From contig JBKQUS010000133.1 in assembly GCA_052325505.1 (NCBI GenBank), forward strand, positions 1,807 through 65,806: DNA of 64,000 nt, given 5' to 3'. Below the pieces are notes generated by a model. The model was given only the letters and a program-made list of their open reading frames with translations, did not search any database and was not told where the DNA came from. The position numbers and the translations under genes are program-made. This stretch comes from Limisphaerales bacterium (GTDB lineage: Bacteria; Verrucomicrobiota; Verrucomicrobiia; Limisphaerales; Palsa-1400). Shown one piece after another: positions 1 through 64,000 of the stretch; within the stretch, counting starts at the first letter, position 1; the number at the start of each line of letters is the position of its first letter.

Positions 1-1149
1 CAGGTGCAATTCCGGCAAGAGCCAGCCGATTCGCCGGCGCATGCGCCAGAGCGTTTGTGTGCTGTCGGGCTTCCGGCCGAACAGCCGGAGGTCGAGCGCG
101 TAAGCCTGCGGATTGTCGCCTTGAATCAAGCTCAACAAAGTGGTCTTGCCGGAGCCGTTCGGACCGAGCAATGCCCAACGCTCGCCCCGGCGCATCGTCC
201 AAGTCACATCGTCGAGGATGCGCTGGTTTCCGAGCCGGACGGTGGCATGGTTCAATTCAACCAGCGCAATGCGGCTGGTTGTTATGGACCTGGAGACGTC
301 TCGTCGGGGCATCGGCAGCGGCGCCACTGATGAAAATCCCCTGGCTCCCAATTCCCGGGCCAGCGGATGGTTCAACACGGCGCGCCTGGTTCCCTGGGCG
401 ATGATCCGGCGGTTGCGAACGAGGAGCAAATGGGTGGTTTGCGGTGGAAGCTCATCGGGACGATTGGTGATGAGCAGCACGGGCAGCCCGGAGCGCATCA
501 ATCGGCGAATGACCGTTTTCAGGCGCGCACGTGTGGCCTGATCGAGGCCGCCGAACGGGTCGTCCAGGATCAAAAGGCGCGGCGACCGCAGCAAAGTATG
601 GACGAGGAGGACGCGACGTTGTTCGCCACTGGACAGAACGGCGAGTTTGCGTCGAAAAAGGGGTTCAATGTAGAGCCAGCGGCTGAAACGGCGGCGGTTT
701 TCGCGAAAGAGGCGCGGGTCGCCTTTGGGCGCGTCCAACTGGAACGGGTTGATGTCCTCGACGCCGGCCCGGGAAAGGAACTCAGCCACGGTGCGGCGGC
801 CTTCGCTGACGCCACTGTGCCAGCGCGATTGGTAGAACGAGCTTTCGCCGGTGGCAAGTTCGCGTTGCAGATGCGGCGAGATCAAAGCGATGGATTGTTC
901 CGGAACCGCGCCAGGCTGCTGCGGTTGAGCGTCGAAATAGCAGTGAATTTCTCCGCGCGGCAAAGGGGCTTTTCCGAACAGGGCGAGCGCGAACAGCGAT
1001 TTGCCGGAATTGTTGGGACCGAGGACGGCCCACTGCTCACCGCGCCGCCATGTCCAGCGGATGCGCGCGAACGCAGTCCGTCCGTTCCAGCGAATCGTAA
1101 TGTCGTCGAGGACGAGCAGGCTGCTTTTTGCCGCGCAGGTTTCAGCCAT
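1..1149 (-). CDS. ABC transporter ATP-binding protein with two ABC cassettes (ModF-like); 3' end runs off the window
   Basis: Absent from the ORF track because no stop lies inside the window. Hand translation of the minus strand from ATG at 1149 gives MAETCAAKSSLLVLDDITIRWNGR. It shows Walker A GPNNSGKS, signature LSSGEQRR, Walker B LLILDDPFGGLD, then a second Walker A GPNGSGKTT. The frame stays open to position 1. Confidence 0.8.
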   Translation of the reverse strand, partial: MAETCAAKSSLLVLDDITIRWNGRTAFARIRWTWRRGEQWAVLGPNNSGKSLFALALFGKAPLPRGEIHCYFDAQPQQPGAVPEQSIALISPHLQRELATGESSFYQSRWHSGVSEGRRTVAEFLSRAGVEDINPFQLDAPKGDPRLFRENRRRFSRWLYIEPLFRRKLAVLSSGEQRRVLLVHTLLRSPRLLILDDPFGGLDQATRARLKTVIRRLMRSGLPVLLITNRPDELPPQTTHLLLVRNRRIIAQGTRRAVLNHPLARELGARGFSSVAPLPMPRRDVSRSITTSRIALVELNHATVRLGNQRILDDVTWTMRRGERWALLGPNGSGKTTLLSLIQGDNPQAYALDLRLFGRKPDSTQTLWRMRRRIGWLLPELHL

Positions 1150-1313
1150 AACCGCCGGCCACCAAATCTATGCGCACGAAGCGCGGCATGGTTGAATGCT
1201 GCCCGGCGTTACTCCGCCGGTCAAGTTCTTGTCACCTAGATGAATAATACGTCGTTGCGCCCTTTGGCCGGACTTGCTAATCAGCAGCCAATCACAACCC
1301 AAGTTCGCAGGAT

Positions 1314-3416
1314 ATGATTGGCCAAAAGTCTCCACAAAAAGGGAAGGCCCTCGCTCCCCGCCATGAGCAACCCTGGCGCGTGGCGGTGCTCTGCTTTGTG
1401 CTGGCCGCGATCACCTTTGCTGTTTTCGGCCAGACGGCGCAACACGAGTTCGTCAACTGCGACGACCCGGATTATGTGTATGGCAACCCGATCGTCGCCC
1501 AAGGTCTGACGCTCAAAGGAATGATCTGGGCGTTCACGGTCTTTCACGCCGACAACTGGCACCCGCTCACCTGGCTTTCCCATATGCTGGACTGCCAATT
1601 ATACGGGCTGCATCCCGGCGGACATCATACCACCAACGTCCTGATTCACACCGTGACCGTGATCCTGCTCTTTCTGGTTCTGCGCCAGATGACGGGCGCC
1701 CTTTGGCGCAGCGCCTTTGTCGCGGCAGTTTTCGCCATCCATCCGTTGCGGGTTGAATCCGTCGCCTGGGTGGCCGAGCGCAAAGACGTGCTCAGCGGAT
1801 TGTTCTTCATGCTGACCCTCGCGGCTTATGTCCGTTATGCGCGCCGTCCCTGGTCGCTTGCCCGATACGGGCTTGTGATGCTTCCGTTTGCGATGGGGCT
1901 GATGTGCAAGCCGATGCTGGTGACGCTGCCCGTGGTGCTGTTGTTGTTGGATTACTGGCCATTGCAACGGGCGGGACGCACAAAGCTTTCGGTGTTGGCG
2001 CTGGAAAAGCTGCCCTTGCTGGCACTTTCCGCCGCCAGTTGTGTCATCACCTTTTTGGCGCAGACCGGAGCGATTCTATCGACCGAAAAACTTCCTTTGC
2101 CGCTCCGATTTGGCAACGCGTTGGTGACCAGCATGGGCTATCTTGGGCAGATGGTCTGGCCGGCGGGGTTGGCCTTGCTCTATCCCTATCCGCAAAAAGG
2201 CCAGCCGGGGTGGGAAGTGGCGCTGGCCGGAACCCTGTTGGCCGGGCTTTCAGTGGTGGTGTGGAGAGAGCGGCGGACGCAGCCGTGGCTGCTGACGGGA
2301 TGGGTTTGGTATTTAGTGATGCTGTTGCCAGTGGCGGGAATCATCCAGGTGGGCGTGCAGGCCCACGCGGATCGCTACACCTACCTGCCGCAGATTGGGA
2401 TCTATTTGGCGGTGGCGTGGCTGGTGGCGGAATGGGGGGTGAAGTGGCTGCAGCGCGGGCCGTTACGCGTGGCATCGGGGAGCCTGATGACGGGCATCAT
2501 CGCAGTGTTAATGGTCTGCGCTTGGAAACAGACCGCCTCCTGGGAAAACGACGAAGCCTTGTGGTCCCGCTCGCTTGCCTGCACGACGGACAACGCCGCC
2601 GCCCACCTCAACTTAGGAACCGCCCTTCTGGCCGGGGGCAGAGTGGATGACGCCATCACCCAATACCAACAGGCCCTGCACATCAATCCAGACTACGCGG
2701 ATGCACATTTCAACCTCGGCAATGCCCTGCGCAAGAACGGAAGAGTGGAGGACGCTATTGCCCAATACCAACAAACCCTGCACATCAATCCGAACTACGC
2801 CGAAGCCCGCCTCAATCTCGGAGTCGCTTTTCTGGCCGGGGGCAGAGTGGATGACGCGATCACCCAATACGAGGCGGCCCTGCACATCAATCCGAACTAT
2901 GCCGAAGCCCGCGTCAACCTCGGCAACGCTCTTGCGCAAAAAGGAAAACTCGACGACGCGGTCACCCAATACCAACTGGCCCTGCAAATCAGACCCGACG
3001 ACGAGGTGGCCCACGTCAGCCTCGGCATTGTTCTTGCGCGAGCGGGGAGGGCGGGCGAAGCGATCAGCCATTTGCAGAAGGCGCTGCAACTCAAACCTGC
3101 CGATCCAGAGATCCAAAATAATCTGGCCTGGCTCCTGGCCACCTGTCCAGAGGCGCCGCTACGCGATGGCAACAAGGCGGTGGAACTGGCCCGGCAGGCC
3201 AACGCGCTGACCGGCGGGGGAAATCCGGTCGTTCTCCACACCCTCGCCGCCGCCCTGGCCGAAGCCGGGCGGTTTTCCGAGGCGCTGGAAACGGCGCAAC
3301 GCGCCCTGGCCCTGGCCGCAGCGCAATCCAATACCAGGCTGGCCGGGCAACTGCAAATTGAGATGAAACTCTATCAAACAGGCAGCGCGTTCCATTTGCC
3401 CGAACCGACACATTAG
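1314..3416 (+). CDS. TMTC/PMT_2-like polytopic membrane glycosyltransferase with C-terminal TPR repeats
   Basis: 700 aa ORF. The N-terminal half is multi-TM and has the HPLRVESVAWVAERKDVL motif typical of TMTC-like (DUF1736) proteins. The C-terminal half has about 7 tandem 34-aa TPR units (AIxQYQQALHINPxYAEA). Confidence 0.75.
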   Translation: MIGQKSPQKGKALAPRHEQPWRVAVLCFVLAAITFAVFGQTAQHEFVNCDDPDYVYGNPIVAQGLTLKGMIWAFTVFHADNWHPLTWLSHMLDCQLYGLHPGGHHTTNVLIHTVTVILLFLVLRQMTGALWRSAFVAAVFAIHPLRVESVAWVAERKDVLSGLFFMLTLAAYVRYARRPWSLARYGLVMLPFAMGLMCKPMLVTLPVVLLLLDYWPLQRAGRTKLSVLALEKLPLLALSAASCVITFLAQTGAILSTEKLPLPLRFGNALVTSMGYLGQMVWPAGLALLYPYPQKGQPGWEVALAGTLLAGLSVVVWRERRTQPWLLTGWVWYLVMLLPVAGIIQVGVQAHADRYTYLPQIGIYLAVAWLVAEWGVKWLQRGPLRVASGSLMTGIIAVLMVCAWKQTASWENDEALWSRSLACTTDNAAAHLNLGTALLAGGRVDDAITQYQQALHINPDYADAHFNLGNALRKNGRVEDAIAQYQQTLHINPNYAEARLNLGVAFLAGGRVDDAITQYEAALHINPNYAEARVNLGNALAQKGKLDDAVTQYQLALQIRPDDEVAHVSLGIVLARAGRAGEAISHLQKALQLKPADPEIQNNLAWLLATCPEAPLRDGNKAVELARQANALTGGGNPVVLHTLAAALAEAGRFSEALETAQRALALAAAQSNTRLAGQLQIEMKLYQTGSAFHLPEPTH

Positions 3417-3499
3417 ATTTCTTGTCGTTTTCTCTCCTTGCATTTCCCGGCCCAGTGGCGTTATTCTGGCGCAAGACACCGGTCTGAATTGTAGCTGAT

Positions 3500-5605
3500 A
3501 TGTATTTCGGAGCTGATTATCACCCGGAGCATTGGGTCTATCCTTATGCCGGCACCGCCGAGGAACCCGAGGCGCGTTGGAAACAGGACATTGAACTGAT
3601 GGTGGCCGCCGGCATGAACGCGGTGCGGATGGGCGAATTCGTCTGGGGCCTGTGCGAGCCGCGCGAGGGCGAATATGATTTCAAATGGCTGGAGCGGGTC
3701 ATGGATTTGATGGGGGAGGAGGGGATCAAGGTTTTTCTCGGAACGCCCACGGCGGCGCCGCCCATCTGGCTGACCAAGAACCATCCGGAAATCCTGCCCG
3801 TGGATGAACGCGGCTTGCCACTCTCCTCCGGCACGCGCCACGCCTGTTGTTTGAACAGCGATCTGTATTGGGAATATTCCAAGCGGATCATCCGGGCCAT
3901 GGCCGAGGCGCTGGGCAAGCATCCCCAATTGATCGGATGGCAAATCGACAACAACGTCGGCGCCCATTCGATGCTGCCTTGTTTCAACGAGGAGACGAAG
4001 CGGGACTGGCATGCCTGGCTGAAGGCCAAATACGGAACAGTGGACCATCTCAATAACATGATGGGAACCCGCTTCTGGGGCCAAGTGGTCAACGAGTGGG
4101 AGCATGTGCCGATGCCCAAAACCGCGCCCGCGCCGCACAACCCGGCCTTGATGCTGGATTGGCGCCGCTTCAGCAGTGACACCATCGTGGCCTTCGTCCG
4201 CATGCAGGCGGATTTGCTGCGGGAACTGACCCCCCATGCGCCGGTCACGACCAATCTGCGCGTCTTTGGTCAGAACCTGGATTTGTTTGACATGGGCGAC
4301 ACGCTGGATTTTGTGTCGCTCAACAGCAACGCCACCATTAAATCCAAATCGTCCGAAAACGCCTGCGAACTGGACATGCTGCGGTCGCTGAAAAAGGCCG
4401 GAGCCAAACTGCCGGGAGGCGAGGAGGGCTTCTGGGTCATCGAGCAGAAAGCCGGGCATGTGAACTGGCAGGATGTCAATTCGCTGGTGCGGCCGGGGGT
4501 GGTGCGGCTGTTCACTTACCAGACCATTTCCCGGGGCGCCAACGGTGTGCTCTACTTTTTCTGGCGGCAACCACGCATTGGGCCGGAGAAATTCTACGGC
4601 GGCATCCTGACGCACGACGGCCGCGGCGAAAACCGGGTTTACAAGGAGATCAGCCAGATCGGCCAGGAACTCAAGCGCCTCGCGCCTGCTTTAAAGGGAA
4701 CCACGGTCAAGGCCGAGGTCTGCATTCTCTACAGTCATGAGAACGACTGGACCCTCTCCCTGCCCCGGCAGCCGACCAAGTATTTCAATTTGCGCGAGCA
4801 CGTCCAACTTTTTCATTCCGCGTTCCATGACCGCAACATCGCGGTCGATTTTGCCCGGCCGACTGAGGACCTCTCCAAATACAAACTGGTCGTGGCGCCG
4901 TCCCTGAGCCTGCTGGCTGGCGGGGAGGCGGACGCCTTGAAGCTTTACGTGCATAACGGAGGCACACTCGTCGCCACCTGCAACACGGGACTTGTCGATG
5001 AGCATCACATGGCGGCGAGCAGCGGCATTCCGCACGATTTGACCGATGTCTTTGGCCTGGAAGTGTCGGAATTCGACCCCCTGCCCTGCGAGGAGGAGAA
5101 CCATCTGGCGTTCAAAGGCAATTTTCACACCAGCCAGATGCATACCGCGCGGATTTGGTGCGACGTAATCGAGCCTAAAGGCTGCCAGGCGCTGGCTTCC
5201 TTCACACGGGACTTTTATGCCGGGCGCCCCGCCATGACAGTGAACAATTTTGGCGCGGGCAAGGCCGTTTATATTGGCACGCTCTCGCAGCAGGCTTTTT
5301 ATTACGACCTCGTAGCCTGGCTGCGCACCATCTGCCTCCTGCACCCGTTGCTCAAAGTGCCCGATACCATTGAAGTCAGCCTGCGGCAAAAGGACGGCGC
5401 CAAAATCTACTTTCTCCTCAACCACCAGAACACGCCGGTACGCATCAGCTTTTTCAAGCCCATGCATGACTTCCTGACCGAGCGCACCTTCAGCGGCAAT
5501 TATGATCTGCCCCCTCATGGCGTGCTGGTGCTCGACGAACAACTCGCGGACATGTCCGCCGCCGCAAAAGCGCCGGAACCGGACGTTGTTACCGAGAAGA
5601 AATAG
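3500..5605 (+). CDS. GH42-family beta-galactosidase-like protein (acid/base Glu position reads Asn)
   Basis: 701 aa. It opens with the GH42-type MYFGADYHPEHW, followed by W..D..LM..GMNAVRMGEFVW..EPREGEYDF. The nucleophile motif FWVIEQKAGHVNW is present, but the clan GH-A NE motif reads WQIDNNVG. Confidence 0.85.
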   Translation: MYFGADYHPEHWVYPYAGTAEEPEARWKQDIELMVAAGMNAVRMGEFVWGLCEPREGEYDFKWLERVMDLMGEEGIKVFLGTPTAAPPIWLTKNHPEILPVDERGLPLSSGTRHACCLNSDLYWEYSKRIIRAMAEALGKHPQLIGWQIDNNVGAHSMLPCFNEETKRDWHAWLKAKYGTVDHLNNMMGTRFWGQVVNEWEHVPMPKTAPAPHNPALMLDWRRFSSDTIVAFVRMQADLLRELTPHAPVTTNLRVFGQNLDLFDMGDTLDFVSLNSNATIKSKSSENACELDMLRSLKKAGAKLPGGEEGFWVIEQKAGHVNWQDVNSLVRPGVVRLFTYQTISRGANGVLYFFWRQPRIGPEKFYGGILTHDGRGENRVYKEISQIGQELKRLAPALKGTTVKAEVCILYSHENDWTLSLPRQPTKYFNLREHVQLFHSAFHDRNIAVDFARPTEDLSKYKLVVAPSLSLLAGGEADALKLYVHNGGTLVATCNTGLVDEHHMAASSGIPHDLTDVFGLEVSEFDPLPCEEENHLAFKGNFHTSQMHTARIWCDVIEPKGCQALASFTRDFYAGRPAMTVNNFGAGKAVYIGTLSQQAFYYDLVAWLRTICLLHPLLKVPDTIEVSLRQKDGAKIYFLLNHQNTPVRISFFKPMHDFLTERTFSGNYDLPPHGVLVLDEQLADMSAAAKAPEPDVVTEKK

Positions 5606-5640
5606 GGCCTGCTTCTTCGAGTGAAAAGAAGAAGCAGGGC
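5606..5640 (+). terminator. Stem-loop directly after the GH42 stop; no U-tract
   Basis: cctgcttcttc / gaagaagcagg forms an 11-bp stem with a 9-nt loop, starting 1 nt after the stop codon. There is no downstream T run, so intrinsic-terminator status is uncertain. Confidence 0.35.
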
Positions 5641-5817
5641 TGGCTTGCGCCGGCCCCGCTTGCGGGATAGCTATGGTTTATTTCAACTTCGCGCCGTTAT
5701 GGGCTGGTAAATCAATGCCCGGCCATTAACTCAGAGTCGCATGGCAGGCCAACGACTGTTCGGTGACAATTAGGTGACGATTTATCCTCTGTTTTATGCC
5801 GCCAGCTCTCGCGTCTG

Positions 5818-5849
5818 AAAAAAGCAGGGCAGGCTTTCGCCTGCCCCGC
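5818..5849 (-). terminator. Rho-independent terminator for the 5881..9024 gene
   Basis: The minus strand reads gcggggcaggc-gaaa-gcctgccctgc followed by tttttt. It lies about 30 nt downstream of the stop at 5881. Confidence 0.6.
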
Positions 5850-5880
5850 TCGCGAGATTCCTTCTCTTACAAAGGCATCA

Positions 5881-8800
5881 TCAAGGAGCCATCAGCCGGA
5901 AGTACTGTTGTGTTCCGCTGGCCGGCATGGTGACGATGTTCATCCCTTGGTAAGTTGTCTCGGCCACGGGCGGCGAGATCGTCACGTTCTGCCAGCCGGA
6001 CGCACTGGCGGAGGAGTTATACTGGAGCGAGTAGGAGGTGAACATTTGGGGCCACGTGATGGCCACCGAGTTGACCCCCGAGATGTTGGTTTCGGAAATC
6101 GACAAGCTCGGCCCGCCCGAGGAGAAGACCAGGTTGTCAATGCCGATGCCCTGCGCCCCGCTCAACGCGGTCGTTTCTTCCCAGACAATCCACAAAATGC
6201 CGCCCTCCGGCCAACTGGTGCCGAGCGGCACATTGACGAATGACATATTGGTTGTCGCGATGGGTGCGTTGGTGCCATAGATCTTGCTTAGTGAATGCGT
6301 TACCCCTCCAAGGTTCGTCGAAAACTGCAGGTTGGTGAGGCCGCCCGTCCAGTTATTGGTGGGCGTCGTATTGGTGCCGAATGGATCGACGTAGAACCAG
6401 TTCGTCATAATATTGCTGTTCAATGTGTTGCGCCACAGCTCGCTGACATAGCTCAGATTGAGGTTGGTCAGGGTGTGCCCGCTCAGGTTACGGATGCGCA
6501 GGGCAAAAATGCCGTCGGCGGGGTCGCCGGAATTGCCGCCGGCTGAAGTGGCCGGCGAGGAGAGCATTCCCAGCGCGCGGTTATTCGTCGGGTAGAGCGG
6601 GTTGACCGTGTTTATCGCATTGGTGCAACCGAAGCTGACAATCAGCCCGGTGGTGTTGTCGCCCGAGGTGGCCTGGATTTGCTGGTTGCCGAGGTCGGAC
6701 GAATACCAGCCAACCATGGTGGGTAGATTAAGACCGCCAAAACCCAGGTCTCCAGAGACGGAGAGGGGAGCGGCAAAGTCAAACGGGTTGCTGACATTGT
6801 AATTTGTGCCGCCAATGGTGGCCGTGGTGGGCGTTGGGAAGGTGATGGTGCTGTTGTTCACGGAGACGGTTCCGGGGTCCGGCAGGGTGTCAAAATTCTG
6901 CGTATAGACCGAGCCTACCGAGGTATAAGGCAACGCGGAGTAGGGCGCCGGCGTCTCGACCGTCAGCGTTGCAACCGTACTGGTGACGGATCCGCCGTTG
7001 TACGATACGACCACGTAGTAGCTGGTTCCATCGGACTCTTGCACGTTGTCGTCCGTCAAGGTCGAGGTCTGGGAACCGGACCATTGGGCGCCAGACACCG
7101 GCGTCCCGCTGGGCGGAACACCCGCATACCATTGATACGTCGCGTCCAGAGGGTAGGCCGAGACAGTGAACTGGGCCACGCCGTTGCTGGCCGCCACCTC
7201 GTCCAAAGGCTCCACGAAAATGACCGGAAGCGGCGTAACAACGCTGACAACGGCAACAAGATTGGACGATGGCAAACCGACGCCATTATTGATCACCACA
7301 TAATAGCTCCCCGAGTCCGAAGTGGATGAGGCATTGATAATAAGCGTTCCGGTGGCCGTGCCGGTGAAGTCGCCGCTGTCGCTCAGTTGGGTCGAGGAAC
7401 CCGGGCTGGTGCTTTGATACCATTGGTAGTTCAGTGGCGTCGTGCCAGAGGCGGTGACGGGAATGGTGATGGTGTCATACACGGCATTGGTCACCCGGAG
7501 CGCCGGAACGGGCGAGGTGATGCTGGGAGAGGTCGCGCTCGAGGTGACGGTCAGATTGGCCACAAGGCTGGTCACGGCGCCATAGGTGTTGGAGACAATC
7601 ACCTGATAGGTGCTGCCGGAGTCACCAAGCGGTGGAGAAGACACGGGGTAGCTGGCGGTGGTCTGGCTGGCATCCAGCACGCCATTGACGAACCATTCAT
7701 AGGTGTTGGCGTGAATTGCCGTCGCGCCAACGGTGAAAGTCACCGGTGTGTGGGCGACGACGGATTGGCTGGCGGGATTGCTCGTGATCGCAGGCGCAAG
7801 ATTGGGCGTCCAAGCCAGACCGCGGAAAGCGATATTGCCCGACCAACCCGTGGCGAGGGTGACGAGGTCAGCGCTCACGTCATGCACTTGGCCGTCGGTG
7901 AAGTTGTAGTCGTCATTAATGCGCACCAGGCGGTTGGAGTTGGCATATCCGCCATTGCCTTCCGTGGTGGTGGCAAAGACCACAGGGTTGGCTCCGCTCC
8001 AATCCACCACCAACCCAAAGCAGCCGGTATAACTTCCCGGATAAACGGGCGTGCCCGTGCTGGTGTTGTTCGTCATGGCGAAGGAACAGGCCAGGGTCCA
8101 ATTGCCATCGACTTCGATATATTTCTGAATGCCAAAGGTGTTGTCGGCCATGTAGGCGGTGTTTCTCTGCGGGTTCATGTCAAATCCTTCCACGTTCGGG
8201 TATTGCGCCGAAGCCGGAACCACCAGATTGAGGAAGAATGCGTCGCCTATCGGCAGCGTCACCGGGAACCCGCCACCCTCGGTCTGCAGATCATAAATGC
8301 CCTGCGGATACAAGCCCCCGCCATCCCCTTCCTGCAGGCTGGTGTAGAAAACCCCGTTGATGATTTTGACCTGGCGCGAGCTGTTTAGATTCTGCACCGT
8401 CACTGGCGGGTCGGATTCGGAGGGGTTGTACCATTCCGTGCCGTCCAGGCTGCCGGAACCCCAGAAATTGTCCACGCCGTCGTCCGAAACCACGCCTCTG
8501 GGATTGGTCTGGCTGCCGGCCCCAAGGCCATACCAATCACTGCCTTCGTAGGCAATGGAGCTGGCACCCGCCTGGTTAATCACGCAAATGCCGCGGGGGA
8601 TGTTTAGTTGCGACGGCGTCCCTGACTGCGCCAGGATGTCCCCGCCGTAACCGGTAAAGGTCAGGCTGCTGAGATCCTCGGACAGGGCCAGGTAGCCTTC
8701 CGTGCCCGCATGGCCGTTAAACCACATGGCTTCGTAAGGCCCGCTTTCCGGATCGTTGGTCGGTATCGCCACCGAAAAGAGAGGGCCTTCCGTGCCCGTG

Positions 8801-9024
8801 TCGGTGTTCGGAATCACAATGGGCGTGACCGGATCATACTGGTCAACGAACGCCGGCGCCTGATGCGCGCCGTTCAGGGACGAAGCCGCGCTGGTGCCGT
8901 TGTCGCCCGCGCGCAGCACGGCGAGCTTGTTGGGTGAGAATTGGGCGTGGGCTGTCGCCGCCACCAAGCCGGCCAGCCCCGCCATCAGGGCGAATTTCAG
9001 GGTTTTCATGGGTTGCATCATCAT
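5881..9024 (-). CDS. Large secreted protein with three Ig-like repeats and a C-terminal W...YFRL module
   Basis: 1047 aa with signal peptide MKTLKFALMAGLAGLVAATAHA. It has three roughly 90-aa repeats (YEWFVNG..., YQWYQS..., YQWYAG..., each ending LTV). The C-terminus ends ...SGWQNVTISPP...QQYFRLMAP. Confidence 0.7.
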   Translation of the reverse strand: MMMQPMKTLKFALMAGLAGLVAATAHAQFSPNKLAVLRAGDNGTSAASSLNGAHQAPAFVDQYDPVTPIVIPNTDTGTEGPLFSVAIPTNDPESGPYEAMWFNGHAGTEGYLALSEDLSSLTFTGYGGDILAQSGTPSQLNIPRGICVINQAGASSIAYEGSDWYGLGAGSQTNPRGVVSDDGVDNFWGSGSLDGTEWYNPSESDPPVTVQNLNSSRQVKIINGVFYTSLQEGDGGGLYPQGIYDLQTEGGGFPVTLPIGDAFFLNLVVPASAQYPNVEGFDMNPQRNTAYMADNTFGIQKYIEVDGNWTLACSFAMTNNTSTGTPVYPGSYTGCFGLVVDWSGANPVVFATTTEGNGGYANSNRLVRINDDYNFTDGQVHDVSADLVTLATGWSGNIAFRGLAWTPNLAPAITSNPASQSVVAHTPVTFTVGATAIHANTYEWFVNGVLDASQTTASYPVSSPPLGDSGSTYQVIVSNTYGAVTSLVANLTVTSSATSPSITSPVPALRVTNAVYDTITIPVTASGTTPLNYQWYQSTSPGSSTQLSDSGDFTGTATGTLIINASSTSDSGSYYVVINNGVGLPSSNLVAVVSVVTPLPVIFVEPLDEVAASNGVAQFTVSAYPLDATYQWYAGVPPSGTPVSGAQWSGSQTSTLTDDNVQESDGTSYYVVVSYNGGSVTSTVATLTVETPAPYSALPYTSVGSVYTQNFDTLPDPGTVSVNNSTITFPTPTTATIGGTNYNVSNPFDFAAPLSVSGDLGFGGLNLPTMVGWYSSDLGNQQIQATSGDNTTGLIVSFGCTNAINTVNPLYPTNNRALGMLSSPATSAGGNSGDPADGIFALRIRNLSGHTLTNLNLSYVSELWRNTLNSNIMTNWFYVDPFGTNTTPTNNWTGGLTNLQFSTNLGGVTHSLSKIYGTNAPIATTNMSFVNVPLGTSWPEGGILWIVWEETTALSGAQGIGIDNLVFSSGGPSLSISETNISGVNSVAITWPQMFTSYSLQYNSSASASGWQNVTISPPVAETTYQGMNIVTMPASGTQQYFRLMAP

Positions 9025-9141
9025 AAATACAAACAGTTTTAGCGTGATCAGTGTTGTTACTACTTTTGTTTCTTTTTGTTAATTCCAGCCGCAAGCCGGC
9101 CGGAAAGGCGCAACGAACGCGACGAAGTAAAACAGAAGCGC

Positions 9142-9238
9142 GTGACAAGCCAACGACTGTGGCGTGACATTCTTGTGACAACTTGCCGACCGTTTTATTT
9201 GTCACAAGTTTGTCACATATTCTTCATAAGTTTGTAAC
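9142..9238. promoter_or_regulatory. Dyad-symmetric operator-like array: three GTGACA half-sites mirrored by TGTCAC, TGTCAC and TGTAAC
   Basis: GTGACA occurs at 9142, 9164 and 9175. TGTCAC occurs at 9200 and 9211, and TGTAAC at 9233. Spacings are 22 and 11 on one side and 11 and 22 on the other, and all three pairs are centred on about 9190. The inner pair is a perfect 10-bp inverted repeat, CTTGTGACAA-N17-TTGTCACAAG (9172..9208). The array sits midway between the divergent starts at 9024 and 9368. Confidence 0.45.
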
Positions 9239-9367
9239 ATGAGTGTGGCAGCATCACGCGTCGTTTTGAAATTTCCGCGTTGCAGGAAGTTGAGGGTGGT
9301 AATAATTATACTTGACATTTAAGGTCCGCGCCGCGGGAAACCGGGCGGACTGGCATTTTTATTGGAC

Positions 9368-10237
9368 ATGAAAACACAACGTCGTTCCGGCTTCACGCTG
9401 ATTGAGCTGCTGGTGGTCATCGCCGTCATCGCGATTCTGGCCGCCCTGCTGCTCCCCGCTTTGGCCAAGGCCAAGGAGGAGGCCAACCGCGCCGCCTGTT
9501 TCAGCAACTTGAAACAATGGGGCCTGGCCCAAAACATGTATCTGGACGACAGCAAGGGCGTTTTTCCCACCAGCAAAATCCCCCCCGACCCTCCGCTGAC
9601 CCCGCCGAGTTACACTGCTACTACGGCCAAGACCCCCACCTGGCTTGACTTGACCGATATCCAATACATGAGCCAGCAAAGAGGCGTCTCCATCGGCAGC
9701 GACGCCTGGTTCAATGCACTGCCGCCCTACATCGCGTCCAAGGCCTTGTGGCAATATGCGGTCACTGGCGCGTCGAGCACTTTCAACATCTCGAAAAGCA
9801 TTTATCGATGCCCCACGGCGGCGCTCCTGCCGCAGGATACGACCATTCCGACCGGCCAGATCCTGTTCAATTACGCCATGAACTCCAAAGGAAACAATGA
9901 CCTGCCCAATGGCGTGGACTTGAAGCAGCAGGATGTGCTGCATCCTTCCGCATTCGTGCTGTTTTGCGAGTGCCGCACGGAGCAGTTCGAAACCCCCTAT
10001 TACGGAGCCGGCAGCGGTAATGCTGACATCCTGTGTTCTTGCGAATGCTACACGACTCGTTTGTCCTCCCGCCATAGCAAGGGATCGAACATCTGCTTCA
10101 GCGATGGCCACGTCAGATATTACAAATACATCTATACCTGCACCCTGTGTAACGGCAACAACGCCTGCGATCCCGGCCAGCCCGACATCAACTGGAGTTG
10201 CGACGGGGTCACGATTGGCGGCGCGGATGTTGAGTAA
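9368..10237 (+). CDS. Prepilin-type N-terminal cleavage/methylation domain protein with H-X9-DG motif (DUF1559-like)
   Basis: The N-terminus reads [32 protein letters not shown]. The C-terminal motif is [15 protein letters not shown] (H-X9-DG). The track ORF begins at a TTG at 9362; the ATG at 9368 is the likelier start. Confidence 0.85.
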
Positions 10238-10268
10238 CGGCTGATGCTCCCGTAATTTCCCTTCCAAA

Positions 10269-10985
10269 ATGAAGAACCGCCGTTTGCAGTTTCCGGGCCT
10301 TTTTGCGCCCGTTTTGTTTGCGCTGGCCATGGCTGTTGCGCCGTTGCAGGCCCGGGCAGCGCATTACCTGCCCGACGGCCAACCCGACGCCATCTTACTG
10401 CTTGCGCCGCCGCCGCTGCCCGGTTCGCCGGAGGAAGCCGCCGATCTGGCCGAAGTGCGATCGGTTTGCCGCGCCGCTCCCACCAATGATGTTTCCGCCG
10501 CCATGGCTGAAAGGAAGTTCTCTGTCTTTACTTTTGCGCCAGCCATCGGGGATTTTTTCCAACCCGGCAAATATCCCAAGACCGGGCAGTTTTTCCATCA
10601 AGTGCAGAAAGACGCCGCCAACGCGACCGATGACGCGAAGGAGTTCTGGAAACGTCCGCGCCCTTACGTCTTGGATCCCACCCTGGCCGCCGGCAAACTG
10701 GAGAAGAGCTTCAGCTATCCCAGCGGCCATTCAACGGAGTCCATGGTCCTGGCGCTGGTGCTGGCTGACTTGTTTCCTGACAAGCGTGATGCCATCCTCG
10801 CGGAAGCGCGCCGCGTCGGCTGGCATCGGGTCGAGATTGCCCGGCATTATCCCACCGATATTTATGCCGGCCGGGTCTTCGCCCAGGCCATTGTGCGGGA
10901 GATGAAAAAGAATCCCGCATTCCAGGCGGATTTTGCCGCGGTCAAAGCTGAAATCGCCGCCCTGCCGCAAGCGGCCCGCAATTGA
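10269..10985 (+). CDS. Class A (PAP2 superfamily) acid phosphatase, secreted
   Basis: It has a signal peptide and the three PAP2 motifs: KRPRPY, YPSGHS and HRVEIARHYPTD. Confidence 0.85.
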   Translation: MKNRRLQFPGLFAPVLFALAMAVAPLQARAAHYLPDGQPDAILLLAPPPLPGSPEEAADLAEVRSVCRAAPTNDVSAAMAERKFSVFTFAPAIGDFFQPGKYPKTGQFFHQVQKDAANATDDAKEFWKRPRPYVLDPTLAAGKLEKSFSYPSGHSTESMVLALVLADLFPDKRDAILAEARRVGWHRVEIARHYPTDIYAGRVFAQAIVREMKKNPAFQADFAAVKAEIAALPQAARN

Positions 10986-11009
10986 CGAAGCGACGGCACC
11001 CCAGCCGCG

Positions 11010-12215
11010 TTACCGCGCCACTTCAAAGGCAAAGCCCTTGAGATACTCCGTCTCCGGGATTGCCGGCAGAACAGGATGGTCGGGCGACTGGCTGAAAGTC
11101 GCCACGCGGCGCAGGATGCGACGGGCATCGAAGGCCGCTTCCAGAATGACGGCTTGGAACATGGCGGCGTCCACGTGGTGCGAACAACAAAATGTCGCGA
11201 GCGTTCCCCCGGTCCTCAACAGCTTCAGCGCCCGCAAGTGAATCTCCTTGTAGCCCCGCATCGCATCGTCCACGGCGGCGCGCGTGCGCGTGAAGGAGGG
11301 CGGGTCAAGTATAATGCCATCAAATGCCGGGATGACCTTCTCGTGCGGGCGCACAGCGGTCCGGGCCTTGAGCCAGTCGAAGACGTTGACCGTCTCAAAG
11401 GAGCATTGCGCGGCCAGCCCGTTGGCCTGCGTCAGGCGGCCCGCCGCGGCAACCACCTCCTCGCTCTGGTCCAAGCCGTGGACATGGGCGGCGCCGGCGC
11501 GGGCGCAATGAAGCGCAAATCCCCCCAGGAAACTGAAACAATCCAATACCTGCCCGCCCCGGATCAACCCGGCCACCTTTTGGTAATTCTCTTGCTGGTC
11601 CAGGTAGAGGCCTGTCTTGTGGCCGCCCAAAATATCCACGTCGAACTTCAAGCCGTTGAGGTCGATTTGCACCGGCCCCTCCAACGTGCCGCTCAAAAGG
11701 CCGTTGCTTTCGGGCAGCCCCTCGAATTTGCGAAACGACGCCTCGCTCCGTTCCACGATGGCGCGCGGGGAGAAAATCCCCTGGAGCGCTTCGACAATCA
11801 TCGTTTTGCGCTGGTCCATGCCGAGCGAGGAGATTTGCACCACGAGAACGTCGCCGTATTTGTCAACAATCAGTCCGCTCAAAAAATCGCTCTCCGCATT
11901 GACCACGCGGAAGGACGAGGCGCGCGGCAAATGGCGCTGCCTCACCGCCAGCGCGGCGCGAATGCGTTGGGCGAAAAAGTCGCCGTTGACCTCGACCCGC
12001 TCCGGCGCAACCACCCTGACTTGGATTTTTGATTTTGAGTTATAAAAACCCACGCCCAGAAAACGCTGCCGGTGGTCCTTGATTTGCACCAGCGCGCCGT
12101 CGGCGGCCGGGGCCGTCAGGCGCAGCACCGAGGCGGCATAAATCCACGGATGCCCGGCGATGACACGGTCGGCGGCGCCGGGCGTCAGCAAAACAGTTGG
12201 CAATGAAATTTGCAT
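11010..12215 (-). CDS. rlmI: RlmI-like SAM-dependent rRNA (cytosine-C5) methyltransferase (PUA plus MTase)
   Basis: 401 aa. The N-terminus GAADRVIAGHPWIYAASV is PUA-like. The MTase core shows VLDCFSFLGGFALHCA and IILDPPSF. Confidence 0.8.
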   Translation of the reverse strand: MQISLPTVLLTPGAADRVIAGHPWIYAASVLRLTAPAADGALVQIKDHRQRFLGVGFYNSKSKIQVRVVAPERVEVNGDFFAQRIRAALAVRQRHLPRASSFRVVNAESDFLSGLIVDKYGDVLVVQISSLGMDQRKTMIVEALQGIFSPRAIVERSEASFRKFEGLPESNGLLSGTLEGPVQIDLNGLKFDVDILGGHKTGLYLDQQENYQKVAGLIRGGQVLDCFSFLGGFALHCARAGAAHVHGLDQSEEVVAAAGRLTQANGLAAQCSFETVNVFDWLKARTAVRPHEKVIPAFDGIILDPPSFTRTRAAVDDAMRGYKEIHLRALKLLRTGGTLATFCCSHHVDAAMFQAVILEAAFDARRILRRVATFSQSPDHPVLPAIPETEYLKGFAFEVAR

Positions 12216-12279
12216 TCTGTCAGCAGTCTGCCGTCCCGCGACTCATCCCACAACAATAAGGCGCGAAGATTATTACGGA

Positions 12280-12927
12280 TTATTGCGGATTATCCTGCAA
12301 CCAGGTGTCGATGGTGGAGGCCCATTGGTCCCAATTCGTGCCGTTATCTGCCTGGGTGAGAAGGCCGAGCAAATCCAGCGCCTGGTCCTTGAGGGGATGA
12401 GAGCTGTTGCTGGCGATGGCCAGCAGCATGGGAAGCTTGAGGGAATTACTGCGATTGAGCAGGTCGTTCATCAGCACGCCCGACACCTCGGGGGACGTGT
12501 CGGCATTGGTCAGCAATTCGGCCGCCCCGTCGTAATGGTCGTCCTGCACCATGTTGACCAGATGTTGCGCCAGCTCCTGCTGGGCCGCGGCGGGAGCGCG
12601 CGGGATTAAGGCCAGGATTTTGTCGGCCTTGCCGTTGTCATCGTCGTCGCCGAGAAGGATGTCATCAAGCTGTTGTTCCCAATCGGCGGCGCCCTGGTCG
12701 AGGTGGCGCGAGAACTTGACGTGCGCCGGTTCGCGCCCTGCGGGCGAAGTTTCCGGCGCAGGCTGGGCCGCCATCGGCGCGACCGCCAGCGGCGTGCTGA
12801 CTGGCGGAGGCGCGGCGACGGGCGTGACGTCCCCCCGCCGGCTGACCAGCCAGCCGATCAAAGTTCCCAAAACGGCCGCCAGCGCCAGCACCGCCAATGC
12901 CCGGAGCACCTTGTTTAAATTGCTCAT
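12280..12927 (-). CDS. Hypothetical membrane-anchored protein
   Basis: 215 aa with an N-terminal TM helix (LRALAVLALAAVLGTLIGWLV), a Pro/Ala-rich linker and an acidic helical C-terminal domain. I recognise no family. Confidence 0.5.
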   Translation of the reverse strand: MSNLNKVLRALAVLALAAVLGTLIGWLVSRRGDVTPVAAPPPVSTPLAVAPMAAQPAPETSPAGREPAHVKFSRHLDQGAADWEQQLDDILLGDDDDNGKADKILALIPRAPAAAQQELAQHLVNMVQDDHYDGAAELLTNADTSPEVSGVLMNDLLNRSNSLKLPMLLAIASNSSHPLKDQALDLLGLLTQADNGTNWDQWASTIDTWLQDNPQ

Positions 12928-12996
12928 CGTTCTATCTTACAATCCAACCCCGCAGGGTCAACATTGTTGCGCCTGGCGCGCCGGTTTTGCGCGCGT

Positions 12997-13806
12997 TCAA
13001 CCTCCGTCCATTTTCGGGAAAAAACCGTGAGCGGCGGCAATGGTCGCCGTGCTGAGTTCTTCCAGCGAACAGTTCTTGACCTCCGCAGCCAGGAGGGAAA
13101 TTTCCCTGACGTAGGCCGGTTCGCAACGCTTGCCCCGAAACGGCACCGGGGCCAGAAAAGGGCAATCGGTCTCGAACATAAACTGGCCGAGCGGAGCGGC
13201 GGCCAGCGCCTCGCGCGCGTTCCGGCCGTTCTTAAAGGTGAGGATGCCGGTGAAGCTGACGAGTGATCCCAAGGCCAGCACCCGGCGCAACGCCCCGGCG
13301 TCTTCGGAGAAACAGTGGAACACCCCGCGCGTCCGGCCCGCGAACGGCTGCATTACCGCCACAGTGTCCTCGAACGATTCGCGCTGGTGGATGACGCAGT
13401 TTAATCCCCGTTCTGCGGCCACTTCCAGTTGCTGGCGGAAAATTTCCTTCTGCCGCTCTTTGTATTGCTCGAACCCGGCCTGCTCTTTCGCGTCATCAGG
13501 ACGCCGGTGATAATCCAGACCCGTTTCGCCGATGGCCACCACTTTGGGATGGGCCGCCAGCTCGCGCAACGCCGGACGGACGTCGGGCGGGGCTTCCAGG
13601 GCTTCCGTAGGATGCCAGCCCACGGCGGCGAAGACGTTTGGGAACTGTTCGGCAATACGGATGGCCTGGGCGCTGCTCTCGAGGTCAGTGCCAATGGTGA
13701 TGATCTTGCCGATGTCGGCGGCGGCGGCCCGTTCGATTACTTCGAGCAAGTCGCGGGCAAAATCGGGAAAACCGAGATGGGCGTGCGTATCGTAAAAAAC
13801 AGGCAT
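12997..13806 (-). CDS. tatD: TatD-family metal-dependent hydrolase
   Basis: MPVFYDTHAHL is the classic TatD N-terminus, with later GETGLDY and motifs around HCFS. The track ORF starts 12 codons upstream at 13842; the ATG at 13806 fits the family better. Confidence 0.85.
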   Translation of the reverse strand: MPVFYDTHAHLGFPDFARDLLEVIERAAAADIGKIITIGTDLESSAQAIRIAEQFPNVFAAVGWHPTEALEAPPDVRPALRELAAHPKVVAIGETGLDYHRRPDDAKEQAGFEQYKERQKEIFRQQLEVAAERGLNCVIHQRESFEDTVAVMQPFAGRTRGVFHCFSEDAGALRRVLALGSLVSFTGILTFKNGRNAREALAAAPLGQFMFETDCPFLAPVPFRGKRCEPAYVREISLLAAEVKNCSLEELSTATIAAAHGFFPKMDGG

Positions 13807-13888
13807 GTCAAAATCAGTGAAAAAAACATAGCTGAAGGCCAAGGCGCGCGCAAGTCAGTCGAATCCCTGGAAGTGGTACAGTTTGAAT

Positions 13889-14617
13889 TCATTTGAGCAG
13901 CCGGACGAACTCCTCCAAGCTCCAAACATGATCGGCAACGCCGGCCTCCATTGCCGGGATGACGCGCAAGGCCGTATGAATGCGGGTGAAATTATAGTGC
14001 ATGAAGTGGAGGGCCACAGCCGACTCGCGGTTCTCGACTTTCTTTGAAAAGGCGTTCGTGAGCCGGGTAAATCGGCGCATGGACATCCGCAGGGTGAGGT
14101 TTTGCCGCTCGGTATGGCTGGTGGAAATATGCGCGTAATGAGGATGGCCGGAAATGACCGCCTTTCGTGCCCCCATGCGCTGGGCCGGGCTGTAACGCAC
14201 TTCCGGGGCCTTCCCTCCAAGGCCAGATTCATTGCCGTGAATCTTCACCAGTTGCGCATAATCAATGTCCGCGCCAAGGGCTTCCTCTGTGGCTTGAACG
14301 TAAAGCTTTAAGCCGTCCGTGGTCAATTGGACGCTGGTGGCAAGCCGCCCGCGCAGATCGTGCATGAAATGATATGCCGCGCTGGCGTCCCGCAGTCCGA
14401 CGTCCCAGCAGGGAACGAGCTTGGTCTTGGAATCAAGCGCGGTCCAAGACCAAATGTCGCCTCAGCCGCCACGCTTTTGCAGAGTGGGGCCATCCAAAGC
14501 GTCGGCCGCACGTTGCAGGGCCGGGACATCGGCCGCGGCCGTGAAGCGGTTGTTATCTTTGGCAAAGGCGGTGTGGCGGCGGAGCAACTCCCGCTCGATG
14601 AAATGGTGGTCGTTGAG
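13889..14617 (-). pseudogene. IS1-family-like DDE transposase relic (in-frame stop, no N-terminal DNA-binding region)
   Basis: ORF 13889..14365 ends with TERQNLTLRMSMRRFTRLTNAFSKKVEN...HYNFTRIH. This resembles IS1 InsB [26 protein letters not shown]. Hand translation upstream in the same frame continues ...LQKRGG*GDIWSWTALDSKTKL, with a TGA at 14462..14464 and a TAA at 14618..14620. Confidence 0.6.
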
Positions 14618-14781
14618 TTAGGCGGTGACCTGGAAGGGGAGAAACACAAGATGTTTGAAGTTTTGAAGGTGCCGACGGCAGAAGCAATATCCGGCCAACC
14701 GGAGCTTCCGGGTCGGTGACTTCAAAATTTCAAATGTCTTTGGCCAGGATCAGGAGAAGGAGCTAATCGAAATGCCTTGAA

Positions 14782-15306
14782 TCATTTCCGGCGCGCCTTT
14801 TTTACCGGCGCGTCAGCCAGGGCGCGGCAACGTTCCGAGACCCAGGCCAGATTTTCCAAGAACTCCTCGCGCTTTTTCTCGCTCCATTCCGCCAGCGCCT
14901 CGGTTTGAAGCGCGGCGGCTATTTTCCGCGCACGGCTGTATTGCCTGCGGCCGGCGGGAAGGAGGCGCAGGCGGTTGGCGCGCCGGTCCTTTTCGTGGGG
15001 CGCACGCGCGACCCAGCCGCCATGCTCCATCCGTTCCACCAGCGCGCCGACGGTGTTCGGGTCGCTGGCCATCAGTCGGGTCAAATCGCTCTGCGTCAAT
15101 CCCCCCGGCTCGTGCTCGGACAACGTGCGCAAGGCGGTGAACTGGTCGGGAGTCAACCCGCTGCGCGCCAGGCGCCGGCGGAACGTCTGGTTCAAACTGT
15201 ACCAGGCATGGCGGAGCAGGATGGGCAGCCGCCGCCGCCCGGGCGCGTCGATGGGCAGGGCGGCGGAGGCGGAAACTTGTTTTTTGGAGGCCATGGGCGT
15301 TTGCAA
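14782..15306 (-). CDS. MarR-family transcriptional regulator
   Basis: 174 aa with a winged-helix core: LTPDQFTALRTLSEHEPGGLTQSDLTRLMASDPNTVGALVERMEHGGWVARAPHEKDRRANRLRL. It is divergent from the operon starting at 15418. Confidence 0.85.
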   Translation of the reverse strand: MQTPMASKKQVSASAALPIDAPGRRRLPILLRHAWYSLNQTFRRRLARSGLTPDQFTALRTLSEHEPGGLTQSDLTRLMASDPNTVGALVERMEHGGWVARAPHEKDRRANRLRLLPAGRRQYSRARKIAAALQTEALAEWSEKKREEFLENLAWVSERCRALADAPVKKARRK

Positions 15307-15417
15307 AAGTATTACGTGTAAGTATTATTAATGTTGCATATTCCAAAATATGTAGAACAATATCCGTGTGCTTTAAAGACAATAATCGTGTGGAAGGTCT
15401 GCGCCCTCTATTGATTT

Positions 15418-17745
15418 ATGAAATTGAAAATACCGGTTGTGTGCCTGCTCTGTCTTTTCCTCTCCGGGATCGAGGCCGCGCCCGCCGCCCCGACCGGCTG
15501 GTTTAACTGGCGCGGGCCAAACCAGAACGGCACCTCCTCGGAAAGAAACCTGCCGGACACGCTGGACGCCGCCAAACCGCTTTGGACGGCCGATTTCCCC
15601 GGCATGTCCACCGCCGTGGCGGCCAACGGCAGGATTTACATCCTCGGTTATCTCGGCGAAGGACCGGATTTGTCGGAGGGCGTGGCTTGTTTCGACGCCA
15701 ACACCGGGGAAAAATTGTGGGAAAAGCTCTATCTGGATTTTCTGAGCGACACGATTTATCTGCGCTATGCCACCTCCAGCCCGACGATCGATCCTGACAC
15801 CGGCAACGTCTATATCCAGGACACCCAGGGAATTTTCGCGGGCTTCACCACCGACGGCCAAGAGCTTTGGGAACACTCGTTGATGGAAGAATATGGCCGC
15901 CTGACTTTTCCCAATGGCCGAACCGCCTCGCCCGTCGTCGATCAGGATCTGGTCATCACCCGCGGCATCACCGCCAACTGGGGCGGGCAAGGCCCGGCTG
16001 CGGACCGGTTTTATGCCTTCGATAAAATGACCGGGGAAGCCGTCTGGTCATCGACTCCGGGCGGGCGTCCGAAGGACAATTCATATTCGCATCCCGTTTT
16101 GGCCTGGCTGGATGGCCGGCGCGTCTTTTACGCCGCCACGGGCGACGGTGCCGTCGTCTGCGTCAACGCCCGCAACGGCAATCCCATTTTCCGGATTCCG
16201 ATTTTCAAGGCGGGCATCAACTCGTCGCTTTTGCTGCACGGCGATGATGAAATCATTGCCATTTACGGAACGCCCTACGATCCAGGCCGGATGGTCGGCC
16301 TCAAAATCCCGCATGTCACACCCACCAACGCTGCCGAACCCGTGATCGTGCCGCGTGCCGACGCGCTGCTCTGGGAAAATGAAATTCGCACTTCGGCAAG
16401 CTCGCCCATCCTGGTGGGCGACCGCGTTTATGTCACGAGTGAGATCGGCTATTTGGTGGCGGTGGACGCGAAGACCGGCACGGTGCTGTGGAGATTGAAG
16501 CTCGGCATTGAGCAGCGCAATTCCTGCCCGCTTTATGCCGACGGCAAGATCTACGCCCCCATCGTCAATGATCCGGACGCCTCCGCCGCCATCGGCGAGG
16601 AAAGCGCCGAAGGCGCCCATGGCGCGCTTTATGTCATCGCGCCCGGAGATAACGAAGGAAAAATCCTCTGCCACACGATGCTGGACGGACGCTGCTTCGG
16701 TACGCCCACGGCTTACAACGGCCGTATCTACATGCAAACCACCAAAAAGCTCTACTGCTTCGGCCCCGCCACGCCCGCCTCCACCTCATTCGAAACCGCC
16801 GACGCCGCGCCGGTCGAGAAATGGCCGGAGCCTGGCCCGGCCAAGAGCCTGCTGGCCGTTCCTTCCGAGTTGCTGTTGCAGCCTAGCGACACAGTGTCGT
16901 TTCATGTCCGCGCGCTCGACGCCAACGGTTTGACCGTGCGCCCGATTGATGACCCGAAGTCAATCCAATGGTCGTCCTTCATCCCGCCCACAGCGAAGGT
17001 CAGAGCCACCCTGAAAGCCTCGTTTAACTCCGACGGACAATTGGTGGCGGCCCCGGACAAAACGCCTTCCGCCGGCGCGTTCCAGGCTAAAGCGGACGGC
17101 CTGGCCGGCTACATCCGCGGGCGAATTCTGCCCGGCCTGCCCATCCGGCAGGATTTTAAAAGTTTCAATCTCACCGAAACCGCCAGCAATGCCTTTGAGC
17201 CGCCCGCGAAATTCGCCTACCCGCCCCTGCCGTGGATCGGCGCTCGTTTCAAATTCGACGTGCGCGAAAAGGACGGCGCGAAATGTCTTGTCAAGACGAT
17301 TGACAACCCATTCTTCCAGCGCGCCACCGTCTTCATGGGTTCGCCGGACCTGAAAAATTACACCATCGAAGCTGACGTCATGAGCGATGGCAACAAGCGG
17401 AAAATGTCCACCGTCGGCGTAATCAACCAGCGTTATCGCATCTCGCTCAAGGGCAACGAACAGGCCCTCGAAGTGACTTCCAACGAGCAACTGCTCGATG
17501 TCATGCAGCCTTTTCACTGGGCGGCCAACGAGTGGTATCATTTGAAGGCGCGGGTCGATGTGGTGGCGGATGGCTCGGGGGTCGTGCGCGGCAAGGCCTG
17601 GAAACGGGGCGACACTGAACCGGCCGCTTGGGGCATCGAGGTGCCGCTCAAACACACCAGCACCTGTGGCTGCCCCGGCCTCTTCGCTTTCTCGCCACAG
17701 AACATGCGCGTGTATATCGACAATATTGCCGTCACCCCGAATTGA
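15418..17745 (+). CDS. Secreted PQQ-like (BamB-like) beta-propeller repeat protein with a C-terminal lectin/DUF1080-like domain
   Basis: 775 aa with a signal peptide. It has repeated W..(D/T).G...W / ..SP.. / GRIY-type propeller blades. The C-terminal roughly 200 aa (WYHLKARVD...VYIDNIAVTP) looks like a concanavalin-type domain. Confidence 0.75.
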   Translation: MKLKIPVVCLLCLFLSGIEAAPAAPTGWFNWRGPNQNGTSSERNLPDTLDAAKPLWTADFPGMSTAVAANGRIYILGYLGEGPDLSEGVACFDANTGEKLWEKLYLDFLSDTIYLRYATSSPTIDPDTGNVYIQDTQGIFAGFTTDGQELWEHSLMEEYGRLTFPNGRTASPVVDQDLVITRGITANWGGQGPAADRFYAFDKMTGEAVWSSTPGGRPKDNSYSHPVLAWLDGRRVFYAATGDGAVVCVNARNGNPIFRIPIFKAGINSSLLLHGDDEIIAIYGTPYDPGRMVGLKIPHVTPTNAAEPVIVPRADALLWENEIRTSASSPILVGDRVYVTSEIGYLVAVDAKTGTVLWRLKLGIEQRNSCPLYADGKIYAPIVNDPDASAAIGEESAEGAHGALYVIAPGDNEGKILCHTMLDGRCFGTPTAYNGRIYMQTTKKLYCFGPATPASTSFETADAAPVEKWPEPGPAKSLLAVPSELLLQPSDTVSFHVRALDANGLTVRPIDDPKSIQWSSFIPPTAKVRATLKASFNSDGQLVAAPDKTPSAGAFQAKADGLAGYIRGRILPGLPIRQDFKSFNLTETASNAFEPPAKFAYPPLPWIGARFKFDVREKDGAKCLVKTIDNPFFQRATVFMGSPDLKNYTIEADVMSDGNKRKMSTVGVINQRYRISLKGNEQALEVTSNEQLLDVMQPFHWAANEWYHLKARVDVVADGSGVVRGKAWKRGDTEPAAWGIEVPLKHTSTCGCPGLFAFSPQNMRVYIDNIAVTPN

Positions 17746-17749
17746 ATTT

Positions 17750-19441
17750 ATGAAAGCTAATCTCATCTGTTTTTCCAGCGTCGCTGCCGCACTTTTGGCC
17801 GGCGGCTTGATCGCCCGCGGGGCCGACTGGCCGCGCTGGGGCGGGCCAGATCCGGGCCGCAACATGTGCTCCACGGAAACCGGCCTGCCCGACCACTTTA
17901 CCTCCGGCACCAACAGCCAAATCGGCCTTAAGCCGGGGACGGATGAAGTTGATGTCAACAATGTTCCAAACGTCAAATGGGCCGTCAAAATGGGCTCACA
18001 AAGCTACGGCAACGTTGTCGTCGCCGATGGCAAGGTCTTCATCGGCACCAACAACGAGAATCCGCGCGACCCCCAACACCAGGGCGACCGCAGCATCCTG
18101 ATGTGTTTCGACGAAAAGACCGGCGAGTTTCTCTGGCAATTGGTCATTCCCAAGCTGGCCTCGGGCAAGGTCAACGATTGGGAAAATCTCGGCCTGCTCT
18201 CGTCGCCCAACGTCGAGGGCAACCGCGTTTATATCGTCACCAGCCGTTGTGAAGTCATGTGCCTGACCACCGACGGCATGGCCAAGGGCAACCAAGGGCC
18301 TTTCATGGACGAAGCGCAATATGTCGCCGGCCCGGGCAACCCCCCCGCCAAAATCGGCCCGCACGATGCCGACATTGTCTGGAAGTACGACATGATGGAT
18401 GAGCTGGGCGTCTTCCCGCACAACGCCTCCAATTGTTCGCTCCTCATTGTGGGCGATTTGGTTTATGCCTGCACTTCCAACGGCCAGGACTGGACGCACG
18501 TCAACATCCCTTCCCCTAATTCCCCCAGCCTCATCGCGCTCGACAAGCACACCGGCAAACTCATGGGCGAGGACAATGCCGGCATCGGCCCGCGCATTTT
18601 TCACGGCGAATGGTGTTCCCCCTCCGCCGGGGTGGTCAATGGCCGCCAGCTCATTTTCTTCGGCGGCGGCGACGGCATTTGTTACGCCTTCGACGCAACG
18701 CCGCAAAAAGGCGACGGCTCGCCCATCGTCCCCGTCGTGCCCGGCCCGCCCAACCCCCGCTTCGAAGATAAGGACACCATGTATCTGAAGAAAGTCTGGT
18801 GGTACGATTGCAACCCGCCGGAGCGCCGGGTCAATGACGCCATGCACAAATATCCGGCGCCGGACGGCCCTAGCGAAATCAACGCCACCCCCGTTTTCTG
18901 GCATAACCGCGTCTATGCCGCCGTCGGCCAAGACCCCGAACATGGCGAGGGCGTCGGCATGCTCAATTGTATTGACGCCACCAAAACCGGCGACATCACC
19001 AAGGCCGGCAAAATCTGGAGCTACGACAAAATCCATCGCAGCCTCTCCACCGTCTCCATCGCGCCCAACGGCCTGTTGTTCATCGGCGACTTTTCCGGCT
19101 TCGTTCATTGCCTGGACGCCGAGACGGGCCACGTCTATTGGGTGCATGACATGAAGGCGCACATGTGGGGCTCGACCTTGGTCGCCGACGGCAAGGTTTA
19201 TTGCGGCGATGAGGACGGCGACCTAGTGGTTTTCGCCGCGAAAAAGGAAAAGCGGATTCTGAGCGAGACGAATTTGGGCGACCCGATTTATTCGACGCCA
19301 GTCGCGGCCAACGGCGTGCTTTACGTCCATTCCAACACGCATTTGTTCGCCTTTTACGATGCGGAACACAAGCGCATGGCCAGCGACGAGAAGCCGAAGG
19401 TTGAACTCGAACTGGGCAACCCGGGTGCGAACCAACGATGA
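17750..19441 (+). CDS. Secreted PQQ-like beta-propeller repeat protein
   Basis: The ATG at 17750 gives MKANLICFSSVAAALLAGGLIARGADWPRWGG, a signal peptide. The track start at 17558 would overlap the previous gene by about 190 nt. Propeller-blade motifs run throughout (GKVFIGT, GNRVYIVT, DLVYACT, NRVYAAVG, GLLFIGD, GKVYCGD, GVLYVHS). Confidence 0.8.
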   Translation: MKANLICFSSVAAALLAGGLIARGADWPRWGGPDPGRNMCSTETGLPDHFTSGTNSQIGLKPGTDEVDVNNVPNVKWAVKMGSQSYGNVVVADGKVFIGTNNENPRDPQHQGDRSILMCFDEKTGEFLWQLVIPKLASGKVNDWENLGLLSSPNVEGNRVYIVTSRCEVMCLTTDGMAKGNQGPFMDEAQYVAGPGNPPAKIGPHDADIVWKYDMMDELGVFPHNASNCSLLIVGDLVYACTSNGQDWTHVNIPSPNSPSLIALDKHTGKLMGEDNAGIGPRIFHGEWCSPSAGVVNGRQLIFFGGGDGICYAFDATPQKGDGSPIVPVVPGPPNPRFEDKDTMYLKKVWWYDCNPPERRVNDAMHKYPAPDGPSEINATPVFWHNRVYAAVGQDPEHGEGVGMLNCIDATKTGDITKAGKIWSYDKIHRSLSTVSIAPNGLLFIGDFSGFVHCLDAETGHVYWVHDMKAHMWGSTLVADGKVYCGDEDGDLVVFAAKKEKRILSETNLGDPIYSTPVAANGVLYVHSNTHLFAFYDAEHKRMASDEKPKVELELGNPGANQR

Positions 19442-19677
19442 AAAAACTCCTTTTATTTCTTCTTGTCGCGCTGGTCTATGCGGCGCATCAGGACGTGTGG
19501 AACTGGCGCCAATCCAGCCCCATGGTCTTCGGGTTCCTTCCCATCGGTCTGGCCTATCATGCGGCCTATTCCATCGCTGCCGCCGTCATGATGGCCGTTC
19601 TGGTCAGGTTCGCCTGGCCGAAGGGCCTGGAGGAGCGTGAAACGTCTTCGTCCGCTCCCCCGCCGCCTCATTCATGA
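19438..19677 (+). CDS. DUF3311-like small membrane protein (partner subunit of a sodium:solute symporter)
   Basis: 79 aa with two TM helices. ATGA start/stop overlaps occur on both sides. The position immediately upstream of an SSS permease is typical of DUF3311. Confidence 0.65.
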   Translation: MKKLLLFLLVALVYAAHQDVWNWRQSSPMVFGFLPIGLAYHAAYSIAAAVMMAVLVRFAWPKGLEERETSSSAPPPPHS

Positions 19678-21389
19678 TTCCGGTCGTGGTCATATTGGTT
19701 TACCTCGCCGTCATCGCGGTCGTCGGCGGCGTGGCTTGGCGTCGGGGCAGGGAAAACACCGAGGATTTCTTCCTCGCCAGCCGGTCCGTCGGCCCGATTT
19801 TTTTCTTCTTGTCAATCTTTGCCACCAACATGACCGCCTTCGCCATCCTGGGCAGCTCGGGCCAGGCTTACCGGCAGGGCATCGGCATTTACGGCCTGAT
19901 GGCTTCTTCCTCCTGTTTTGTCATTCCCCTGACCCTCTTTTTCATCGGCACGCGCCTTTGGGCCATCGGCAAAAAATTCGGTCACCAGACCCAGGTGGCT
20001 TTCTTCCGCGACCGCTGGGAATGCAACCACATCGGCACCGTGATTTTTGCGTTGAGCGCCGCCATGTTGGTGCCCTACATGATTATCAGCATCATGGGCG
20101 GCGGCACCGTCCTGGCCGATATCTCCGCCTCGCCCGAAACCCATCAACCGCTCATCCCCTATGCCTGGGGGTGCGCCATCGTAGCCGTGGTCGTGACGCT
20201 CAACGTCTTCCTCGGCGGGATGCGCGGCACGGTCTGGGTCAACATTCTGCAAACGACCCTGTTTCTCTGTTTCGGTGCGGTGGCTGTGGCCGTCATCAGC
20301 CACGCCCTGCCCTTGGGCTTTGGCGATTATATGCAAAAATTGGCCGCGGACCCCAAAACGCGCTTTTTAGTCACGCGCGAAAGGATGCCTCCGCAGACTT
20401 TCTGGAGTTACACTTTGATCCCGCTTTCTTCGATCATGTTCCCGCACATGGCGATCATGTGTTTTTCCGCCCGCCGCGTTTCCGCCTTCAAACAAACTGT
20501 GGTCGCCTATCCCATTGCCATCATGGCCATCTGGCTGCCCTGCGTGTTTCTCGGTGTGCTCGGCTTTGCCGCGCTGGGCAAAATTCCCGATCCCGACGGC
20601 GTCCTGCTGCGCATGTTGCAATCGTACGCGCCCGTGTGGCTGGCCGGGATTTTGGGCGCTGGCATCATCTCTGCGGTGATGGGTTCGGATGCCCACCAAG
20701 TGCTGGCCCTGAGCACCATGTTCACCAGGGACGTCTTCGCCCATTATGGCGGGCATGAGAAATTCGGCGAAAGCCGCTCCGTCCATTTTGCGCGCGGCTT
20801 CATCGTGGTGGTCACGGTCATCGCTTGGCTGGTGGCGCTGGCGCTGAAGGAAAAGCAGGGCATTTTCGAAATCGCGATCCGTTACGCTTTTTCAGGATTT
20901 GCCGCGATGGCCCCGGTCATGGTGGCGGCGTTGTTTTGGCGGCGCAGCACCAAATGGGGCGCTTTGGCAGCGACCATTTTTGTCGCGGCCAGCCTCATCG
21001 CCACGGGTTTCCTCCAGGGAAAACCTGTGCCGTCGCCTGCCGCCGCCGCCAAGCTTTCGACAAACACTCTCGCGACCGCCGCGGTCCTAACCAACACAGC
21101 GCCAAATCTTGCCGCGACCAACGCACCACCGTCCAAGCTGGCATCCGCCGCTCCCGCCGCCGCCAAGCCAAAGGAAGACATCATCTGGCAAATCGGCCAG
21201 GGAGCCGATGCAATCAAAGTTCTTTCTCGCGCACCCAACGGCGACGTTCGTTTCCTCAACGGCTACATGACGGTTTTCCCGATGGTCCTGGGTTCGATCC
21301 TCTGCGTCGTTTTCTTCTCCCTCGCCACCCCGCCACCCAGCCGGGAGACCATAGCCAAATATTTTGACACACGAGTTCCTGAGAAATGA
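19674..21389 (+). CDS. Sodium:solute symporter (SSS) family permease
   Basis: 571 aa with about 13 TM helices. The N-terminal FFLASRSVGP motif is typical of SSS carriers. An unusual Ala/Pro-rich loop (aa about 445-500) precedes the last helix. Confidence 0.85.
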   Translation: MIPVVVILVYLAVIAVVGGVAWRRGRENTEDFFLASRSVGPIFFFLSIFATNMTAFAILGSSGQAYRQGIGIYGLMASSSCFVIPLTLFFIGTRLWAIGKKFGHQTQVAFFRDRWECNHIGTVIFALSAAMLVPYMIISIMGGGTVLADISASPETHQPLIPYAWGCAIVAVVVTLNVFLGGMRGTVWVNILQTTLFLCFGAVAVAVISHALPLGFGDYMQKLAADPKTRFLVTRERMPPQTFWSYTLIPLSSIMFPHMAIMCFSARRVSAFKQTVVAYPIAIMAIWLPCVFLGVLGFAALGKIPDPDGVLLRMLQSYAPVWLAGILGAGIISAVMGSDAHQVLALSTMFTRDVFAHYGGHEKFGESRSVHFARGFIVVVTVIAWLVALALKEKQGIFEIAIRYAFSGFAAMAPVMVAALFWRRSTKWGALAATIFVAASLIATGFLQGKPVPSPAAAAKLSTNTLATAAVLTNTAPNLAATNAPPSKLASAAPAAAKPKEDIIWQIGQGADAIKVLSRAPNGDVRFLNGYMTVFPMVLGSILCVVFFSLATPPPSRETIAKYFDTRVPEK

Positions 21390-22453
21390 AGGACACCATC
21401 CAAACTGCGCAGGATCAACTCGACGCCCACGTCCGCGAGATGATGCGCTGGCATTTTTCGCCGGAGACTGGGTCCACCTTCTGGCTGGACTGGGCCAAAA
21501 GGGCTGGCTGGAATCCCGCCACCGAAGTGAAATGCTTCGGCTGCCTGCAACGCTTCCCTCATTTCCAGGACGAGTGGCTGCGCGATTTGCAGCCGGAGGT
21601 CTGGGTCCCGAAACAATTCCAGGGCCGGCCCTTCAACATCTTCGAAACCGGCGGCACCACCGGCATGCCCAAGCAACGTATCGGTTGGGACGACTACAAG
21701 GTGGATTACGAGGAATTCTCCGCCAAACTTTCCGACGCCGACTTCCCGCGCGGCGCCGCCTGGCTTATGGTCGGCCCGACCGGGCCCCGCCGCTTGCGCC
21801 TGGCCATCGAGCACCTCGCCAATTTTCGCGGCAGCTCCTGTTACTTCATTGATCTGGACCCGCGCTGGGTCAAAAAGGTCCTGTCCGCAAAACAATTCGA
21901 CGCGGCCCGCGCCTACATGGACCATGTGGTGGACCAAGCCGTCACGATCCTGAAACACCGCAAAATTGCCGGCCTCTTCACCACGCCCAAACTGCTCGAA
22001 GCCCTGGGCGAGAAAATCCAGCTATGGGACGCCGGCATCCGCGGCGTGTTTTGCGGCGGCACAACTATGGCGCCGCAATACGTCCGTTACATCATCGAAG
22101 AAGTGCTCGAGAACCGCATTGGCTTCTATCCCGCCTACGGCAACACCCTGATGGGCCTGGCCGCCAGCGTTCCGCTCCGCCCCGAAGACCGGTTTTCCGT
22201 GACCTACTTCGCGCCCCAGCCCCGCGCTGTCCTGCGCGTCGTCGATCCCAACAAGACCGATCAACTTGTTGACTACGGAAAATGGGGCCGCGTCGAGTTG
22301 ACCACGTTGACCAGGGAATTCTTCATGCCGCGATTTCTGGAACGGGACGAAGCCATCCGCCGCGAGCCGCGCCCGCCCTATGCCTGGGACGGTGTCGCAG
22401 AAGTGCGCCCCTTCGGCGCGATGGAAAAAACCATCGTCGAAGGAGTTTATTGA
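21386..22453 (+). CDS. Adenylate-forming (PaaK/ANL-like) enzyme, putative
   Basis: 355 aa. FETGGTTGMPKQR resembles the (S/T)GTTGxPK AMP-binding P-loop of PaaK/F390-synthetase-like ligases. It is translationally coupled (ATGA) to the symporter. Confidence 0.5.
   Translation: MKDTIQTAQDQLDAHVREMMRWHFSPETGSTFWLDWAKRAGWNPATEVKCFGCLQRFPHFQDEWLRDLQPEVWVPKQFQGRPFNIFETGGTTGMPKQRIGWDDYKVDYEEFSAKLSDADFPRGAAWLMVGPTGPRRLRLAIEHLANFRGSSCYFIDLDPRWVKKVLSAKQFDAARAYMDHVVDQAVTILKHRKIAGLFTTPKLLEALGEKIQLWDAGIRGVFCGGTTMAPQYVRYIIEEVLENRIGFYPAYGNTLMGLAASVPLRPEDRFSVTYFAPQPRAVLRVVDPNKTDQLVDYGKWGRVELTTLTREFFMPRFLERDEAIRREPRPPYAWDGVAEVRPFGAMEKTIVEGVY
22309..22453 (+). repeat. Copy 1 of a 145-bp direct repeat (functional 3' end of the ligase-like gene)
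   Basis: My hand alignment to 28944..29088 gives about 125 of 145 identical positions, including the stop codon position. Confidence 0.85.
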
Positions 22454-22534
22454 CTGGGGGTCTCGTTCACATCGGTGTACCTCCCGCCAATCGTGCATAT
22501 TCCAGTAATAATGATAATTAGCAAATTAAATACA

Positions 22535-22556
22535 AAATTTGTCGCTTGACAAATTT
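22535..22556. promoter_or_regulatory. Inverted repeat containing a TTGACA box at the AT-rich left edge of the island
   Basis: The sequence is AAATTTGTC-GCTT-GACAAATTT, with 9-bp arms. It lies about 170 nt upstream of the Kelch gene start. A second 9-bp-arm hairpin (gtttgaatc...gattcaaac) follows at about 22572..22598. Confidence 0.3.
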
Positions 22557-22724
22557 CTAACTTAGTGTTGGAGTTTGAATCGCTGTGAAGGATTCAAACA
22601 CAACGAGTCGTAGCAGTGCAATCCGGGCTTCAAACGATGGGGTTCGAGTTTCAAAACCCCTTCTCAACGGCAGTGGCCGCATTTGTCCCCCTCCCCGCAA
22701 AACTGCAAACCAAAAGGTGATTCA

Positions 22725-25700
22725 ATGAAAACTCGTCCAGGAAATGTTGTTCAATTCGCACTGGCGCTGTCCGCGCTGGCAATCAACTCATGTGTCATTC
22801 AGTCGGTGCATGCCGTCAATTTCACCGGCACCGGCTCGGTGAGCTCCGCGCGCTGGGGTCAAACCGTCACCTTGCTCAACAACGGGAAGGTGCTGGTCGT
22901 GGGAGGTTCCGGCAGCAGCGGCGTTCTTTGCGAAGCGGAGCTTTACGATCCGGCCACTGGAACATGGACACCCACCAGTTCGCCGAACGCAGCGCGCATG
23001 AATCACACGGCGACCTTGCTCCCCAACGGGAAGGTAATGGTTGCCGGGGGCACAGATGGCAGCAGCGTTCTTTCCAGCACGGAACTGTATGATCCAACCG
23101 ATGGTTCGTGGACGACGGTCGACGGTCTGAACACCGCGCGCTGTTATCACACGGCAACCTTGCTGGGCAATGGCGAGGTGCTGGTCACGGGAGGCGAGGA
23201 CATCAGCGGAAACTCCAGCACCAAGTGCGAGTTGTACGATCCAGCCACCGGGTATTGGACGGTGTCGAAGGGCAATCATCTGCTCAGCGCGCGCTATATG
23301 CACACGGCGACGTTACTGCCCGATGGAAGGGTGCTGGTCGCGGGAGGCTTTAGCACACCCAACACGATACTTTCCAGTGCCGAGCTTTACACTCCGGGCG
23401 GCAGTGGTTTGTTATGGTTGCCGGCCAGCGACATGGGCGCCGCACGCGATGGTCACACGGCAACGTTGTTGCCCAATGGGACCGTGCTGGTTGCAGGGGG
23501 CCTTGGCCCCGGCGTTCTTAATAGTTCGGAGTATTACACTCCGGACAGTGGAGAGGGAACGTGGACGGTGACCGGCTCGTTGAACCAAGGACGTTGTGCC
23601 AGCACGGCGGCATTGCTGCCCAACGGGACTGTGCTGGTGACGGGAGGGTCGATCTACGAGGGGGTTCTCGAAGAAAGTCTTTCCAGCGCTGAACTATACG
23701 ATCCGAACAACAACGGTGGCACATGGACGACAACCGGCTCGCTCAACAACTCACGCTCCCATCACACGGCGACCTTGCTGGCAAACGGACAGATGCTGGT
23801 CGTGGGGGGCTACGAACCCACCCTTTTCGGCGGCCCCGTCCCTCTGTCCAGCACGGAACTGTATGATCCGTCCGAACCGATGTGGTGGACGACCGGTGTT
23901 GGTGCGCTAAACCAAATGCGCGCCAGCCAGACGGCGACGTTGCTGCCCATTGGGATGGTGCTGGTCGCCGGGGGCCTTGGCCCCACCGGCTGGCTGCCCA
24001 ACGCGGAGTCATATAATCCGGCCACGTGGACTTGGACAGTGACCGGCTCGCTGCACACCGCACGCTCCGGTCACACGGCGACCTTGCTGGCAAACGGAAA
24101 GGTGCTGGTGGTGGGAGGCATGAACAGCAGCGGCTATCTGCCAACCCATTATGGCGTGGAGCAGTACAATACGGACGACGGGACATGGGCGGTGCCACCC
24201 GCCAGTTGCAATCTCTGCCACCCCGCATCCGCACCGTTCCCGGCAGCTTTGGACAGCCGCCCGACAGGCCACCTGCATGTTGAACGCTCTCAGCACACAG
24301 CGACGCTGCTGAGCAATGGGAAGGTGCTGGTCGCCGGAGGTCAAACCGGCAGCAGCCTTGCCAATGCCACAGAGCTGTACGATCCGGCCACGGGGTTTTG
24401 GTCGCTATGGCCGCTGACAGCCAGAAGTTGCACCACCTGCCACACCGCCCCGCCTTCGGATGCCAGTGACAAACCGGCAGGCCACCTGCACACCCCTCGC
24501 TATGGTCACACGGCCACATTGATGCCCGACGGAACGGTGCTGGTCACGGGTGGCAAAAACGCCAACGGCTACTTAATGAATACTGAACCCGATGCAGGCC
24601 CCGGTTCAGGGCCCGGCATAGGCTTGGAGGTTAGCGTGGAGCAGTACGATCCCGTTACCGGGACGTGGGCGCCACCCAAGGACTGCGAAGACTGTCACAG
24701 GAATGGTTTGGTACCAGGACATTATGGCCACCTCGGCACCAGCGGTCGCAGTGATCACACGGCAACGTTGCTGCCCAATGGCGAAGTGCTCGCCGCGGGG
24801 GGCGAGGAGAACGGCATCGCTTCGTCCAGCTCAATGTTGTACTTCCCAGCCTTGCGGGAGTGGAGGAACACAACCAATATGGCCACCGGTGACATTACCT
24901 ATATGGTCACCGCACGTTATGATCACAAGGCGACCTTGCTGGCCAATGGGAAGGTTCTGGTGACGGGAGGGTATGATTCCAACGGCGACCCTGTCAACAA
25001 CGCGGAATTGTTCGACCCGGCCAGCGGGACGTGGACGGCCACCAGTCCGCTGACCACCGCACGCGGGGATCACACGGCGACGTTGCTGCCCAACGGGAAT
25101 GTGCTGGCCGCAGGTGGATTTGACAGCCTCGGCGATCCTCTTTCCAGTGCGGAAGTTTATAACGTTGGATTGGGTTTCTCAAACGTCTGGCAACCGCAGC
25201 TCGACCCGTTTGCCTCGGAACTCGCTTTGGGCGGCAACTTGACGATCAGCGGCTCCGGCTTTCGGGGCATCTCCGAAGGTTCGTGCGGCAACTCTCAGGC
25301 CTCGCCGGGGGATGTCCCGGTGGTGCAACTCCTCAGTCTGGCCAACGAGCAGACTTTGTTCCTGCTGCCCGATCCGGACACCGCCTGGTCGGACACGTCT
25401 TTCACTTCCGGGATCGTGACTGGATTCCCGCCCGGCTACGCGCTCGTGACGGTGTTCGTCAATGGCATTCCCAGCGTGCCCGCCTCGGACCCGCTGTTGC
25501 CCCTCATCGACATCCCAGGCAAGGGGAACATTCTCGACGTCAGTGTTCCGGTTCCGACCGCATCCACTCTGACGAATCTCACAACACTCGGCGACGGTTC
25601 GTACCAATTCGCCTTCACCAACACTGTTGGAGCGTTGTTCGGCGTGCTGGCCACCACGAATCTGGCGCTGCCGATGACCAACTGGACAGTCCTGGGCGGC

Positions 25701-25790
25701 GTCGCGGAAGTCTCGCTGGGCCAGTTCCAGTTCATTGATGCGCAAGCGGCGCTTTACCCGCAGCGATTTTACTGCGTGTACTCGCCGTAA
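22725..25790 (+). CDS. Secreted multi-blade Kelch-repeat protein with three CxxCH-containing blades and a C-terminal W...FY module
   Basis: The ATG at 22725 is preceded by aaggtga and gives signal peptide MKTRPGNVVQFALALSALAINSCVIQSVHA. There are about 17 repeats of the HTATLLPNGKVLVAGG + ELYDP..G.W type. The track start at 22683 is a TTG. Confidence 0.85.
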   Translation: MKTRPGNVVQFALALSALAINSCVIQSVHAVNFTGTGSVSSARWGQTVTLLNNGKVLVVGGSGSSGVLCEAELYDPATGTWTPTSSPNAARMNHTATLLPNGKVMVAGGTDGSSVLSSTELYDPTDGSWTTVDGLNTARCYHTATLLGNGEVLVTGGEDISGNSSTKCELYDPATGYWTVSKGNHLLSARYMHTATLLPDGRVLVAGGFSTPNTILSSAELYTPGGSGLLWLPASDMGAARDGHTATLLPNGTVLVAGGLGPGVLNSSEYYTPDSGEGTWTVTGSLNQGRCASTAALLPNGTVLVTGGSIYEGVLEESLSSAELYDPNNNGGTWTTTGSLNNSRSHHTATLLANGQMLVVGGYEPTLFGGPVPLSSTELYDPSEPMWWTTGVGALNQMRASQTATLLPIGMVLVAGGLGPTGWLPNAESYNPATWTWTVTGSLHTARSGHTATLLANGKVLVVGGMNSSGYLPTHYGVEQYNTDDGTWAVPPASCNLCHPASAPFPAALDSRPTGHLHVERSQHTATLLSNGKVLVAGGQTGSSLANATELYDPATGFWSLWPLTARSCTTCHTAPPSDASDKPAGHLHTPRYGHTATLMPDGTVLVTGGKNANGYLMNTEPDAGPGSGPGIGLEVSVEQYDPVTGTWAPPKDCEDCHRNGLVPGHYGHLGTSGRSDHTATLLPNGEVLAAGGEENGIASSSSMLYFPALREWRNTTNMATGDITYMVTARYDHKATLLANGKVLVTGGYDSNGDPVNNAELFDPASGTWTATSPLTTARGDHTATLLPNGNVLAAGGFDSLGDPLSSAEVYNVGLGFSNVWQPQLDPFASELALGGNLTISGSGFRGISEGSCGNSQASPGDVPVVQLLSLANEQTLFLLPDPDTAWSDTSFTSGIVTGFPPGYALVTVFVNGIPSVPASDPLLPLIDIPGKGNILDVSVPVPTASTLTNLTTLGDGSYQFAFTNTVGALFGVLATTNLALPMTNWTVLGGVAEVSLGQFQFIDAQAALYPQRFYCVYSP

Positions 25791-25894
25791 TCGCAGGCAG
25801 TTTTCCGGTTGAATCAATTCCTCACCCGGATGCATGGACAAATTGATTGGTCGAACAGGAAAGCAATGACAACGAACAAAATCTAAAATGTCTT

Positions 25895-26989
25895 ATGAAA
25901 ACACAATTCCTCCATCTATTCATGTTGCTGGCGGTGTTTGCCGGCATTCATCCCGCTCTGGCGCAAACAACCAATTTGAATATTGCGGCGGCGGGCAACC
26001 AAGTCGTTCTATTCTGGTCGGTCACGGACACGAATTACGTTCTGCTGAGCACCACCAATCTTGACTCCACAAACTGGGTGCCGGTCTGTAATGCCGTCCC
26101 GGTCACCGCCGTCACCGTCACCAACCTCCCAGCCACAATCTTTTTCCGTTTGGTCGCCACTACGGCCGGCATGGCGTTCGTTTGCGGGGGGCAGTTCACG
26201 ATGGGGGACACTTTGGATGGCGAGATGGATGCCATCCCCATCAGCGTAACGGTGACGGGATTCTACATGGAAACGAACCTGGTGAGCTACAGTCTGTGGC
26301 AGTCGGTCTATAATTGGGCCACGAACAACGGATATGGCTTCGACACCGCCGGTATGGGCAAGGCGTCGAACCATCCCGTGCAGTACGTGGATTGGTATGA
26401 CGCGGTGAAGTGGTGCAATGCGCGGTCGCAGCTCGCGGGTTTGACTCCGGTATATTACACGGACGCTGGTTTGACGCAGGTTTATGAGGGTTTTGCGGAC
26501 GTGGATGCTGTTTATGCCAACTGGTCGGCCAATGGCTACCGATTGCCGACGGAAGCGGAGTGGGAGAAGGCGGCTCGCGGCGGGCTGGACGGGAAACGGT
26601 TTCCGTGGGGCAATACCATCTCTGAAAGCCAGGCCAACTACTACGGAGACACCACCCTTGGCTACGATTTTGGACCGAACAGCTACAACGCAGCTTTTAC
26701 AAACGGAGCGATGCCTTATACGAGCCCGGTGGGGTCATTCGCACCAAACGGATATGGACTTTACGACATGGCTGGAAATGTACTGGAGTGGTGTTGGGAT
26801 TGGGATGGCACGCCTTACGGCCAGCCATCCACCAGTAATCCGACAGGACCGGCAACTGGAGACAACCGAGTGTTGCGCGGCGGCTCTTGGATGCACCGTG
26901 CCAACCTCGCGACGTGCGCCTATCGCTGGAGCTACAATCCGTATAATTGGGACGATTATGCCGGATTTCGTTGTGTGAGGACATATTAG
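25895..26989 (+). CDS. Formylglycine-generating-enzyme (SUMF1/FGE-sulfatase) domain protein, secreted
   Basis: The ATG at 25895 gives signal peptide MKTQFLHLFMLLAVFAGIHPALA. An N-terminal W...FFRL module is followed by FGE-domain motifs: GGQFTMGD, NHPVQYVDWYDAVKWCNA, GYRLPTEAEWEKAARGG, YDMAGNVLEWCWDW and RVLRGGSW. Confidence 0.85.
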   Translation: MKTQFLHLFMLLAVFAGIHPALAQTTNLNIAAAGNQVVLFWSVTDTNYVLLSTTNLDSTNWVPVCNAVPVTAVTVTNLPATIFFRLVATTAGMAFVCGGQFTMGDTLDGEMDAIPISVTVTGFYMETNLVSYSLWQSVYNWATNNGYGFDTAGMGKASNHPVQYVDWYDAVKWCNARSQLAGLTPVYYTDAGLTQVYEGFADVDAVYANWSANGYRLPTEAEWEKAARGGLDGKRFPWGNTISESQANYYGDTTLGYDFGPNSYNAAFTNGAMPYTSPVGSFAPNGYGLYDMAGNVLEWCWDWDGTPYGQPSTSNPTGPATGDNRVLRGGSWMHRANLATCAYRWSYNPYNWDDYAGFRCVRTY

Positions 26990-27081
26990 TTTTGTTCGTT
27001 TGCCCGGTAACCCCTTTGAACTTGTGGGCTTAACCGCCACTGCAATGCGTCTTCCACGCCACTTCGGACGGCTCGCTTCCA

Positions 27082-28801
27082 TCACGGGTTTGTCTGCATC
27101 AAGCGGTAGAAACGGCTTGAATTGGTGAGAGGCACCGGGTCGCTCCATATTTGGGTTGAGTTCGTCAAGGTCACGCTGCCCGCGGTCTGCCACTGGTTGC
27201 TGGTGTTCAGGCCTGAAACACTTTGAATCTGGTAGGTCCATCCCATCGAGCCGTAAATGGTGAACGAGACAGTCTGGCCGGAAAGGACGGGCGACTGGAT
27301 CTGGGGGGGGCGTTGTCTGCACCAAGCGGTAGAAGCGGCTTGAATTGGTGAACGGCACCGGGTCGGTCCATACCTGAGTCGAATTCGTCAAGGTCACGCA
27401 GTCCACTGTTTGCCAGTGGTTGCTGGTATTCAGGCTCGAGACACTTTGGATCTGGCACGAGTATCCGATCGAGCAGCAAATCGTGAACGAGACAGTCCGG
27501 CTGGAAAGGACGGGCCATTTGATCTGGGGGGGTGGATTGAGTCCGCTGAGGAAGAATGTGTTCGGCACTGGATTGAAATTATAGTTGTAGTCCATGCTGG
27601 TGGTGCCGCCCGTGACAAACAATCGGCCGTCCCTCAAGAGCGTCGTGGCCACGCTGCCGGGATAGTAGTTGGATATCGTCAACGGATCGGAAAGGGCGAG
27701 CGTCTCGCCGGTGGCCAGGTCCGCCTGATACACCCGGAAAGTGGCGTCGGCGCCTCCATCCGGGCTTGCCCCGGCCAGCATCAACACGCGGTTGTTGGCC
27801 GCATCCACCACGGGTGGCCAAACCGCCAGATTGTTCCAAAACACCGGCGTCAAGGCCAGCTTCGAGAATTGCTTGCTCGCCGGGTCGAAAAACGCCAGCG
27901 CGTACTCAGTGTTCGTGTTGACCGTTTCCCACATAAGGAACACGTAGCGGCCGTCGCTGGTTTTGAACCGTCCGACGTCCTCGCCATACTCCACGCCTCC
28001 GTAAACCCAGTTCGGCTCCCCGGCAATCGCGCACGCCGCCAGGACTGTGAAGGTGTTGCTGCCCGGATCGTAAAGCTCGATGGACGGGATGTTGGAGCTG
28101 CCGTAAATGTCCGTGCCGCCCACCACCACGGCTTTGCCATCCGACGTCGGGAATACCAAAGGCAACGACCGCGGGCTGTTCAGCGCGCCGGTTGCGGCAA
28201 AGGCTTTGTTGGACGGGGTGTAAATCTCGCCGTACGTGCCACTGCTGTAATCATACCATCCGCCGACGATCAGCACACTGCCTCCGGTCAACTGCGCGCC
28301 CTTGCAGCGCATCCGGGGAAGGTTCATCGTGGTGCCGGTGGACGCGACAGTTGCGCTCGTCGGACTCAACAGTTGCGCGGAAGCATAACCGGGCGCAACT
28401 CCCCAATCGGCGGCCCCTCCCGCCATCAAGTAAGTGCCGTCGGCCAGGGGGATCAGCGCGCCCATGTCATAGACAAAGGGCAGGCTCTGATTGACACAAC
28501 TGTTGTTCGCCAGCGTCCACAGATCCATGGAGTTGAGCGCGGAAAACCCCGTCCCGTGCCCGCCAAGCAGCGCCACTCTGCTATCCGGCAACTGGACAAT
28601 GTAGTGCCCCATGCGGGCCACGCTCATCACCGGCCCTGGCTCAAGGATGGCCCCGTTCCCGATAGCGCTACCGGCGACACCCAGCCAGCATGCCGCCGCC
28701 AGAATCAGGCCCAGCCGTCTTCGGCGACGACCCGGGGCCAATCGAATGTCTGCTGCGTGGGGTTCAACCTCAAGTTGTTGAATAAAGGGCTTGGTAGTCA
28801 T
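27082..28801 (-). pseudogene. Kelch-like beta-propeller secreted protein; frame broken at a C8 (plus-strand G8) tract between two tandem C-terminal modules
   Basis: The as-assembled ORF is 26735..28801. After the first FYRLVQ module the translation becomes low-complexity and overlaps the convergent FGE gene by 255 nt. Removing one C from the tract at 27303..27310 gives a second in-frame module (...SSRFYRLMQTNP) and a TGA at 27082..27084. The N-terminus has RRRRRLGLILAAACWLGVAGSA. Confidence 0.7.
27088..27532 (-). repeat. Tandem duplication of a 215-nt coding unit, each copy preceded on the coding strand by a poly-C tract (C7, then C8)
   Basis: Copy A is 27311..27525 and is preceded by the C7 tract at 27526..27532. 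Copy B is 27088..27302 and is preceded by the C8 tract at 27303..27310. The copies are roughly 80 percent identical by eye. A C7-plus-unit length of 222 nt is in frame; with C8 it is 223 nt. Confidence 0.85.
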
Positions 28802-28943
28802 GCATAGAGAATATCAAACGCCACTTCATTGTCAATCAGAAATGGTAATTATCACAAACTTTAAGATGAGATTTGCTTCTCTATGATTTTACGTAAGTGC
28901 TTGCAAATCAACGCTGCAAAGGTGGCAATACAGTTCAACACCC

Positions 28944-29088
28944 GACCAGGGAATTCTTCATGCCGCGATATCCAGAGCGCGACGAAGCCATCCGCCGCGA
29001 ACCGCGCCCGCCGTACGCTTGGTACGGCGTCGGCAAAGTCCGCCCCTTCGGCGCAATGGAAAAAACCATCGCCGAAGGAGTCTATTAG
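28944..29088 (+). pseudogene. Orphan relic of the ligase-like gene 3' end (copy 2 of the 145-bp repeat)
   Basis: It translates to TREFFMPRYPERDEAIRREPRPPYAWYGVGKVRPFGAMEKTIAEGVY*. The end of the intact gene reads TREFFMPRFLERDEAIRREPRPPYAWDGVAEVRPFGAMEKTIVEGVY*. Weak similarity continues about 20 nt further upstream and then stops. Confidence 0.85.
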
Positions 29089-29098
29089 CCCGGGCGGA

Positions 29099-29686
29099 TC
29101 AACGGCTTTGCTGGAGCAAGGGAATAAGCCAACCTGGCAGCGGGTTGGCCAGGAAGGTCGCTTTTCCGTTTTCGAACTCCGCCACGCGATGGAAGGGATG
29201 ATTCAAATCATCGTTGTCGAAGATGATCACATGAGGCAGAACAGGAATCGCGGCTTTCAAATTCGCCAGCGTTCGCGGGAAACGTGTCACCAATTTGGCC
29301 AACGGCACGTCATGGCCTCCTTGCGAGACCCGCATCGCGACGCGTTGATCGGAAGTTTCAGGGCTGCCGATGCCGATAAAACAGAGCGCCACTTGATAGC
29401 CCCTCCTCATCGCGTCTTTCAGAAACGCCAGCTTGTCGCCCGCCGGATCGGAGAAGACGGTCTCGAACACAAAACTTTCGCGTTGATCCACCAGACGTTG
29501 CCGCAGCACCCCTGCCATTTTCGCCGCGTCATAAACATCGATCCCCAGTTCCCTCGCCAGGATGTCCGCATCGACCAGACGCAGTGCGCTGGGTTGAAGG
29601 TGAGTATGGTAAAATGTGGTCTTCCCGGCTCCGTTTGATCCGGCCAGAGCGACGATCACGGGACGTTTGTCGAGGGGCAAAATCAC
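29099..29686 (-). CDS. Zeta-toxin-like P-loop kinase (toxin candidate)
   Basis: 195 aa with Walker A LAGSNGAGKTTFY close to the N-terminus. Its size and layout resemble zeta/AAA_33-type toxins. It overlaps the upstream small gene by 4 nt. Confidence 0.65.
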   Translation of the reverse strand: MILPLDKRPVIVALAGSNGAGKTTFYHTHLQPSALRLVDADILARELGIDVYDAAKMAGVLRQRLVDQRESFVFETVFSDPAGDKLAFLKDAMRRGYQVALCFIGIGSPETSDQRVAMRVSQGGHDVPLAKLVTRFPRTLANLKAAIPVLPHVIIFDNDDLNHPFHRVAEFENGKATFLANPLPGWLIPLLQQSR

Positions 29687-30063
29687 TTTTTCCTGGGCGC
29701 ACCCACCCGGAACCGCCGGTTGACGAAACGCCCGACAGTGCGCTTCCCGCCTTCATCGATGCGCACCAGGAACCCCGGCTTGTTGGGGGCCGGTTCGTAA
29801 TGCGGATAGGGCAGCGTGTTGAGATACGTTTCCAGCCGTCTTCGGCCCTTGGAGGAATCGGCCGACGCCAGGCACTCCGAGAGAGGGCGGGGGCCGGCCA
29901 TTTTGCAGAGGGCCAGGGCTTGATCCCCTTTCAGCAACGGTTCGATGGCGCGGCCCAAATTGGCCCAAAACTCAATTTGTCCGGCGATGGATCGTTCCGC
30001 GATCTCGCCCGTCAAACGCGCATCCAGCACCAGGACATCCGAAAGCTTCACCGGTTGACTCAT
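29683..30063 (-). CDS. ParD-like antitoxin candidate
   Basis: 126 aa lying immediately upstream of, and overlapping, the zeta-like gene. The N-terminal region (VKLSDVLVLDARLTGEIAERSIAGQIEFWANLGRAIE) resembles my recollection of the ParD_like family. Confidence 0.5.
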   Translation of the reverse strand: MSQPVKLSDVLVLDARLTGEIAERSIAGQIEFWANLGRAIEPLLKGDQALALCKMAGPRPLSECLASADSSKGRRRLETYLNTLPYPHYEPAPNKPGFLVRIDEGGKRTVGRFVNRRFRVGAPRKK

Positions 30064-30210
30064 GGTGTCATGGTAGCATATTGCTACCGACTGTCAAACT
30101 ACCCGCCGCCAAGGCGTCCGGAAAAGAGACGAAACGCACAGTTAACTTCATGCTCAAAAAGTGGGCGGCGCAAAATCGGACTTCGCCATTCCAGATGCTC
30201 CCGCCAAACT

Positions 30211-31875
30211 TCAGCTTCCGGCCTTTTCCAGCATTTCCCGCGCGTGCTGCAGGGCGGTGTCGGTCTGGTCCCCCAGCATTCGGGCGATTTCACGCACGCG
30301 TTGCGCGGAGTCAAGCATTGTGATTTCGGATATGGTCCGGCCCGACTCGATCCGCTTGGTGACGACGTAATGCGCGGCGGCGCTGGCGACCACGGCAGGC
30401 AAATGCGTGATGCAGACCACCTGGTGCCGGCGGCCGATTTCCCGCATCTTCTCCCCCACCACCACCGCCGTTCCGCCGCCGACGTTGGCGTCGATTTCGT
30501 CGAAGACCAGCAGCGGAATTTCATCCTCGGCGGCCAAAACGGTTTTAAGGGCCAGCATGACGCGCGACATCTCGCCGGAGGAAGCGATGGCGCGCAATGG
30601 CCGCGCCGGTTCGCCGGCGTTGGGCGCGAACTGAAATTCAATTTCGTCCAGGCCGGAGGCGGAAGGGGTTTCGACGGCGCGCAAAGTGACTTCGAAATGG
30701 CTCCGTTGAAATCCCAGGCCCTGCAATTGTTTCATGGCCGCTTTGACCAGTTTGGGAATGGCCTTGTGGCGCTGAACGGAAAGTTCCCGGCCCAGGCGGG
30801 CTATCTCATCGCGGAGCGTTTGCAGCGCGCCGTTGATCCGCGCCAACTCGGCGTCGCGCTGTTCCAGGTTTTGCAGTTTCCTTTGCGCCTCTTCGCCGAA
30901 GGCGATGACCGCCGGCAGCGTCGCTCCGTATTTGCGTTTGAGTGACTGAACCAGATTGAACCGCTCTTCCAATTTCTGAAGCTGCGCCGGATCGACTTCG
31001 AGTCCGTCGGCGTAGCGGTGCAACGCCGAGGGTAACTCGTTCCAAACCGACATGGCCTGCTCATGGAGGCCTGTCAAGCTGGCGGCGGACGAATCGAGCC
31101 GTTGCAAGGCCTGGAGCGTCCGGCCCAGCGCGCCCGCCTGCCGCAACAGGGAATCCTCCTGTTCGCCCAAAAGGTTGAGCGCCTCCTGGCACAACTCCAG
31201 CAGCCGCGAGGCATTGCCGGCGCGTTGAAAATCCTCCGTCAACCGGCCCTCTTCGTCGGGCTGCAATCGCGCCGTGGAAATCTCCCGGCTCTGGAAGCGG
31301 AGCAGATCCAGTTGGCGGGCGTAGGTCTGTTCATCGACAATCAACACGGCTTTTTCATTTTCCAAATCAGAACTGCGCCGGATCAAGCCGGCGAACGTTT
31401 CACGGGTTGGATTCAGGCCGGCAAAGGCGTCGAGAATCTCCAGTTGTTTGGCCGGATGCAGCAGCGACTGGTGTTCGTACGGCCCGTGCATATCCACCAA
31501 TTCGCGCCCCACGGCAGCCAGCATTTGCAGCGTGGCGGGGGAGCCGTTGATGAACTGCCGGTTGGCCCCGGCGGCGGTCAGGACGCGTTTGAGCAGGAGC
31601 TGGTTGTCGACACAGGGTTCCAGCCCGTTTTCCTCAAGGAATTTTTGCAGGCGGCGCAGTGCCGGCCCTTCGAAAACCGCTTCCACCGAACAATTCTCGC
31701 ACCCGGCGCGGATCAGCTCGCGGTCCGCCCGTTCCCCCAGCGCCAGGTGCAGCGCGCCGATGATAATTGATTTGCCGGCGCCGGTCTCGCCGGTGATGGC
31801 ATTGTATCCCGGCTGCAATTGCAGCGTGAGATCAGAAACCAGGGCCAAATTCTTAATGCGCAACGTGCTTAACAT
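30211..31875 (-). CDS. recN: DNA repair protein RecN
   Basis: The ATG at 31875 gives MLSTLRIKNLALVSDLTLQLQPGYNAITGETGAGKSIIIGAL. Long coiled coils follow, then a C-terminal SGGEMSRVMLALK signature and LVFDEIDANVGG Walker B. Confidence 0.9.
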   Translation of the reverse strand: MLSTLRIKNLALVSDLTLQLQPGYNAITGETGAGKSIIIGALHLALGERADRELIRAGCENCSVEAVFEGPALRRLQKFLEENGLEPCVDNQLLLKRVLTAAGANRQFINGSPATLQMLAAVGRELVDMHGPYEHQSLLHPAKQLEILDAFAGLNPTRETFAGLIRRSSDLENEKAVLIVDEQTYARQLDLLRFQSREISTARLQPDEEGRLTEDFQRAGNASRLLELCQEALNLLGEQEDSLLRQAGALGRTLQALQRLDSSAASLTGLHEQAMSVWNELPSALHRYADGLEVDPAQLQKLEERFNLVQSLKRKYGATLPAVIAFGEEAQRKLQNLEQRDAELARINGALQTLRDEIARLGRELSVQRHKAIPKLVKAAMKQLQGLGFQRSHFEVTLRAVETPSASGLDEIEFQFAPNAGEPARPLRAIASSGEMSRVMLALKTVLAAEDEIPLLVFDEIDANVGGGTAVVVGEKMREIGRRHQVVCITHLPAVVASAAAHYVVTKRIESGRTISEITMLDSAQRVREIARMLGDQTDTALQHAREMLEKAGS

Positions 31876-32217
31876 GGCGGCAGCCCGCAGAGTAAAGTTC
31901 CCGGTCCGAACTTCAAAGTTTAAACTGCATGGCATGGGTGATTGAAAGTGGGTGAGATTCATCAATCATTCGCCCAACGGGAGAACATCATTCAGCCAGG
32001 GGTCGCCCCGATTCCCAGAGGGGCTACCCCAGGCCATGGTCCGTTATCCTCCCCTACTCGGAACGGGTTTCCGCTATTGGCCTGCACGAACTAATGATTG
32101 ATCGATTATCTTTTCATTGAAAGTGGCTCTATAAAACAGACATTATACGGAGTAGGTTGGACCGTTTACAGGTTCTTTAAATGATCCTGTAAGTTTGTGT
32201 CAACTCAACAACGCCGC

Positions 32218-34782
32218 ATGAAAATTCGCATTATAAAACCATTTGTTGCTTTGGGCGCTGTCGCGCTGCTGATCTCTTCGGGGTCGAATGGTTGTGCCCT
32301 GGCTGATCCTGCTCCTGCACCGTCAACGTTCGATGCTGCCGTTGCCGGCGTCTGCCATGGTCCGGCCGGTCGGTATGTGCTGTGGTATCAGCAGCCGGCA
32401 ACAAATTGGTATGAAGCACTTCCGGTCGGCAATGGCCGCCTGGGCGCGATGATTTTCGGTGACACGAAAATGGAGCACCTGCAGCTCAATGAAGACACGA
32501 TCTGGTCCGGCGGTCCGTATCAGCCGGCACGAGCCCCGGCACTGGAAGCTGTCAAGCAGGCGCGTGAATTGGTTTTCAAGGGCACACCGGAAGCGCAGAG
32601 AGAGGCTTGTGGCTTGCTTTACCAAAATGCGATGGGCCAACCCATGAAGGAAACCTCATATCAACTTCTGGGCGACCTGGCGCTGACATTCCCGAGCAAC
32701 GTCCTTCCTGTCACGGATTATTACCGCGCGTTGGATCTGGATACCGCCGTTGCGGTCACGACCTACAAGGTTGGTGACATCACCTACACCCGCGAGGAGT
32801 TTGCCAGTTATCCCGACCAGGTCATTGTGGCTCGCATGTCGGCGGATAAGCCCGGTAGTGTCAGTTTCACCGCCGCCTTTGCGTCGCCGCTCAAAGGTTT
32901 CCGGCAAACGGCCGAAGGCAATACGCTCGTGATGCAGGGCCGGGCTGGTGACTACAGAAAAACCGTCAGGGAATATTGGATGCCGGATCAAATCCCCCAA
33001 TCCGCCCGCACTCCCATCCACGACGTGGATGTTCCCGGCGTCATCGTCGCCCATACCCGGCTCGCCGCGAAAAATGACGGCGGCAAAGTCACTGTGACCA
33101 ACGATGGTCTCACGGTGGAAAACGCCAACTCGGTCACGTTGATCATTTCCGCCGCAACGAATTTCAAGAATTACCACGACGTTTCCGGCGACGCGAAAGC
33201 CCGGGCCGGCGCCGCGCTCAAAGCCGCGACAAAAAAATCATACGCGCAGTTGAAGTCGGCTCATCTGGCCGATTACCAGGCCCTGTTTCGTCGCGTTTCG
33301 ATTGATCTGGGCAGGACCGACGACGCAAGCCTGCCCACCAACGAGCGGATACCGAATTTTTCCAAGGGCAACGACCCGGATCTGGCGGCGCTTTACTTTC
33401 AGTTTGGACGTTACCTCCTGATTTCCTCCAGCCGCCACGGCGGTCAGCCTGCCAATCTACAGGGACTCTGGAACGGTGCAAACTTCCACACCGGCGAACT
33501 GGACATGAGCGGGAAGGAGTATTACGGCTCGCCGATGTCCCCCGCCTGGGGCAGCAAATATACGGTGAACATAAATACCGAGATGAATTACTGGCCCGCC
33601 GAAACTGCGAATCTCTCCGAGTGCGCCGAACCGCTCTTCGGGATGATCAAGGACCTTTCCGTTGCCGGCGCCGTGACCGCCAAGACCATGTATGGCGCCG
33701 ATGGCTGGGTCGTCCATCACAACACCGACCTCTGGCGTGGCACGGCTCCGGTGGATTTTCCTCCTACCGGCATGTGGCCAATGGCGGGTGCCTGGCTTTG
33801 CACCCATCTTTGGGAGCACTACCAGTTCGCCGGCGACAAGGCGTTCCTGAAGCAAGCCTATCCGCTGATGAAGAGTGCGTCCGAATTTTTTGTGGATTAT
33901 CTGGTGCCCGACCCAAACCATCCCGAATGGATGGTGACGTGTCCCTCGTTTTCGCCGGAGAACGGCGGTCTCTGTGCGGGGCCGGCCATGGATAACGGCC
34001 TGCTGCGTGACTTATTCGGCCAAACGGCGAAGGCTTCGGAGATTCTCGGCAAGGACGCCGCGTTTCGGAAACAGATTCTCGCCTTGCGGGCGAAACTGCC
34101 GCCGTTCAAGGTCGGCAAATGGGGACAGTTTCAGGAATGGCTGGATGACATGGACAATCCAAACGACAACAACCGGCATGTCTCGCAGCTCTACGCCCTT
34201 TTTCCCAGCAGCCAGATCAGTCCATCCGGCACACCGGAACTTTTCAATGCCGCAAAGGTCACGCTCAAAGGCCGCGGCGATGCGGGCACGGGCTGGAGTC
34301 TCGCGTGGAAAATCAATTTTTGGGCGCGCCTCCTTGACGGCGACCACGCCTATTTGATTTTGACGCATTTGCTCGACGCTCCGGGAAGCCACGGCAGTTC
34401 TTTTGATACCGGTGGCGGCACTTACCCTAATCTTTTTGACGCGCATCCGCCGTTCCAGATTGACGGCAATTTCGGCGCTGTATCCGGCATCACCGAAATG
34501 CTCCTGCAAAGCCAGGAGCGTTACGGAAACCGAAAGGCTCCGGGTGAAGAGGGTTGCATTATTGATCTGTTGCCCGCGCTGCCGAAAGCATGGCCTGACG
34601 GTTCGGTGAAGGGACTCCGGGCCCGCAGCGGCTTCGAGGTGGACATCGCATGGCAGGGCGGCAGGCTGACTGAAGCCACGGTGCATTCGCTCAACGGAAA
34701 TCCCGTAAGGCTTCGTTACGGCTCGACCACGCATAACTTGCATTTGAAAAAAGGCGAAAGCTTCCTCTGGGATGGGAAATGA
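32218..34782 (+). CDS. GH95-family alpha-L-fucosidase-like glycoside hydrolase, secreted
   Basis: It has a signal peptide [20 protein letters not shown]. The N-terminus [45 protein letters not shown] is the characteristic GH95 N-terminal domain. Length is about 850 aa. Confidence 0.85.
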
Positions 34783-37238
34783 ATGCTGTTCGATGCTCAT
34801 TCTTAAGTGGAACGGCAACGGCGATTGGCTTCATGCTGGTGGTCATGTTCTCTGGCGGTGCCATCCAGACCCATGCCGCACCGGTCCCCAATGGTTCCGC
34901 GGAAGTTCCTGGGATAGCGAACCCGCAGCCAAAAGTGGCACCACCGCTGACCAAGGTTCTTCGGATCGTACAGGATCCGGCCGGCCGGCAGCTTCAGTCG
35001 GCCTTCATCTGGACGGACGCCGCGGCAACCGGGGACAATCCGGGAGTGGCGGTTGGATTCCGTAAAAGTTTTAACCTGGAACGGATTCCCGCCAGCGCCT
35101 GCCTGCAACTCTTCGCCGACGCCCGCTATATCCTGTGGGTGAACGGAACCTACGTGGAGCGCGGTCCGGCCCGGTTCCAGCCCAACGGGCCTGAATACGA
35201 CTCGGTGGAGATCGCGGCTTTTTTGCAGGCCGGAGAAAACAGCATTGCCCTGCTGTGTGTCGGAAACCTCTCCGGGGGCAAGGTGATGAGGCATCCGCCG
35301 GGTTTGACTGCGACGCTTAAAATCGGGAAACGGACGCTTTGGTCCACGGACGAATCCTGGAAGTGGTCAGATTCCACCCGTTTCCGAGCCGTGAGTGCCA
35401 GTTGGCCGGACCTGGGTGAATCCTTGGTGGACGCCACCGTGGAAGACGGCGACTGGACGCAGCCCGGTTACGACGATATGCATTGGAAAACTGCGTCCAA
35501 GATTTCGGGAGCCTTATGGGGGCCGCTCACTTTGCGGCGAATTCCCCGCCTTAGGGAAACCGTCGTCCCGGTTCATTTTGCCAACGGGGTGAGCCTGCCG
35601 GTTACGCTTTCTGCCGGTGAGAAACTGGAATTCACGTCAGACCGGATTGTGCAGGCGTATCCGATGATCACCTTGGAAGCGGTGGCGGGAACGGTGTTGC
35701 AGGTTGAACCCTATGATGTCACCTACGTGGCCAAGGCCGGACCCCAGAGTTACTTTACCATCGACACGCGCGGGATTGCCAATGGCGCGGTCGTGGTCAG
35801 CAAGGGGCAGGCGACCATTCAGGGATTCAAGCTGGTGGAACGCCTCTATCCGTTTGATTGCCCGGCTTCCTTCACCAGTTCTGATTCGTTTCTGGACCGA
35901 CTCTGGGCAATGTGCGCCCGCTCCGGCCAGGTGCTCGGTGAGGATTCGTATGTTGACTGCGCCGACCGCGAACGCGTGGAGTGGATGGATGACACGCCGC
36001 CGGGATACGACATCACGCGCACGGCGATGGCCGTGACCGGCAGTGACGGCCACACCAACTTTGGAGATCCGAGACTGCTGGGGGAACTGATCCGCCGCAC
36101 GGCGCTCACGCTGCAGCCCGGTGGCTGGGTGAAGGCTCATACCTGTTCCGATCGCTTCGATATCCACGCCAAGATGGAAGACCGGGCTTGCGACTGGGTT
36201 GAGGGAGTGCGCCTTTACGAAGAAGCCACTGACGACAAAGACGCGGTGCTGGAAATCTGGCCGGCAATGGTCGCCCAGATGGACTACTTTCTGGATCGCC
36301 GCACCGAGCGAGGTTTGGTGCGCGCCCGCGATTGGGTCGTCTGGGGCAATCCGGTTGGCTATTTTACCGGTGAGGGAACCACGCTGAATGTCTTTGTTTG
36401 CCGTGCGCTGGAGGATGCGGCCAAGCTGGCGGCACTCATCGGCAAACGAGCCGACAGCCGCCGTTTTGCCAAAGCCGCCACCGATCTGAAACAGGCAATC
36501 AACACAGTGCTCTGGGACGAAGCTGCGGGCACTTATTATGCGGGATACTTCACCGATGCGGACGTTGCGGAGTCCAAGCGGAAGTTTTCTCTCCCCCGCG
36601 AAAACAACCTTGCTTCACCAACTCTTCATGCCAGCATCTTTGCCTTGGATCGGGGCGTGGTTCCAATTGAGCGGCGGGAGCGCGTCTTGCAAGCCACGTT
36701 GAAACAGGAGGCCGTGGGGAACGCACGCGTGATGACTTATTATTATCTGGCCAAACAACTCTATGCAATGGATGAGCCGGCTTATGACCAGCAGGTGCTC
36801 GACCTCTTCCGTAAAAAATGGTCGGCGATGGCGGCTTCGCCATGGCAGTGTTCGTGGGAGGATTTTGACGGAGGTTCCAAGGCGCATATCTACGGAATGT
36901 ATCCCGGATATTTTCTTGGCGCCTATGTGTTGGGGGTTCGCCGTGATGCCCCGGTTTCTTTCAAGGAACTTCGTATTGAACCTCATCTGGCCGACCTGGT
37001 CACAGCGAAGGGAACCGTTGTTACCGAATACGGGCCGGTGCCGGTCTCTTGGACAACTACCAGGGTTGATCTGACGTTCACCCTTACGGTTCCGCCGGGG
37101 ATAAAAACCACGCTATCCATTCCGTATCGTGCCGGTCACGAGAGCGTCCGGCTGGATGGCAAGGATGTAAAAGGAACCCACCGAGCAAACCGTTTGGAAA
37201 TCCTGCTCCGCGCAGGTGATCATCAGGCAAATTATTAA
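34779..37238 (+). CDS. GH78-like (alpha-L-rhamnosidase family) six-hairpin glycoside hydrolase
   Basis: 819 aa with an ATGA overlap with the GH95 gene. It shows [37 protein letters not shown] (rhamnosidase N-terminal-domain pattern) and a later (alpha/alpha)6-like region. Confidence 0.6.
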
Positions 37239-37496
37239 AAAGCCGTCTGGCTGTTCACATGCACTTCAATGTGCTCCACCAGTCGGATACTCCGTAACTT
37301 TTGTCACCGCAACAGTTGAACCATCGGAGGTGGTCAAGCCGGCCATGCGCTCATTTCAGCCGGAGCGGAGCAAGCCGGGCAATTCGGAGCGCACCCCTGG
37401 CCCTAGGCAAGCGAATCTAAATCTTGGCGTTTTTCTGATTGCGCGGGCGGGCAGAAGGGTGCCGGAGGCTGCGGATCACGAAAAACCCATTTGGGT

Positions 37497-37832
37497 TTAC
37501 AGGCCAAGCCAATTGCGCACGCCAGCTTCCACCAACCCCAATTGTTGCGTTGTCAATCGGCCGAGGAATCGCTCGGCTTTCACCGACGAAATTGTAATGG
37601 GGTTCTGGACCAGAAAGGCTCCGGGCTGAAGGAAGGGGACGTTGACCCGAATTTCCAGATCAGAACCGCGCAACGCCGTGGTGTGGGGAATCACGCTGAT
37701 CAATGCGCGGTCTGCTTCTTTGAATGGGCGGTTCAGAATCAGCGCGGGCCGAACCTTTTGAATCATTCCTAAATCCACCAGCCAAACTTCACCGCGACTG
37801 GGCACGGTTTTCCTCCTGATCCAACAATGCAA
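37497..37832 (-). CDS. PemK/MazF-family toxin
   Basis: 111 aa. The motifs RGEVWLVDLG...KVRPALILN...ISVIPHTT...RGSDLEI fit the MazF/PemK fold signature. Confidence 0.75.
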   Translation of the reverse strand: MHCWIRRKTVPSRGEVWLVDLGMIQKVRPALILNRPFKEADRALISVIPHTTALRGSDLEIRVNVPFLQPGAFLVQNPITISSVKAERFLGRLTTQQLGLVEAGVRNWLGL

Positions 37833-37986
37833 AAGTTTCCGCGGCGATTGCGGTTAAGTCGTCATCTGAGAGTGGCCCGTAGTCCGCTGGCGTCACCTTG
37901 CGGGCAATTGCTTCATAGACGGCCAGTTGTTCCACTTGCGGCAAGCTGTTGAATTCGTGGATGACGGCTTGGGCTTTGCTGCTCAT
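37789..37986 (-). CDS. Antitoxin candidate (addiction-module-component-like)
   Basis: 65 aa from the ATG at 37986 (MSSKAQAVIHEFNSLPQVEQLAVYEAIARKV...). It overlaps the MazF-like gene by 44 nt. It is small, acidic and upstream of the toxin. Confidence 0.5.
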   Translation of the reverse strand: MSSKAQAVIHEFNSLPQVEQLAVYEAIARKVTPADYGPLSDDDLTAIAAETFALLDQEENRAQSR

Positions 37987-38144
37987 GTAGTGAAGGTTAA
38001 ATGACGTTCGATGGATTTGCAAGCCGGATGATCAGCCGGATGATCCGCAGCGCAAGGAGCCGTTGCCCTTTGCTTTTGCCATAGGCTCATGCCTATAATG
38101 CGTGTCTGAGAAGGCACTCATTGGGAGTGTAAATTACAAGATCC

Positions 38145-38930
38145 ATGTCTTTCTCCTTTATTTTTTTGGGCAGCGGCACTTCGCAGGGCGTGCCGATCAT
38201 CGGCAAGGAATATCCGCCGGAATTCCTGGCCAACCCCAAAAACCACCGCACCCGGCCCTCCATCTACGTCTCGACCGGGGAAGTGAAGCTGGTCGTCGAT
38301 ACGACCCCGGAATTCCGCATCCAAATTCTACGCGAGAAGATTTGCCGCCTGGATGCCGTCATTTTCACCCATTCCCACGCCGACCATATCATGGGCCTGG
38401 ATGATTGCCGGCGCTTTTGCGACCTGCGCGGCGGCACCGCCCTGCCAATCTATGCCAACGCGGCCACCATGGCCGATTTGCAACGGGTTTATAAATATGC
38501 GTTCGGCAATCCCAACATTCCCAAGGGCTATTTCATCCCTGAACCGCACGTGATTGACGGGCCGTTTTCCCTGGGCGATTTGGAAATCATTCCCCTGCCG
38601 CTGCCGCATGGGAAATCGGGCAGCACCGGCTATTTGTTCATGCAGAACGGCGAAAAGCGCCTGACGTATTTGAGCGATTGCAGTGAAGTCCCTCCCGACG
38701 CGGTGGAGCGTGTGCGCGGCGTCGCCGTCGCCGTGCTGGACGCCCTGCGGCGTACCCCGCACCCCACCCACATGTGCCTGGACGAAGCGCTGACCGCCGC
38801 CAGGCGAATCGGCGCCGGACGAACTTATTTCACCCATCTGACCCACGATTACGACCACGACGCCGCCCAGTCGGAACTGCCTGAAGGCGTGTGGTTTGCG
38901 TATGACGGCTTGCGTGTCGAGATAAGTTAA
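38145..38930 (+). CDS. MBL-fold metallo-hydrolase (PhnP-like)
   Basis: 261 aa. [11 protein letters not shown] at the N-terminus and HSHADH match the beta-lactamase-fold HxHxDH motif. Confidence 0.8.
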
Positions 38931-38931
38931 T

Positions 38932-40596
38932 ATGCGATTATTCACGATTATTTCGGCTTTTATTTTCAGTTTGGCCGGAGTCGCCCTCCCCGCCGCCGAA
39001 CCTGGCGATACCGTAGTCGTCGTCTATAACTCGCAGATGCCCGAGTCCAAACAAGTGGCGGACCATTATATCGCCCGGCGCCACGTCCCGGAGAATCAGG
39101 TGGTCGGATTGAATTTGACCACGAACGAGGTGATGACGCGAAGCGAGTATCGGGACCAGTTGGAGAATCCGCTGCTCCACTTCCTGGAGGCGGAGAAACT
39201 CCTTGAGTTCGAGCCGGAGGCCGGAGGCGCCGATAGCGGAACGCGAAAATTGAAGGAGATCAAAATTCGTTATGCCGTGCTGTGTTACGGCGTTCCATTG
39301 AAGATTGCGGAGGAAGGATCTTTGAAGGAACCCGGCGCGGAAAAACTGCCGGAAGTTTTCCGCCGCAATGGCGCGGCAGTGGACTCCGAACTTTGCCTGC
39401 TGCCGTGGACCAATTCACACCGGATGCTGGCCGGCTTCACTGCAAATCCGGTTTATGGCGCGACCAACGCGGCCCTGCTCGATCCGTTGCATGGTCTGCT
39501 GATGGTCGCCCGCCTCGACGGGCCAGACGCCGCCATCGCCGGGGCGTTGGTCGATAAGGCGATGGAAGCGGAAAGCAACGGCTTGTGGGGCCGGGCCTAT
39601 TTCGACATGCGCGGACTGACCAACGGCGGGTTAAAACAGGGTGATGACTGGATCGGATACGCCGCCCTGGCCTCCAGCGAGTACGGTTTTGAAACCGTGG
39701 TGGATGACAAACCGGAAACCTTTTCGGCGGGTTTTCCGATGAGCCAAATTGCGCTTTACGCCGGCTGGTATGAACCGAACGTCTGCGGGCCTTTCGCACA
39801 ACCGAATGTCGAGTTCATGCCTGGCGCGTTTGCCTATCATCTGCACTCCTACAGCGCGTACACCCTGCGCCATTCCACCAAATACTGGTGCGGGCCGTTG
39901 CTGGCTGATGGCGCGGCGGCCACCATGGGATGCGTCGAGGAGCCTTTTCTGGACGGCACGCCCAACGTGGGATTATTTTTCGCGCGCTGGCTGGCGGGTT
40001 TCACTTTTGGCGAGGCGGCTTATGCTTCGCAAGGGATGCTGTCCTGGCAAACGACCGTGATCGGCGATCCGCTTTACCGGCCGTTCGGGAAGAATCCGCG
40101 AGAGCTGCACGAGGCGTTGCTGGCGCGGCACAGCCCGCTGATCGAGTGGTCGTACTTGCGCGTCGTGGTTTTGAGCCTGCTCCAAGGCTCGTCCCCCGGC
40201 AAACTGGTGAGGTACTTGCAGGACGTGGATGTGACCAGCCGGAGCGCCGTGTTGATGGAAAAGATGGGTGACTTGTACTTGATGGAAGGCCAAACCAATC
40301 TCGCCCTTCAATCCTGGCAACAAGCGCTGAAACTCAATCCCACCCCGTTGCAAGCCGTCCGCTTGACGCTGGACTTGGGAGACACTCTGGCCTCATCCGG
40401 CAAAATGGATCAAGCCCTGGCCTGGTATGACAATTTTCTCGAAGCCCACCCGGCTTATCCGGACGCGCTGCCCCTCTATCGCAAAATGGAAAACATGGCA
40501 GAGCAAATCCATAAAAGTTCCCAAGCCAGACGTTACGCCAAAGAAATTGAGCGCCTCACTCCCCAGCCGCCCCCGCCCACCCAGCCGGTCAAATGA
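38932..40596 (+). CDS. Secreted conserved hypothetical protein with C-terminal TPR (possibly TIGR03790-like)
   Basis: 554 aa with a signal peptide. The N-terminal VVVVYNSQMPESKQVADHYIARRHVPENQVVGL pattern resembles my recollection of the TIGR03790 family. The C-terminal roughly 120 aa are TPR-like. Confidence 0.55.
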   Translation: MRLFTIISAFIFSLAGVALPAAEPGDTVVVVYNSQMPESKQVADHYIARRHVPENQVVGLNLTTNEVMTRSEYRDQLENPLLHFLEAEKLLEFEPEAGGADSGTRKLKEIKIRYAVLCYGVPLKIAEEGSLKEPGAEKLPEVFRRNGAAVDSELCLLPWTNSHRMLAGFTANPVYGATNAALLDPLHGLLMVARLDGPDAAIAGALVDKAMEAESNGLWGRAYFDMRGLTNGGLKQGDDWIGYAALASSEYGFETVVDDKPETFSAGFPMSQIALYAGWYEPNVCGPFAQPNVEFMPGAFAYHLHSYSAYTLRHSTKYWCGPLLADGAAATMGCVEEPFLDGTPNVGLFFARWLAGFTFGEAAYASQGMLSWQTTVIGDPLYRPFGKNPRELHEALLARHSPLIEWSYLRVVVLSLLQGSSPGKLVRYLQDVDVTSRSAVLMEKMGDLYLMEGQTNLALQSWQQALKLNPTPLQAVRLTLDLGDTLASSGKMDQALAWYDNFLEAHPAYPDALPLYRKMENMAEQIHKSSQARRYAKEIERLTPQPPPPTQPVK

Positions 40597-40608
40597 CACC
40601 TGCTGGAG

Positions 40609-41298
40609 CTATCTTTTCTGATTGTAGCCCGCCTGTAAATATCTCGCGTCCTGCAGACTCCGGGTCATATCCGCGAGCGGTTCCGTGATCTGCAACGGGC
40701 TCCATTCGACGTCCCATTGGTTCCGCGCGACCTCGCACATGGCGGATTGCCAGTCTTCCCGCGTCACGGAAATCGGCGGCGGTTGGATCGATCCCTGGAT
40801 GAGCAAACCGGTTCGCGTCCGCCTTTGAGCTGCGCCCGCGATTTTACGGCCGTGCCACATCAGGTCGAATTTCTCCGCGCCGACAAAACACTGGCCTGGC
40901 ATTTCCTTTTGCGATGACGCCGCCAAGGTGGTGGGGACGCCGACCTGGGCAAACGCGTGTCGAATCCATTCATGAACCCGCCGGTAACTCTCCGCCGCCT
41001 TGAGCCGGTGCCAGGGATGTCGCGCGGGAATGACAACACTGTAAGTCCAATCGGCATCGTGCGGCACCAGGCCGCCGCCGGTGGGCCGCCGCACCAAGGG
41101 ACGCAACAGGGTCCACCGTTCGATGTCCGCGTATTTCTGCGCATAACCAAAACTCGCCGCCGGCTCCAGCCAGCCATAGAATCGCAGCACGGGACGCCCC
41201 AGTCCCGGCGCGCTTTCCAGCAAGGTTTCGTCCAGGGCCATGTTGTAAGCGGCGGTTTGCTTCTCTTGTTGCAGCAAATACCATCCCGGGCCGCTCAT
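40609..41298 (-). CDS. Lipoate/octanoate-protein ligase family (BPL_LplA_LipB domain) protein
   Basis: The ATG at 41298 forms an ATGA overlap with the nth stop. The protein reads [27 protein letters not shown]...RFYGW...RRPTGGGLVPH...GRKIAGAAQRR. Confidence 0.7.
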   Translation of the reverse strand: MSGPGWYLLQQEKQTAAYNMALDETLLESAPGLGRPVLRFYGWLEPAASFGYAQKYADIERWTLLRPLVRRPTGGGLVPHDADWTYSVVIPARHPWHRLKAAESYRRVHEWIRHAFAQVGVPTTLAASSQKEMPGQCFVGAEKFDLMWHGRKIAGAAQRRTRTGLLIQGSIQPPPISVTREDWQSAMCEVARNQWDVEWSPLQITEPLADMTRSLQDARYLQAGYNQKR

Positions 41299-42017
41299 AT
41301 TCGCATCCGCAATTTCTTGCGCTGTTCGGCGGTCAGTTTGGGATTCAGCAATTGGCGGCCCGCCGGGCAATCGGCTTTGATCTCGCAATTCTCGCAATCC
41401 GGATTGCGCGCCATGCAACGCCGCCGCCCGTGCCAAATCAGCAAATGACCGAACAATGTCCAATCCTCCCGCGGGACCAGTTGTTGCAAATCAGCTTCAT
41501 TTTTCTCGGGAGCCGCCTGCGCGCTCAATCCGAGCCGCCGCGAGAGCCGGGCGACATGAGTGTCAACTACAATTCCTTCGTTCATGTCAAACGCATTGCC
41601 CAGGACGACGTTGGCGGTTTTCCGTCCCACGCCGCCCAATTCGGTCAGCTCCTGCATGGTGCGCGGCACTTCGCCGCAATGTTTTTCCACCAACGCCTGG
41701 CAGGCCGCCTTGATGTTTTTGGCCTTGTTGCGATACAGGCCGATGCGGCGGATGTCCTCCTCCAATTCGGCCACCGGCGCCCCCGCATAATCCCGCGCCG
41801 AGGGGTATTTCTTGAAAAGCGGCCCGGTGACGATGTTCACCTGCCGGTCGGTGCATTGCGCGGAGAGAATCGTGGCGATGAGCAACTCCAGCGGGTTGGA
41901 ATAATCCAATTCGCAACGGGCCTGCGGATACGCAGCCCGCAGCCCGAGAATAATGCGTTCCGTGCGCGCGACTCTGTCTGCCGAACGTTCTTTCAACATG
42001 GCGCGAAAGTATGACAT
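41295..42017 (-). CDS. nth: Endonuclease III
   Basis: It has an HhH-GPD core ([25 protein letters not shown]) and a C-terminal Fe-S cluster loop [14 protein letters not shown]. Confidence 0.9.
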
Positions 42018-42143
42018 TTCGCCTTTGAATCTTCAAGCGACGCCCGCGCTCCAAAACAAACAAATGCAACTAAAGGGTTGGCAAGCGGAGGCGACCGCGT
42101 ATATTTCACCGCGCAATCTGGAAAACTGATTGAATTGAAAATT

Positions 42144-43346
42144 ATGACTACGAAGAGAACAAGCCGTCACCGCGAAGATTTGACCGAAACGCCGGATTGG
42201 CTGCTGAAAAAGAAATGTCCGCACCGTGAAAAGTACCTGGCTGGCAAGCGCATCATGCCCAAGGGCATCACCGGCAGGGAAAAATTCCCCGACCTGATCG
42301 ATGAATGCTTCCTCGCCTACAACTCCGCCCGCTTGCGCGAGGTGTGCCGCTTGTACACCGAGCGTATGCTCGAACCGGATGTGACCCTCGGCATGAGCTT
42401 GTCGGGCGCGTTGACCCCGGCCGGCTTGGGCTGCTCCTCCATTGTCCCGTTGATCAAGGCAGGATTCGTGGACTGGATCGTGAGCACCGGCGCCATTCTT
42501 TACCACGATCTGCACTTCGCTTTGAATCTCCCCGTCCACGTCGGCAGCCACCTCTTTGACGACACCGATTTGCGCACCAACGATATCGTCCGCGTCTATG
42601 ACGTCCTCATCGGTTACAGCGACTGCCTGATGGCCACGGACGAAATCCTCCGCAACATTCTTATCCAGCCTGAATTCCAGAAGGAAATGGGCACCGCGGA
42701 ATTGCACTATCTGATTGGCCGCTACGCCGCCGAATGGGAGCGCAAGGCCGGCCTCAAGGATGTCTCCGTGATGGCGGCCGCCTATCGCGCCGGCGTCCCC
42801 TGCTACACCTCATCGCCCGGCGATTCGACCATCGGCATGAACGTGGCCGGCGTGGAACTGCGCGGCAACAAGCTGCGCATGAATCCGTCCATCGATGTCA
42901 ATGAAACCACCGCCATTGTCCTGGGCGCCAAGCGCTCCGGCGGCAAGAGCGGCGTCATGCTCATGGGTGGCGGCAGTCCCAAAAACTTCATGCTCCAAAC
43001 CGAGCCTCAGATTCAGGAAGTCCTGCGCATGAGGGAGTACGGCCAGGATTATTTCTTCCAGATCACCGACGCCCGCCCGGACACCGGCGGCCTTTCCGGC
43101 GCCACGCCCAGCGAGGCGGTCAGTTGGGGCAAGGTGGATCCGGACCGTTTGCCGGATGCCGTGGTCTGCTACACCGACACAAGCATCGCCCTCCCGATCC
43201 TCACCCATTACGCGCTGGCCCGCCACGCCAAACGCCCCCTCAAGCGCCTCTATGACAAACGGCCCCAGTTGGTCAAGGCCTTGACGAAGGAATATTTCGC
43301 CCACAACAAGGTGAAAATGATCGACGGGTCCGACCCTGCGATCTAG
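42144..43346 (+). CDS. Deoxyhypusine synthase-like protein (homospermidine-synthase-type candidate)
   Basis: The ATG at 42144 gives [12 protein letters not shown]. The motifs [14 protein letters not shown]...[19 protein letters not shown] and PGDSTIGM are typical of the DHS family. Confidence 0.8.
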
Positions 43347-43350
43347 GAGA

Positions 43351-44484
43351 ATGACGAAGAAGCAACTGCAGGACATCGCCCGCAAAGAGGGCACACCGGT
43401 GGTGGTGATCGATCACAACGTCGTTCGCGCCAACTATAAATCGTTCCACCGGCACATGCCCCGGGTCCAGGCCTACTACGCCGTCAAGGCGAACCCCGAC
43501 CCGGCCATCGTCCGCAGCCTCTACAAGATCGGAGCGAGCTTCGACGTGGCCTCGCTGGCGGAATTCAGGCTGGTGTACGAGAACATCAAGGGGCTGCCCG
43601 CCAGAGAGCAGCAGGATTTCATCTGGGACAAAATCATTTACGCCAATCCCACCAAGCCGCGCGAAACCCTGGAGGCCCTCGATCAATACAAGCCGCTGGT
43701 CACTTTCGACAACCTCAACGAATTGAAGAAAATCAAGCGGTTCGCCCCGCACGCCGGCGTCGTCCTGCGCGTGCGCGTGCCCAACACCGGCTCAGTCGTC
43801 GAACTGTCCTCCAAATTCGGGGCCGACCCCAGCGAGGCCGTGACACTGATTCAGGCGGCCTTCGACCTTGGACTGGTGGTGGAGGGACTGAGCTTCCATG
43901 TCGGCAGCCAGTGCATGAATTTCGAGAACTTCGTCCAGGCGCTGAACATCTCGGCCAGCGTGATGCAGGAATCCGAGGCGCGCGGCCACAAGATCAAGAT
44001 CCTCGACATCGGCGGCGGCTTCCCCGCCCCCTACCATCGCGACGTCGAATCCATTCAGGTCCTCGCCCGGAAAATCAACGCCGAGATTCACCGCCTTTTT
44101 TCCAAGGACACTGAGATCATCGCCGAACCGGGCCGGTTCGTGGTTGCCTCCGCGGCGGTTTCCATTGCCAAGATCATCGGCAAAGCCCGCCGCGACGGCA
44201 AGACTTGCTACTACATTGACGACGGGGTTTACTCCACCTTTTCCGGCATCATCTTCGATCATTGCCAGTACCATCTCAAAGCCTTCAAGCGGGGCCAGCC
44301 CGAAATCTGCGCCGTCTTCGGCCAGACCTGCGACGCCTTGGACACCATCTCCCTCTCCGAGGATTTGCCCGATTTGGAATTGGACGACCTGCTTTATTGC
44401 GAAGCGATTGGGGCCTACAGCAACGCCTCCGCCACCTGGTTCAACGGCTTCGCCCCCGCCAAAGTCGTTCACGTGAACGAGTAA
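43351..44484 (+). CDS. PLP-dependent ornithine/lysine/arginine decarboxylase (Orn/DAP/Arg decarboxylase family 2)
   Basis: 377 aa. The YAVKANPDPAIVRSLYKIGASFDVAS motif carries the PLP lysine. Also present are DIGGGFP and a C-terminal GAYS motif. It starts 4 nt after the DHS-like gene. Confidence 0.85.
   Translation: MTKKQLQDIARKEGTPVVVIDHNVVRANYKSFHRHMPRVQAYYAVKANPDPAIVRSLYKIGASFDVASLAEFRLVYENIKGLPAREQQDFIWDKIIYANPTKPRETLEALDQYKPLVTFDNLNELKKIKRFAPHAGVVLRVRVPNTGSVVELSSKFGADPSEAVTLIQAAFDLGLVVEGLSFHVGSQCMNFENFVQALNISASVMQESEARGHKIKILDIGGGFPAPYHRDVESIQVLARKINAEIHRLFSKDTEIIAEPGRFVVASAAVSIAKIIGKARRDGKTCYYIDDGVYSTFSGIIFDHCQYHLKAFKRGQPEICAVFGQTCDALDTISLSEDLPDLELDDLLYCEAIGAYSNASATWFNGFAPAKVVHVNE
44418..44484 (+). 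repeat. Copy 1 of a 67-bp direct repeat (last 22 codons plus stop of the decarboxylase gene)
   Basis: Identical to 45247..45313 except for 2 positions (C/G and C/G). Confidence 0.9.
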
Positions 44485-44630
44485 CGGCAATCTCGGCGTT
44501 TTCCATTGAATCGCAGTCTCGCTCTCGCTATAACACGGGGCATGGCACAACGCAACGAGTCGGCGTACACCGTGGCCGTGAAGGTAATTCAGATTTTCGA
44601 CAACGAAAGGACCAAAACAGTGAAGGTCAA

Positions 44631-44954
44631 ATGAGCAACAGGCGCAACATCCTGTTTAATGTCCGCACGCCACTCGGTTTCGCTGTGCGCGTGACACGGG
44701 AGTACTGGGCGATCATTACCACCGTCAAACATCCCGTGATGGCAGGGTGTGAAGCGGAGGTGCAGGCAGTGCTGGAAAGCCCGGAAGAAATTAGGCGTAG
44801 CAAAAATGACGCCACGGTGTATCTTTTCTATCGCAGCCGCCGCACACGGCGTTGGGTGTGCGCCGTAAGCAAACAAGAGGGCCAATCCGGCTTCCTCATT
44901 ACGGCGTACGTGACTGACGCCATCAAAGAAGGCGAAAGAATATGGCCGAAGTGA
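44631..44954 (+). CDS. Small hypothetical protein, toxin-like partner of the DUF2283-like gene
   Basis: 107 aa from the ATG at 44631, preceded by gaagg. It overlaps the next gene by 13 nt. The sequence is MSNRRNILFNVRTPLGFAVRVTREYWAIITTVKHPVM...FLITAYVTDAIKEGERIW. I cannot name the family with confidence. Confidence 0.5.
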   Translation: MSNRRNILFNVRTPLGFAVRVTREYWAIITTVKHPVMAGCEAEVQAVLESPEEIRRSKNDATVYLFYRSRRTRRWVCAVSKQEGQSGFLITAYVTDAIKEGERIWPK

Positions 44955-45166
44955 ATGTTTATTATGACCCGATGGGGCGCACGTTGACCGTTTGGTTCGG
45001 CCGGCCGCAGGCGGAGTGCGTCTGTGAAGAAACGGGCGAAGAAGTGGTGTTGATGAAGGACCACAAAGGCCGCGTCATCGGCTTCGAGCGGTTGAATTAT
45101 CCGGCCACAGGCAAAGCCGCCCAGCCGGTCCGAATGGCCTTCGAAACTCTGGCCCAAACGGATTGA
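44942..45166 (+). CDS. DUF2283-like small protein (antitoxin-like)
   Basis: 74 aa. MAEVNVYYDPMGRTLTVWFG...EVVLMKDHKGRVIGFERL matches the DUF2283 pattern (YD.e.D.l.i.f......dG.i.Gie.l). Confidence 0.65.
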   Translation: MAEVNVYYDPMGRTLTVWFGRPQAECVCEETGEEVVLMKDHKGRVIGFERLNYPATGKAAQPVRMAFETLAQTD

Positions 45167-45246
45167 TGCTTTGATCCTACGCAAAAGCCAGGCCGACACG
45201 CCCCAGATCGGGCTTCTGAAAGCCCGCGTTCCCGACTTGGCCGTTG

Positions 45247-45313
45247 CAGCAACGCCTCCGCCACCTGGTTCAACGGCTTCGCCCCGGCCAAAGTGGTTCA
45301 CGTGAACGAGTAA
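45247..45313 (+). repeat. Copy 2 of the 67-bp repeat (orphan decarboxylase 3' end)
   Basis: It is not preceded by the rest of the gene. It ends with the same TAA. Confidence 0.9.
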
Positions 45314-45556
45314 GTATTTGCCGCAGGGAAAATGTGGAATGACGAAGTCGTAATGATCAATAAAGATCCGAAATGACGATTTGGCAGATGCAGGATTCCA
45401 AGACCCTAAAATTCTCGAAAAAGCCATAAAATCCTTTCCACCCATTGAAGCATAACATATTGGCTTGCAATGTGTTGTATCGCACAAAAGTTTTTCGCTT
45501 TTTGCGGTTTCCTCGGTCGGAATACTCGCCACGGATGCAGATTCGCTGCGCCCGAC

Positions 45557-45620
45557 CAATTGTCAATTATCCATTGTCAACTATTAATTGTAAAAGTCCA
45601 TTGGCCATTTTCATTGCCCA
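45557..45620 (+). repeat. Five phased ATTG-core repeats (period 13-14 bp)
   Basis: The units are CAATTGTCAATTAT, CCATTGTCAACTAT, TAATTGTAAAAGT, CCATTGGCCATTT and TCATTGCCCAACA. ATTG occurs at 45559, 45573, 45587, 45600 and 45613. The array is about 130 nt upstream of the lipoprotein gene. Confidence 0.6.
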
Positions 45621-45746
45621 ACAGAGCCGCAACATGTTTCAGGTTTCAGTTGGTTCGCCAAATTGAAGAGTTCTTGGCATACCAAGATGCTTCTCCATAA
45701 TCCACGGTGGGGTTTTACCCCATAGCGGCCGCAAGGTTTTCAGGTG

Positions 45747-46208
45747 ATGCTTCCGGCCATGAAAAATAATAAAAAATTGCTCATCACGTTCCTCTCTGCC
45801 GCCACGTTCGCGGTGGGATGCAACAAGGAACAAACCGCCTCGCAGCAGATCGACAAGGTTCAAACCGAAACGAAACAGGCCGCGCAGGACATGAAAGATT
45901 ACAGCTTCGCAGAGAAGGCTGAATTCGTCAAAACCATGCAGGCTCAGTTGACCGCCCTGGATCAGGATCTGGATAAACTCTCGGCCAAAATTGACAGCTC
46001 CAGCGACGCCATCAAGGCTGAAGCCAAGCCAAAGCTGCAAGCGTTGCGCGATCAAGCCGCGAAGTTGAATCAGCAGCTTGCCGACGCCCAGAACGCCACC
46101 GAGTCTACTTGGGACAACGTGAAGGCCGATTCAAAAAGAGCTTACGCCGCGTTGGAGAACAGTTTCATGGACGCCCGCCAGTGGGTGAGTGACAAAATCG
46201 CTCCTTGA
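45747..46208 (+). CDS. Coiled-coil lipoprotein, hypothetical
   Basis: It has a lipobox LSAATFAVGC after a basic N-terminus. The rest is Q/K/A/D-rich helical sequence. AAGG lies about 10 nt upstream of the ATG at 45747. Confidence 0.6.
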   Translation: MLPAMKNNKKLLITFLSAATFAVGCNKEQTASQQIDKVQTETKQAAQDMKDYSFAEKAEFVKTMQAQLTALDQDLDKLSAKIDSSSDAIKAEAKPKLQALRDQAAKLNQQLADAQNATESTWDNVKADSKRAYAALENSFMDARQWVSDKIAP

Positions 46209-46885
46209 ACTGCTTCCCGCAAAAGCTGCCTGCATGCCAAACCGCTGCGCAGCGGCACTTTGCCGTTACGTTGGCGGCAAATAAAACGAAAAACATCAAA
46301 CAGCAATGCCCTTCGGAGGTGGAAAGTGAAGTCGCGCGCTGTTGAATCGACTTTGTTCGCGATCCACGCCACTCATGATTGACAGTGGATTGCCAAAGCA
46401 CACGGTGCGTGAACCAGCAGTGAGTAATAGCAGGAGGCTGTCGTTGCGGAGGCTGTCGGCTTACGCGGGGGCATCCATTGTTGCGCTCTTCCTCGTCCTC
46501 GCGATGCTCATTTTTGTGTTTGGTGGTACGATGCTTGATAGCTACGGCAAAAGTGCGGCTGCCCGGGCATTATCCCACTTAGCAGCGGAAAGGCCGAATC
46601 CCCGGGGCAAATTCCATATCTTGACCTGCTCTCCAAGCACGTCAGAGAGACTGCGCCGCTGCTTCCCGATGCCGTGGGGGAATTTCAGGGGCGCCCGGTC
46701 ATGTATTTCCTTGATGCTTGCGGCGGCGATCCGGATGCTAGCGAGCGGTTAGAGCTTCAGCAGCGATTGGCAAATCGCGGAGACCAACGCACCGAGGCCG
46801 AGAAACAGCAGCGAGGCTTTGTGAACGGGAGTCTGGGAGACGCAGTTGACCGCGCTCGCTTCGATGGGGTCTCCCAGAGCGATGG

Positions 46886-47422
46886 TTGCTCGTTGCGCAT
46901 GCTGCAGTAGCGGCAGCGTTTATCATCATCCGAAAGCAGGGATTCGACCTGCGAAACGCAGGGGAAAACGCAATTACCAACCAGTTGGAAGGCGTTCTGA
47001 GAAATGACTTGCTCAATCGCGGAACCGTGGAAGGATTCGACAGACGGTTTTTCGGCCCGGTCACTCGTGGGAGCGAAGTGGAGAACTACAACGGTGAGAA
47101 GATCAGCAAGAAGCCCGACTTGGTGTTCCATCTTCAGCGTGAGAATGCACTTTGGGACCAAAGACAGGACGCGATCTTTGCGGAATGCAAACCCGTGGAC
47201 CGAGACCACTCGCTTTCGGCAAACTACTGCGCGGTCGGGACAGACCGAGTGGGCGTGGAGCGGTTTGTCATCGGCGACTATGCCTGGGCTATCCACATTG
47301 CGCCCATCCAAGTCTTTGCCGTCCAAGACCTGAAATTAGGAAACGGGAGCCAATTCCTTCGGCCCTTCTTTGCTGGCTTGCCGCTATTTGTTCAGGATGG
47401 CTTTTCAGCGAGAAGTTTCTGA
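46886..47422 (+). pseudogene. Possible degraded PD-(D/E)xK nuclease-like gene
   Basis: There is no ATG start, and the frame is closed upstream by a TGA at 46847..46849. The fragment contains KKPDLVFHL...DAIFAECKPVD, a D...E.K pattern. Neighbouring frames (46342..46752, 46674..46910) carry protein-like pieces, which suggests frameshift decay. Confidence 0.3.
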
Positions 47423-47940
47423 ACGACCTCCTCCACATGATGAGGCTGAAGTCCAATTGCGCGAACAATTCCTTTGCGATCCACCACAGCATAGGTGGGA
47501 TAGTAGTGAACATGCCAGGCCTGCTGTGCCGCGAGCGAGACATCACGAGCAGTTGGATATTGAATGCCCCTCTCTTGCACTGTTTGACCCATGTTTTCCT
47601 GGCCACGTTTTGAAGTGCAAACCCCGACGATGACCAAACCTTTTGCTTTGTATTTCTGCAGAAGTTCGTTGTTGTGTGGGATGGCATTCATGCACGGACC
47701 ACACCACGTCGCATAAAAATCCACCACCACGACTTTTCCCTTCATGTCTTGAGCTTTCACCTCGCCGTTGATCCAGCCCGTCAGCTTCAGGGATGGCATG
47801 ACTTTGCCCTCCAGCGCGACATGTTCGGCCCGTAATTCGGGCTTATTATCCCAAGTCCAAGAATCAGGAAATTCACTGGCTTGGAGGGTGAGGGCCAAAA
47901 CCAAGAACGAACCGCCAATACATAGACGCTTTTTTGACAT
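47392..47940 (-). CDS. TlpA/ResA-like thiol:disulfide oxidoreductase (thioredoxin fold), secreted
   Basis: It has signal peptide MSKKRLCIGGSFLVLALTLQA and the active site FYATWCGPC. Confidence 0.85.
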   Translation of the reverse strand: MSKKRLCIGGSFLVLALTLQASEFPDSWTWDNKPELRAEHVALEGKVMPSLKLTGWINGEVKAQDMKGKVVVVDFYATWCGPCMNAIPHNNELLQKYKAKGLVIVGVCTSKRGQENMGQTVQERGIQYPTARDVSLAAQQAWHVHYYPTYAVVDRKGIVRAIGLQPHHVEEVVQKLLAEKPS

Positions 47941-48466
47941 GATTTTAGAATTCCACATGGGCGAAAGCCTGTCAAGCCAACAAATCTGCCTCTAAACCCG
48001 CCAACCTCTCTTCTTGGCGTCTTGGCGTGAGAAAAACGGGCCCTTGCCAATAAACATACTTGACAATACGCCCCCCGACACCCGTTTTCATCAATATTTA
48101 CAGGGGTTTCGTGTTATTAAAAATATATGTCACCGTGACGTGTACACTTTTCTCCATTTATGCCATAATTAAAGGAAAAGTCTGAATTATGAATGAAAAA
48201 TTAAGAACTCCCGCCGTCGCAGGGGGCAGGCAGCATGACGGGTTGGCGCTCATAATCATGAAATCTCCGAATTCAAATTTTAGATTCTCCTGTAACGGCG
48301 TTGGCACGACAGGTCGGCAGTCGGAAAACCGCCGCGGACATAATTTCTCGCCAAAATCGCGCCGGGGAATCCGGGAATTCTCACTTTTCTCGGATACTGG
48401 GCTTTTGGCCACTTTTCGGCTGGAACCTGCTGCCGTGCAAACCATTCCAACTGAAACAGGCCTGTG

Positions 48467-48517
48467 GATTTCTCGGATTTATCGAGAATTTCTCGGGGGG
48501 TGGTATACCGGGGGGGG
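48467..48517 (+). repeat. Intergenic element copy 1: three tandem ATTTCTCG-type decamers followed by G6-T-GGTATACC-G8
   Basis: The sequence is gATTTCTCGGATTTATCGAGAATTTCTCGGGGGGTGGTATACCGGGGGGGG. A second copy in the same orientation lies at 56956..57005. Confidence 0.75.
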
Positions 48518-48771
48518 CTAATCCTAATCTTGATCGTAATCTTAATCCCAGCCAAAGATATTTGAAATTTGGGCGTCGCGGCACTCCGCCCACCCGGGAG
48601 GGGCGAGCGCCGCGAGCCCCTGAATATCTGAGAGATTATTTGACGACATTTTCACGCTTAGAATCTAAACAGGAACTCCTTACAAAACAACCAACAGTTG
48701 AGCCGGTCATACCACTCAAAGCGAATCAAAGTGATTTTAATATTATCCTTTGTCCATTATCCTGCTCCATT

Positions 48772-49857
48772 ATGACTGGGAAAAAATCCACGACTTCAGG
48801 CACTCCGGCCTCCCTCGGATTTGCCATGCCCGCCGAATGGGAGCGGCACGAAGCCACTTGGCTGGGCTGGCCGCACAACCCCACCGACTGGCCCCGCAAA
48901 GTCAGCACCATCCGCTGGGTTTATGGCGAAATGGTCCGCAAAATCAACCCGGGCGAAATCGTCCGGCTGTTTGTCAATTCCAAGACCGACGAAACCGCCG
49001 CCCGCCGCACTCTGACCCAGGCCCACGCCGATGTCTCCCGCGTCGAATTCATCATCCACCCGACCAACCGCGGCTGGACCCGCGACAGCGGGCCGATCTG
49101 TGTCCGGCGCAGCGGAGATAATCCGGAAACCGCGTTTGTTCATTTTCATTTCAATGCCTGGGCCAAATACCCGGATTGGCAGAAAGACCGCAAGGTGCCT
49201 GAAATTGCGGCCAAACGCCTGGGCAAGCGACTGTTCAACGCCGAGTACCAGGGCCGGGATTTTGTCATCGAAGGCGGCGCCATCGATGTCAATGGCCGGG
49301 GCACTCTTCTCACGACCGAGGAGTGCCTGCTGGATCGAAGAACCCAAGTGCGCAATCCCGGTCTGGGTCGGGAGGAAATCGAATTGGTGCTCCGGAACTA
49401 TCTTGGCGTCACGAATGTGCTCTGGCTGGGAGGCGGGGTGGTGGGCGACGATACCCACGGCCATGTCGATGACATCTGCCGGTTTGTCAACCCGACCACC
49501 GTGGTGCTGGCGCAGGAGGGCAATCCCAAGGACATCAATTACAAGCCGCTGGCCGAGAACCGGGAACGCCTGGAGGGCATGCGCCTGGAAGACGGCTCAA
49601 AAATCCAGGTGGTGGCGCTGCCCATGCCCGCGCCGATTTTTTACGACGGCTATCGTTTGCCGGCCAGCTACGCCAATTTTTACATCAGCAACGCCGCGGT
49701 TATTGTGCCCACCTTCAACGATCCAAATGACCGCATCGCCCTGGGCATCGTGGGCGATTTGTTCCGCGACCGGCCGGTGGTGGGGATTCACGCGGTGGAT
49801 TTGGTGCTGGGCTTCGGCACGCTCCATTGCCTGAGTCAACAACAGCCGGCCATTTGA
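48772..49857 (+). CDS. aguA: Agmatine deiminase
   Basis: The ATG at 48772 gives MTGKKSTTSGTPASLGFAMPAEWERHEATWLGWPHN. Later motifs are GGAIDVNGRGTLLTTEECLL, GDDTHGHVDD and ASYANFYISN, ending with GTLHCLSQQQP and its catalytic Cys. The track start at 48301 is a TTG far upstream in AT-rich repeat DNA. Confidence 0.9.
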   Translation: MTGKKSTTSGTPASLGFAMPAEWERHEATWLGWPHNPTDWPRKVSTIRWVYGEMVRKINPGEIVRLFVNSKTDETAARRTLTQAHADVSRVEFIIHPTNRGWTRDSGPICVRRSGDNPETAFVHFHFNAWAKYPDWQKDRKVPEIAAKRLGKRLFNAEYQGRDFVIEGGAIDVNGRGTLLTTEECLLDRRTQVRNPGLGREEIELVLRNYLGVTNVLWLGGGVVGDDTHGHVDDICRFVNPTTVVLAQEGNPKDINYKPLAENRERLEGMRLEDGSKIQVVALPMPAPIFYDGYRLPASYANFYISNAAVIVPTFNDPNDRIALGIVGDLFRDRPVVGIHAVDLVLGFGTLHCLSQQQPAI

Positions 49858-49909
49858 TCACGCGGCTGTGCTGGGCCCTTGCTCTTATGTCCACTAAATC
49901 AGGGAAATC

Positions 49910-51235
49910 TTATCCCCATACTCCCGCGATCTTTGTCCCGCAGAATCGGCATTTGCCGTTGGCGATGTCCAGGCGCGTGACGGCGAAAATGTCGCGCTCG
50001 ACGACGGCTTTCTTGCAGCCGGGGCACCAAGTCGTCCCCGCGCCTTCCAAGCCGGGCACGTTGCCGATATAGACATAGCGCAGCCCTTCGGCACGGGCGG
50101 CGTCGCGGGCTTTGACCAGCGTTTCGACGGGCGTGGGCGTCAAGTGCGCGAGTTTGTGCGCCGGATGGAACCGCGAGAAGTGCAATGGCCGGTCCGGCCC
50201 CAATTCTTTCACAATCCAGCCGCACATCCGCCGGATGGCGTCGAGGTTGTCGGTGTAAGTCGGCACGACGAGGTTGATAATCTCAAACCACAGGCCGAGG
50301 TCATTGAGCGTTTTGGTTGTGGCAAGGATGGCGGACAATTTGCCGGCATTAAGTTTTTTATAGGTGTCCTCGTCGAAACCTTTCAGGTCCACGTGCGCCG
50401 CGTCGGCGAATTGATACAGATCGCGGGCGGGCCGTTCCTCGATGGAGCCGCACGTGACGACGATGTTCTTGAGTTTCCGCTCGCGCGCCGCTTTGCAGGT
50501 GTCCTGCGTGTATTCGTAAAACGCCGTCGGCTCGGAGTAAGTGTAGGAAATGGACGGGCACCCCAGCGCCTCGGTCACGGCCACGACGTCGTCGGGGAAC
50601 AGGGTCAGCCGCGCCATTTGTTCCATGGTGAGGCTGGACGGCAACGGCGGCCGCAAACGAAGCTCCCCGCCGCGCGGGTCCTTGGTTTCCTCCGGTTTCT
50701 TCTGCGAAATTTCCCAATTCTGGCAATTCAGGCAGCGGAAAACGCAGCCGGAAGTGGCAATGGAAAAGCTCAATGTGCCCGGCATGAAATGATACAGCGG
50801 CTTTTTCTCGACCGGATCAACGTGGAACGTGCAGGGGTCGCCATAGACCATCGTGTAGAGCGTGCCGTCGAAGTTGACCTTGTTGCGGCAATGGCTGCGG
50901 TCGCCCGGCCCCAGAATGCAGTTGTTCGGGCAGACCTTGCACTGCACGTTGCGCCCGAGCTTGAGGTAATGCCGCGCCTCTTTTACCCAGCCGCGTTTTT
51001 GCCACAGTTCCCAAAGCTGGCCCGTGGGCGCGTCGCCTTTGAAAATGTCGGCGGGGGCCTCGGACTCGCGCCACTTGGCGAAGAAATCGAACCATGAAAC
51101 GTCCGCCAGACCGATCACGCCCGCCGCGCCCAGAGCGATGGCCGCGCGGCGCGAAATGCCACCCGCCGAACCGGCTTCACGACGCGATGTAGCGCAGGGT
51201 TTCACGTCTCCGGGCGGGGTTTGATCCAGCCCCAC
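49910..51235 (-). CDS. AmmeMemoRadiSam-system radical SAM enzyme (PFL-activase-like) with a Tat-like N-terminus
   Basis: 441 aa with a radical SAM CX3CX2C motif (SGCVFRCLNCQNWEIS). An upstream Cys cluster reads CKVCPNNC...HC. A C-terminal zinc-ribbon-like stretch reads WCPGCKKAVV...GKCRFCG. The N-terminus reads GISRRAAIALGAAGVIGLA. Confidence 0.85.
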   Translation of the reverse strand: MGLDQTPPGDVKPCATSRREAGSAGGISRRAAIALGAAGVIGLADVSWFDFFAKWRESEAPADIFKGDAPTGQLWELWQKRGWVKEARHYLKLGRNVQCKVCPNNCILGPGDRSHCRNKVNFDGTLYTMVYGDPCTFHVDPVEKKPLYHFMPGTLSFSIATSGCVFRCLNCQNWEISQKKPEETKDPRGGELRLRPPLPSSLTMEQMARLTLFPDDVVAVTEALGCPSISYTYSEPTAFYEYTQDTCKAARERKLKNIVVTCGSIEERPARDLYQFADAAHVDLKGFDEDTYKKLNAGKLSAILATTKTLNDLGLWFEIINLVVPTYTDNLDAIRRMCGWIVKELGPDRPLHFSRFHPAHKLAHLTPTPVETLVKARDAARAEGLRYVYIGNVPGLEGAGTTWCPGCKKAVVERDIFAVTRLDIANGKCRFCGTKIAGVWG

Positions 51236-51465
51236 CGCTGAAAAGCAAGATACGCCGCCGGCACAACGTGCGCGAGCACCAAAACAATCAACGGCAGGTG
51301 AAACATGCGGTGCAGCGTCAGCGCGCTCTTCTCGTCCAGCAGCTTGCCGAAGCCATGGCGGCCATCCATGATGTAACCAGTCAACAAGAAGCCCATCACC
51401 AGCGGCAGCAACAGCCAGCCGCTCCAGCGCATCGTTTTAAGCGAAATAAGGTTGAGTTTGGTCAT
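51202..51465 (-). CDS. Small hypothetical membrane protein
   Basis: 87 aa with 2-3 predicted TM helices (WSGWLLLPLVMGFLLTGYI; HLPLIVLVLAHVVPAAYLAF). It overlaps the radical SAM ORF by 34 nt and starts 12 nt after the upstream gene. Confidence 0.5.
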   Translation of the reverse strand: MTKLNLISLKTMRWSGWLLLPLVMGFLLTGYIMDGRHGFGKLLDEKSALTLHRMFHLPLIVLVLAHVVPAAYLAFQRWGWIKPRPET

Positions 51466-51477
51466 ACGCAGTCTTTC

Positions 51478-53664
51478 TCACGCAGCCGATCCCGGCGCGG
51501 CGGCATTTGGCAGGAATGCCAGCGCGCCGCCCAGCAAGTTCATCACCGCCGCCAACACGCAAACGCCCGTCACGCCAATCAACGGAATCAAAAGCGCCCC
51601 GGCCAGCGACGCGCCCAGGAATGCGCCGACAAAATCCGACGTGTAAAGGCGCGAGGCGCCCGAGACGGTGCCGTCGAATTCCAGCCGGTTGGCCAGCGGA
51701 AATTGCATTCCCACCAGCGCCGCGAGGACCAGCGTCAGCAGCGCAATGGCGGTCTTGATGAGCACAACCGCCGCCGTCGAGCCTCCGAGCCGGTTCAACA
51801 ACGGAAGTAAAAACGCGAGCAGAATGGCATAACCGGCAATGGCAAAGGCGAGCAGGGCCAGATGTTTTGCAGTCGAAGCGCGCCGATTCACCATCATCGC
51901 CCCAAGCGCCAGGCCGGCCATAAAAACCGTGACGATAAGCCCCAGTTGATGATAAACGGAGCCGCACAGAACCTGGAACGCCAGCAACAGCACAACCTCC
52001 AATGCCGTTGCCGCGAAACCCGAGGCGAACAGGACAAAAGCCGTTCCGCGCAACCGCACCAGATAGACGCACAGCAGGACAAGAAGCGACGCCTGCAATG
52101 CGCCGAACCCGGCATTGAACTGACTCATCCAGTGGCGGAGATGATAAAAGTACAGCACCGGGTTGAAGTCCCTGTTTATTGCCGCCGGCTGCGCGATGGC
52201 GTTGCGCATGTCCATCATGCGGTCGGCTGCCAGCATCGCGTCGAGGTAATGCCGGTTCATCAGTTTGGTGGCGATGCCCTGCTTTTCGATCCGCGAAGCG
52301 ATGTCGTCAAAGAGAGGGCCGTCCGACGCGAGAAAGAAAACTTGCCCGCCGGGAATCACCAGCACGTTTGCGAAGGATGGTTTCAACGACCGGCCGGCCG
52401 AAGCCAGCATCCGCGCCAACTCCGGACTGACGTAGTTTTCATAATGCCCGAGCGAAAAGGACATGACGCCGTTCGGGGAAAGCGCCCGCTTGACGTCCGC
52501 CAAAAACTCCACGGTAAAGAACCGGTTGAGTTGCGCGGTGGAAGGGGCGGGGATATCGACAATGACCACATCGTATTTTTCGCCGGTTTGCCTGACGAAC
52601 AGGCGCCCGTCGGTGTTGATCACTTTGATGCGGCTGTCGGCCAAATTGTCCGGCAGGTATTTCCGCCCGAACTTCAGAATCAACGGGTCGAGTTCCACAT
52701 AATCAACCCTGCTGACGTGGCATTTCAGGAGTTCCCTGGCCGTGCCCGAAATGCCGCCGCCCACCAGCAGCACCTGGCGGGCATCCGGCCGTTCTGCCAT
52801 CGCGTAATGCACGGCCTCCTCCACATGCTGATCGTCACGGGTCGAGGTGAGCGGAACGCCGTTCTCGATGAAATCAAACTGCCCGTCGGATTCCGTGACG
52901 AGCAGTTTGCCGTAAGGCGAATTGGCCCGAGCCACAATGTGCTGCCGGGGATACTGCCAAGCCGTGGAAACTCCATCGAGGTCAAACAAAACCGCCGACG
53001 CCGCCACTGCCCCGGCCAGAGCGCCCGCCATCGCCAAAAGCCATTTGTGTCCAGCGTGAAAACCCATCACCCCGGCGAGCAGCAGGTTCAAAAGAGCGGG
53101 ATACACCAGAATGCCGGCATGATCGAGAAACCTGATCAGCACAAAGCTGAACAGCACGCCGCCGCCGATGCTACCAATGCTGTCCGCCACGTACACATGA
53201 CCGATGCCGGTCGCGCCCTCTTCGCGCGCCATGATCGAGCACGCCAGGGTCAGGCCATAGCCGGCCACGACGCAATACGGCAGAAGCAGGAGGAAGGCGC
53301 TCAAGACGGTTTCACCGACACCCACCGCCGCGCCGCGGATGAATATGACGTTGTGCAATCCCCGCAGAACAAACACCTGCCACAGCGGCAGCACGGCCAG
53401 CAGGATTTGCACGGCGGCCAGGACGGCCCGTGGATTTTGGAGTTTGTCCGAAGTGCGGCCAAGCCAGGCGCCGATTCCCATCAGCAGCAACCAATTGCCC
53501 AGCACCAGGCCCAACACCAGTTCGTTTCCGCTAAACGCGCCCAGCAACTCGCGCATCAGGGCCAGTTGCGTCATCACGCACGAAACGCCCATCGCGGCCA
53601 CGGCTGCAAGAACAAGCCGCCGTTGACTCGTGACCGCCCGCAGAATCGGCTTCCGGTCGGCCAT
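51478..53664 (-). CDS. Polytopic membrane protein with a central spermidine-synthase-like (aminopropyltransferase fold) domain
   Basis: 728 aa. About 7 N-terminal and about 6 C-terminal TM helices flank VLLVGGGISGTARELLK...VDYVELDPLILKFGRKYLP...RIKVINTDGRLFV...YDVVIVDIPAPSTAQLNRFFTVEF. The canonical GGGDGG and D(S/T)xDP motifs read GGGISG and DIPAP. Confidence 0.8.
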   Translation of the reverse strand: MADRKPILRAVTSQRRLVLAAVAAMGVSCVMTQLALMRELLGAFSGNELVLGLVLGNWLLLMGIGAWLGRTSDKLQNPRAVLAAVQILLAVLPLWQVFVLRGLHNVIFIRGAAVGVGETVLSAFLLLLPYCVVAGYGLTLACSIMAREEGATGIGHVYVADSIGSIGGGVLFSFVLIRFLDHAGILVYPALLNLLLAGVMGFHAGHKWLLAMAGALAGAVAASAVLFDLDGVSTAWQYPRQHIVARANSPYGKLLVTESDGQFDFIENGVPLTSTRDDQHVEEAVHYAMAERPDARQVLLVGGGISGTARELLKCHVSRVDYVELDPLILKFGRKYLPDNLADSRIKVINTDGRLFVRQTGEKYDVVIVDIPAPSTAQLNRFFTVEFLADVKRALSPNGVMSFSLGHYENYVSPELARMLASAGRSLKPSFANVLVIPGGQVFFLASDGPLFDDIASRIEKQGIATKLMNRHYLDAMLAADRMMDMRNAIAQPAAINRDFNPVLYFYHLRHWMSQFNAGFGALQASLLVLLCVYLVRLRGTAFVLFASGFAATALEVVLLLAFQVLCGSVYHQLGLIVTVFMAGLALGAMMVNRRASTAKHLALLAFAIAGYAILLAFLLPLLNRLGGSTAAVVLIKTAIALLTLVLAALVGMQFPLANRLEFDGTVSGASRLYTSDFVGAFLGASLAGALLIPLIGVTGVCVLAAVMNLLGGALAFLPNAAAPGSAA

Positions 53665-53670
53665 GCGGCA

Positions 53671-55239
53671 TTACTCCGCCTCCGCGAACGCCTCGACGTG
53701 ATAGATGGAGACGCTGACATCGCGCCCGCGCCAGTCGTCCGGCGCGCAGCCGGCTTTTTCCGCGAGGCGGTCGAGGAATTGGACCTTGTCCGGCAGTTGC
53801 TCCCAGACCTGCGGCAGGTACGTCGCCCCGCGCGGGCCGATGCGGAGCACCACGCCGTCCTCGCCCGGCTCCAGCTTGTTGAGCAGGTCATCCGGCGAAT
53901 TGAAACTCAGCGGCTCCGGCTCCGTCAGCACGCTGATTTCGATCTTGATTTGCTTCACCTCATCGGGCCGCACCGGCTGGAAACGCGGGTCGCGCGTGGC
54001 CGCGTTCCGCGCATTGTCCACCACCGCCTGGTAAAGCGCTTCCTGCGGCAGAATGTGGCCGATGCACCCGCGCAACTCGCCATGCTCGGTCAACGTCACA
54101 AAGCATCCTTTCTTCTCCGATATTCCTGGCGACAAATCCCGGGCGTTCACTTCGGGTCCCGGCGAATCGGCGTTGGTCGAAACGCGGCTCAACGTGCCGC
54201 GGGCCAGATCAAGCAAAAATTTCCGTTCCTTCGCCCCGAAGTTTTGCGGCGCCGGCTCGTAAAAGGCGATGGCGGAATAACCCACCACCCGGCTTTTGTC
54301 GCCGGCCGTGTCGCCGCTGTTGCGATAATCCAGCAACTGCGTCTTCCAGCCTTTGGCACGGGCCAGATGCATCAGCGTCAAAATGGGTGTTTTGCCGCAG
54401 GCTTCCTGCGTTTTCATGGCGTCGATGTTCATGTCGCAAACCGCCTTGACACAGCGCGTGTCCAGTTCCCTGGCCTCATCATAGGTATGATAATGACTGA
54501 GATCGGAACTGGCCACCACGAGGGTTTTGCTGTCAATCATCCCCGCCAATACCTTCGCGGCCTGTTCAGTGTCACACTCGCCAAAGACGACGGGCAGGAT
54601 GGTGAAGTTGGTCAGGGTTTTTTGCAGGAAAGGCACCTGCACCTCGATGGAATGTTCCCAAGTGTCGGGCGTGTCCTCCCCCGCAGGCGGCGCGGGCTTG
54701 TAAGATTGGGCCCACCACGCCGGCCGCTGCACCATGCATTGCGGTTCCAGAACAAATGGGCGCATCCCGGCCAGTTGCCGCGCCCGGCCCGAGATGGGAA
54801 CGGTTCCCAATGGCGTTTGGTAAGCATCCACGTTCGGGACCGACGCCCCCTCAAACCACGCATAATGGCTGGGGCCGAGGATGACGACGGTTTGGAAATC
54901 GTGGCCCGCCAGCGTTTTGTAGGCAATCGCCGCCGTCGGTCCCGAGAACGGGTAGCCCGCATGAGGGCAAACCAAGGCCTTCAAGCGCGGGATATGATGC
55001 GCGGGCGCACCTTGCAGTAATCCCTCAACATCCCTTGACAGGGCTGCTTCTTCCGCCGGATAGAACAGCCCGGCCACGGCGGGCGCGCGGACGCGCGGAT
55101 GGCTATTCGTGAGTTGTGCCGGCTGAAGGGGAAGGTCCGCGCGCGGCGTTTCCCCACGGCAATAATACCCGAAGAAAGGCAACAGGAGAGCGGCCAGGAC
55201 AATCCCGACGGCCGCCTTTCGTCTGTTTCCCGCAGGCAT
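53671..55239 (-). CDS. Fused Memo-like (AmmeMemoRadiSam protein B) and AMMECR1 (protein A) protein with an N-terminal membrane anchor
   Basis: The ATG at 55239 gives MPAGNRRKAAVGIVLAALLLPFFGYY. The Memo part shows AVAGLFYP...LVCPHAGYPFSGPTAA...ILGPSH...SSDLSHYH. The AMMECR1 part shows GCFVTLTEHGELRGCIGH...ATRDPRF...GATYLPQVW. Confidence 0.85.
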   Translation of the reverse strand: MPAGNRRKAAVGIVLAALLLPFFGYYCRGETPRADLPLQPAQLTNSHPRVRAPAVAGLFYPAEEAALSRDVEGLLQGAPAHHIPRLKALVCPHAGYPFSGPTAAIAYKTLAGHDFQTVVILGPSHYAWFEGASVPNVDAYQTPLGTVPISGRARQLAGMRPFVLEPQCMVQRPAWWAQSYKPAPPAGEDTPDTWEHSIEVQVPFLQKTLTNFTILPVVFGECDTEQAAKVLAGMIDSKTLVVASSDLSHYHTYDEARELDTRCVKAVCDMNIDAMKTQEACGKTPILTLMHLARAKGWKTQLLDYRNSGDTAGDKSRVVGYSAIAFYEPAPQNFGAKERKFLLDLARGTLSRVSTNADSPGPEVNARDLSPGISEKKGCFVTLTEHGELRGCIGHILPQEALYQAVVDNARNAATRDPRFQPVRPDEVKQIKIEISVLTEPEPLSFNSPDDLLNKLEPGEDGVVLRIGPRGATYLPQVWEQLPDKVQFLDRLAEKAGCAPDDWRGRDVSVSIYHVEAFAEAE

Positions 55240-55425
55240 GGTCTTTGGATATAACACCCCGCGCAAAACGAAGTCAATCCTTTCGCCAGCGGAGCAGTGC
55301 CTTAATCCAGTGGTGTAGTGTCGGCGCTGCGCGCCGATTTCGAGCCACAGGCTCCACCCCACACCAAATAAAGACATTAACGGTTGCAGGGCATGGTTCA
55401 GAATCGTTTGGTTCCCGCAATGGGG

Positions 55426-56249
55426 TTAAACGCCAGCGCAGCGGCGGTGGCGGCCGAGGAGTGCGGTGACGCCAACGGCCAGCAACCCCAAAGCCGACGG
55501 TTCAGGCACGGGCAACATTTCGTCCTGGAAGGCGAGAGCCATCGGCCCGAACGTGGAGGCAAAGGTGCTTTCCACTCCCCCCGGCGTGTAATCATAGATG
55601 TTGCCGCCTTCTGTATCCCCCACAAACAGATCGCCCGCGCTGTTAAAGGCCAGTCCTATAGGACAATAGTGATCCAACCCGGAGGCAAAGGTGCTTTGCA
55701 CTCCGCCCGGCGTGAATTCATAGATGCTGCTGGAGCCGACGCTGCGACCAGCCAACACAAACAGATCGCCCGCACTGTTAAAGGCCAGTCCTTCCAGTGA
55801 ACCACCAAAATACCCGGAGGCAAAGGTGCTTTGCACTCCGCCCGGCGTGTATTCATAGATGTTGTCTGTGGCTGCATCCGACACAAACAGATTGCCCGCG
55901 CTATTAAAGGCCAGTCCAAAAGGATGACCCACCCCGGAGGCAAAGGTGCTTTGCACTCCGCCCGGCGTAATTTCATCAATTTCATAGTTGTCGCTGGGGT
56001 CGCCTAAATAATTCGCCACAAACAGATCGCCCGCACTGTTAAAGGCCAGTCCAGCAGGAGAAAAAAAACGGAGGCAAAGGTGGTTTCTGCTCCGCTCGGC
56101 GTGAATTCATCAATGTTGCCGCTGGCATCCGACACAAACAGATTCTGCGCCGGCGCGCTGGAGGCAATCAGCAGGACCGCTCCCGCACAGACCGCTCCGC
56201 CGAATGAGTGACACACGGCACGAATGTTGGATTTGAATTTTGTTTTCAT
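55426..56249 (-). pseudogene. NHL/SGL-like repeat protein with a PEP-CTERM tail, split by a frameshift at a T8 (plus-strand A8) run
   Basis: ORF 56004..56267 carries the signal peptide plus the first repeat (NLFVSDASGNIDEFTPSGAETTFAS). ORF 55426..56019 carries 4 further repeats (GLAFNSAGDLFV...IYEYTPGGVQSTFAS) and ends VPEPSALGLLAVGVTALLGRHRR. Adding one T at 56061..56068 joins them in frame (...FASVFFSPAGLAFNSAGDLFVANYLG...). Confidence 0.7.
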
Positions 56250-56955
56250 ATGGTTTCGTTGATTCAAGCTTTTTCCGTTTTTGTATAATTTGCTTTCGAT
56301 CCTCTTGCCGACGCGCCGAAGAACATCCCAGGCCTCCTGCCGAGGCTACACGGGCAATCTGGTTCGAAATCTGAGGGCAAAAGGGATGCTGCGCCCACTG
56401 ATCGGGGTTTTGTGCTGTTGCCCTGTCGTTTGCGCCCACATGTTTCGTTGGCAGCCGGAAAACGACAATGAGGCCGCTTTCTCGGGCCTGCACTACGTCA
56501 TTTGGGGTTCGATAAGCACAACTTAAACAACAATTTTTGTAAAGAAGCAAGAATAAAATAACAAAAAAATCATAATGCTTGCGTGGCAGCATTCCCCGGA
56601 AGGGGGTCGCCCAAGCTCAGACCCAGCATAAAGCCCTGTGCGACAACCGTTTCACCAAGCGTTGGATCGAGAGACCATGACTGCGACAGGAATCCGCTTT
56701 TTTGGGTTCCTCGACGTTTCCGGTGGAATGAAATGCGGCCAACGCTACCCCGATTAAGGATCCGAATGATGGGCAGGGATGGGCTTAAAGGCCGGAGACC
56801 ATCCAACCAGCGCCCGCCTTCGAAGGCATTTGTGACGGGTTCACCCATGCATAACCCATTGACCATCAACATTTGTGACGGTGTGACGGGTCCAGACCCC
56901 CGGACGCCTCGACCCCTCAGCGTCGCCGCCCTGCCAGACCCGCCGACGCTTCGCA

Positions 56956-57005
56956 GATTTCTCGGATTTCTCGATAATTTCTCGGGGGGGTATACACCGG
57001 GGGGG
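56956..57005 (+). repeat. Intergenic element copy 2: three ATTTCTCG-type decamers followed by G7-TATACACC-G7
   Basis: The sequence is gATTTCTCGGATTTCTCGATAATTTCTCGGGGGGGTATACACCGGGGGGG. It is roughly 85 percent identical by eye to 48467..48517. Confidence 0.75.
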
Positions 57006-57296
57006 TATCGCCGGAAGTTCATCATTCCGGCTAATTCGGGGTGATTCGTGCTGATTCGTGCTAAAAAACAAAATCATTTATCTTGGTTGCCCTTGTCAAA
57101 GGCCTCGCACCATAGCTTTGTCCATTTTCCTTTATTCAATTGATTTTCTCCATCGCAGGGGTCAAGCCCGCCTGGGCTGGCTGTGGCCGGAATGTGGCCA
57201 TCGAAACCAGTCCACGAGCGGGGACTACCGCTTCCGGATCTGAAATCCAGCCATTTCGACCTCGGCAGGTGTTGCTTGCCTTTGATACGTTATCGG

Positions 57297-59849
57297 CTAT
57301 TTCCCACCAGCGACCTTGTCGGTGAAGTCCTCGGTCAACCGCACATTTTCAGTGAGGGGCAGATCGCGGGACGAGGGGCCCACGGCGATTTCATAGGTTC
57401 CGGCGTCGGCCTTCCACTGGCGGCCGGGGACGTCAAAGTAAGCGAGGTCGCGGGGTTTGAGGGTGAAGGTGATGGTTTTGGTTTCGCCGGGCTTGAGGGG
57501 GACTTTGGCGAAGCCCTTGAGTTCGCGTGGGGCTTTCTCGATTTTGGGGCGGGGATCGTGGACGTAGAGTTGGGCGACTTCCTCGCCGTCGCGATGGCCG
57601 GTGTTGGTTACGTCCACGGAGGCGGTAAGCGAGCCATCGGCTTTCAGGCTGGCGGCGGAGAGCTTGAGATTTTTGTATGTGAAGGTGGTGTAGGAGAGTC
57701 CGAAGCCGAAGGGGAAGAGGGGCTGGATGCCCGCGTGGTCAAAGTGGCGGTAGCCGACGAAAATGCCTTCCGCATAATTCACTTGATGATTGGCGCCGGG
57801 GAAGTTGGGGGCGTCCGAATAATCGTCGCGATTGGCGGCGAAGGTGTCGGGGAGCTTGCCGGATGGGTTGACGTTGCCGAAGAGAACGGCCGCGAGGGCG
57901 GCGCCGCCTTCCTGGCCGGGGAACCAGGCGTCGAGGAGGGCGGGCACCTGCGGGAGCCAATCGTTCATGGTCACGGGCGCGCCGGCATTCAGGAGGACGA
58001 TGGTTTTGGGATTGGCTGCGGCCACGGCGCGAATGAGGTCGGATTGATGGGCGGGCAGATCCATGGACGGACGGTCGGCCCCTTCGCCTTCGGTATGCCG
58101 GGTGGAAACACAAACCACGGCGACGTCGCTATTCTTGGCGGCTTCGATTGCGTCGTTGTAAGGGGAAACGCTGGGCAGCAGCCAGCCGAAGCGGGCCACG
58201 TAATCGCCGCCGTTCTGGTAGAATTCGATGCGCACATCGTAGGACTTGCCAGCCTCCAGGCTGGCGGGGGCGGTCACGGTGCTGACGGAGCCGTCCCGCC
58301 ATTGATCGATCAGGAGTTTGCCGTCGAGATAAACCCGGTAGCCGTCATCGCCGGTGAAGGAGAAGCCGACGGTGCCCGTGACGGGCGCGAGCAGCTTGCC
58401 GGTCCAGCGAACGCTGAAGTGAGTGGTGGCAAGCCCTGGCGCCGGCGCAGCGGGCGAATTGATGTTGACCTGGTTTTCGATGCGTGAGCACACGGGCTGG
58501 CCGTCAAGCGACATGTTTCCGAAGTATTGGGCCCGGAAGCCACTGGTTCCGTCGGGTTGCCGGATGGCGGACCCGGGGACGAGAATGCCATCCATTTCGG
58601 CGGCGGCGAGGCGGATGGCGACCTGATCGCCGACTACGTTTTTGATGCCATCGATCAATTCGGTGGTGTGGGGGGGGGTCACTTCCGGACTGCCGAGTGC
58701 TCCAACCTGGAGTTTTTTGGCCGGTTCGCCGATCAGGGCGATGGATTTGATGCGGGTGCGGTCGAGGGGCAGGAGGTTTTGGTTGTTTTTGAGGAGAACG
58801 ATGCCCTTGGTGGCGGTTTCGAGGGCGAGTTGATCATGTTCGCGGGAGTTGACGAGCTGGCCGTCCGGGTGGAGCGGGTTATCGAGCAGGCCCACGCGGA
58901 TGATCGTCCGGAGAATACGATGCACGGAATCGTCCACGGCGGCCTGGGTGACGGTGCCGTCGGCGAGTGCGGCCTTGAGTTTGGGAACGCTCATGTTATC
59001 GCCGGTGGGCATTTCCAAGTCGTTGCCGGCCTGCACGACGGAGGTTTCATGGACGCCGCCCCAGTCCGACATGACGAGACCATTGAAGGCCCACTCGCCT
59101 TTCAAGATATCCTTGAGCAGGATGGGATTGGCGCTGGAATGCCGGCCATTGACCTGGTTGTAGGAACTCATGACGGACCAGACGTTGCCTTCCTTCACGC
59201 CGGCTTCAAATGCGGGCAGATAGATTTCGCGCAAGGCGCGCTCGTTTACAGTGGCATTGATGTCGGAACGGTCGGTTTCCTGGTTGTTGCAGGCGAAATG
59301 CTTGATGCAGGCGGCATTGCCGCTGGATTGGAGGCCCCGGATGTAGGCGGCGGCGAGGCGGGAGGCGAGGAAAGGGTCTTCGCTGAAATATTCGGCGTTG
59401 CGCCCGCCGAGCGGGGAGCGGTGGATGTTGACGGCGGGGCCGAGGAGGATCGAGGTGCCCTCGCCCTTGTTCCGCGACTCCACACCGATGGCGTGGCCCA
59501 CGCGCGCGATAAGTTCGGGATCCCAGGTTGATGCCATTAGCACGCCGCAGGGGAAGGCGGTTGCCGGACCTTGGGTGCGGTCGGTGCCGCCGCGCACACC
59601 CTGGCCGGCATCGGCCATGCCCATGGCAGGAATGCCGAGCCGCGGAATGGGCTGGGTGGTGAAGCCGGTGCCGCCGAGGAGGGCGAGTTTTTCGTCCGGC
59701 GTCAGCCGGTTGAACAGGTCGTTCACGCGGTCCTCGATGGGCGCCCGGAGGTTCTGGTAAGGGAGTGTTTCCTCCGCGTTCGTTCCGCGGACGGCGAGAG
59801 CGAGCGCAAGGACGGCCAGTATGCAGGTTTGGGGCAAAGATGTGTTCAC
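57297..59849 (-). CDS. GH3 beta-glucosidase (BglX-like) with an inserted PA14 domain and a C-terminal Fn3-like domain
   Basis: Motifs include GGRNAEYFSEDPFL and MSDWGG (nucleophile Asp). The PA14 segment reads GFRAQYFGN...FSVRWTGKL...GDDGYRVYLDGKLLID. A GTG at 59849 gives a signal-peptide-like N-terminus VNTSLPQTCILAVLALALAV; the track ORF extends to 59957. Confidence 0.88.
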   Translation of the reverse strand: MNTSLPQTCILAVLALALAVRGTNAEETLPYQNLRAPIEDRVNDLFNRLTPDEKLALLGGTGFTTQPIPRLGIPAMGMADAGQGVRGGTDRTQGPATAFPCGVLMASTWDPELIARVGHAIGVESRNKGEGTSILLGPAVNIHRSPLGGRNAEYFSEDPFLASRLAAAYIRGLQSSGNAACIKHFACNNQETDRSDINATVNERALREIYLPAFEAGVKEGNVWSVMSSYNQVNGRHSSANPILLKDILKGEWAFNGLVMSDWGGVHETSVVQAGNDLEMPTGDNMSVPKLKAALADGTVTQAAVDDSVHRILRTIIRVGLLDNPLHPDGQLVNSREHDQLALETATKGIVLLKNNQNLLPLDRTRIKSIALIGEPAKKLQVGALGSPEVTPPHTTELIDGIKNVVGDQVAIRLAAAEMDGILVPGSAIRQPDGTSGFRAQYFGNMSLDGQPVCSRIENQVNINSPAAPAPGLATTHFSVRWTGKLLAPVTGTVGFSFTGDDGYRVYLDGKLLIDQWRDGSVSTVTAPASLEAGKSYDVRIEFYQNGGDYVARFGWLLPSVSPYNDAIEAAKNSDVAVVCVSTRHTEGEGADRPSMDLPAHQSDLIRAVAAANPKTIVLLNAGAPVTMNDWLPQVPALLDAWFPGQEGGAALAAVLFGNVNPSGKLPDTFAANRDDYSDAPNFPGANHQVNYAEGIFVGYRHFDHAGIQPLFPFGFGLSYTTFTYKNLKLSAASLKADGSLTASVDVTNTGHRDGEEVAQLYVHDPRPKIEKAPRELKGFAKVPLKPGETKTITFTLKPRDLAYFDVPGRQWKADAGTYEIAVGPSSRDLPLTENVRLTEDFTDKVAGGK

Positions 59850-60612
59850 CGGGATTTCCCATTTGGTTTGTTGTTCATGTCGTAAATGAGCTGTTTTCTG
59901 TCGCTGGCGTGATTTTCCCCGCGCGGCACGGATTTGCAAGCCATTCTGGAGTGCCAAAACTTCGTTTTTCGGTGGAAGTGGCTTGCGCGCAACCGATTTT
60001 CACTTCCCAACCAGCCCTTGCAAATGGAAGCAAAGACGCTTCTCCCTTGCTGACGGATGTTTTCATGCAATCTCTTTCACTTTTCATTTATGTAATCGTT
60101 TTGCGCGAGACGTTGCGGGAAGGAACCATGATGCAGCAAAAAGCCTTTCTGCGCTTATTACCGGAGACCATAGTAACGCCGATGGGGTCGATTTCGGGAT
60201 CACTTTTAACTTTGCTGCCGACATAACAGGCGTCTCCCCCCAGGACATCCACATCGAGGCAATTTACAACGACGCGCGACGGCATTTCCTCCTCGCAAAA
60301 AGCTGTTTAAGTCAGATTAAGATTTTAAACGGGCAGATCCCACCAGCAGTCGCGGATGACTTCGCGGACCTCGAAATAACCCTAGATGAGTTCTTCGTGG
60401 GGCCGACAGTAGCCCCGCACGATAAGCTTGATGGAAAGTCTACGACGGATGAACAACGCGCCCACCACAACACTTTCCGACCCGCTTGAGCAGGCCGGAG
60501 TAATCCCAAAACAGTCAACAATTAACATAAAGAAAGGTCAAACTTATGAACAAAAAGCAAAAGCAGCAATTTATGGCCCAAGTGCCACCGCTGGAATCGA
60601 AAGGAGGCTTCT

Positions 60613-61083
60613 ATGCCCAACTGGTGTGATAACCAATTAGAGGTGCGTGGACCAAGTAATGACGTAAAGCGGTTCAAAAAGAAGGCTGTTGGCTACTACC
60701 CCTGGGCGACGCCGGGGGAAAAACAGAACGGTCCGGCCGACCCGCTCAACTTCCACAACTTGGTTCCGATCCCGAAGAAAGTTCTAAAGGCCGAAAATGA
60801 GGATGCTGTCGAAGACTGGGCAAGAGAAAACTGGGACACGAAGTGGGGTGCGTACGAATCGAAAATGGGCTTCGTTCTTAGTCAAGACCCGCTGACGGTT
60901 TGGACGATCCTGGAGGACAACAATGGCGAGTGGTATCTGCGGAGCGGATGCCACTGGGTCAATCGCATCGGCTACCTGATAAGCACCAAGCCGTTTGAAG
61001 CGGATCAGATAATTCGGGTGTATCCGCAGTGGATTCATATCACGGCGCGAGTCGGCGGAGTCCATGGTCCTGGCACTGGTTGA
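60613..61083 (+). CDS. DUF1281/Api92-like hypothetical protein (mobile-element-associated family, from memory)
   Basis: 156 aa opening with MPNWCDNQLEVRGP, the MPNWC.N.L...G signature I associate with that family. It lies in a visibly AT-richer patch and is followed by a strong terminator. Confidence 0.5.
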   Translation: MPNWCDNQLEVRGPSNDVKRFKKKAVGYYPWATPGEKQNGPADPLNFHNLVPIPKKVLKAENEDAVEDWARENWDTKWGAYESKMGFVLSQDPLTVWTILEDNNGEWYLRSGCHWVNRIGYLISTKPFEADQIIRVYPQWIHITARVGGVHGPGTG

Positions 61084-61101
61084 CCGCAGTAAAATGAAAA
61101 G

Positions 61102-61138
61102 CACTGGGTTGGATCTATTCGGCCCGGTGTTTTTTTTT
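61102..61138 (+). terminator. Rho-independent terminator after the 60613..61083 gene
   Basis: The stem is cactggg / cccggtg (7 bp with one G-U pair) with a 14-nt loop. A T9 run follows at 61130..61138. Confidence 0.65.
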
Positions 61139-61375
61139 GTACTGTGCCGCTGGGGTTGGTGGGAGGAGCCGTTATTGCCATTCCCGCCCACCCCTCATAT
61201 CAATCTTGGGACTTGTGCGGCTGTTGGTGGGGTTGCTGGGGCTGCTTATTATACATTCGCCCGCCAGTTATATGCGAAGGTTTGGCCTGGACCCTCTAAA
61301 ATCGTTTATAGGGCGTTTTGATTTACGGGAATTGCGGGAACGAAGTCAAAATGCCTCTGAACGGAGGGAAGGCCA

Positions 61376-62300
61376 TTATTTTTTAAGTCTTTCGCCCACG
61401 CTGTCCGGCACTCCCGGAGCATGGTGGATGACACCCGTCACTTCGCCTTTGTCATTTTTGAGGAAGGTCAATTGCGCACCATTGACCTTGAGGAAGAAAT
61501 TCGTTTGCGAAGAGGCATAAATCTCAACGACTCCTTGAAGAACCTTCTTGCCTTCGGCCTGGCCGAACAACCGGTTTCCTTCCCGCCAAATCGTGAGTTT
61601 CATTCCCGTAGGAGGCCAGATGGCGTTCGGTGGGAATTCGTAAAGGCCGGCGACGGCATCCAGAAGTGATGTGTCTAGCTTGATGACGATATACGGGTCG
61701 GGTGGCTCCGGGGCTGTTTGCGGTTGAGCGGAAATTTTCTGAGATTCCAAGGTAATCGTCCATTCGTTGGTCCCCTTCGCCAAGGTGGATTCGACGGTCC
61801 GGGAAACATCCCTGCTCTGGACCGTCACTTCATAATCTCCCAGGAAGCCCTTGAAGGCGCACATCCCATTCCGGTCGGAAGTCAATGAGGCGCGCGTCCA
61901 CCAGGTTTGATGGATCAGTTTCATGAGGCGGTCATAGGCTAGTTTGGGTGTCAAGTCCGCGTGGAGGAGTCCGCCTGGCGCGCCCTGCCAGGCGCCATCC
62001 TGCAAGTCCCACCAGGTAATGGCCTGGACGGAAGGATGCGAGAACAGCAGGGTGTAAAGCCGCTCCACATAATCGGCCTGCTGCAACTCCCCGGTCGGCG
62101 TCGTCGGCCACGGTCGCGGCAATTCCCAGCCGTGTTTGCCGGACAGCACGGTGACTTCGCTGAAGTGGATGTCTTTGCCGAACTTGGCATAACGCTCACA
62201 GATATCCCAGACATCTTGCAGAGGCCATTCCCCGCGGTGCATGTGTGATTGAATGCCGATGATTTGAAACGGCGCTTTGTCCTTGACCAGTTGATCGCAA
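61376..62300 (-). pseudogene. 5'-truncated GH10-like fragment followed by CarboxypepD_reg-like and DUF3471-like domains
   Basis: The frame is open upstream of the annotated Met and reads ...SFCDQLVKDKAPFQIIGIQSHMHRGEW...IHFSEVTV...ITWWD. This is the second half of a clan GH-A (beta/alpha)8 barrel, including the nucleophile-type SE motif. The NE acid/base half is missing. The C-terminal region AGLYEF...LTFLKNDKGEVTGV is DUF3471-like. Confidence 0.5.
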
Positions 62301-63999
62301 AAACTGTCCCACAGCCTAAACTGCCGCCATCGTAAGTCGTGCCATAGAGCGTGGAGCCAGCCGACGTGAGGCCAACGGACGGGTTTGCCCCGTCGTTGGT
62401 AACGCTGCCAAATCGGTAGAGGTTGGTGTAGCCGCTGCCGCCGGTCTTGATTGCAAAAACCGCCCCGTTGCTGGAGCTGCCTAGCCCCTCGTAAGTCGTA
62501 CCATAGAGCGTGGAGCCAACCAACGTGAGGGGGCCACCAAAGGGATCTACCCCGTCGTTAGCAACGCTGCCAAATCGGTAGAGGTTGGTGTAGCCGCTGC
62601 CGTCGGGGTTGATTGCAAAAATAGTCCCATAACCCCACTCACCGGTGCCATAGTAGCCGCCGTGGGGAGCCGTGCCATAGAGCGTGGAGCCGACCAACGT
62701 GAGGCCAGCCGACGAGCCTGACATTTCACCATCGTCAGCGACGCTGCCAAAGCTGTAGAGGTTCGTGTAGCCGCTGCCGTCGGTGTTGATTGCAAAGATT
62801 GTCCCACTGCCGGAGGTGAGTCCTGGTTGAGTTGTGCCATAGAGTTTGGAGCCGACTAACGTGAGGCCAGCCAACGGGGTCGTACCATCGTCAGCGACGC
62901 TGCCAAAGCTGTAGAGGTTGGTGTAGCCGGTGCCATCGGTGTTGATCGCAAAGATCGTTCCCTCGCCAAAGCTGCCGCCTTCGCTAGCCGTGCCATAAAG
63001 TCTGGAGCCAACCGACGCGAGCCCAGCAGACGGATTTGATCCGTCTCTAGCGACGCTGCCAAATCGGTAGAGGTTGGTGTAGCCGCTGCCGTCGGTGTTG
63101 ATCGCAAAGATCGTTCCCTCGCCAAAGCTGCCGCCTTCGCCAGTCGTACCATAGAGCGTGGAACCGATCACCGTGAGGCCGGCATACGGGTGCTCCCCGT
63201 CATTCGCCACGTTGACAAATTTGTAAAGATCGGTTGGACACGACACCGCCGGACGACCGCCATAGGTCGAAATCCACCCGCTCGCGCCAAACAAATAATA
63301 GGCCGTCACCATATTGTTGTTAGTAAACACTGATCCATCATTCACTGGTGCGTTGCCCATGAAATAGACGCTGAACAGAAAGTTGCAGAAACCAAACGCC
63401 CCAGCCCCTATGCTAGTGACGCTGCCGGGGATCGTAATGCTGCTCAGACTAGCGCAGTACTCGAACGCATACTGACCGATGTTGGTGACACTGTTGCCAA
63501 TTACGAGGTTGGTCATCATGCCGCAGTACATAAACGCCCCGTCCCCGATGCTAGTGACACTGTCGGGAACCGTGATGCCGGTCAGGTTCTCGCAGTCAAA
63601 AAACGCATCATCCCCGATGCTCGTGACGTTGGTGCCGATCATGACGTTGGCCAGACTGTAGCACATGAGGAACGCCCCGGCCCCAATATTAGTCACGCTG
63701 TTTGGGATTGTGATACTCGTCAGACTGGCGCATTGCTGGAACGCATTAGATTCAATGCTGGTGACGCTGTCGGGAATCGTGACACTGGTAAGACTGCACC
63801 ACTCAAAGGCCCCGTCCCCGATAATGGTGACTGGCAGGCCACCGAGCGAGCCGGGGATTGTCACTGCACCGCTGCCGGAACAGGTATATCCGGTGATGGT
63901 GATCGAGCCATTGTTGGTGGCAAACGTCAATTGGGCTTGAACCTGTGTTGACAGAGCCAGTGTGATGATGAGAATCCCGAACAATGTTTTTCTATTCAC
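62290..63999 (-). CDS. Secreted BspA-type leucine-rich-repeat plus GloVer tandem-repeat protein, 3'-truncated at a junction with the GH10 fragment
   Basis: A GTG at 63999 gives VNRKTLFGILIITLALSTQVQA, a signal peptide. There are about 8 LRR_5-type units (IPDSVTSIGDGAF). Six GloVer-type units follow (P.AGLT..GSTLYGTT..GG..G.GTIFAINTDGSGYTNLYSFGSV). The last unit stops at GTVFAIN, and the track ORF then continues as junk to 61951. Confidence 0.75.
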
Positions 64000-64000
64000 A

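Follow-up and report, generated by a model that had tools for sequence, protein, structure and literature searches.

Gene content of the locus

Within the window (the whole stretch of DNA analysed, 64,000 nucleotides of a contig from a Limisphaerales bacterium), we identified four closely packed genes on the minus strand, encoding a fusion of Memo (AmrB) and AMMECR1 (AmrA), a 728-aa membrane protein with a spermidine-synthase-like (SpeE-like) domain, an 87-aa membrane protein, and the radical SAM enzyme AmrS (Table 1). The preliminary description of this DNA gave the four ORFs and the 6-nt and 12-nt gaps between them correctly; its 34-nt overlap of the last two genes holds if AmrS starts at GTG 51235, but becomes a 4-nt overlap (GTGA) with GTG 51205, the start in the public record. 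Profile searches with Pfam and NCBIfam upheld its family assignments for Memo, AMMECR1, the SpeE-like protein and the radical SAM enzyme. The fusion protein matches PF01875 (Memo, 174 bits) and PF01871 (AMMECR1, 160 bits), and passes TIGR04336 (235 bits, cutoff 26) and TIGR04335 (189 bits, cutoff 99); its Memo part keeps the motifs PHAGY, GPSH, DLSH, EHSIE, and CG, and its AMMECR1 part keeps RGCIG and DPRF. AmrS passes TIGR04337 (322 bits, cutoff 220), also matches PF04055, and has CVFRCLNC (50723-50746) as its CX3CX2C motif. The agmatine deiminase and the deoxyhypusine-synthase-like/decarboxylase pair noted earlier are indeed present in the window.

Table 1. Features of the AmrA/AmrB/AmrS locus and nearby genes (positions in the window).
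Feature	Position	Strand	Remark
amrB-amrA fusion (Memo + AMMECR1)	53671..55239	-	522 aa, exported or lipoprotein-type (predicted)
Signal peptide or anchor of Memo-AMMECR1, MPAGNRRKAAVGIVLAALLLPFFGYYC...	55150..55239	-	from hydropathy
Predicted 14-TM MFS-like protein with inserted SpeE-fold domain	51478..53664	-	728 aa
N-terminal membrane block, 7 TM helices (MFS N-domain + TM7)	52954..53664	-	AF2 model
SpeE-fold domain, predicted outward-facing	52120..52941	-	SAM-type rather than dcSAM-type pocket
C-terminal membrane block (TM8 + MFS C-domain)	51481..52119	-	AF2 model
Two-TM protein	51202..51465	-	87 aa, no Pfam/NCBIfam family
amrS, AmmeMemoRadiSam radical SAM enzyme	49910..51235	-	start 51235 or 51205
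Twin-arginine-type signal or anchor of AmrS, ISRRAAIALGAAGVIGLAD	51101..51157	-	
Agmatine deiminase (PAD_porph)	48772..49857	+	
Deoxyhypusine-synthase-like gene	42078..43346		
Orn/Arg decarboxylase	43351..44484		

Distribution of the gene cluster

A genome scan with an alignment of 30 SpeE-like family sequences returned 80 loci, all on MAG or metagenome contigs, from Verrucomicrobiota, Planctomycetota, Lentisphaerae, Bacteroidota, Ignavibacteriota, Chlorobi, Syntrophales, Nitrospirota, Myxococcota, and Spirochaetota, and from DPANN archaea and Methanosarcinales; the layout is conserved in about ten bacterial phyla and several archaeal lineages. The SpeE-like gene abuts Amr genes in 51 of the 53 fully flanked loci (at least 2.5 kb on either side of it): Memo, AMMECR1, and AmrS are all adjacent in 39, part of the trio in 12, and none in the remaining two. 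Clustering of the neighbours of the related loci gave no conserved neighbour besides the Amr genes. The association of the SpeE-like and 87-aa genes with the trio, which the preliminary description had proposed, recurs across phyla and is far above chance, and the four genes very probably form one module, an exported version of AmmeMemoRadiSam (AmrA/AmrB/AmrS) with the 728-aa protein as its specific component.

The 728-aa membrane protein

The 728-aa protein contains a Spermine_synth domain (PF01564, residues 283-445, 95.7 bits) between two hydrophobic blocks, and passes NF037959 "fused MFS/spermidine synthase" (66 bits, cutoff 40); all SpeE equivalog models stayed below cutoff. It has more than 3,100 relatives (cluster representatives at E<1e-30), the best-scoring of which share the full-length architecture. 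In the AF2 model (pLDDT 89.5, pTM 0.89), the N-terminal block has helices at residues 7-43, 48-74, 78-103, 116-149, 151-179, 182-203, and 207-226, with Q33, R38, E39, E48, and W58 invariant; and the C-terminal block has helices at 520-537, 540-567, 571-593, 599-626, 630-661, and 666-716 (the last is one helix by DSSP, which a count of 14 TM helices reads as two). The top Foldseek matches of the N block are almost all MFS transporters (among them NorA, FLVCR2, OxlT, GlpT, and MdfA), with probability about 1, TMq of at most 0.58, and E-values of only 0.07-0.3; the internal repeat motifs of the C block match those of the N block, and Pfam found no MFS domain in the protein. The C-tails of the homologues are positively charged, and the family-averaged number of K+R per loop alternates in a way that fits an inside N-terminus, an outside domain, and an inside C-terminus. 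The AF2 model, fold analogy, and a rough count by the positive-inside rule together suggest a 14-helix MFS-like transporter, with its SpeE-fold domain in an outward-facing hairpin between TM7 and TM8.

The inserted domain keeps the full SpeE fold, including the N-terminal beta domain, and resembles the Thermus enzyme 1UIR (Foldseek TMt 0.71; phmmer 2e-22). The altered motifs reported earlier, GGGISG (52744-52761) and DIPAP (52543-52557), were confirmed; the pocket reads GGG-I-SG-T in place of GGG-D-GG-V. Comparison of 146 family representatives revealed that position 305, the aspartate of GGGDGG, is hydrophobic in all of them, and that E324 and D352 are invariant. At the catalytic Asp position of SpeE (370), just 48% of the family have D, and most of the others have N, A, or G; the window protein keeps the Asp (D370). 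The second Asp position holds D or E in just 66%. The gate-keeping loop TAQLNRFYTxEF is better conserved than any other stretch of the protein. It was found in plant and Thermotoga enzymes that the D-to-I change ends aminopropyl transfer: D103I abolished spermidine synthase activity and enabled the use of SAM, and V106T improved SAM binding (PMC3725402). Both SAM-type substitutions are present in the window protein (I305 and T308). The domain probably keeps the adenosine and ribose contacts, but with a SAM-type pocket; the earlier view that it is not a plain spermidine synthase is borne out.

The preliminary description had also linked the module to polyamines, as acting on or with them, from the deiminase and the decarboxylase/deoxyhypusine-synthase-like genes nearby. 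These genes are in the window, the domain has a SpeE fold, and its closest match in the PDB is the Thermus triamine/agmatine aminopropyltransferase; but the link is not conserved. The 8-kb flanks of the 80 related loci hold no homologue of agmatine deiminase or of Orn/Arg decarboxylase (0 of 80), the deoxyhypusine-synthase-like gene occurs in one (L063), and neighbour clustering yields no polyamine gene. The deiminase, which is convergent with the module on the opposite strand, adjoins it only in the same genome (L001), and is missing even from Verrucomicrobia that are 71-82% identical. Since the dcSAM-specific Asp is also absent family-wide and its loss abolishes aminopropyl transfer (PMC3725402), we consider this the least probable of the explanations weighed here.

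Export signals on the soluble components

With the start at 55239, Memo-AMMECR1 has a signal peptide at its N-terminus, like its homologues; the hydrophobic segment, described earlier as a membrane anchor, is real, but it aligns with the lipoprotein signals of relatives and is better called a signal peptide. A signal-peptide-like N-terminus is found in 51 of the 53 adjacent Memo-AMMECR1 homologues, and a lipobox-like Cys, which implies export, in 29 of them; in the window protein the -1/-2 residues are YY, atypical for a lipobox. As a control, of 17 loci with non-Tat AmrS, 15 have a Memo protein without a signal peptide.

The RR-plus-hydrophobic N-terminal extension of AmrS does not figure in the preliminary description. 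Every SpeE-adjacent AmrS has an extension of 60-90 aa, with [ST][RK]R-x-[FA][LI] followed by a hydrophobic region; the RR motif and a G/A-rich hydrophobic region were seen in all of these 60-plus sequences. TIGR01409 was above cutoff in five of the ten AmrS N-termini tested (that of the window and nine homologues), from five lineages; the window N-terminus (SRRAAIAL...) fell below it and likewise did not reach Pfam TAT_signal. TatC or TatA adjoins the module in five loci (L065, three archaeal loci, and L210).

In the neighbor-joining tree, all 70 Tat-type AmrS fall inside one clade of 73 sequences; judged by sequence, the exported AmrS form one clade, the only one associated with the 728-aa protein. 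This pairing of export signals with the SpeE-like protein, the key trait of the locus, had gone unremarked in the preliminary description. Thus the gene order in the window is not a trio interrupted by a SpeE-like gene, as first read, but the native layout of a separate AmrS clade. Six plasmid-borne classical amrS loci, used as a control, have no extension and no SpeE-like gene. The second control was a metagenome sample collected without bias through the shared motif DP[IV]EKKPL. Here the SpeE-like gene accompanied Tat-type AmrS in 7 of 12 loci and other AmrS in none of 56 (Fisher p = 8e-7); at L205, a locus with exported AmrS, the gene is missing within 5-7 kb.

The hydrophobic N-termini could instead be tethers that hold the enzymes on the cytoplasmic face, with the SpeE-like protein as a membrane scaffold, which would suit the failure of the window AmrS signal in the Tat models and the literature, where we found no precedent for radical SAM chemistry outside the cell. 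However, the positive charges before the hydrophobic segment give an N-in/C-out orientation, AmrS orthologues pass TIGR01409, Memo-AMMECR1 proteins have lipobox-Cys signals, Tat genes lie beside five loci, and the loop charges of the 728-aa protein put its SpeE domain outside. This arrangement is therefore very improbable, and the soluble domains of the module are likely to be really outside the cytoplasm.

The 87-aa protein and redox-type modules

The 87-aa protein has 318 homologues (71-89% identity among the 120 matches listed), and its profile finds it in 43 loci from the PVC group (here Planctomycetota, Verrucomicrobiota, and Lentisphaerae), Myxococcota, Syntrophales, and archaea. W17, H52, and H66 are invariant; two histidines spaced H-x13-H on one TM helix have the spacing of cytochrome b helices B and D. 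Weak matches were obtained to Sdh_cyt (E=0.14) and DUF4405. In five loci, all lacking a separate 87-aa gene, the same W/H/H pattern occurs in a fused N-terminal extension of the SpeE-like protein; hhalign did not support homology between this extension and the 87-aa protein. Other SpeE-like proteins (P0326, P0328, P0338, and P0352) carry C-terminal Fer4_5 (NapH-type) domains, P0338 and P0328 lying inside Amr operons, and one locus (L092) has a NapH-like polyferredoxin beside the module. Many loci, including most of Bacteroidota and several archaea, have neither the 87-aa protein nor a fused analogue, so that these parts are accessory. We tentatively regard the 87-aa protein as a candidate haem-b or electron-transfer subunit, giving it a redox role at chances slightly short of even; carriers at the haem/quinol level are thermodynamically ill suited to the reduction of a radical SAM cluster.

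A proposed mechanism

Overall, an exported Amr module whose SAM and electrons are supplied by the membrane parts is the best explanation (probability about 0.5); the subtype suggests radical SAM chemistry outside the cytoplasm. A radical SAM enzyme located there would need both SAM and reducing electrons on that side. SAM would leave the cytoplasm through the MFS part, possibly traded for 5'-deoxyadenosine or methionine; once outside, it would be bound by the outward SpeE-fold domain and passed to membrane-tethered AmrS; the 87-aa protein, probably a dimer with two haems, would carry electrons across the membrane; and the substrate of AmrS, Memo, and AMMECR1 would be extracytoplasmic or embedded in the membrane, and could not be RNA. 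Supply or presentation of SAM by the MFS-SpeE protein is possible, at somewhat worse than even odds; we know of no MFS transporter for SAM.

Alternatively, the SpeE-like domain may be a working transferase (of methyl, aminopropyl, or 3-amino-3-carboxypropyl groups) on the membrane or envelope substrate of the trio, with the MFS part moving that substrate rather than SAM, which amounts to the "modification machine" of the preliminary description minus polyamines. The complete fold, the conserved gate-keeping loop, and D370, which leaves transferase activity possible in the window protein, speak for it, as does plant putrescine N-methyltransferase (PMT), a SpeE fold that can methylate with Ile at the GGGDGG Asp (PMC3725402). 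However, neither Asp position is conserved in the family, and an outward transferase would still need SAM outside, so the supply problem stays. A shared substrate alone also leaves the exclusive link to exported AmrS unexplained, because cytoplasmic systems have the same catalytic motifs and never a SpeE-like gene. We therefore hold the transferase to be unlikely. As for the membrane-associated machine proposed earlier, a SAM-derived group is a fair description and the polyamine-like part falls away.

Proteins leave by the Tat route folded and with their cofactors bound, and in some radical SAM enzymes SAM is regenerated. AmrS might thus be exported already loaded and use SAM catalytically, like lysine 2,3-aminomutase, making a SAM supply unnecessary; the MFS-SpeE protein would then remove a product, sense, or anchor. 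This would explain neither the strictly conserved SAM-type nucleotide pocket on the outer face nor the specificity of the MFS-SpeE protein for exported AmrS, and is improbable.

Comparison with known systems

With classical AmmeMemoRadiSam (TIGR04335, TIGR04336, TIGR04337), the locus shares three co-located families above curated cutoffs and intact motifs (AMMECR1 RGChG and DxRF, Memo His/Asp/Cys, and CX3CX2C). The classical form is a three-part cytoplasmic system and was proposed to modify RNA bases (PMC2034487, PMC4075521), whereas here all soluble parts have export signals, AmrS falls in a clade of its own, and the system is extended by one or two membrane proteins. Pyruvate formate-lyase activating enzyme is a distant relative of AmrS (TIGR02493, 45 bits, far below cutoff) from a different family, and no glycyl-radical partner lies near amrS.

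Likeness to transmembrane electron-transfer modules lies in H-x13-H, as in dihaem cytochrome b, and in Fer4_5 fused to SpeE-like family members; unlike dihaem cytochrome b, NapH-type proteins, and DUF4405, the 87-aa protein consists of just two helices, matches no curated family, and is a putative haem binder.

The NF037959 family, which the window protein passes and after which close relatives are named in public records, has a name with no tie to Amr genes, export, or redox modules; against PRK03612, a membrane SpeE with only a TM block and SpeE, the protein scores 179 bits (cutoff 472). With SpeE (Thermus 1UIR) the domain shares the two-domain fold (TMt about 0.7), the ribose-binding Glu, and the adenine-binding Asp, and with PMT it shares Ile in place of the GGGDGG Asp, followed three residues later by Thr; it differs from both in its insertion into a 14-TM protein, its predicted outward orientation, and a catalytic Asp that is not family-conserved. 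Compared with 14-TM MFS proteins (DHA2-type layout), the N block superposes on MFS N-domains, with an N/C repeat and 6+2+6 helices, but here a 270-aa enzyme-fold domain would be inserted into the outer loop that joins the two central helices.

Conservation of the gene module

Profile searches bore out the families to which the preliminary description had assigned the four ORFs of the minus-strand operon (see table). The AMMECR1 domain (AmrA) of the fusion carries RGCIG and DPRF, matching the defining motifs RGChG and DxR-aromatic of that family (PMC2034487), and the Memo domain (AmrB) contains PHAGY, GPSH, DLSH, EHSIE, and CG. The genes are separated by gaps of 6 nt and 12 nt, and AmrS overlaps the 87-aa gene by 34 nt or 4 nt, depending on whether it starts at GTG 51235 or, as called in the public record (GTGA overlap), at GTG 51205. 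An out-of-frame peptide at this junction, M/V-G-[LM]-D-Q, is shared by many loci of the PVC group and Myxococcota and may simply arise from the conserved stretch that encodes RWGWIK in the 87-aa protein. The window derives from a Limisphaerales-like MAG of Verrucomicrobiota, and an identical 728-aa SpeE-like protein is present in the public record GCA_052915985.1. No convincing internal promoter or terminator was seen in the operon, using a scan that is not discriminating, and an Rfam scan of the whole window and eight diverse loci gave no match to a SAM riboswitch or other leader. The NHL-repeat and GH3 genes upstream do not recur in the related loci of other genomes.

Features of the locus and of selected comparison loci (L-numbers denote related genome, metagenome, or plasmid loci; all other positions are in the window)
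Feature	Location	Strand	Remarks
Memo-AMMECR1 fusion	53671..55239	-	TIGR04336 (235.3 bits, cutoff 26) and TIGR04335 (188.9 bits, cutoff 99)
728-aa SpeE-like (MFS-SpeE) protein	51478..53664	-	Spermine_synth domain flanked by two hydrophobic blocks
87-aa two-helix protein	51202..51465	-	no family match
AmrS	49910..51235	-	TIGR04337 (322.3 bits, cutoff 220)
CX3CX2C motif of AmrS	50723-50746		CVFRCLNC
Alternative AmrS start	51205-51235	-	within 3' end of 87-aa gene; same junction in L003-L050
1052-aa ORF	51862-55020	+	antisense over SpeE-like and Memo-AMMECR1 genes; best taken as a shadow ORF in GC-rich coding sequence
Small NHL-repeat protein	55426-56019	-	PEP-CTERM sorting tail; just upstream of operon
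GH3 glycosidase	57297-59957	-	PA14 and Fn3-like domains; farther upstream of operon
Deoxyhypusine-synthase-like gene, then immediately PLP decarboxylase	42078-44484	+	PF01916; Orn/Arg/DAP-type
TatC beside module	L065:3990-4814	+	
TatC and TatA beside module	L210:5293-6179	-	
Second radical SAM gene	L112:1777-2940	-	own Tat-type signal (MKITRRDFIK...); directly upstream of Tat-type AmrS
Divergent SpeE-like relative and two DUF362 proteins	L092:5362-12392		relative of 712 aa, 12 TM, no PF01564 match; one DUF362 protein with Tat signal

A genome scan with a 30-member alignment of the SpeE-like family identified 80 loci, in bacteria (Verrucomicrobiota, Planctomycetota, Lentisphaerae, Bacteroidota, Ignavibacteriota, Chlorobi, Syntrophales, Nitrospirota, Myxococcota, and Spirochaetota) and archaea (Methanosarcinales and the DPANN groups Woese-, Nano-, Aenigm-, and Undinarchaeota). 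When the window's proteins were searched against six-frame ORFs from these loci, nearly all of the loci had AmrS directly downstream and Memo-AMMECR1 directly upstream (sometimes divergent) of the SpeE-like gene. In 53 loci, 2.5 kb or more is available on either side; 39 of these have the full trio adjacent to this gene, six have AmrS only, six Memo-AMMECR1 only, and two neither. The SpeE-like gene thus abuts Amr genes in 51 of 53 flanked loci, as its proposed co-occurrence with the trio had implied, and we reject chance adjacency. Clustering of the neighbors after removal of shadow ORFs revealed no further conserved gene except TatC (four loci, across phyla). The reduced genomes of DPANN archaea retain the MFS-SpeE gene, in many cases alongside the complete exported trio (L033, L038, L047, L051, L053, L056, and L059), and this retention argues for an important envelope-related role.

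Agmatine deiminase and the deoxyhypusine-synthase-like/decarboxylase pair are present in the window as well, and the preliminary description had taken them to link the trio to polyamines. Among the 80 loci, agmatine deiminase lies near the module only in the window's own genome, a deoxyhypusine-synthase-like gene in one locus, and the decarboxylase in none. The polyamine neighborhood is therefore coincidental, and we reject the polyamine-pathway reading: of the earlier interpretation, the co-occurrence stands and the polyamine link falls. By conservation unrelated to the Amr module, the pair looks like a separate polyamine pair of the homospermidine type.

Predicted export signals of the Amr enzymes

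All AmrS proteins adjacent to a SpeE-like gene have an N-terminal extension of 60-90 aa, with a twin-arginine motif followed by a Gly/Ala-rich hydrophobic stretch. The motif is SRREFLK in archaea, Nitrospirota, and Spirochaetota, TRRELIK in Syntrophales, SKREFLK (a KR variant) in Bacteroidota, and SRRAAIALGAAG in the window. The twin-arginine signal model TIGR01409 scored above cutoff in 5 of 10 AmrS N-termini (the window's and nine homologues), with orthologues of five lineages reaching 17.6-28.3 bits (cutoff 16.7); the window's own N-terminus has no TIGR01409 match and is sub-threshold for Pfam TAT_signal (PF10518). Similarly, the adjacent Memo-AMMECR1 proteins begin with a signal peptide in 51 of 53 cases, and 29 of the 53 have a lipobox-like cysteine. 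TatC/TatA genes lie beside the module in L065, L210, and three archaeal loci, and this adjacency is no more than suggestive of Tat-dependent export of AmrS; a TatC gene next to an exported Amr module is noteworthy given how small DPANN genomes are. Two loci hold further radical SAM genes: L112 (see table) and L194, where the neighbors of AmrS include a SPASM radical SAM enzyme and a DUF362 protein with a Tat signal.

As a control, we inspected six plasmid-borne classical amrS loci (from Ideonella, Trichlorobacter, Segatella, Sinorhizobium, Methylocystis, and Mycobacterium), none of which has the extension or, within 6 kb, a SpeE-like gene. A second, unbiased control drew on 120 metagenome stretches picked by a motif common to both AmrS classes (DP[IV]EKKPL); they contained 56 AmrS without and 12 with a Tat-type extension; a SpeE-like gene was found at 7 of the 12 Tat-type loci versus none of the 56 others (Fisher p = 8e-7), or 7 of 9 versus 0 of 36 when at least 2.5 kb was available on one side. 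At non-Tat loci, Memo lacks a signal peptide in 15 of 17 cases. In a midpoint-rooted neighbor-joining tree, all 70 Tat-type AmrS fall in one clade of 73 sequences. The three members of this clade without the twin-arginine motif are from L085 (a Segatella hominis plasmid), L108, and L143; the L108 AmrS has a Sec-like hydrophobic N-terminus instead, and the Memo N-termini of L085 and L108 resemble signal peptides. These three may represent secondary changes or losses of the export route.

The AMMECR1 motifs are intact in 60 of 61 exported loci, so the same chemistry is expected outside the cytoplasm. Judging from these N-termini, the decisive feature of the module is that it is an Amr system whose soluble enzymes carry predicted export signals.

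Architecture of the MFS-SpeE protein

An exhaustive profile search with the 728-aa protein gave over 3,100 cluster representatives (E<1e-30), and those with the highest scores share its full-length TM-SpeE-TM architecture down to about 31% identity; the protein also matches NF037959 (fused MFS/spermidine synthase; 66 bits, cutoff 40). Its AlphaFold2 model (pLDDT 89.5, pTM 0.89) contains seven helices, a SpeE-fold domain (residues 242-515), and six helical elements, the last of which (666-716) comprises two helices according to an internal repeat. The SpeE-fold domain keeps the two-domain fold of SpeE and superposes on solved spermidine synthases (Foldseek 1UIR, TMt 0.71). With the full-length model, the top 50 Foldseek hits were all SpeE structures and uninformative on the membrane part; the N block was then modeled alone (pLDDT 90.4) and matched almost only MFS transporters (FLVCR2, NorA, OxlT, GlpT, G6PT, XylE, VMAT2, and MdfA), with probabilities near 1 and TMq of 0.45-0.58 over about 200 columns, at weak E-values (0.07-0.3). 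Among these MFS-like matches were PDB 9d7x and 9d7u (735-751 aa; "The spm-bound structure" and "The low pH structure"), which have no sequence match to the SpeE domain. Pfam assigned the two membrane blocks alone to no family, MFS included. Sequence motifs repeat between the N and C blocks, and the simplest reading of the model is a 14-helix MFS protein with a 6+1 / 1+6 layout, in which the SpeE domain would occupy a hairpin between the central helices. Family-averaged Lys+Arg counts per loop rise and fall along the N block (1.7, 0, 2.4, 0.4, 1.9, and then 1.6, the short TM5-TM6 turn being unresolved) and are 1.3, 0.3, and 2.1 in the C block, with 1.9 in the C-tail; these counts fit a predicted topology with the N-terminus in, the SpeE domain out, and the C-terminus in.

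The 87-aa protein and other redox-type modules

The 87-aa protein is a real protein, with 318 homologues, the best 120 of which are 71-89% identical. A profile of it detected 43 loci in Planctomycetota, Verrucomicrobiota, and Lentisphaerae (PVC), Myxococcota, some Syntrophales, and archaea (Methanosarcinales, Aenigmatarchaeota, and one other archaeon). W17, H52, and H66 are invariant, both histidines lying 14 residues apart on helix 2, a spacing that also separates the haem ligands of cytochrome b on its helices B and D. Some JGI records label homologues [quoted passage not shown]; among curated cytochrome b families, the match to Sdh_cyt is below threshold (E = 0.14, 12.6 bits, cutoff 25.8), and NCBIfam gives none.

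In five loci without the 87-aa gene (four Bacteroidota and one Ignavibacteriota), the SpeE-like protein has an N-terminal extension of 110-130 aa that weakly matches DUF4405 (E = 0.019); in a joint MAFFT alignment with the 87-aa family, this extension has an invariant W, H, and H with the same H-x13-H spacing. Since hhalign did not support homology between the two (probability 0.8%), we treat them as analogous modules. Four other family representatives (919-1012 aa) end in two Fer4_5 (NapH-type) repeats above the Pfam cutoff. Both of the two such proteins that we looked up are within Amr operons: one precedes an AmrS with a canonical Tat signal, and the other adjoins TatC and TatA. Moreover, in the metagenome locus L092 the divergent MFS-SpeE-like gene has both a Tat-type AmrS and a NapH-like polyferredoxin as neighbors. 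Redox-type membrane modules of four different kinds converge on the MFS-SpeE partner; because many loci have no such module, they are accessory.

The cofactor pocket of the SpeE-fold domain

The GGGISG and DIPAP motifs that the preliminary description had pointed out are both present in the SpeE-like protein, and its conclusion that this is not a plain spermidine synthase agrees with our results. The protein scores below the cutoffs of the SpeE equivalogs TIGR00417 (90.8 versus 249.6) and PRK00811 (113.4 versus 260), and of PRK03612 (178.6 versus 472); among spermidine synthase models only the broad Pfam domain passes. We tabulated the pocket in 146 family representatives. Position 305 corresponds to the dcSAM-specific Asp of GGGDGG in SpeE, an acidic site (D/E) that holds the amine of dcSAM and keeps SAM out; it is Ile in the window and V, I, L, F, A, or M in all 146, and the residues corresponding to the ribose (E324) and adenine (D352) contacts of SpeE are invariant. 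In a plant spermidine synthase, D103I abolished aminopropyl transfer and created SAM-dependent methyl transfer, and V106T improved SAM binding; the equivalent D101I in the Thermotoga enzyme lowered kcat about 2000-fold (PMC3725402). The window's motif, GGG-I-SG-T, has the equivalents of both plant changes. From these residues, the SpeE-fold domain is predicted to act as a binding module of the SAM (or adenosyl) type and not as a spermidine synthase.

The main rival to the SAM-supply role proposed below concerns this same pocket: the SpeE-fold domain would itself transfer a group to the envelope or membrane substrate on which the trio also acts. The catalytic Asp of SpeE (position 370) is D in 48% and N in 32% of the family, and the second Asp (position 373) is D or E in 66%; in the window's DIPAP, which stands in place of the catalytic D-x-x-D-P pair, the first Asp is retained and the second is replaced by Ala. 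We consider the transferase reading a little less likely than SAM supply.

A proposed role in SAM supply

Comparison across genomes shows a conserved module made up of AmrS and Memo-AMMECR1, both predicted to be exported, and the MFS-SpeE protein, to which a membrane redox module is optionally added. Working beyond the cytoplasm, a radical SAM enzyme would need a supply of both SAM and electrons there. We propose that the MFS-SpeE protein would export SAM, possibly in exchange for 5'-deoxyadenosine or methionine, and dock it for AmrS, since it is the sole conserved component that spans the membrane and the sole one predicted to bind an adenosyl cofactor, and it is exclusive to exported AmrS; electrons would be relayed by the 87-aa protein. 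The SAM-supply role is a tentative assignment, to which we give somewhat less than even odds. For the whole reading, in which this radical SAM clade works outside the cytoplasmic membrane with exported SAM delivered by the outward SpeE-fold domain of a dedicated MFS transporter and electrons by small membrane redox modules, we estimate a probability of about 0.35.

Under either the SAM-supply or the transferase reading, RNA cannot be the substrate of the predicted-exported clade, given its export signals and the intact state of all catalytic motifs, and the substrate should be reachable from the outer face of the membrane. AMMECR1 was earlier proposed to act on RNA (PMC2034487, PMC4075521).

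Comparison with known systems

Conservation of AMMECR1 and Memo extends from archaea to humans, in whom the two have been tied to disease, and we know of no reaction for either. Burroughs et al. (JBC 294:10211) reportedly extended the gene contexts of Memo in 2019 and proposed modification of nucleotide bases and isoprenoids, so part of the gene context reported here may already have been described by them. Among the papers that our literature search covered, we found no link between AMMECR1 and spermidine synthase, no paper connecting the fused MFS/spermidine synthase or the 87-aa protein to Amr genes, and no description of Tat-exported radical SAM enzymes; no NCBIfam or Pfam model ties either membrane protein to Amr genes. 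AMMECR1 was still a top-priority uncharacterised archaeal family in a 2019 listing (PMC6393860), and a 2026 survey ranked it first among Pfam markers of anaerobes (PMC13386939).

Already known are the trio, as a system of unknown function, and the NCBIfam name "fused MFS/spermidine synthase"; the locus is of interest chiefly for its export signals and for the membrane parts proposed to supply the enzymes. The module gives a first functional context to this large fused family (>3,000 cluster representatives). Should the proposed reading hold, the module would be the first radical SAM system to work outside the cytoplasm and would contain the first SAM exporter from a bacterium or archaeon, and the substrate of AMMECR1/Memo/radical-SAM, at least in this clade, would be an envelope or membrane molecule and not RNA. 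The exported clade calls into question the usual premise that radical SAM chemistry takes place in the cytoplasm, and predicts that SAM is exported and docked on the outer side and that electrons are delivered across the membrane.
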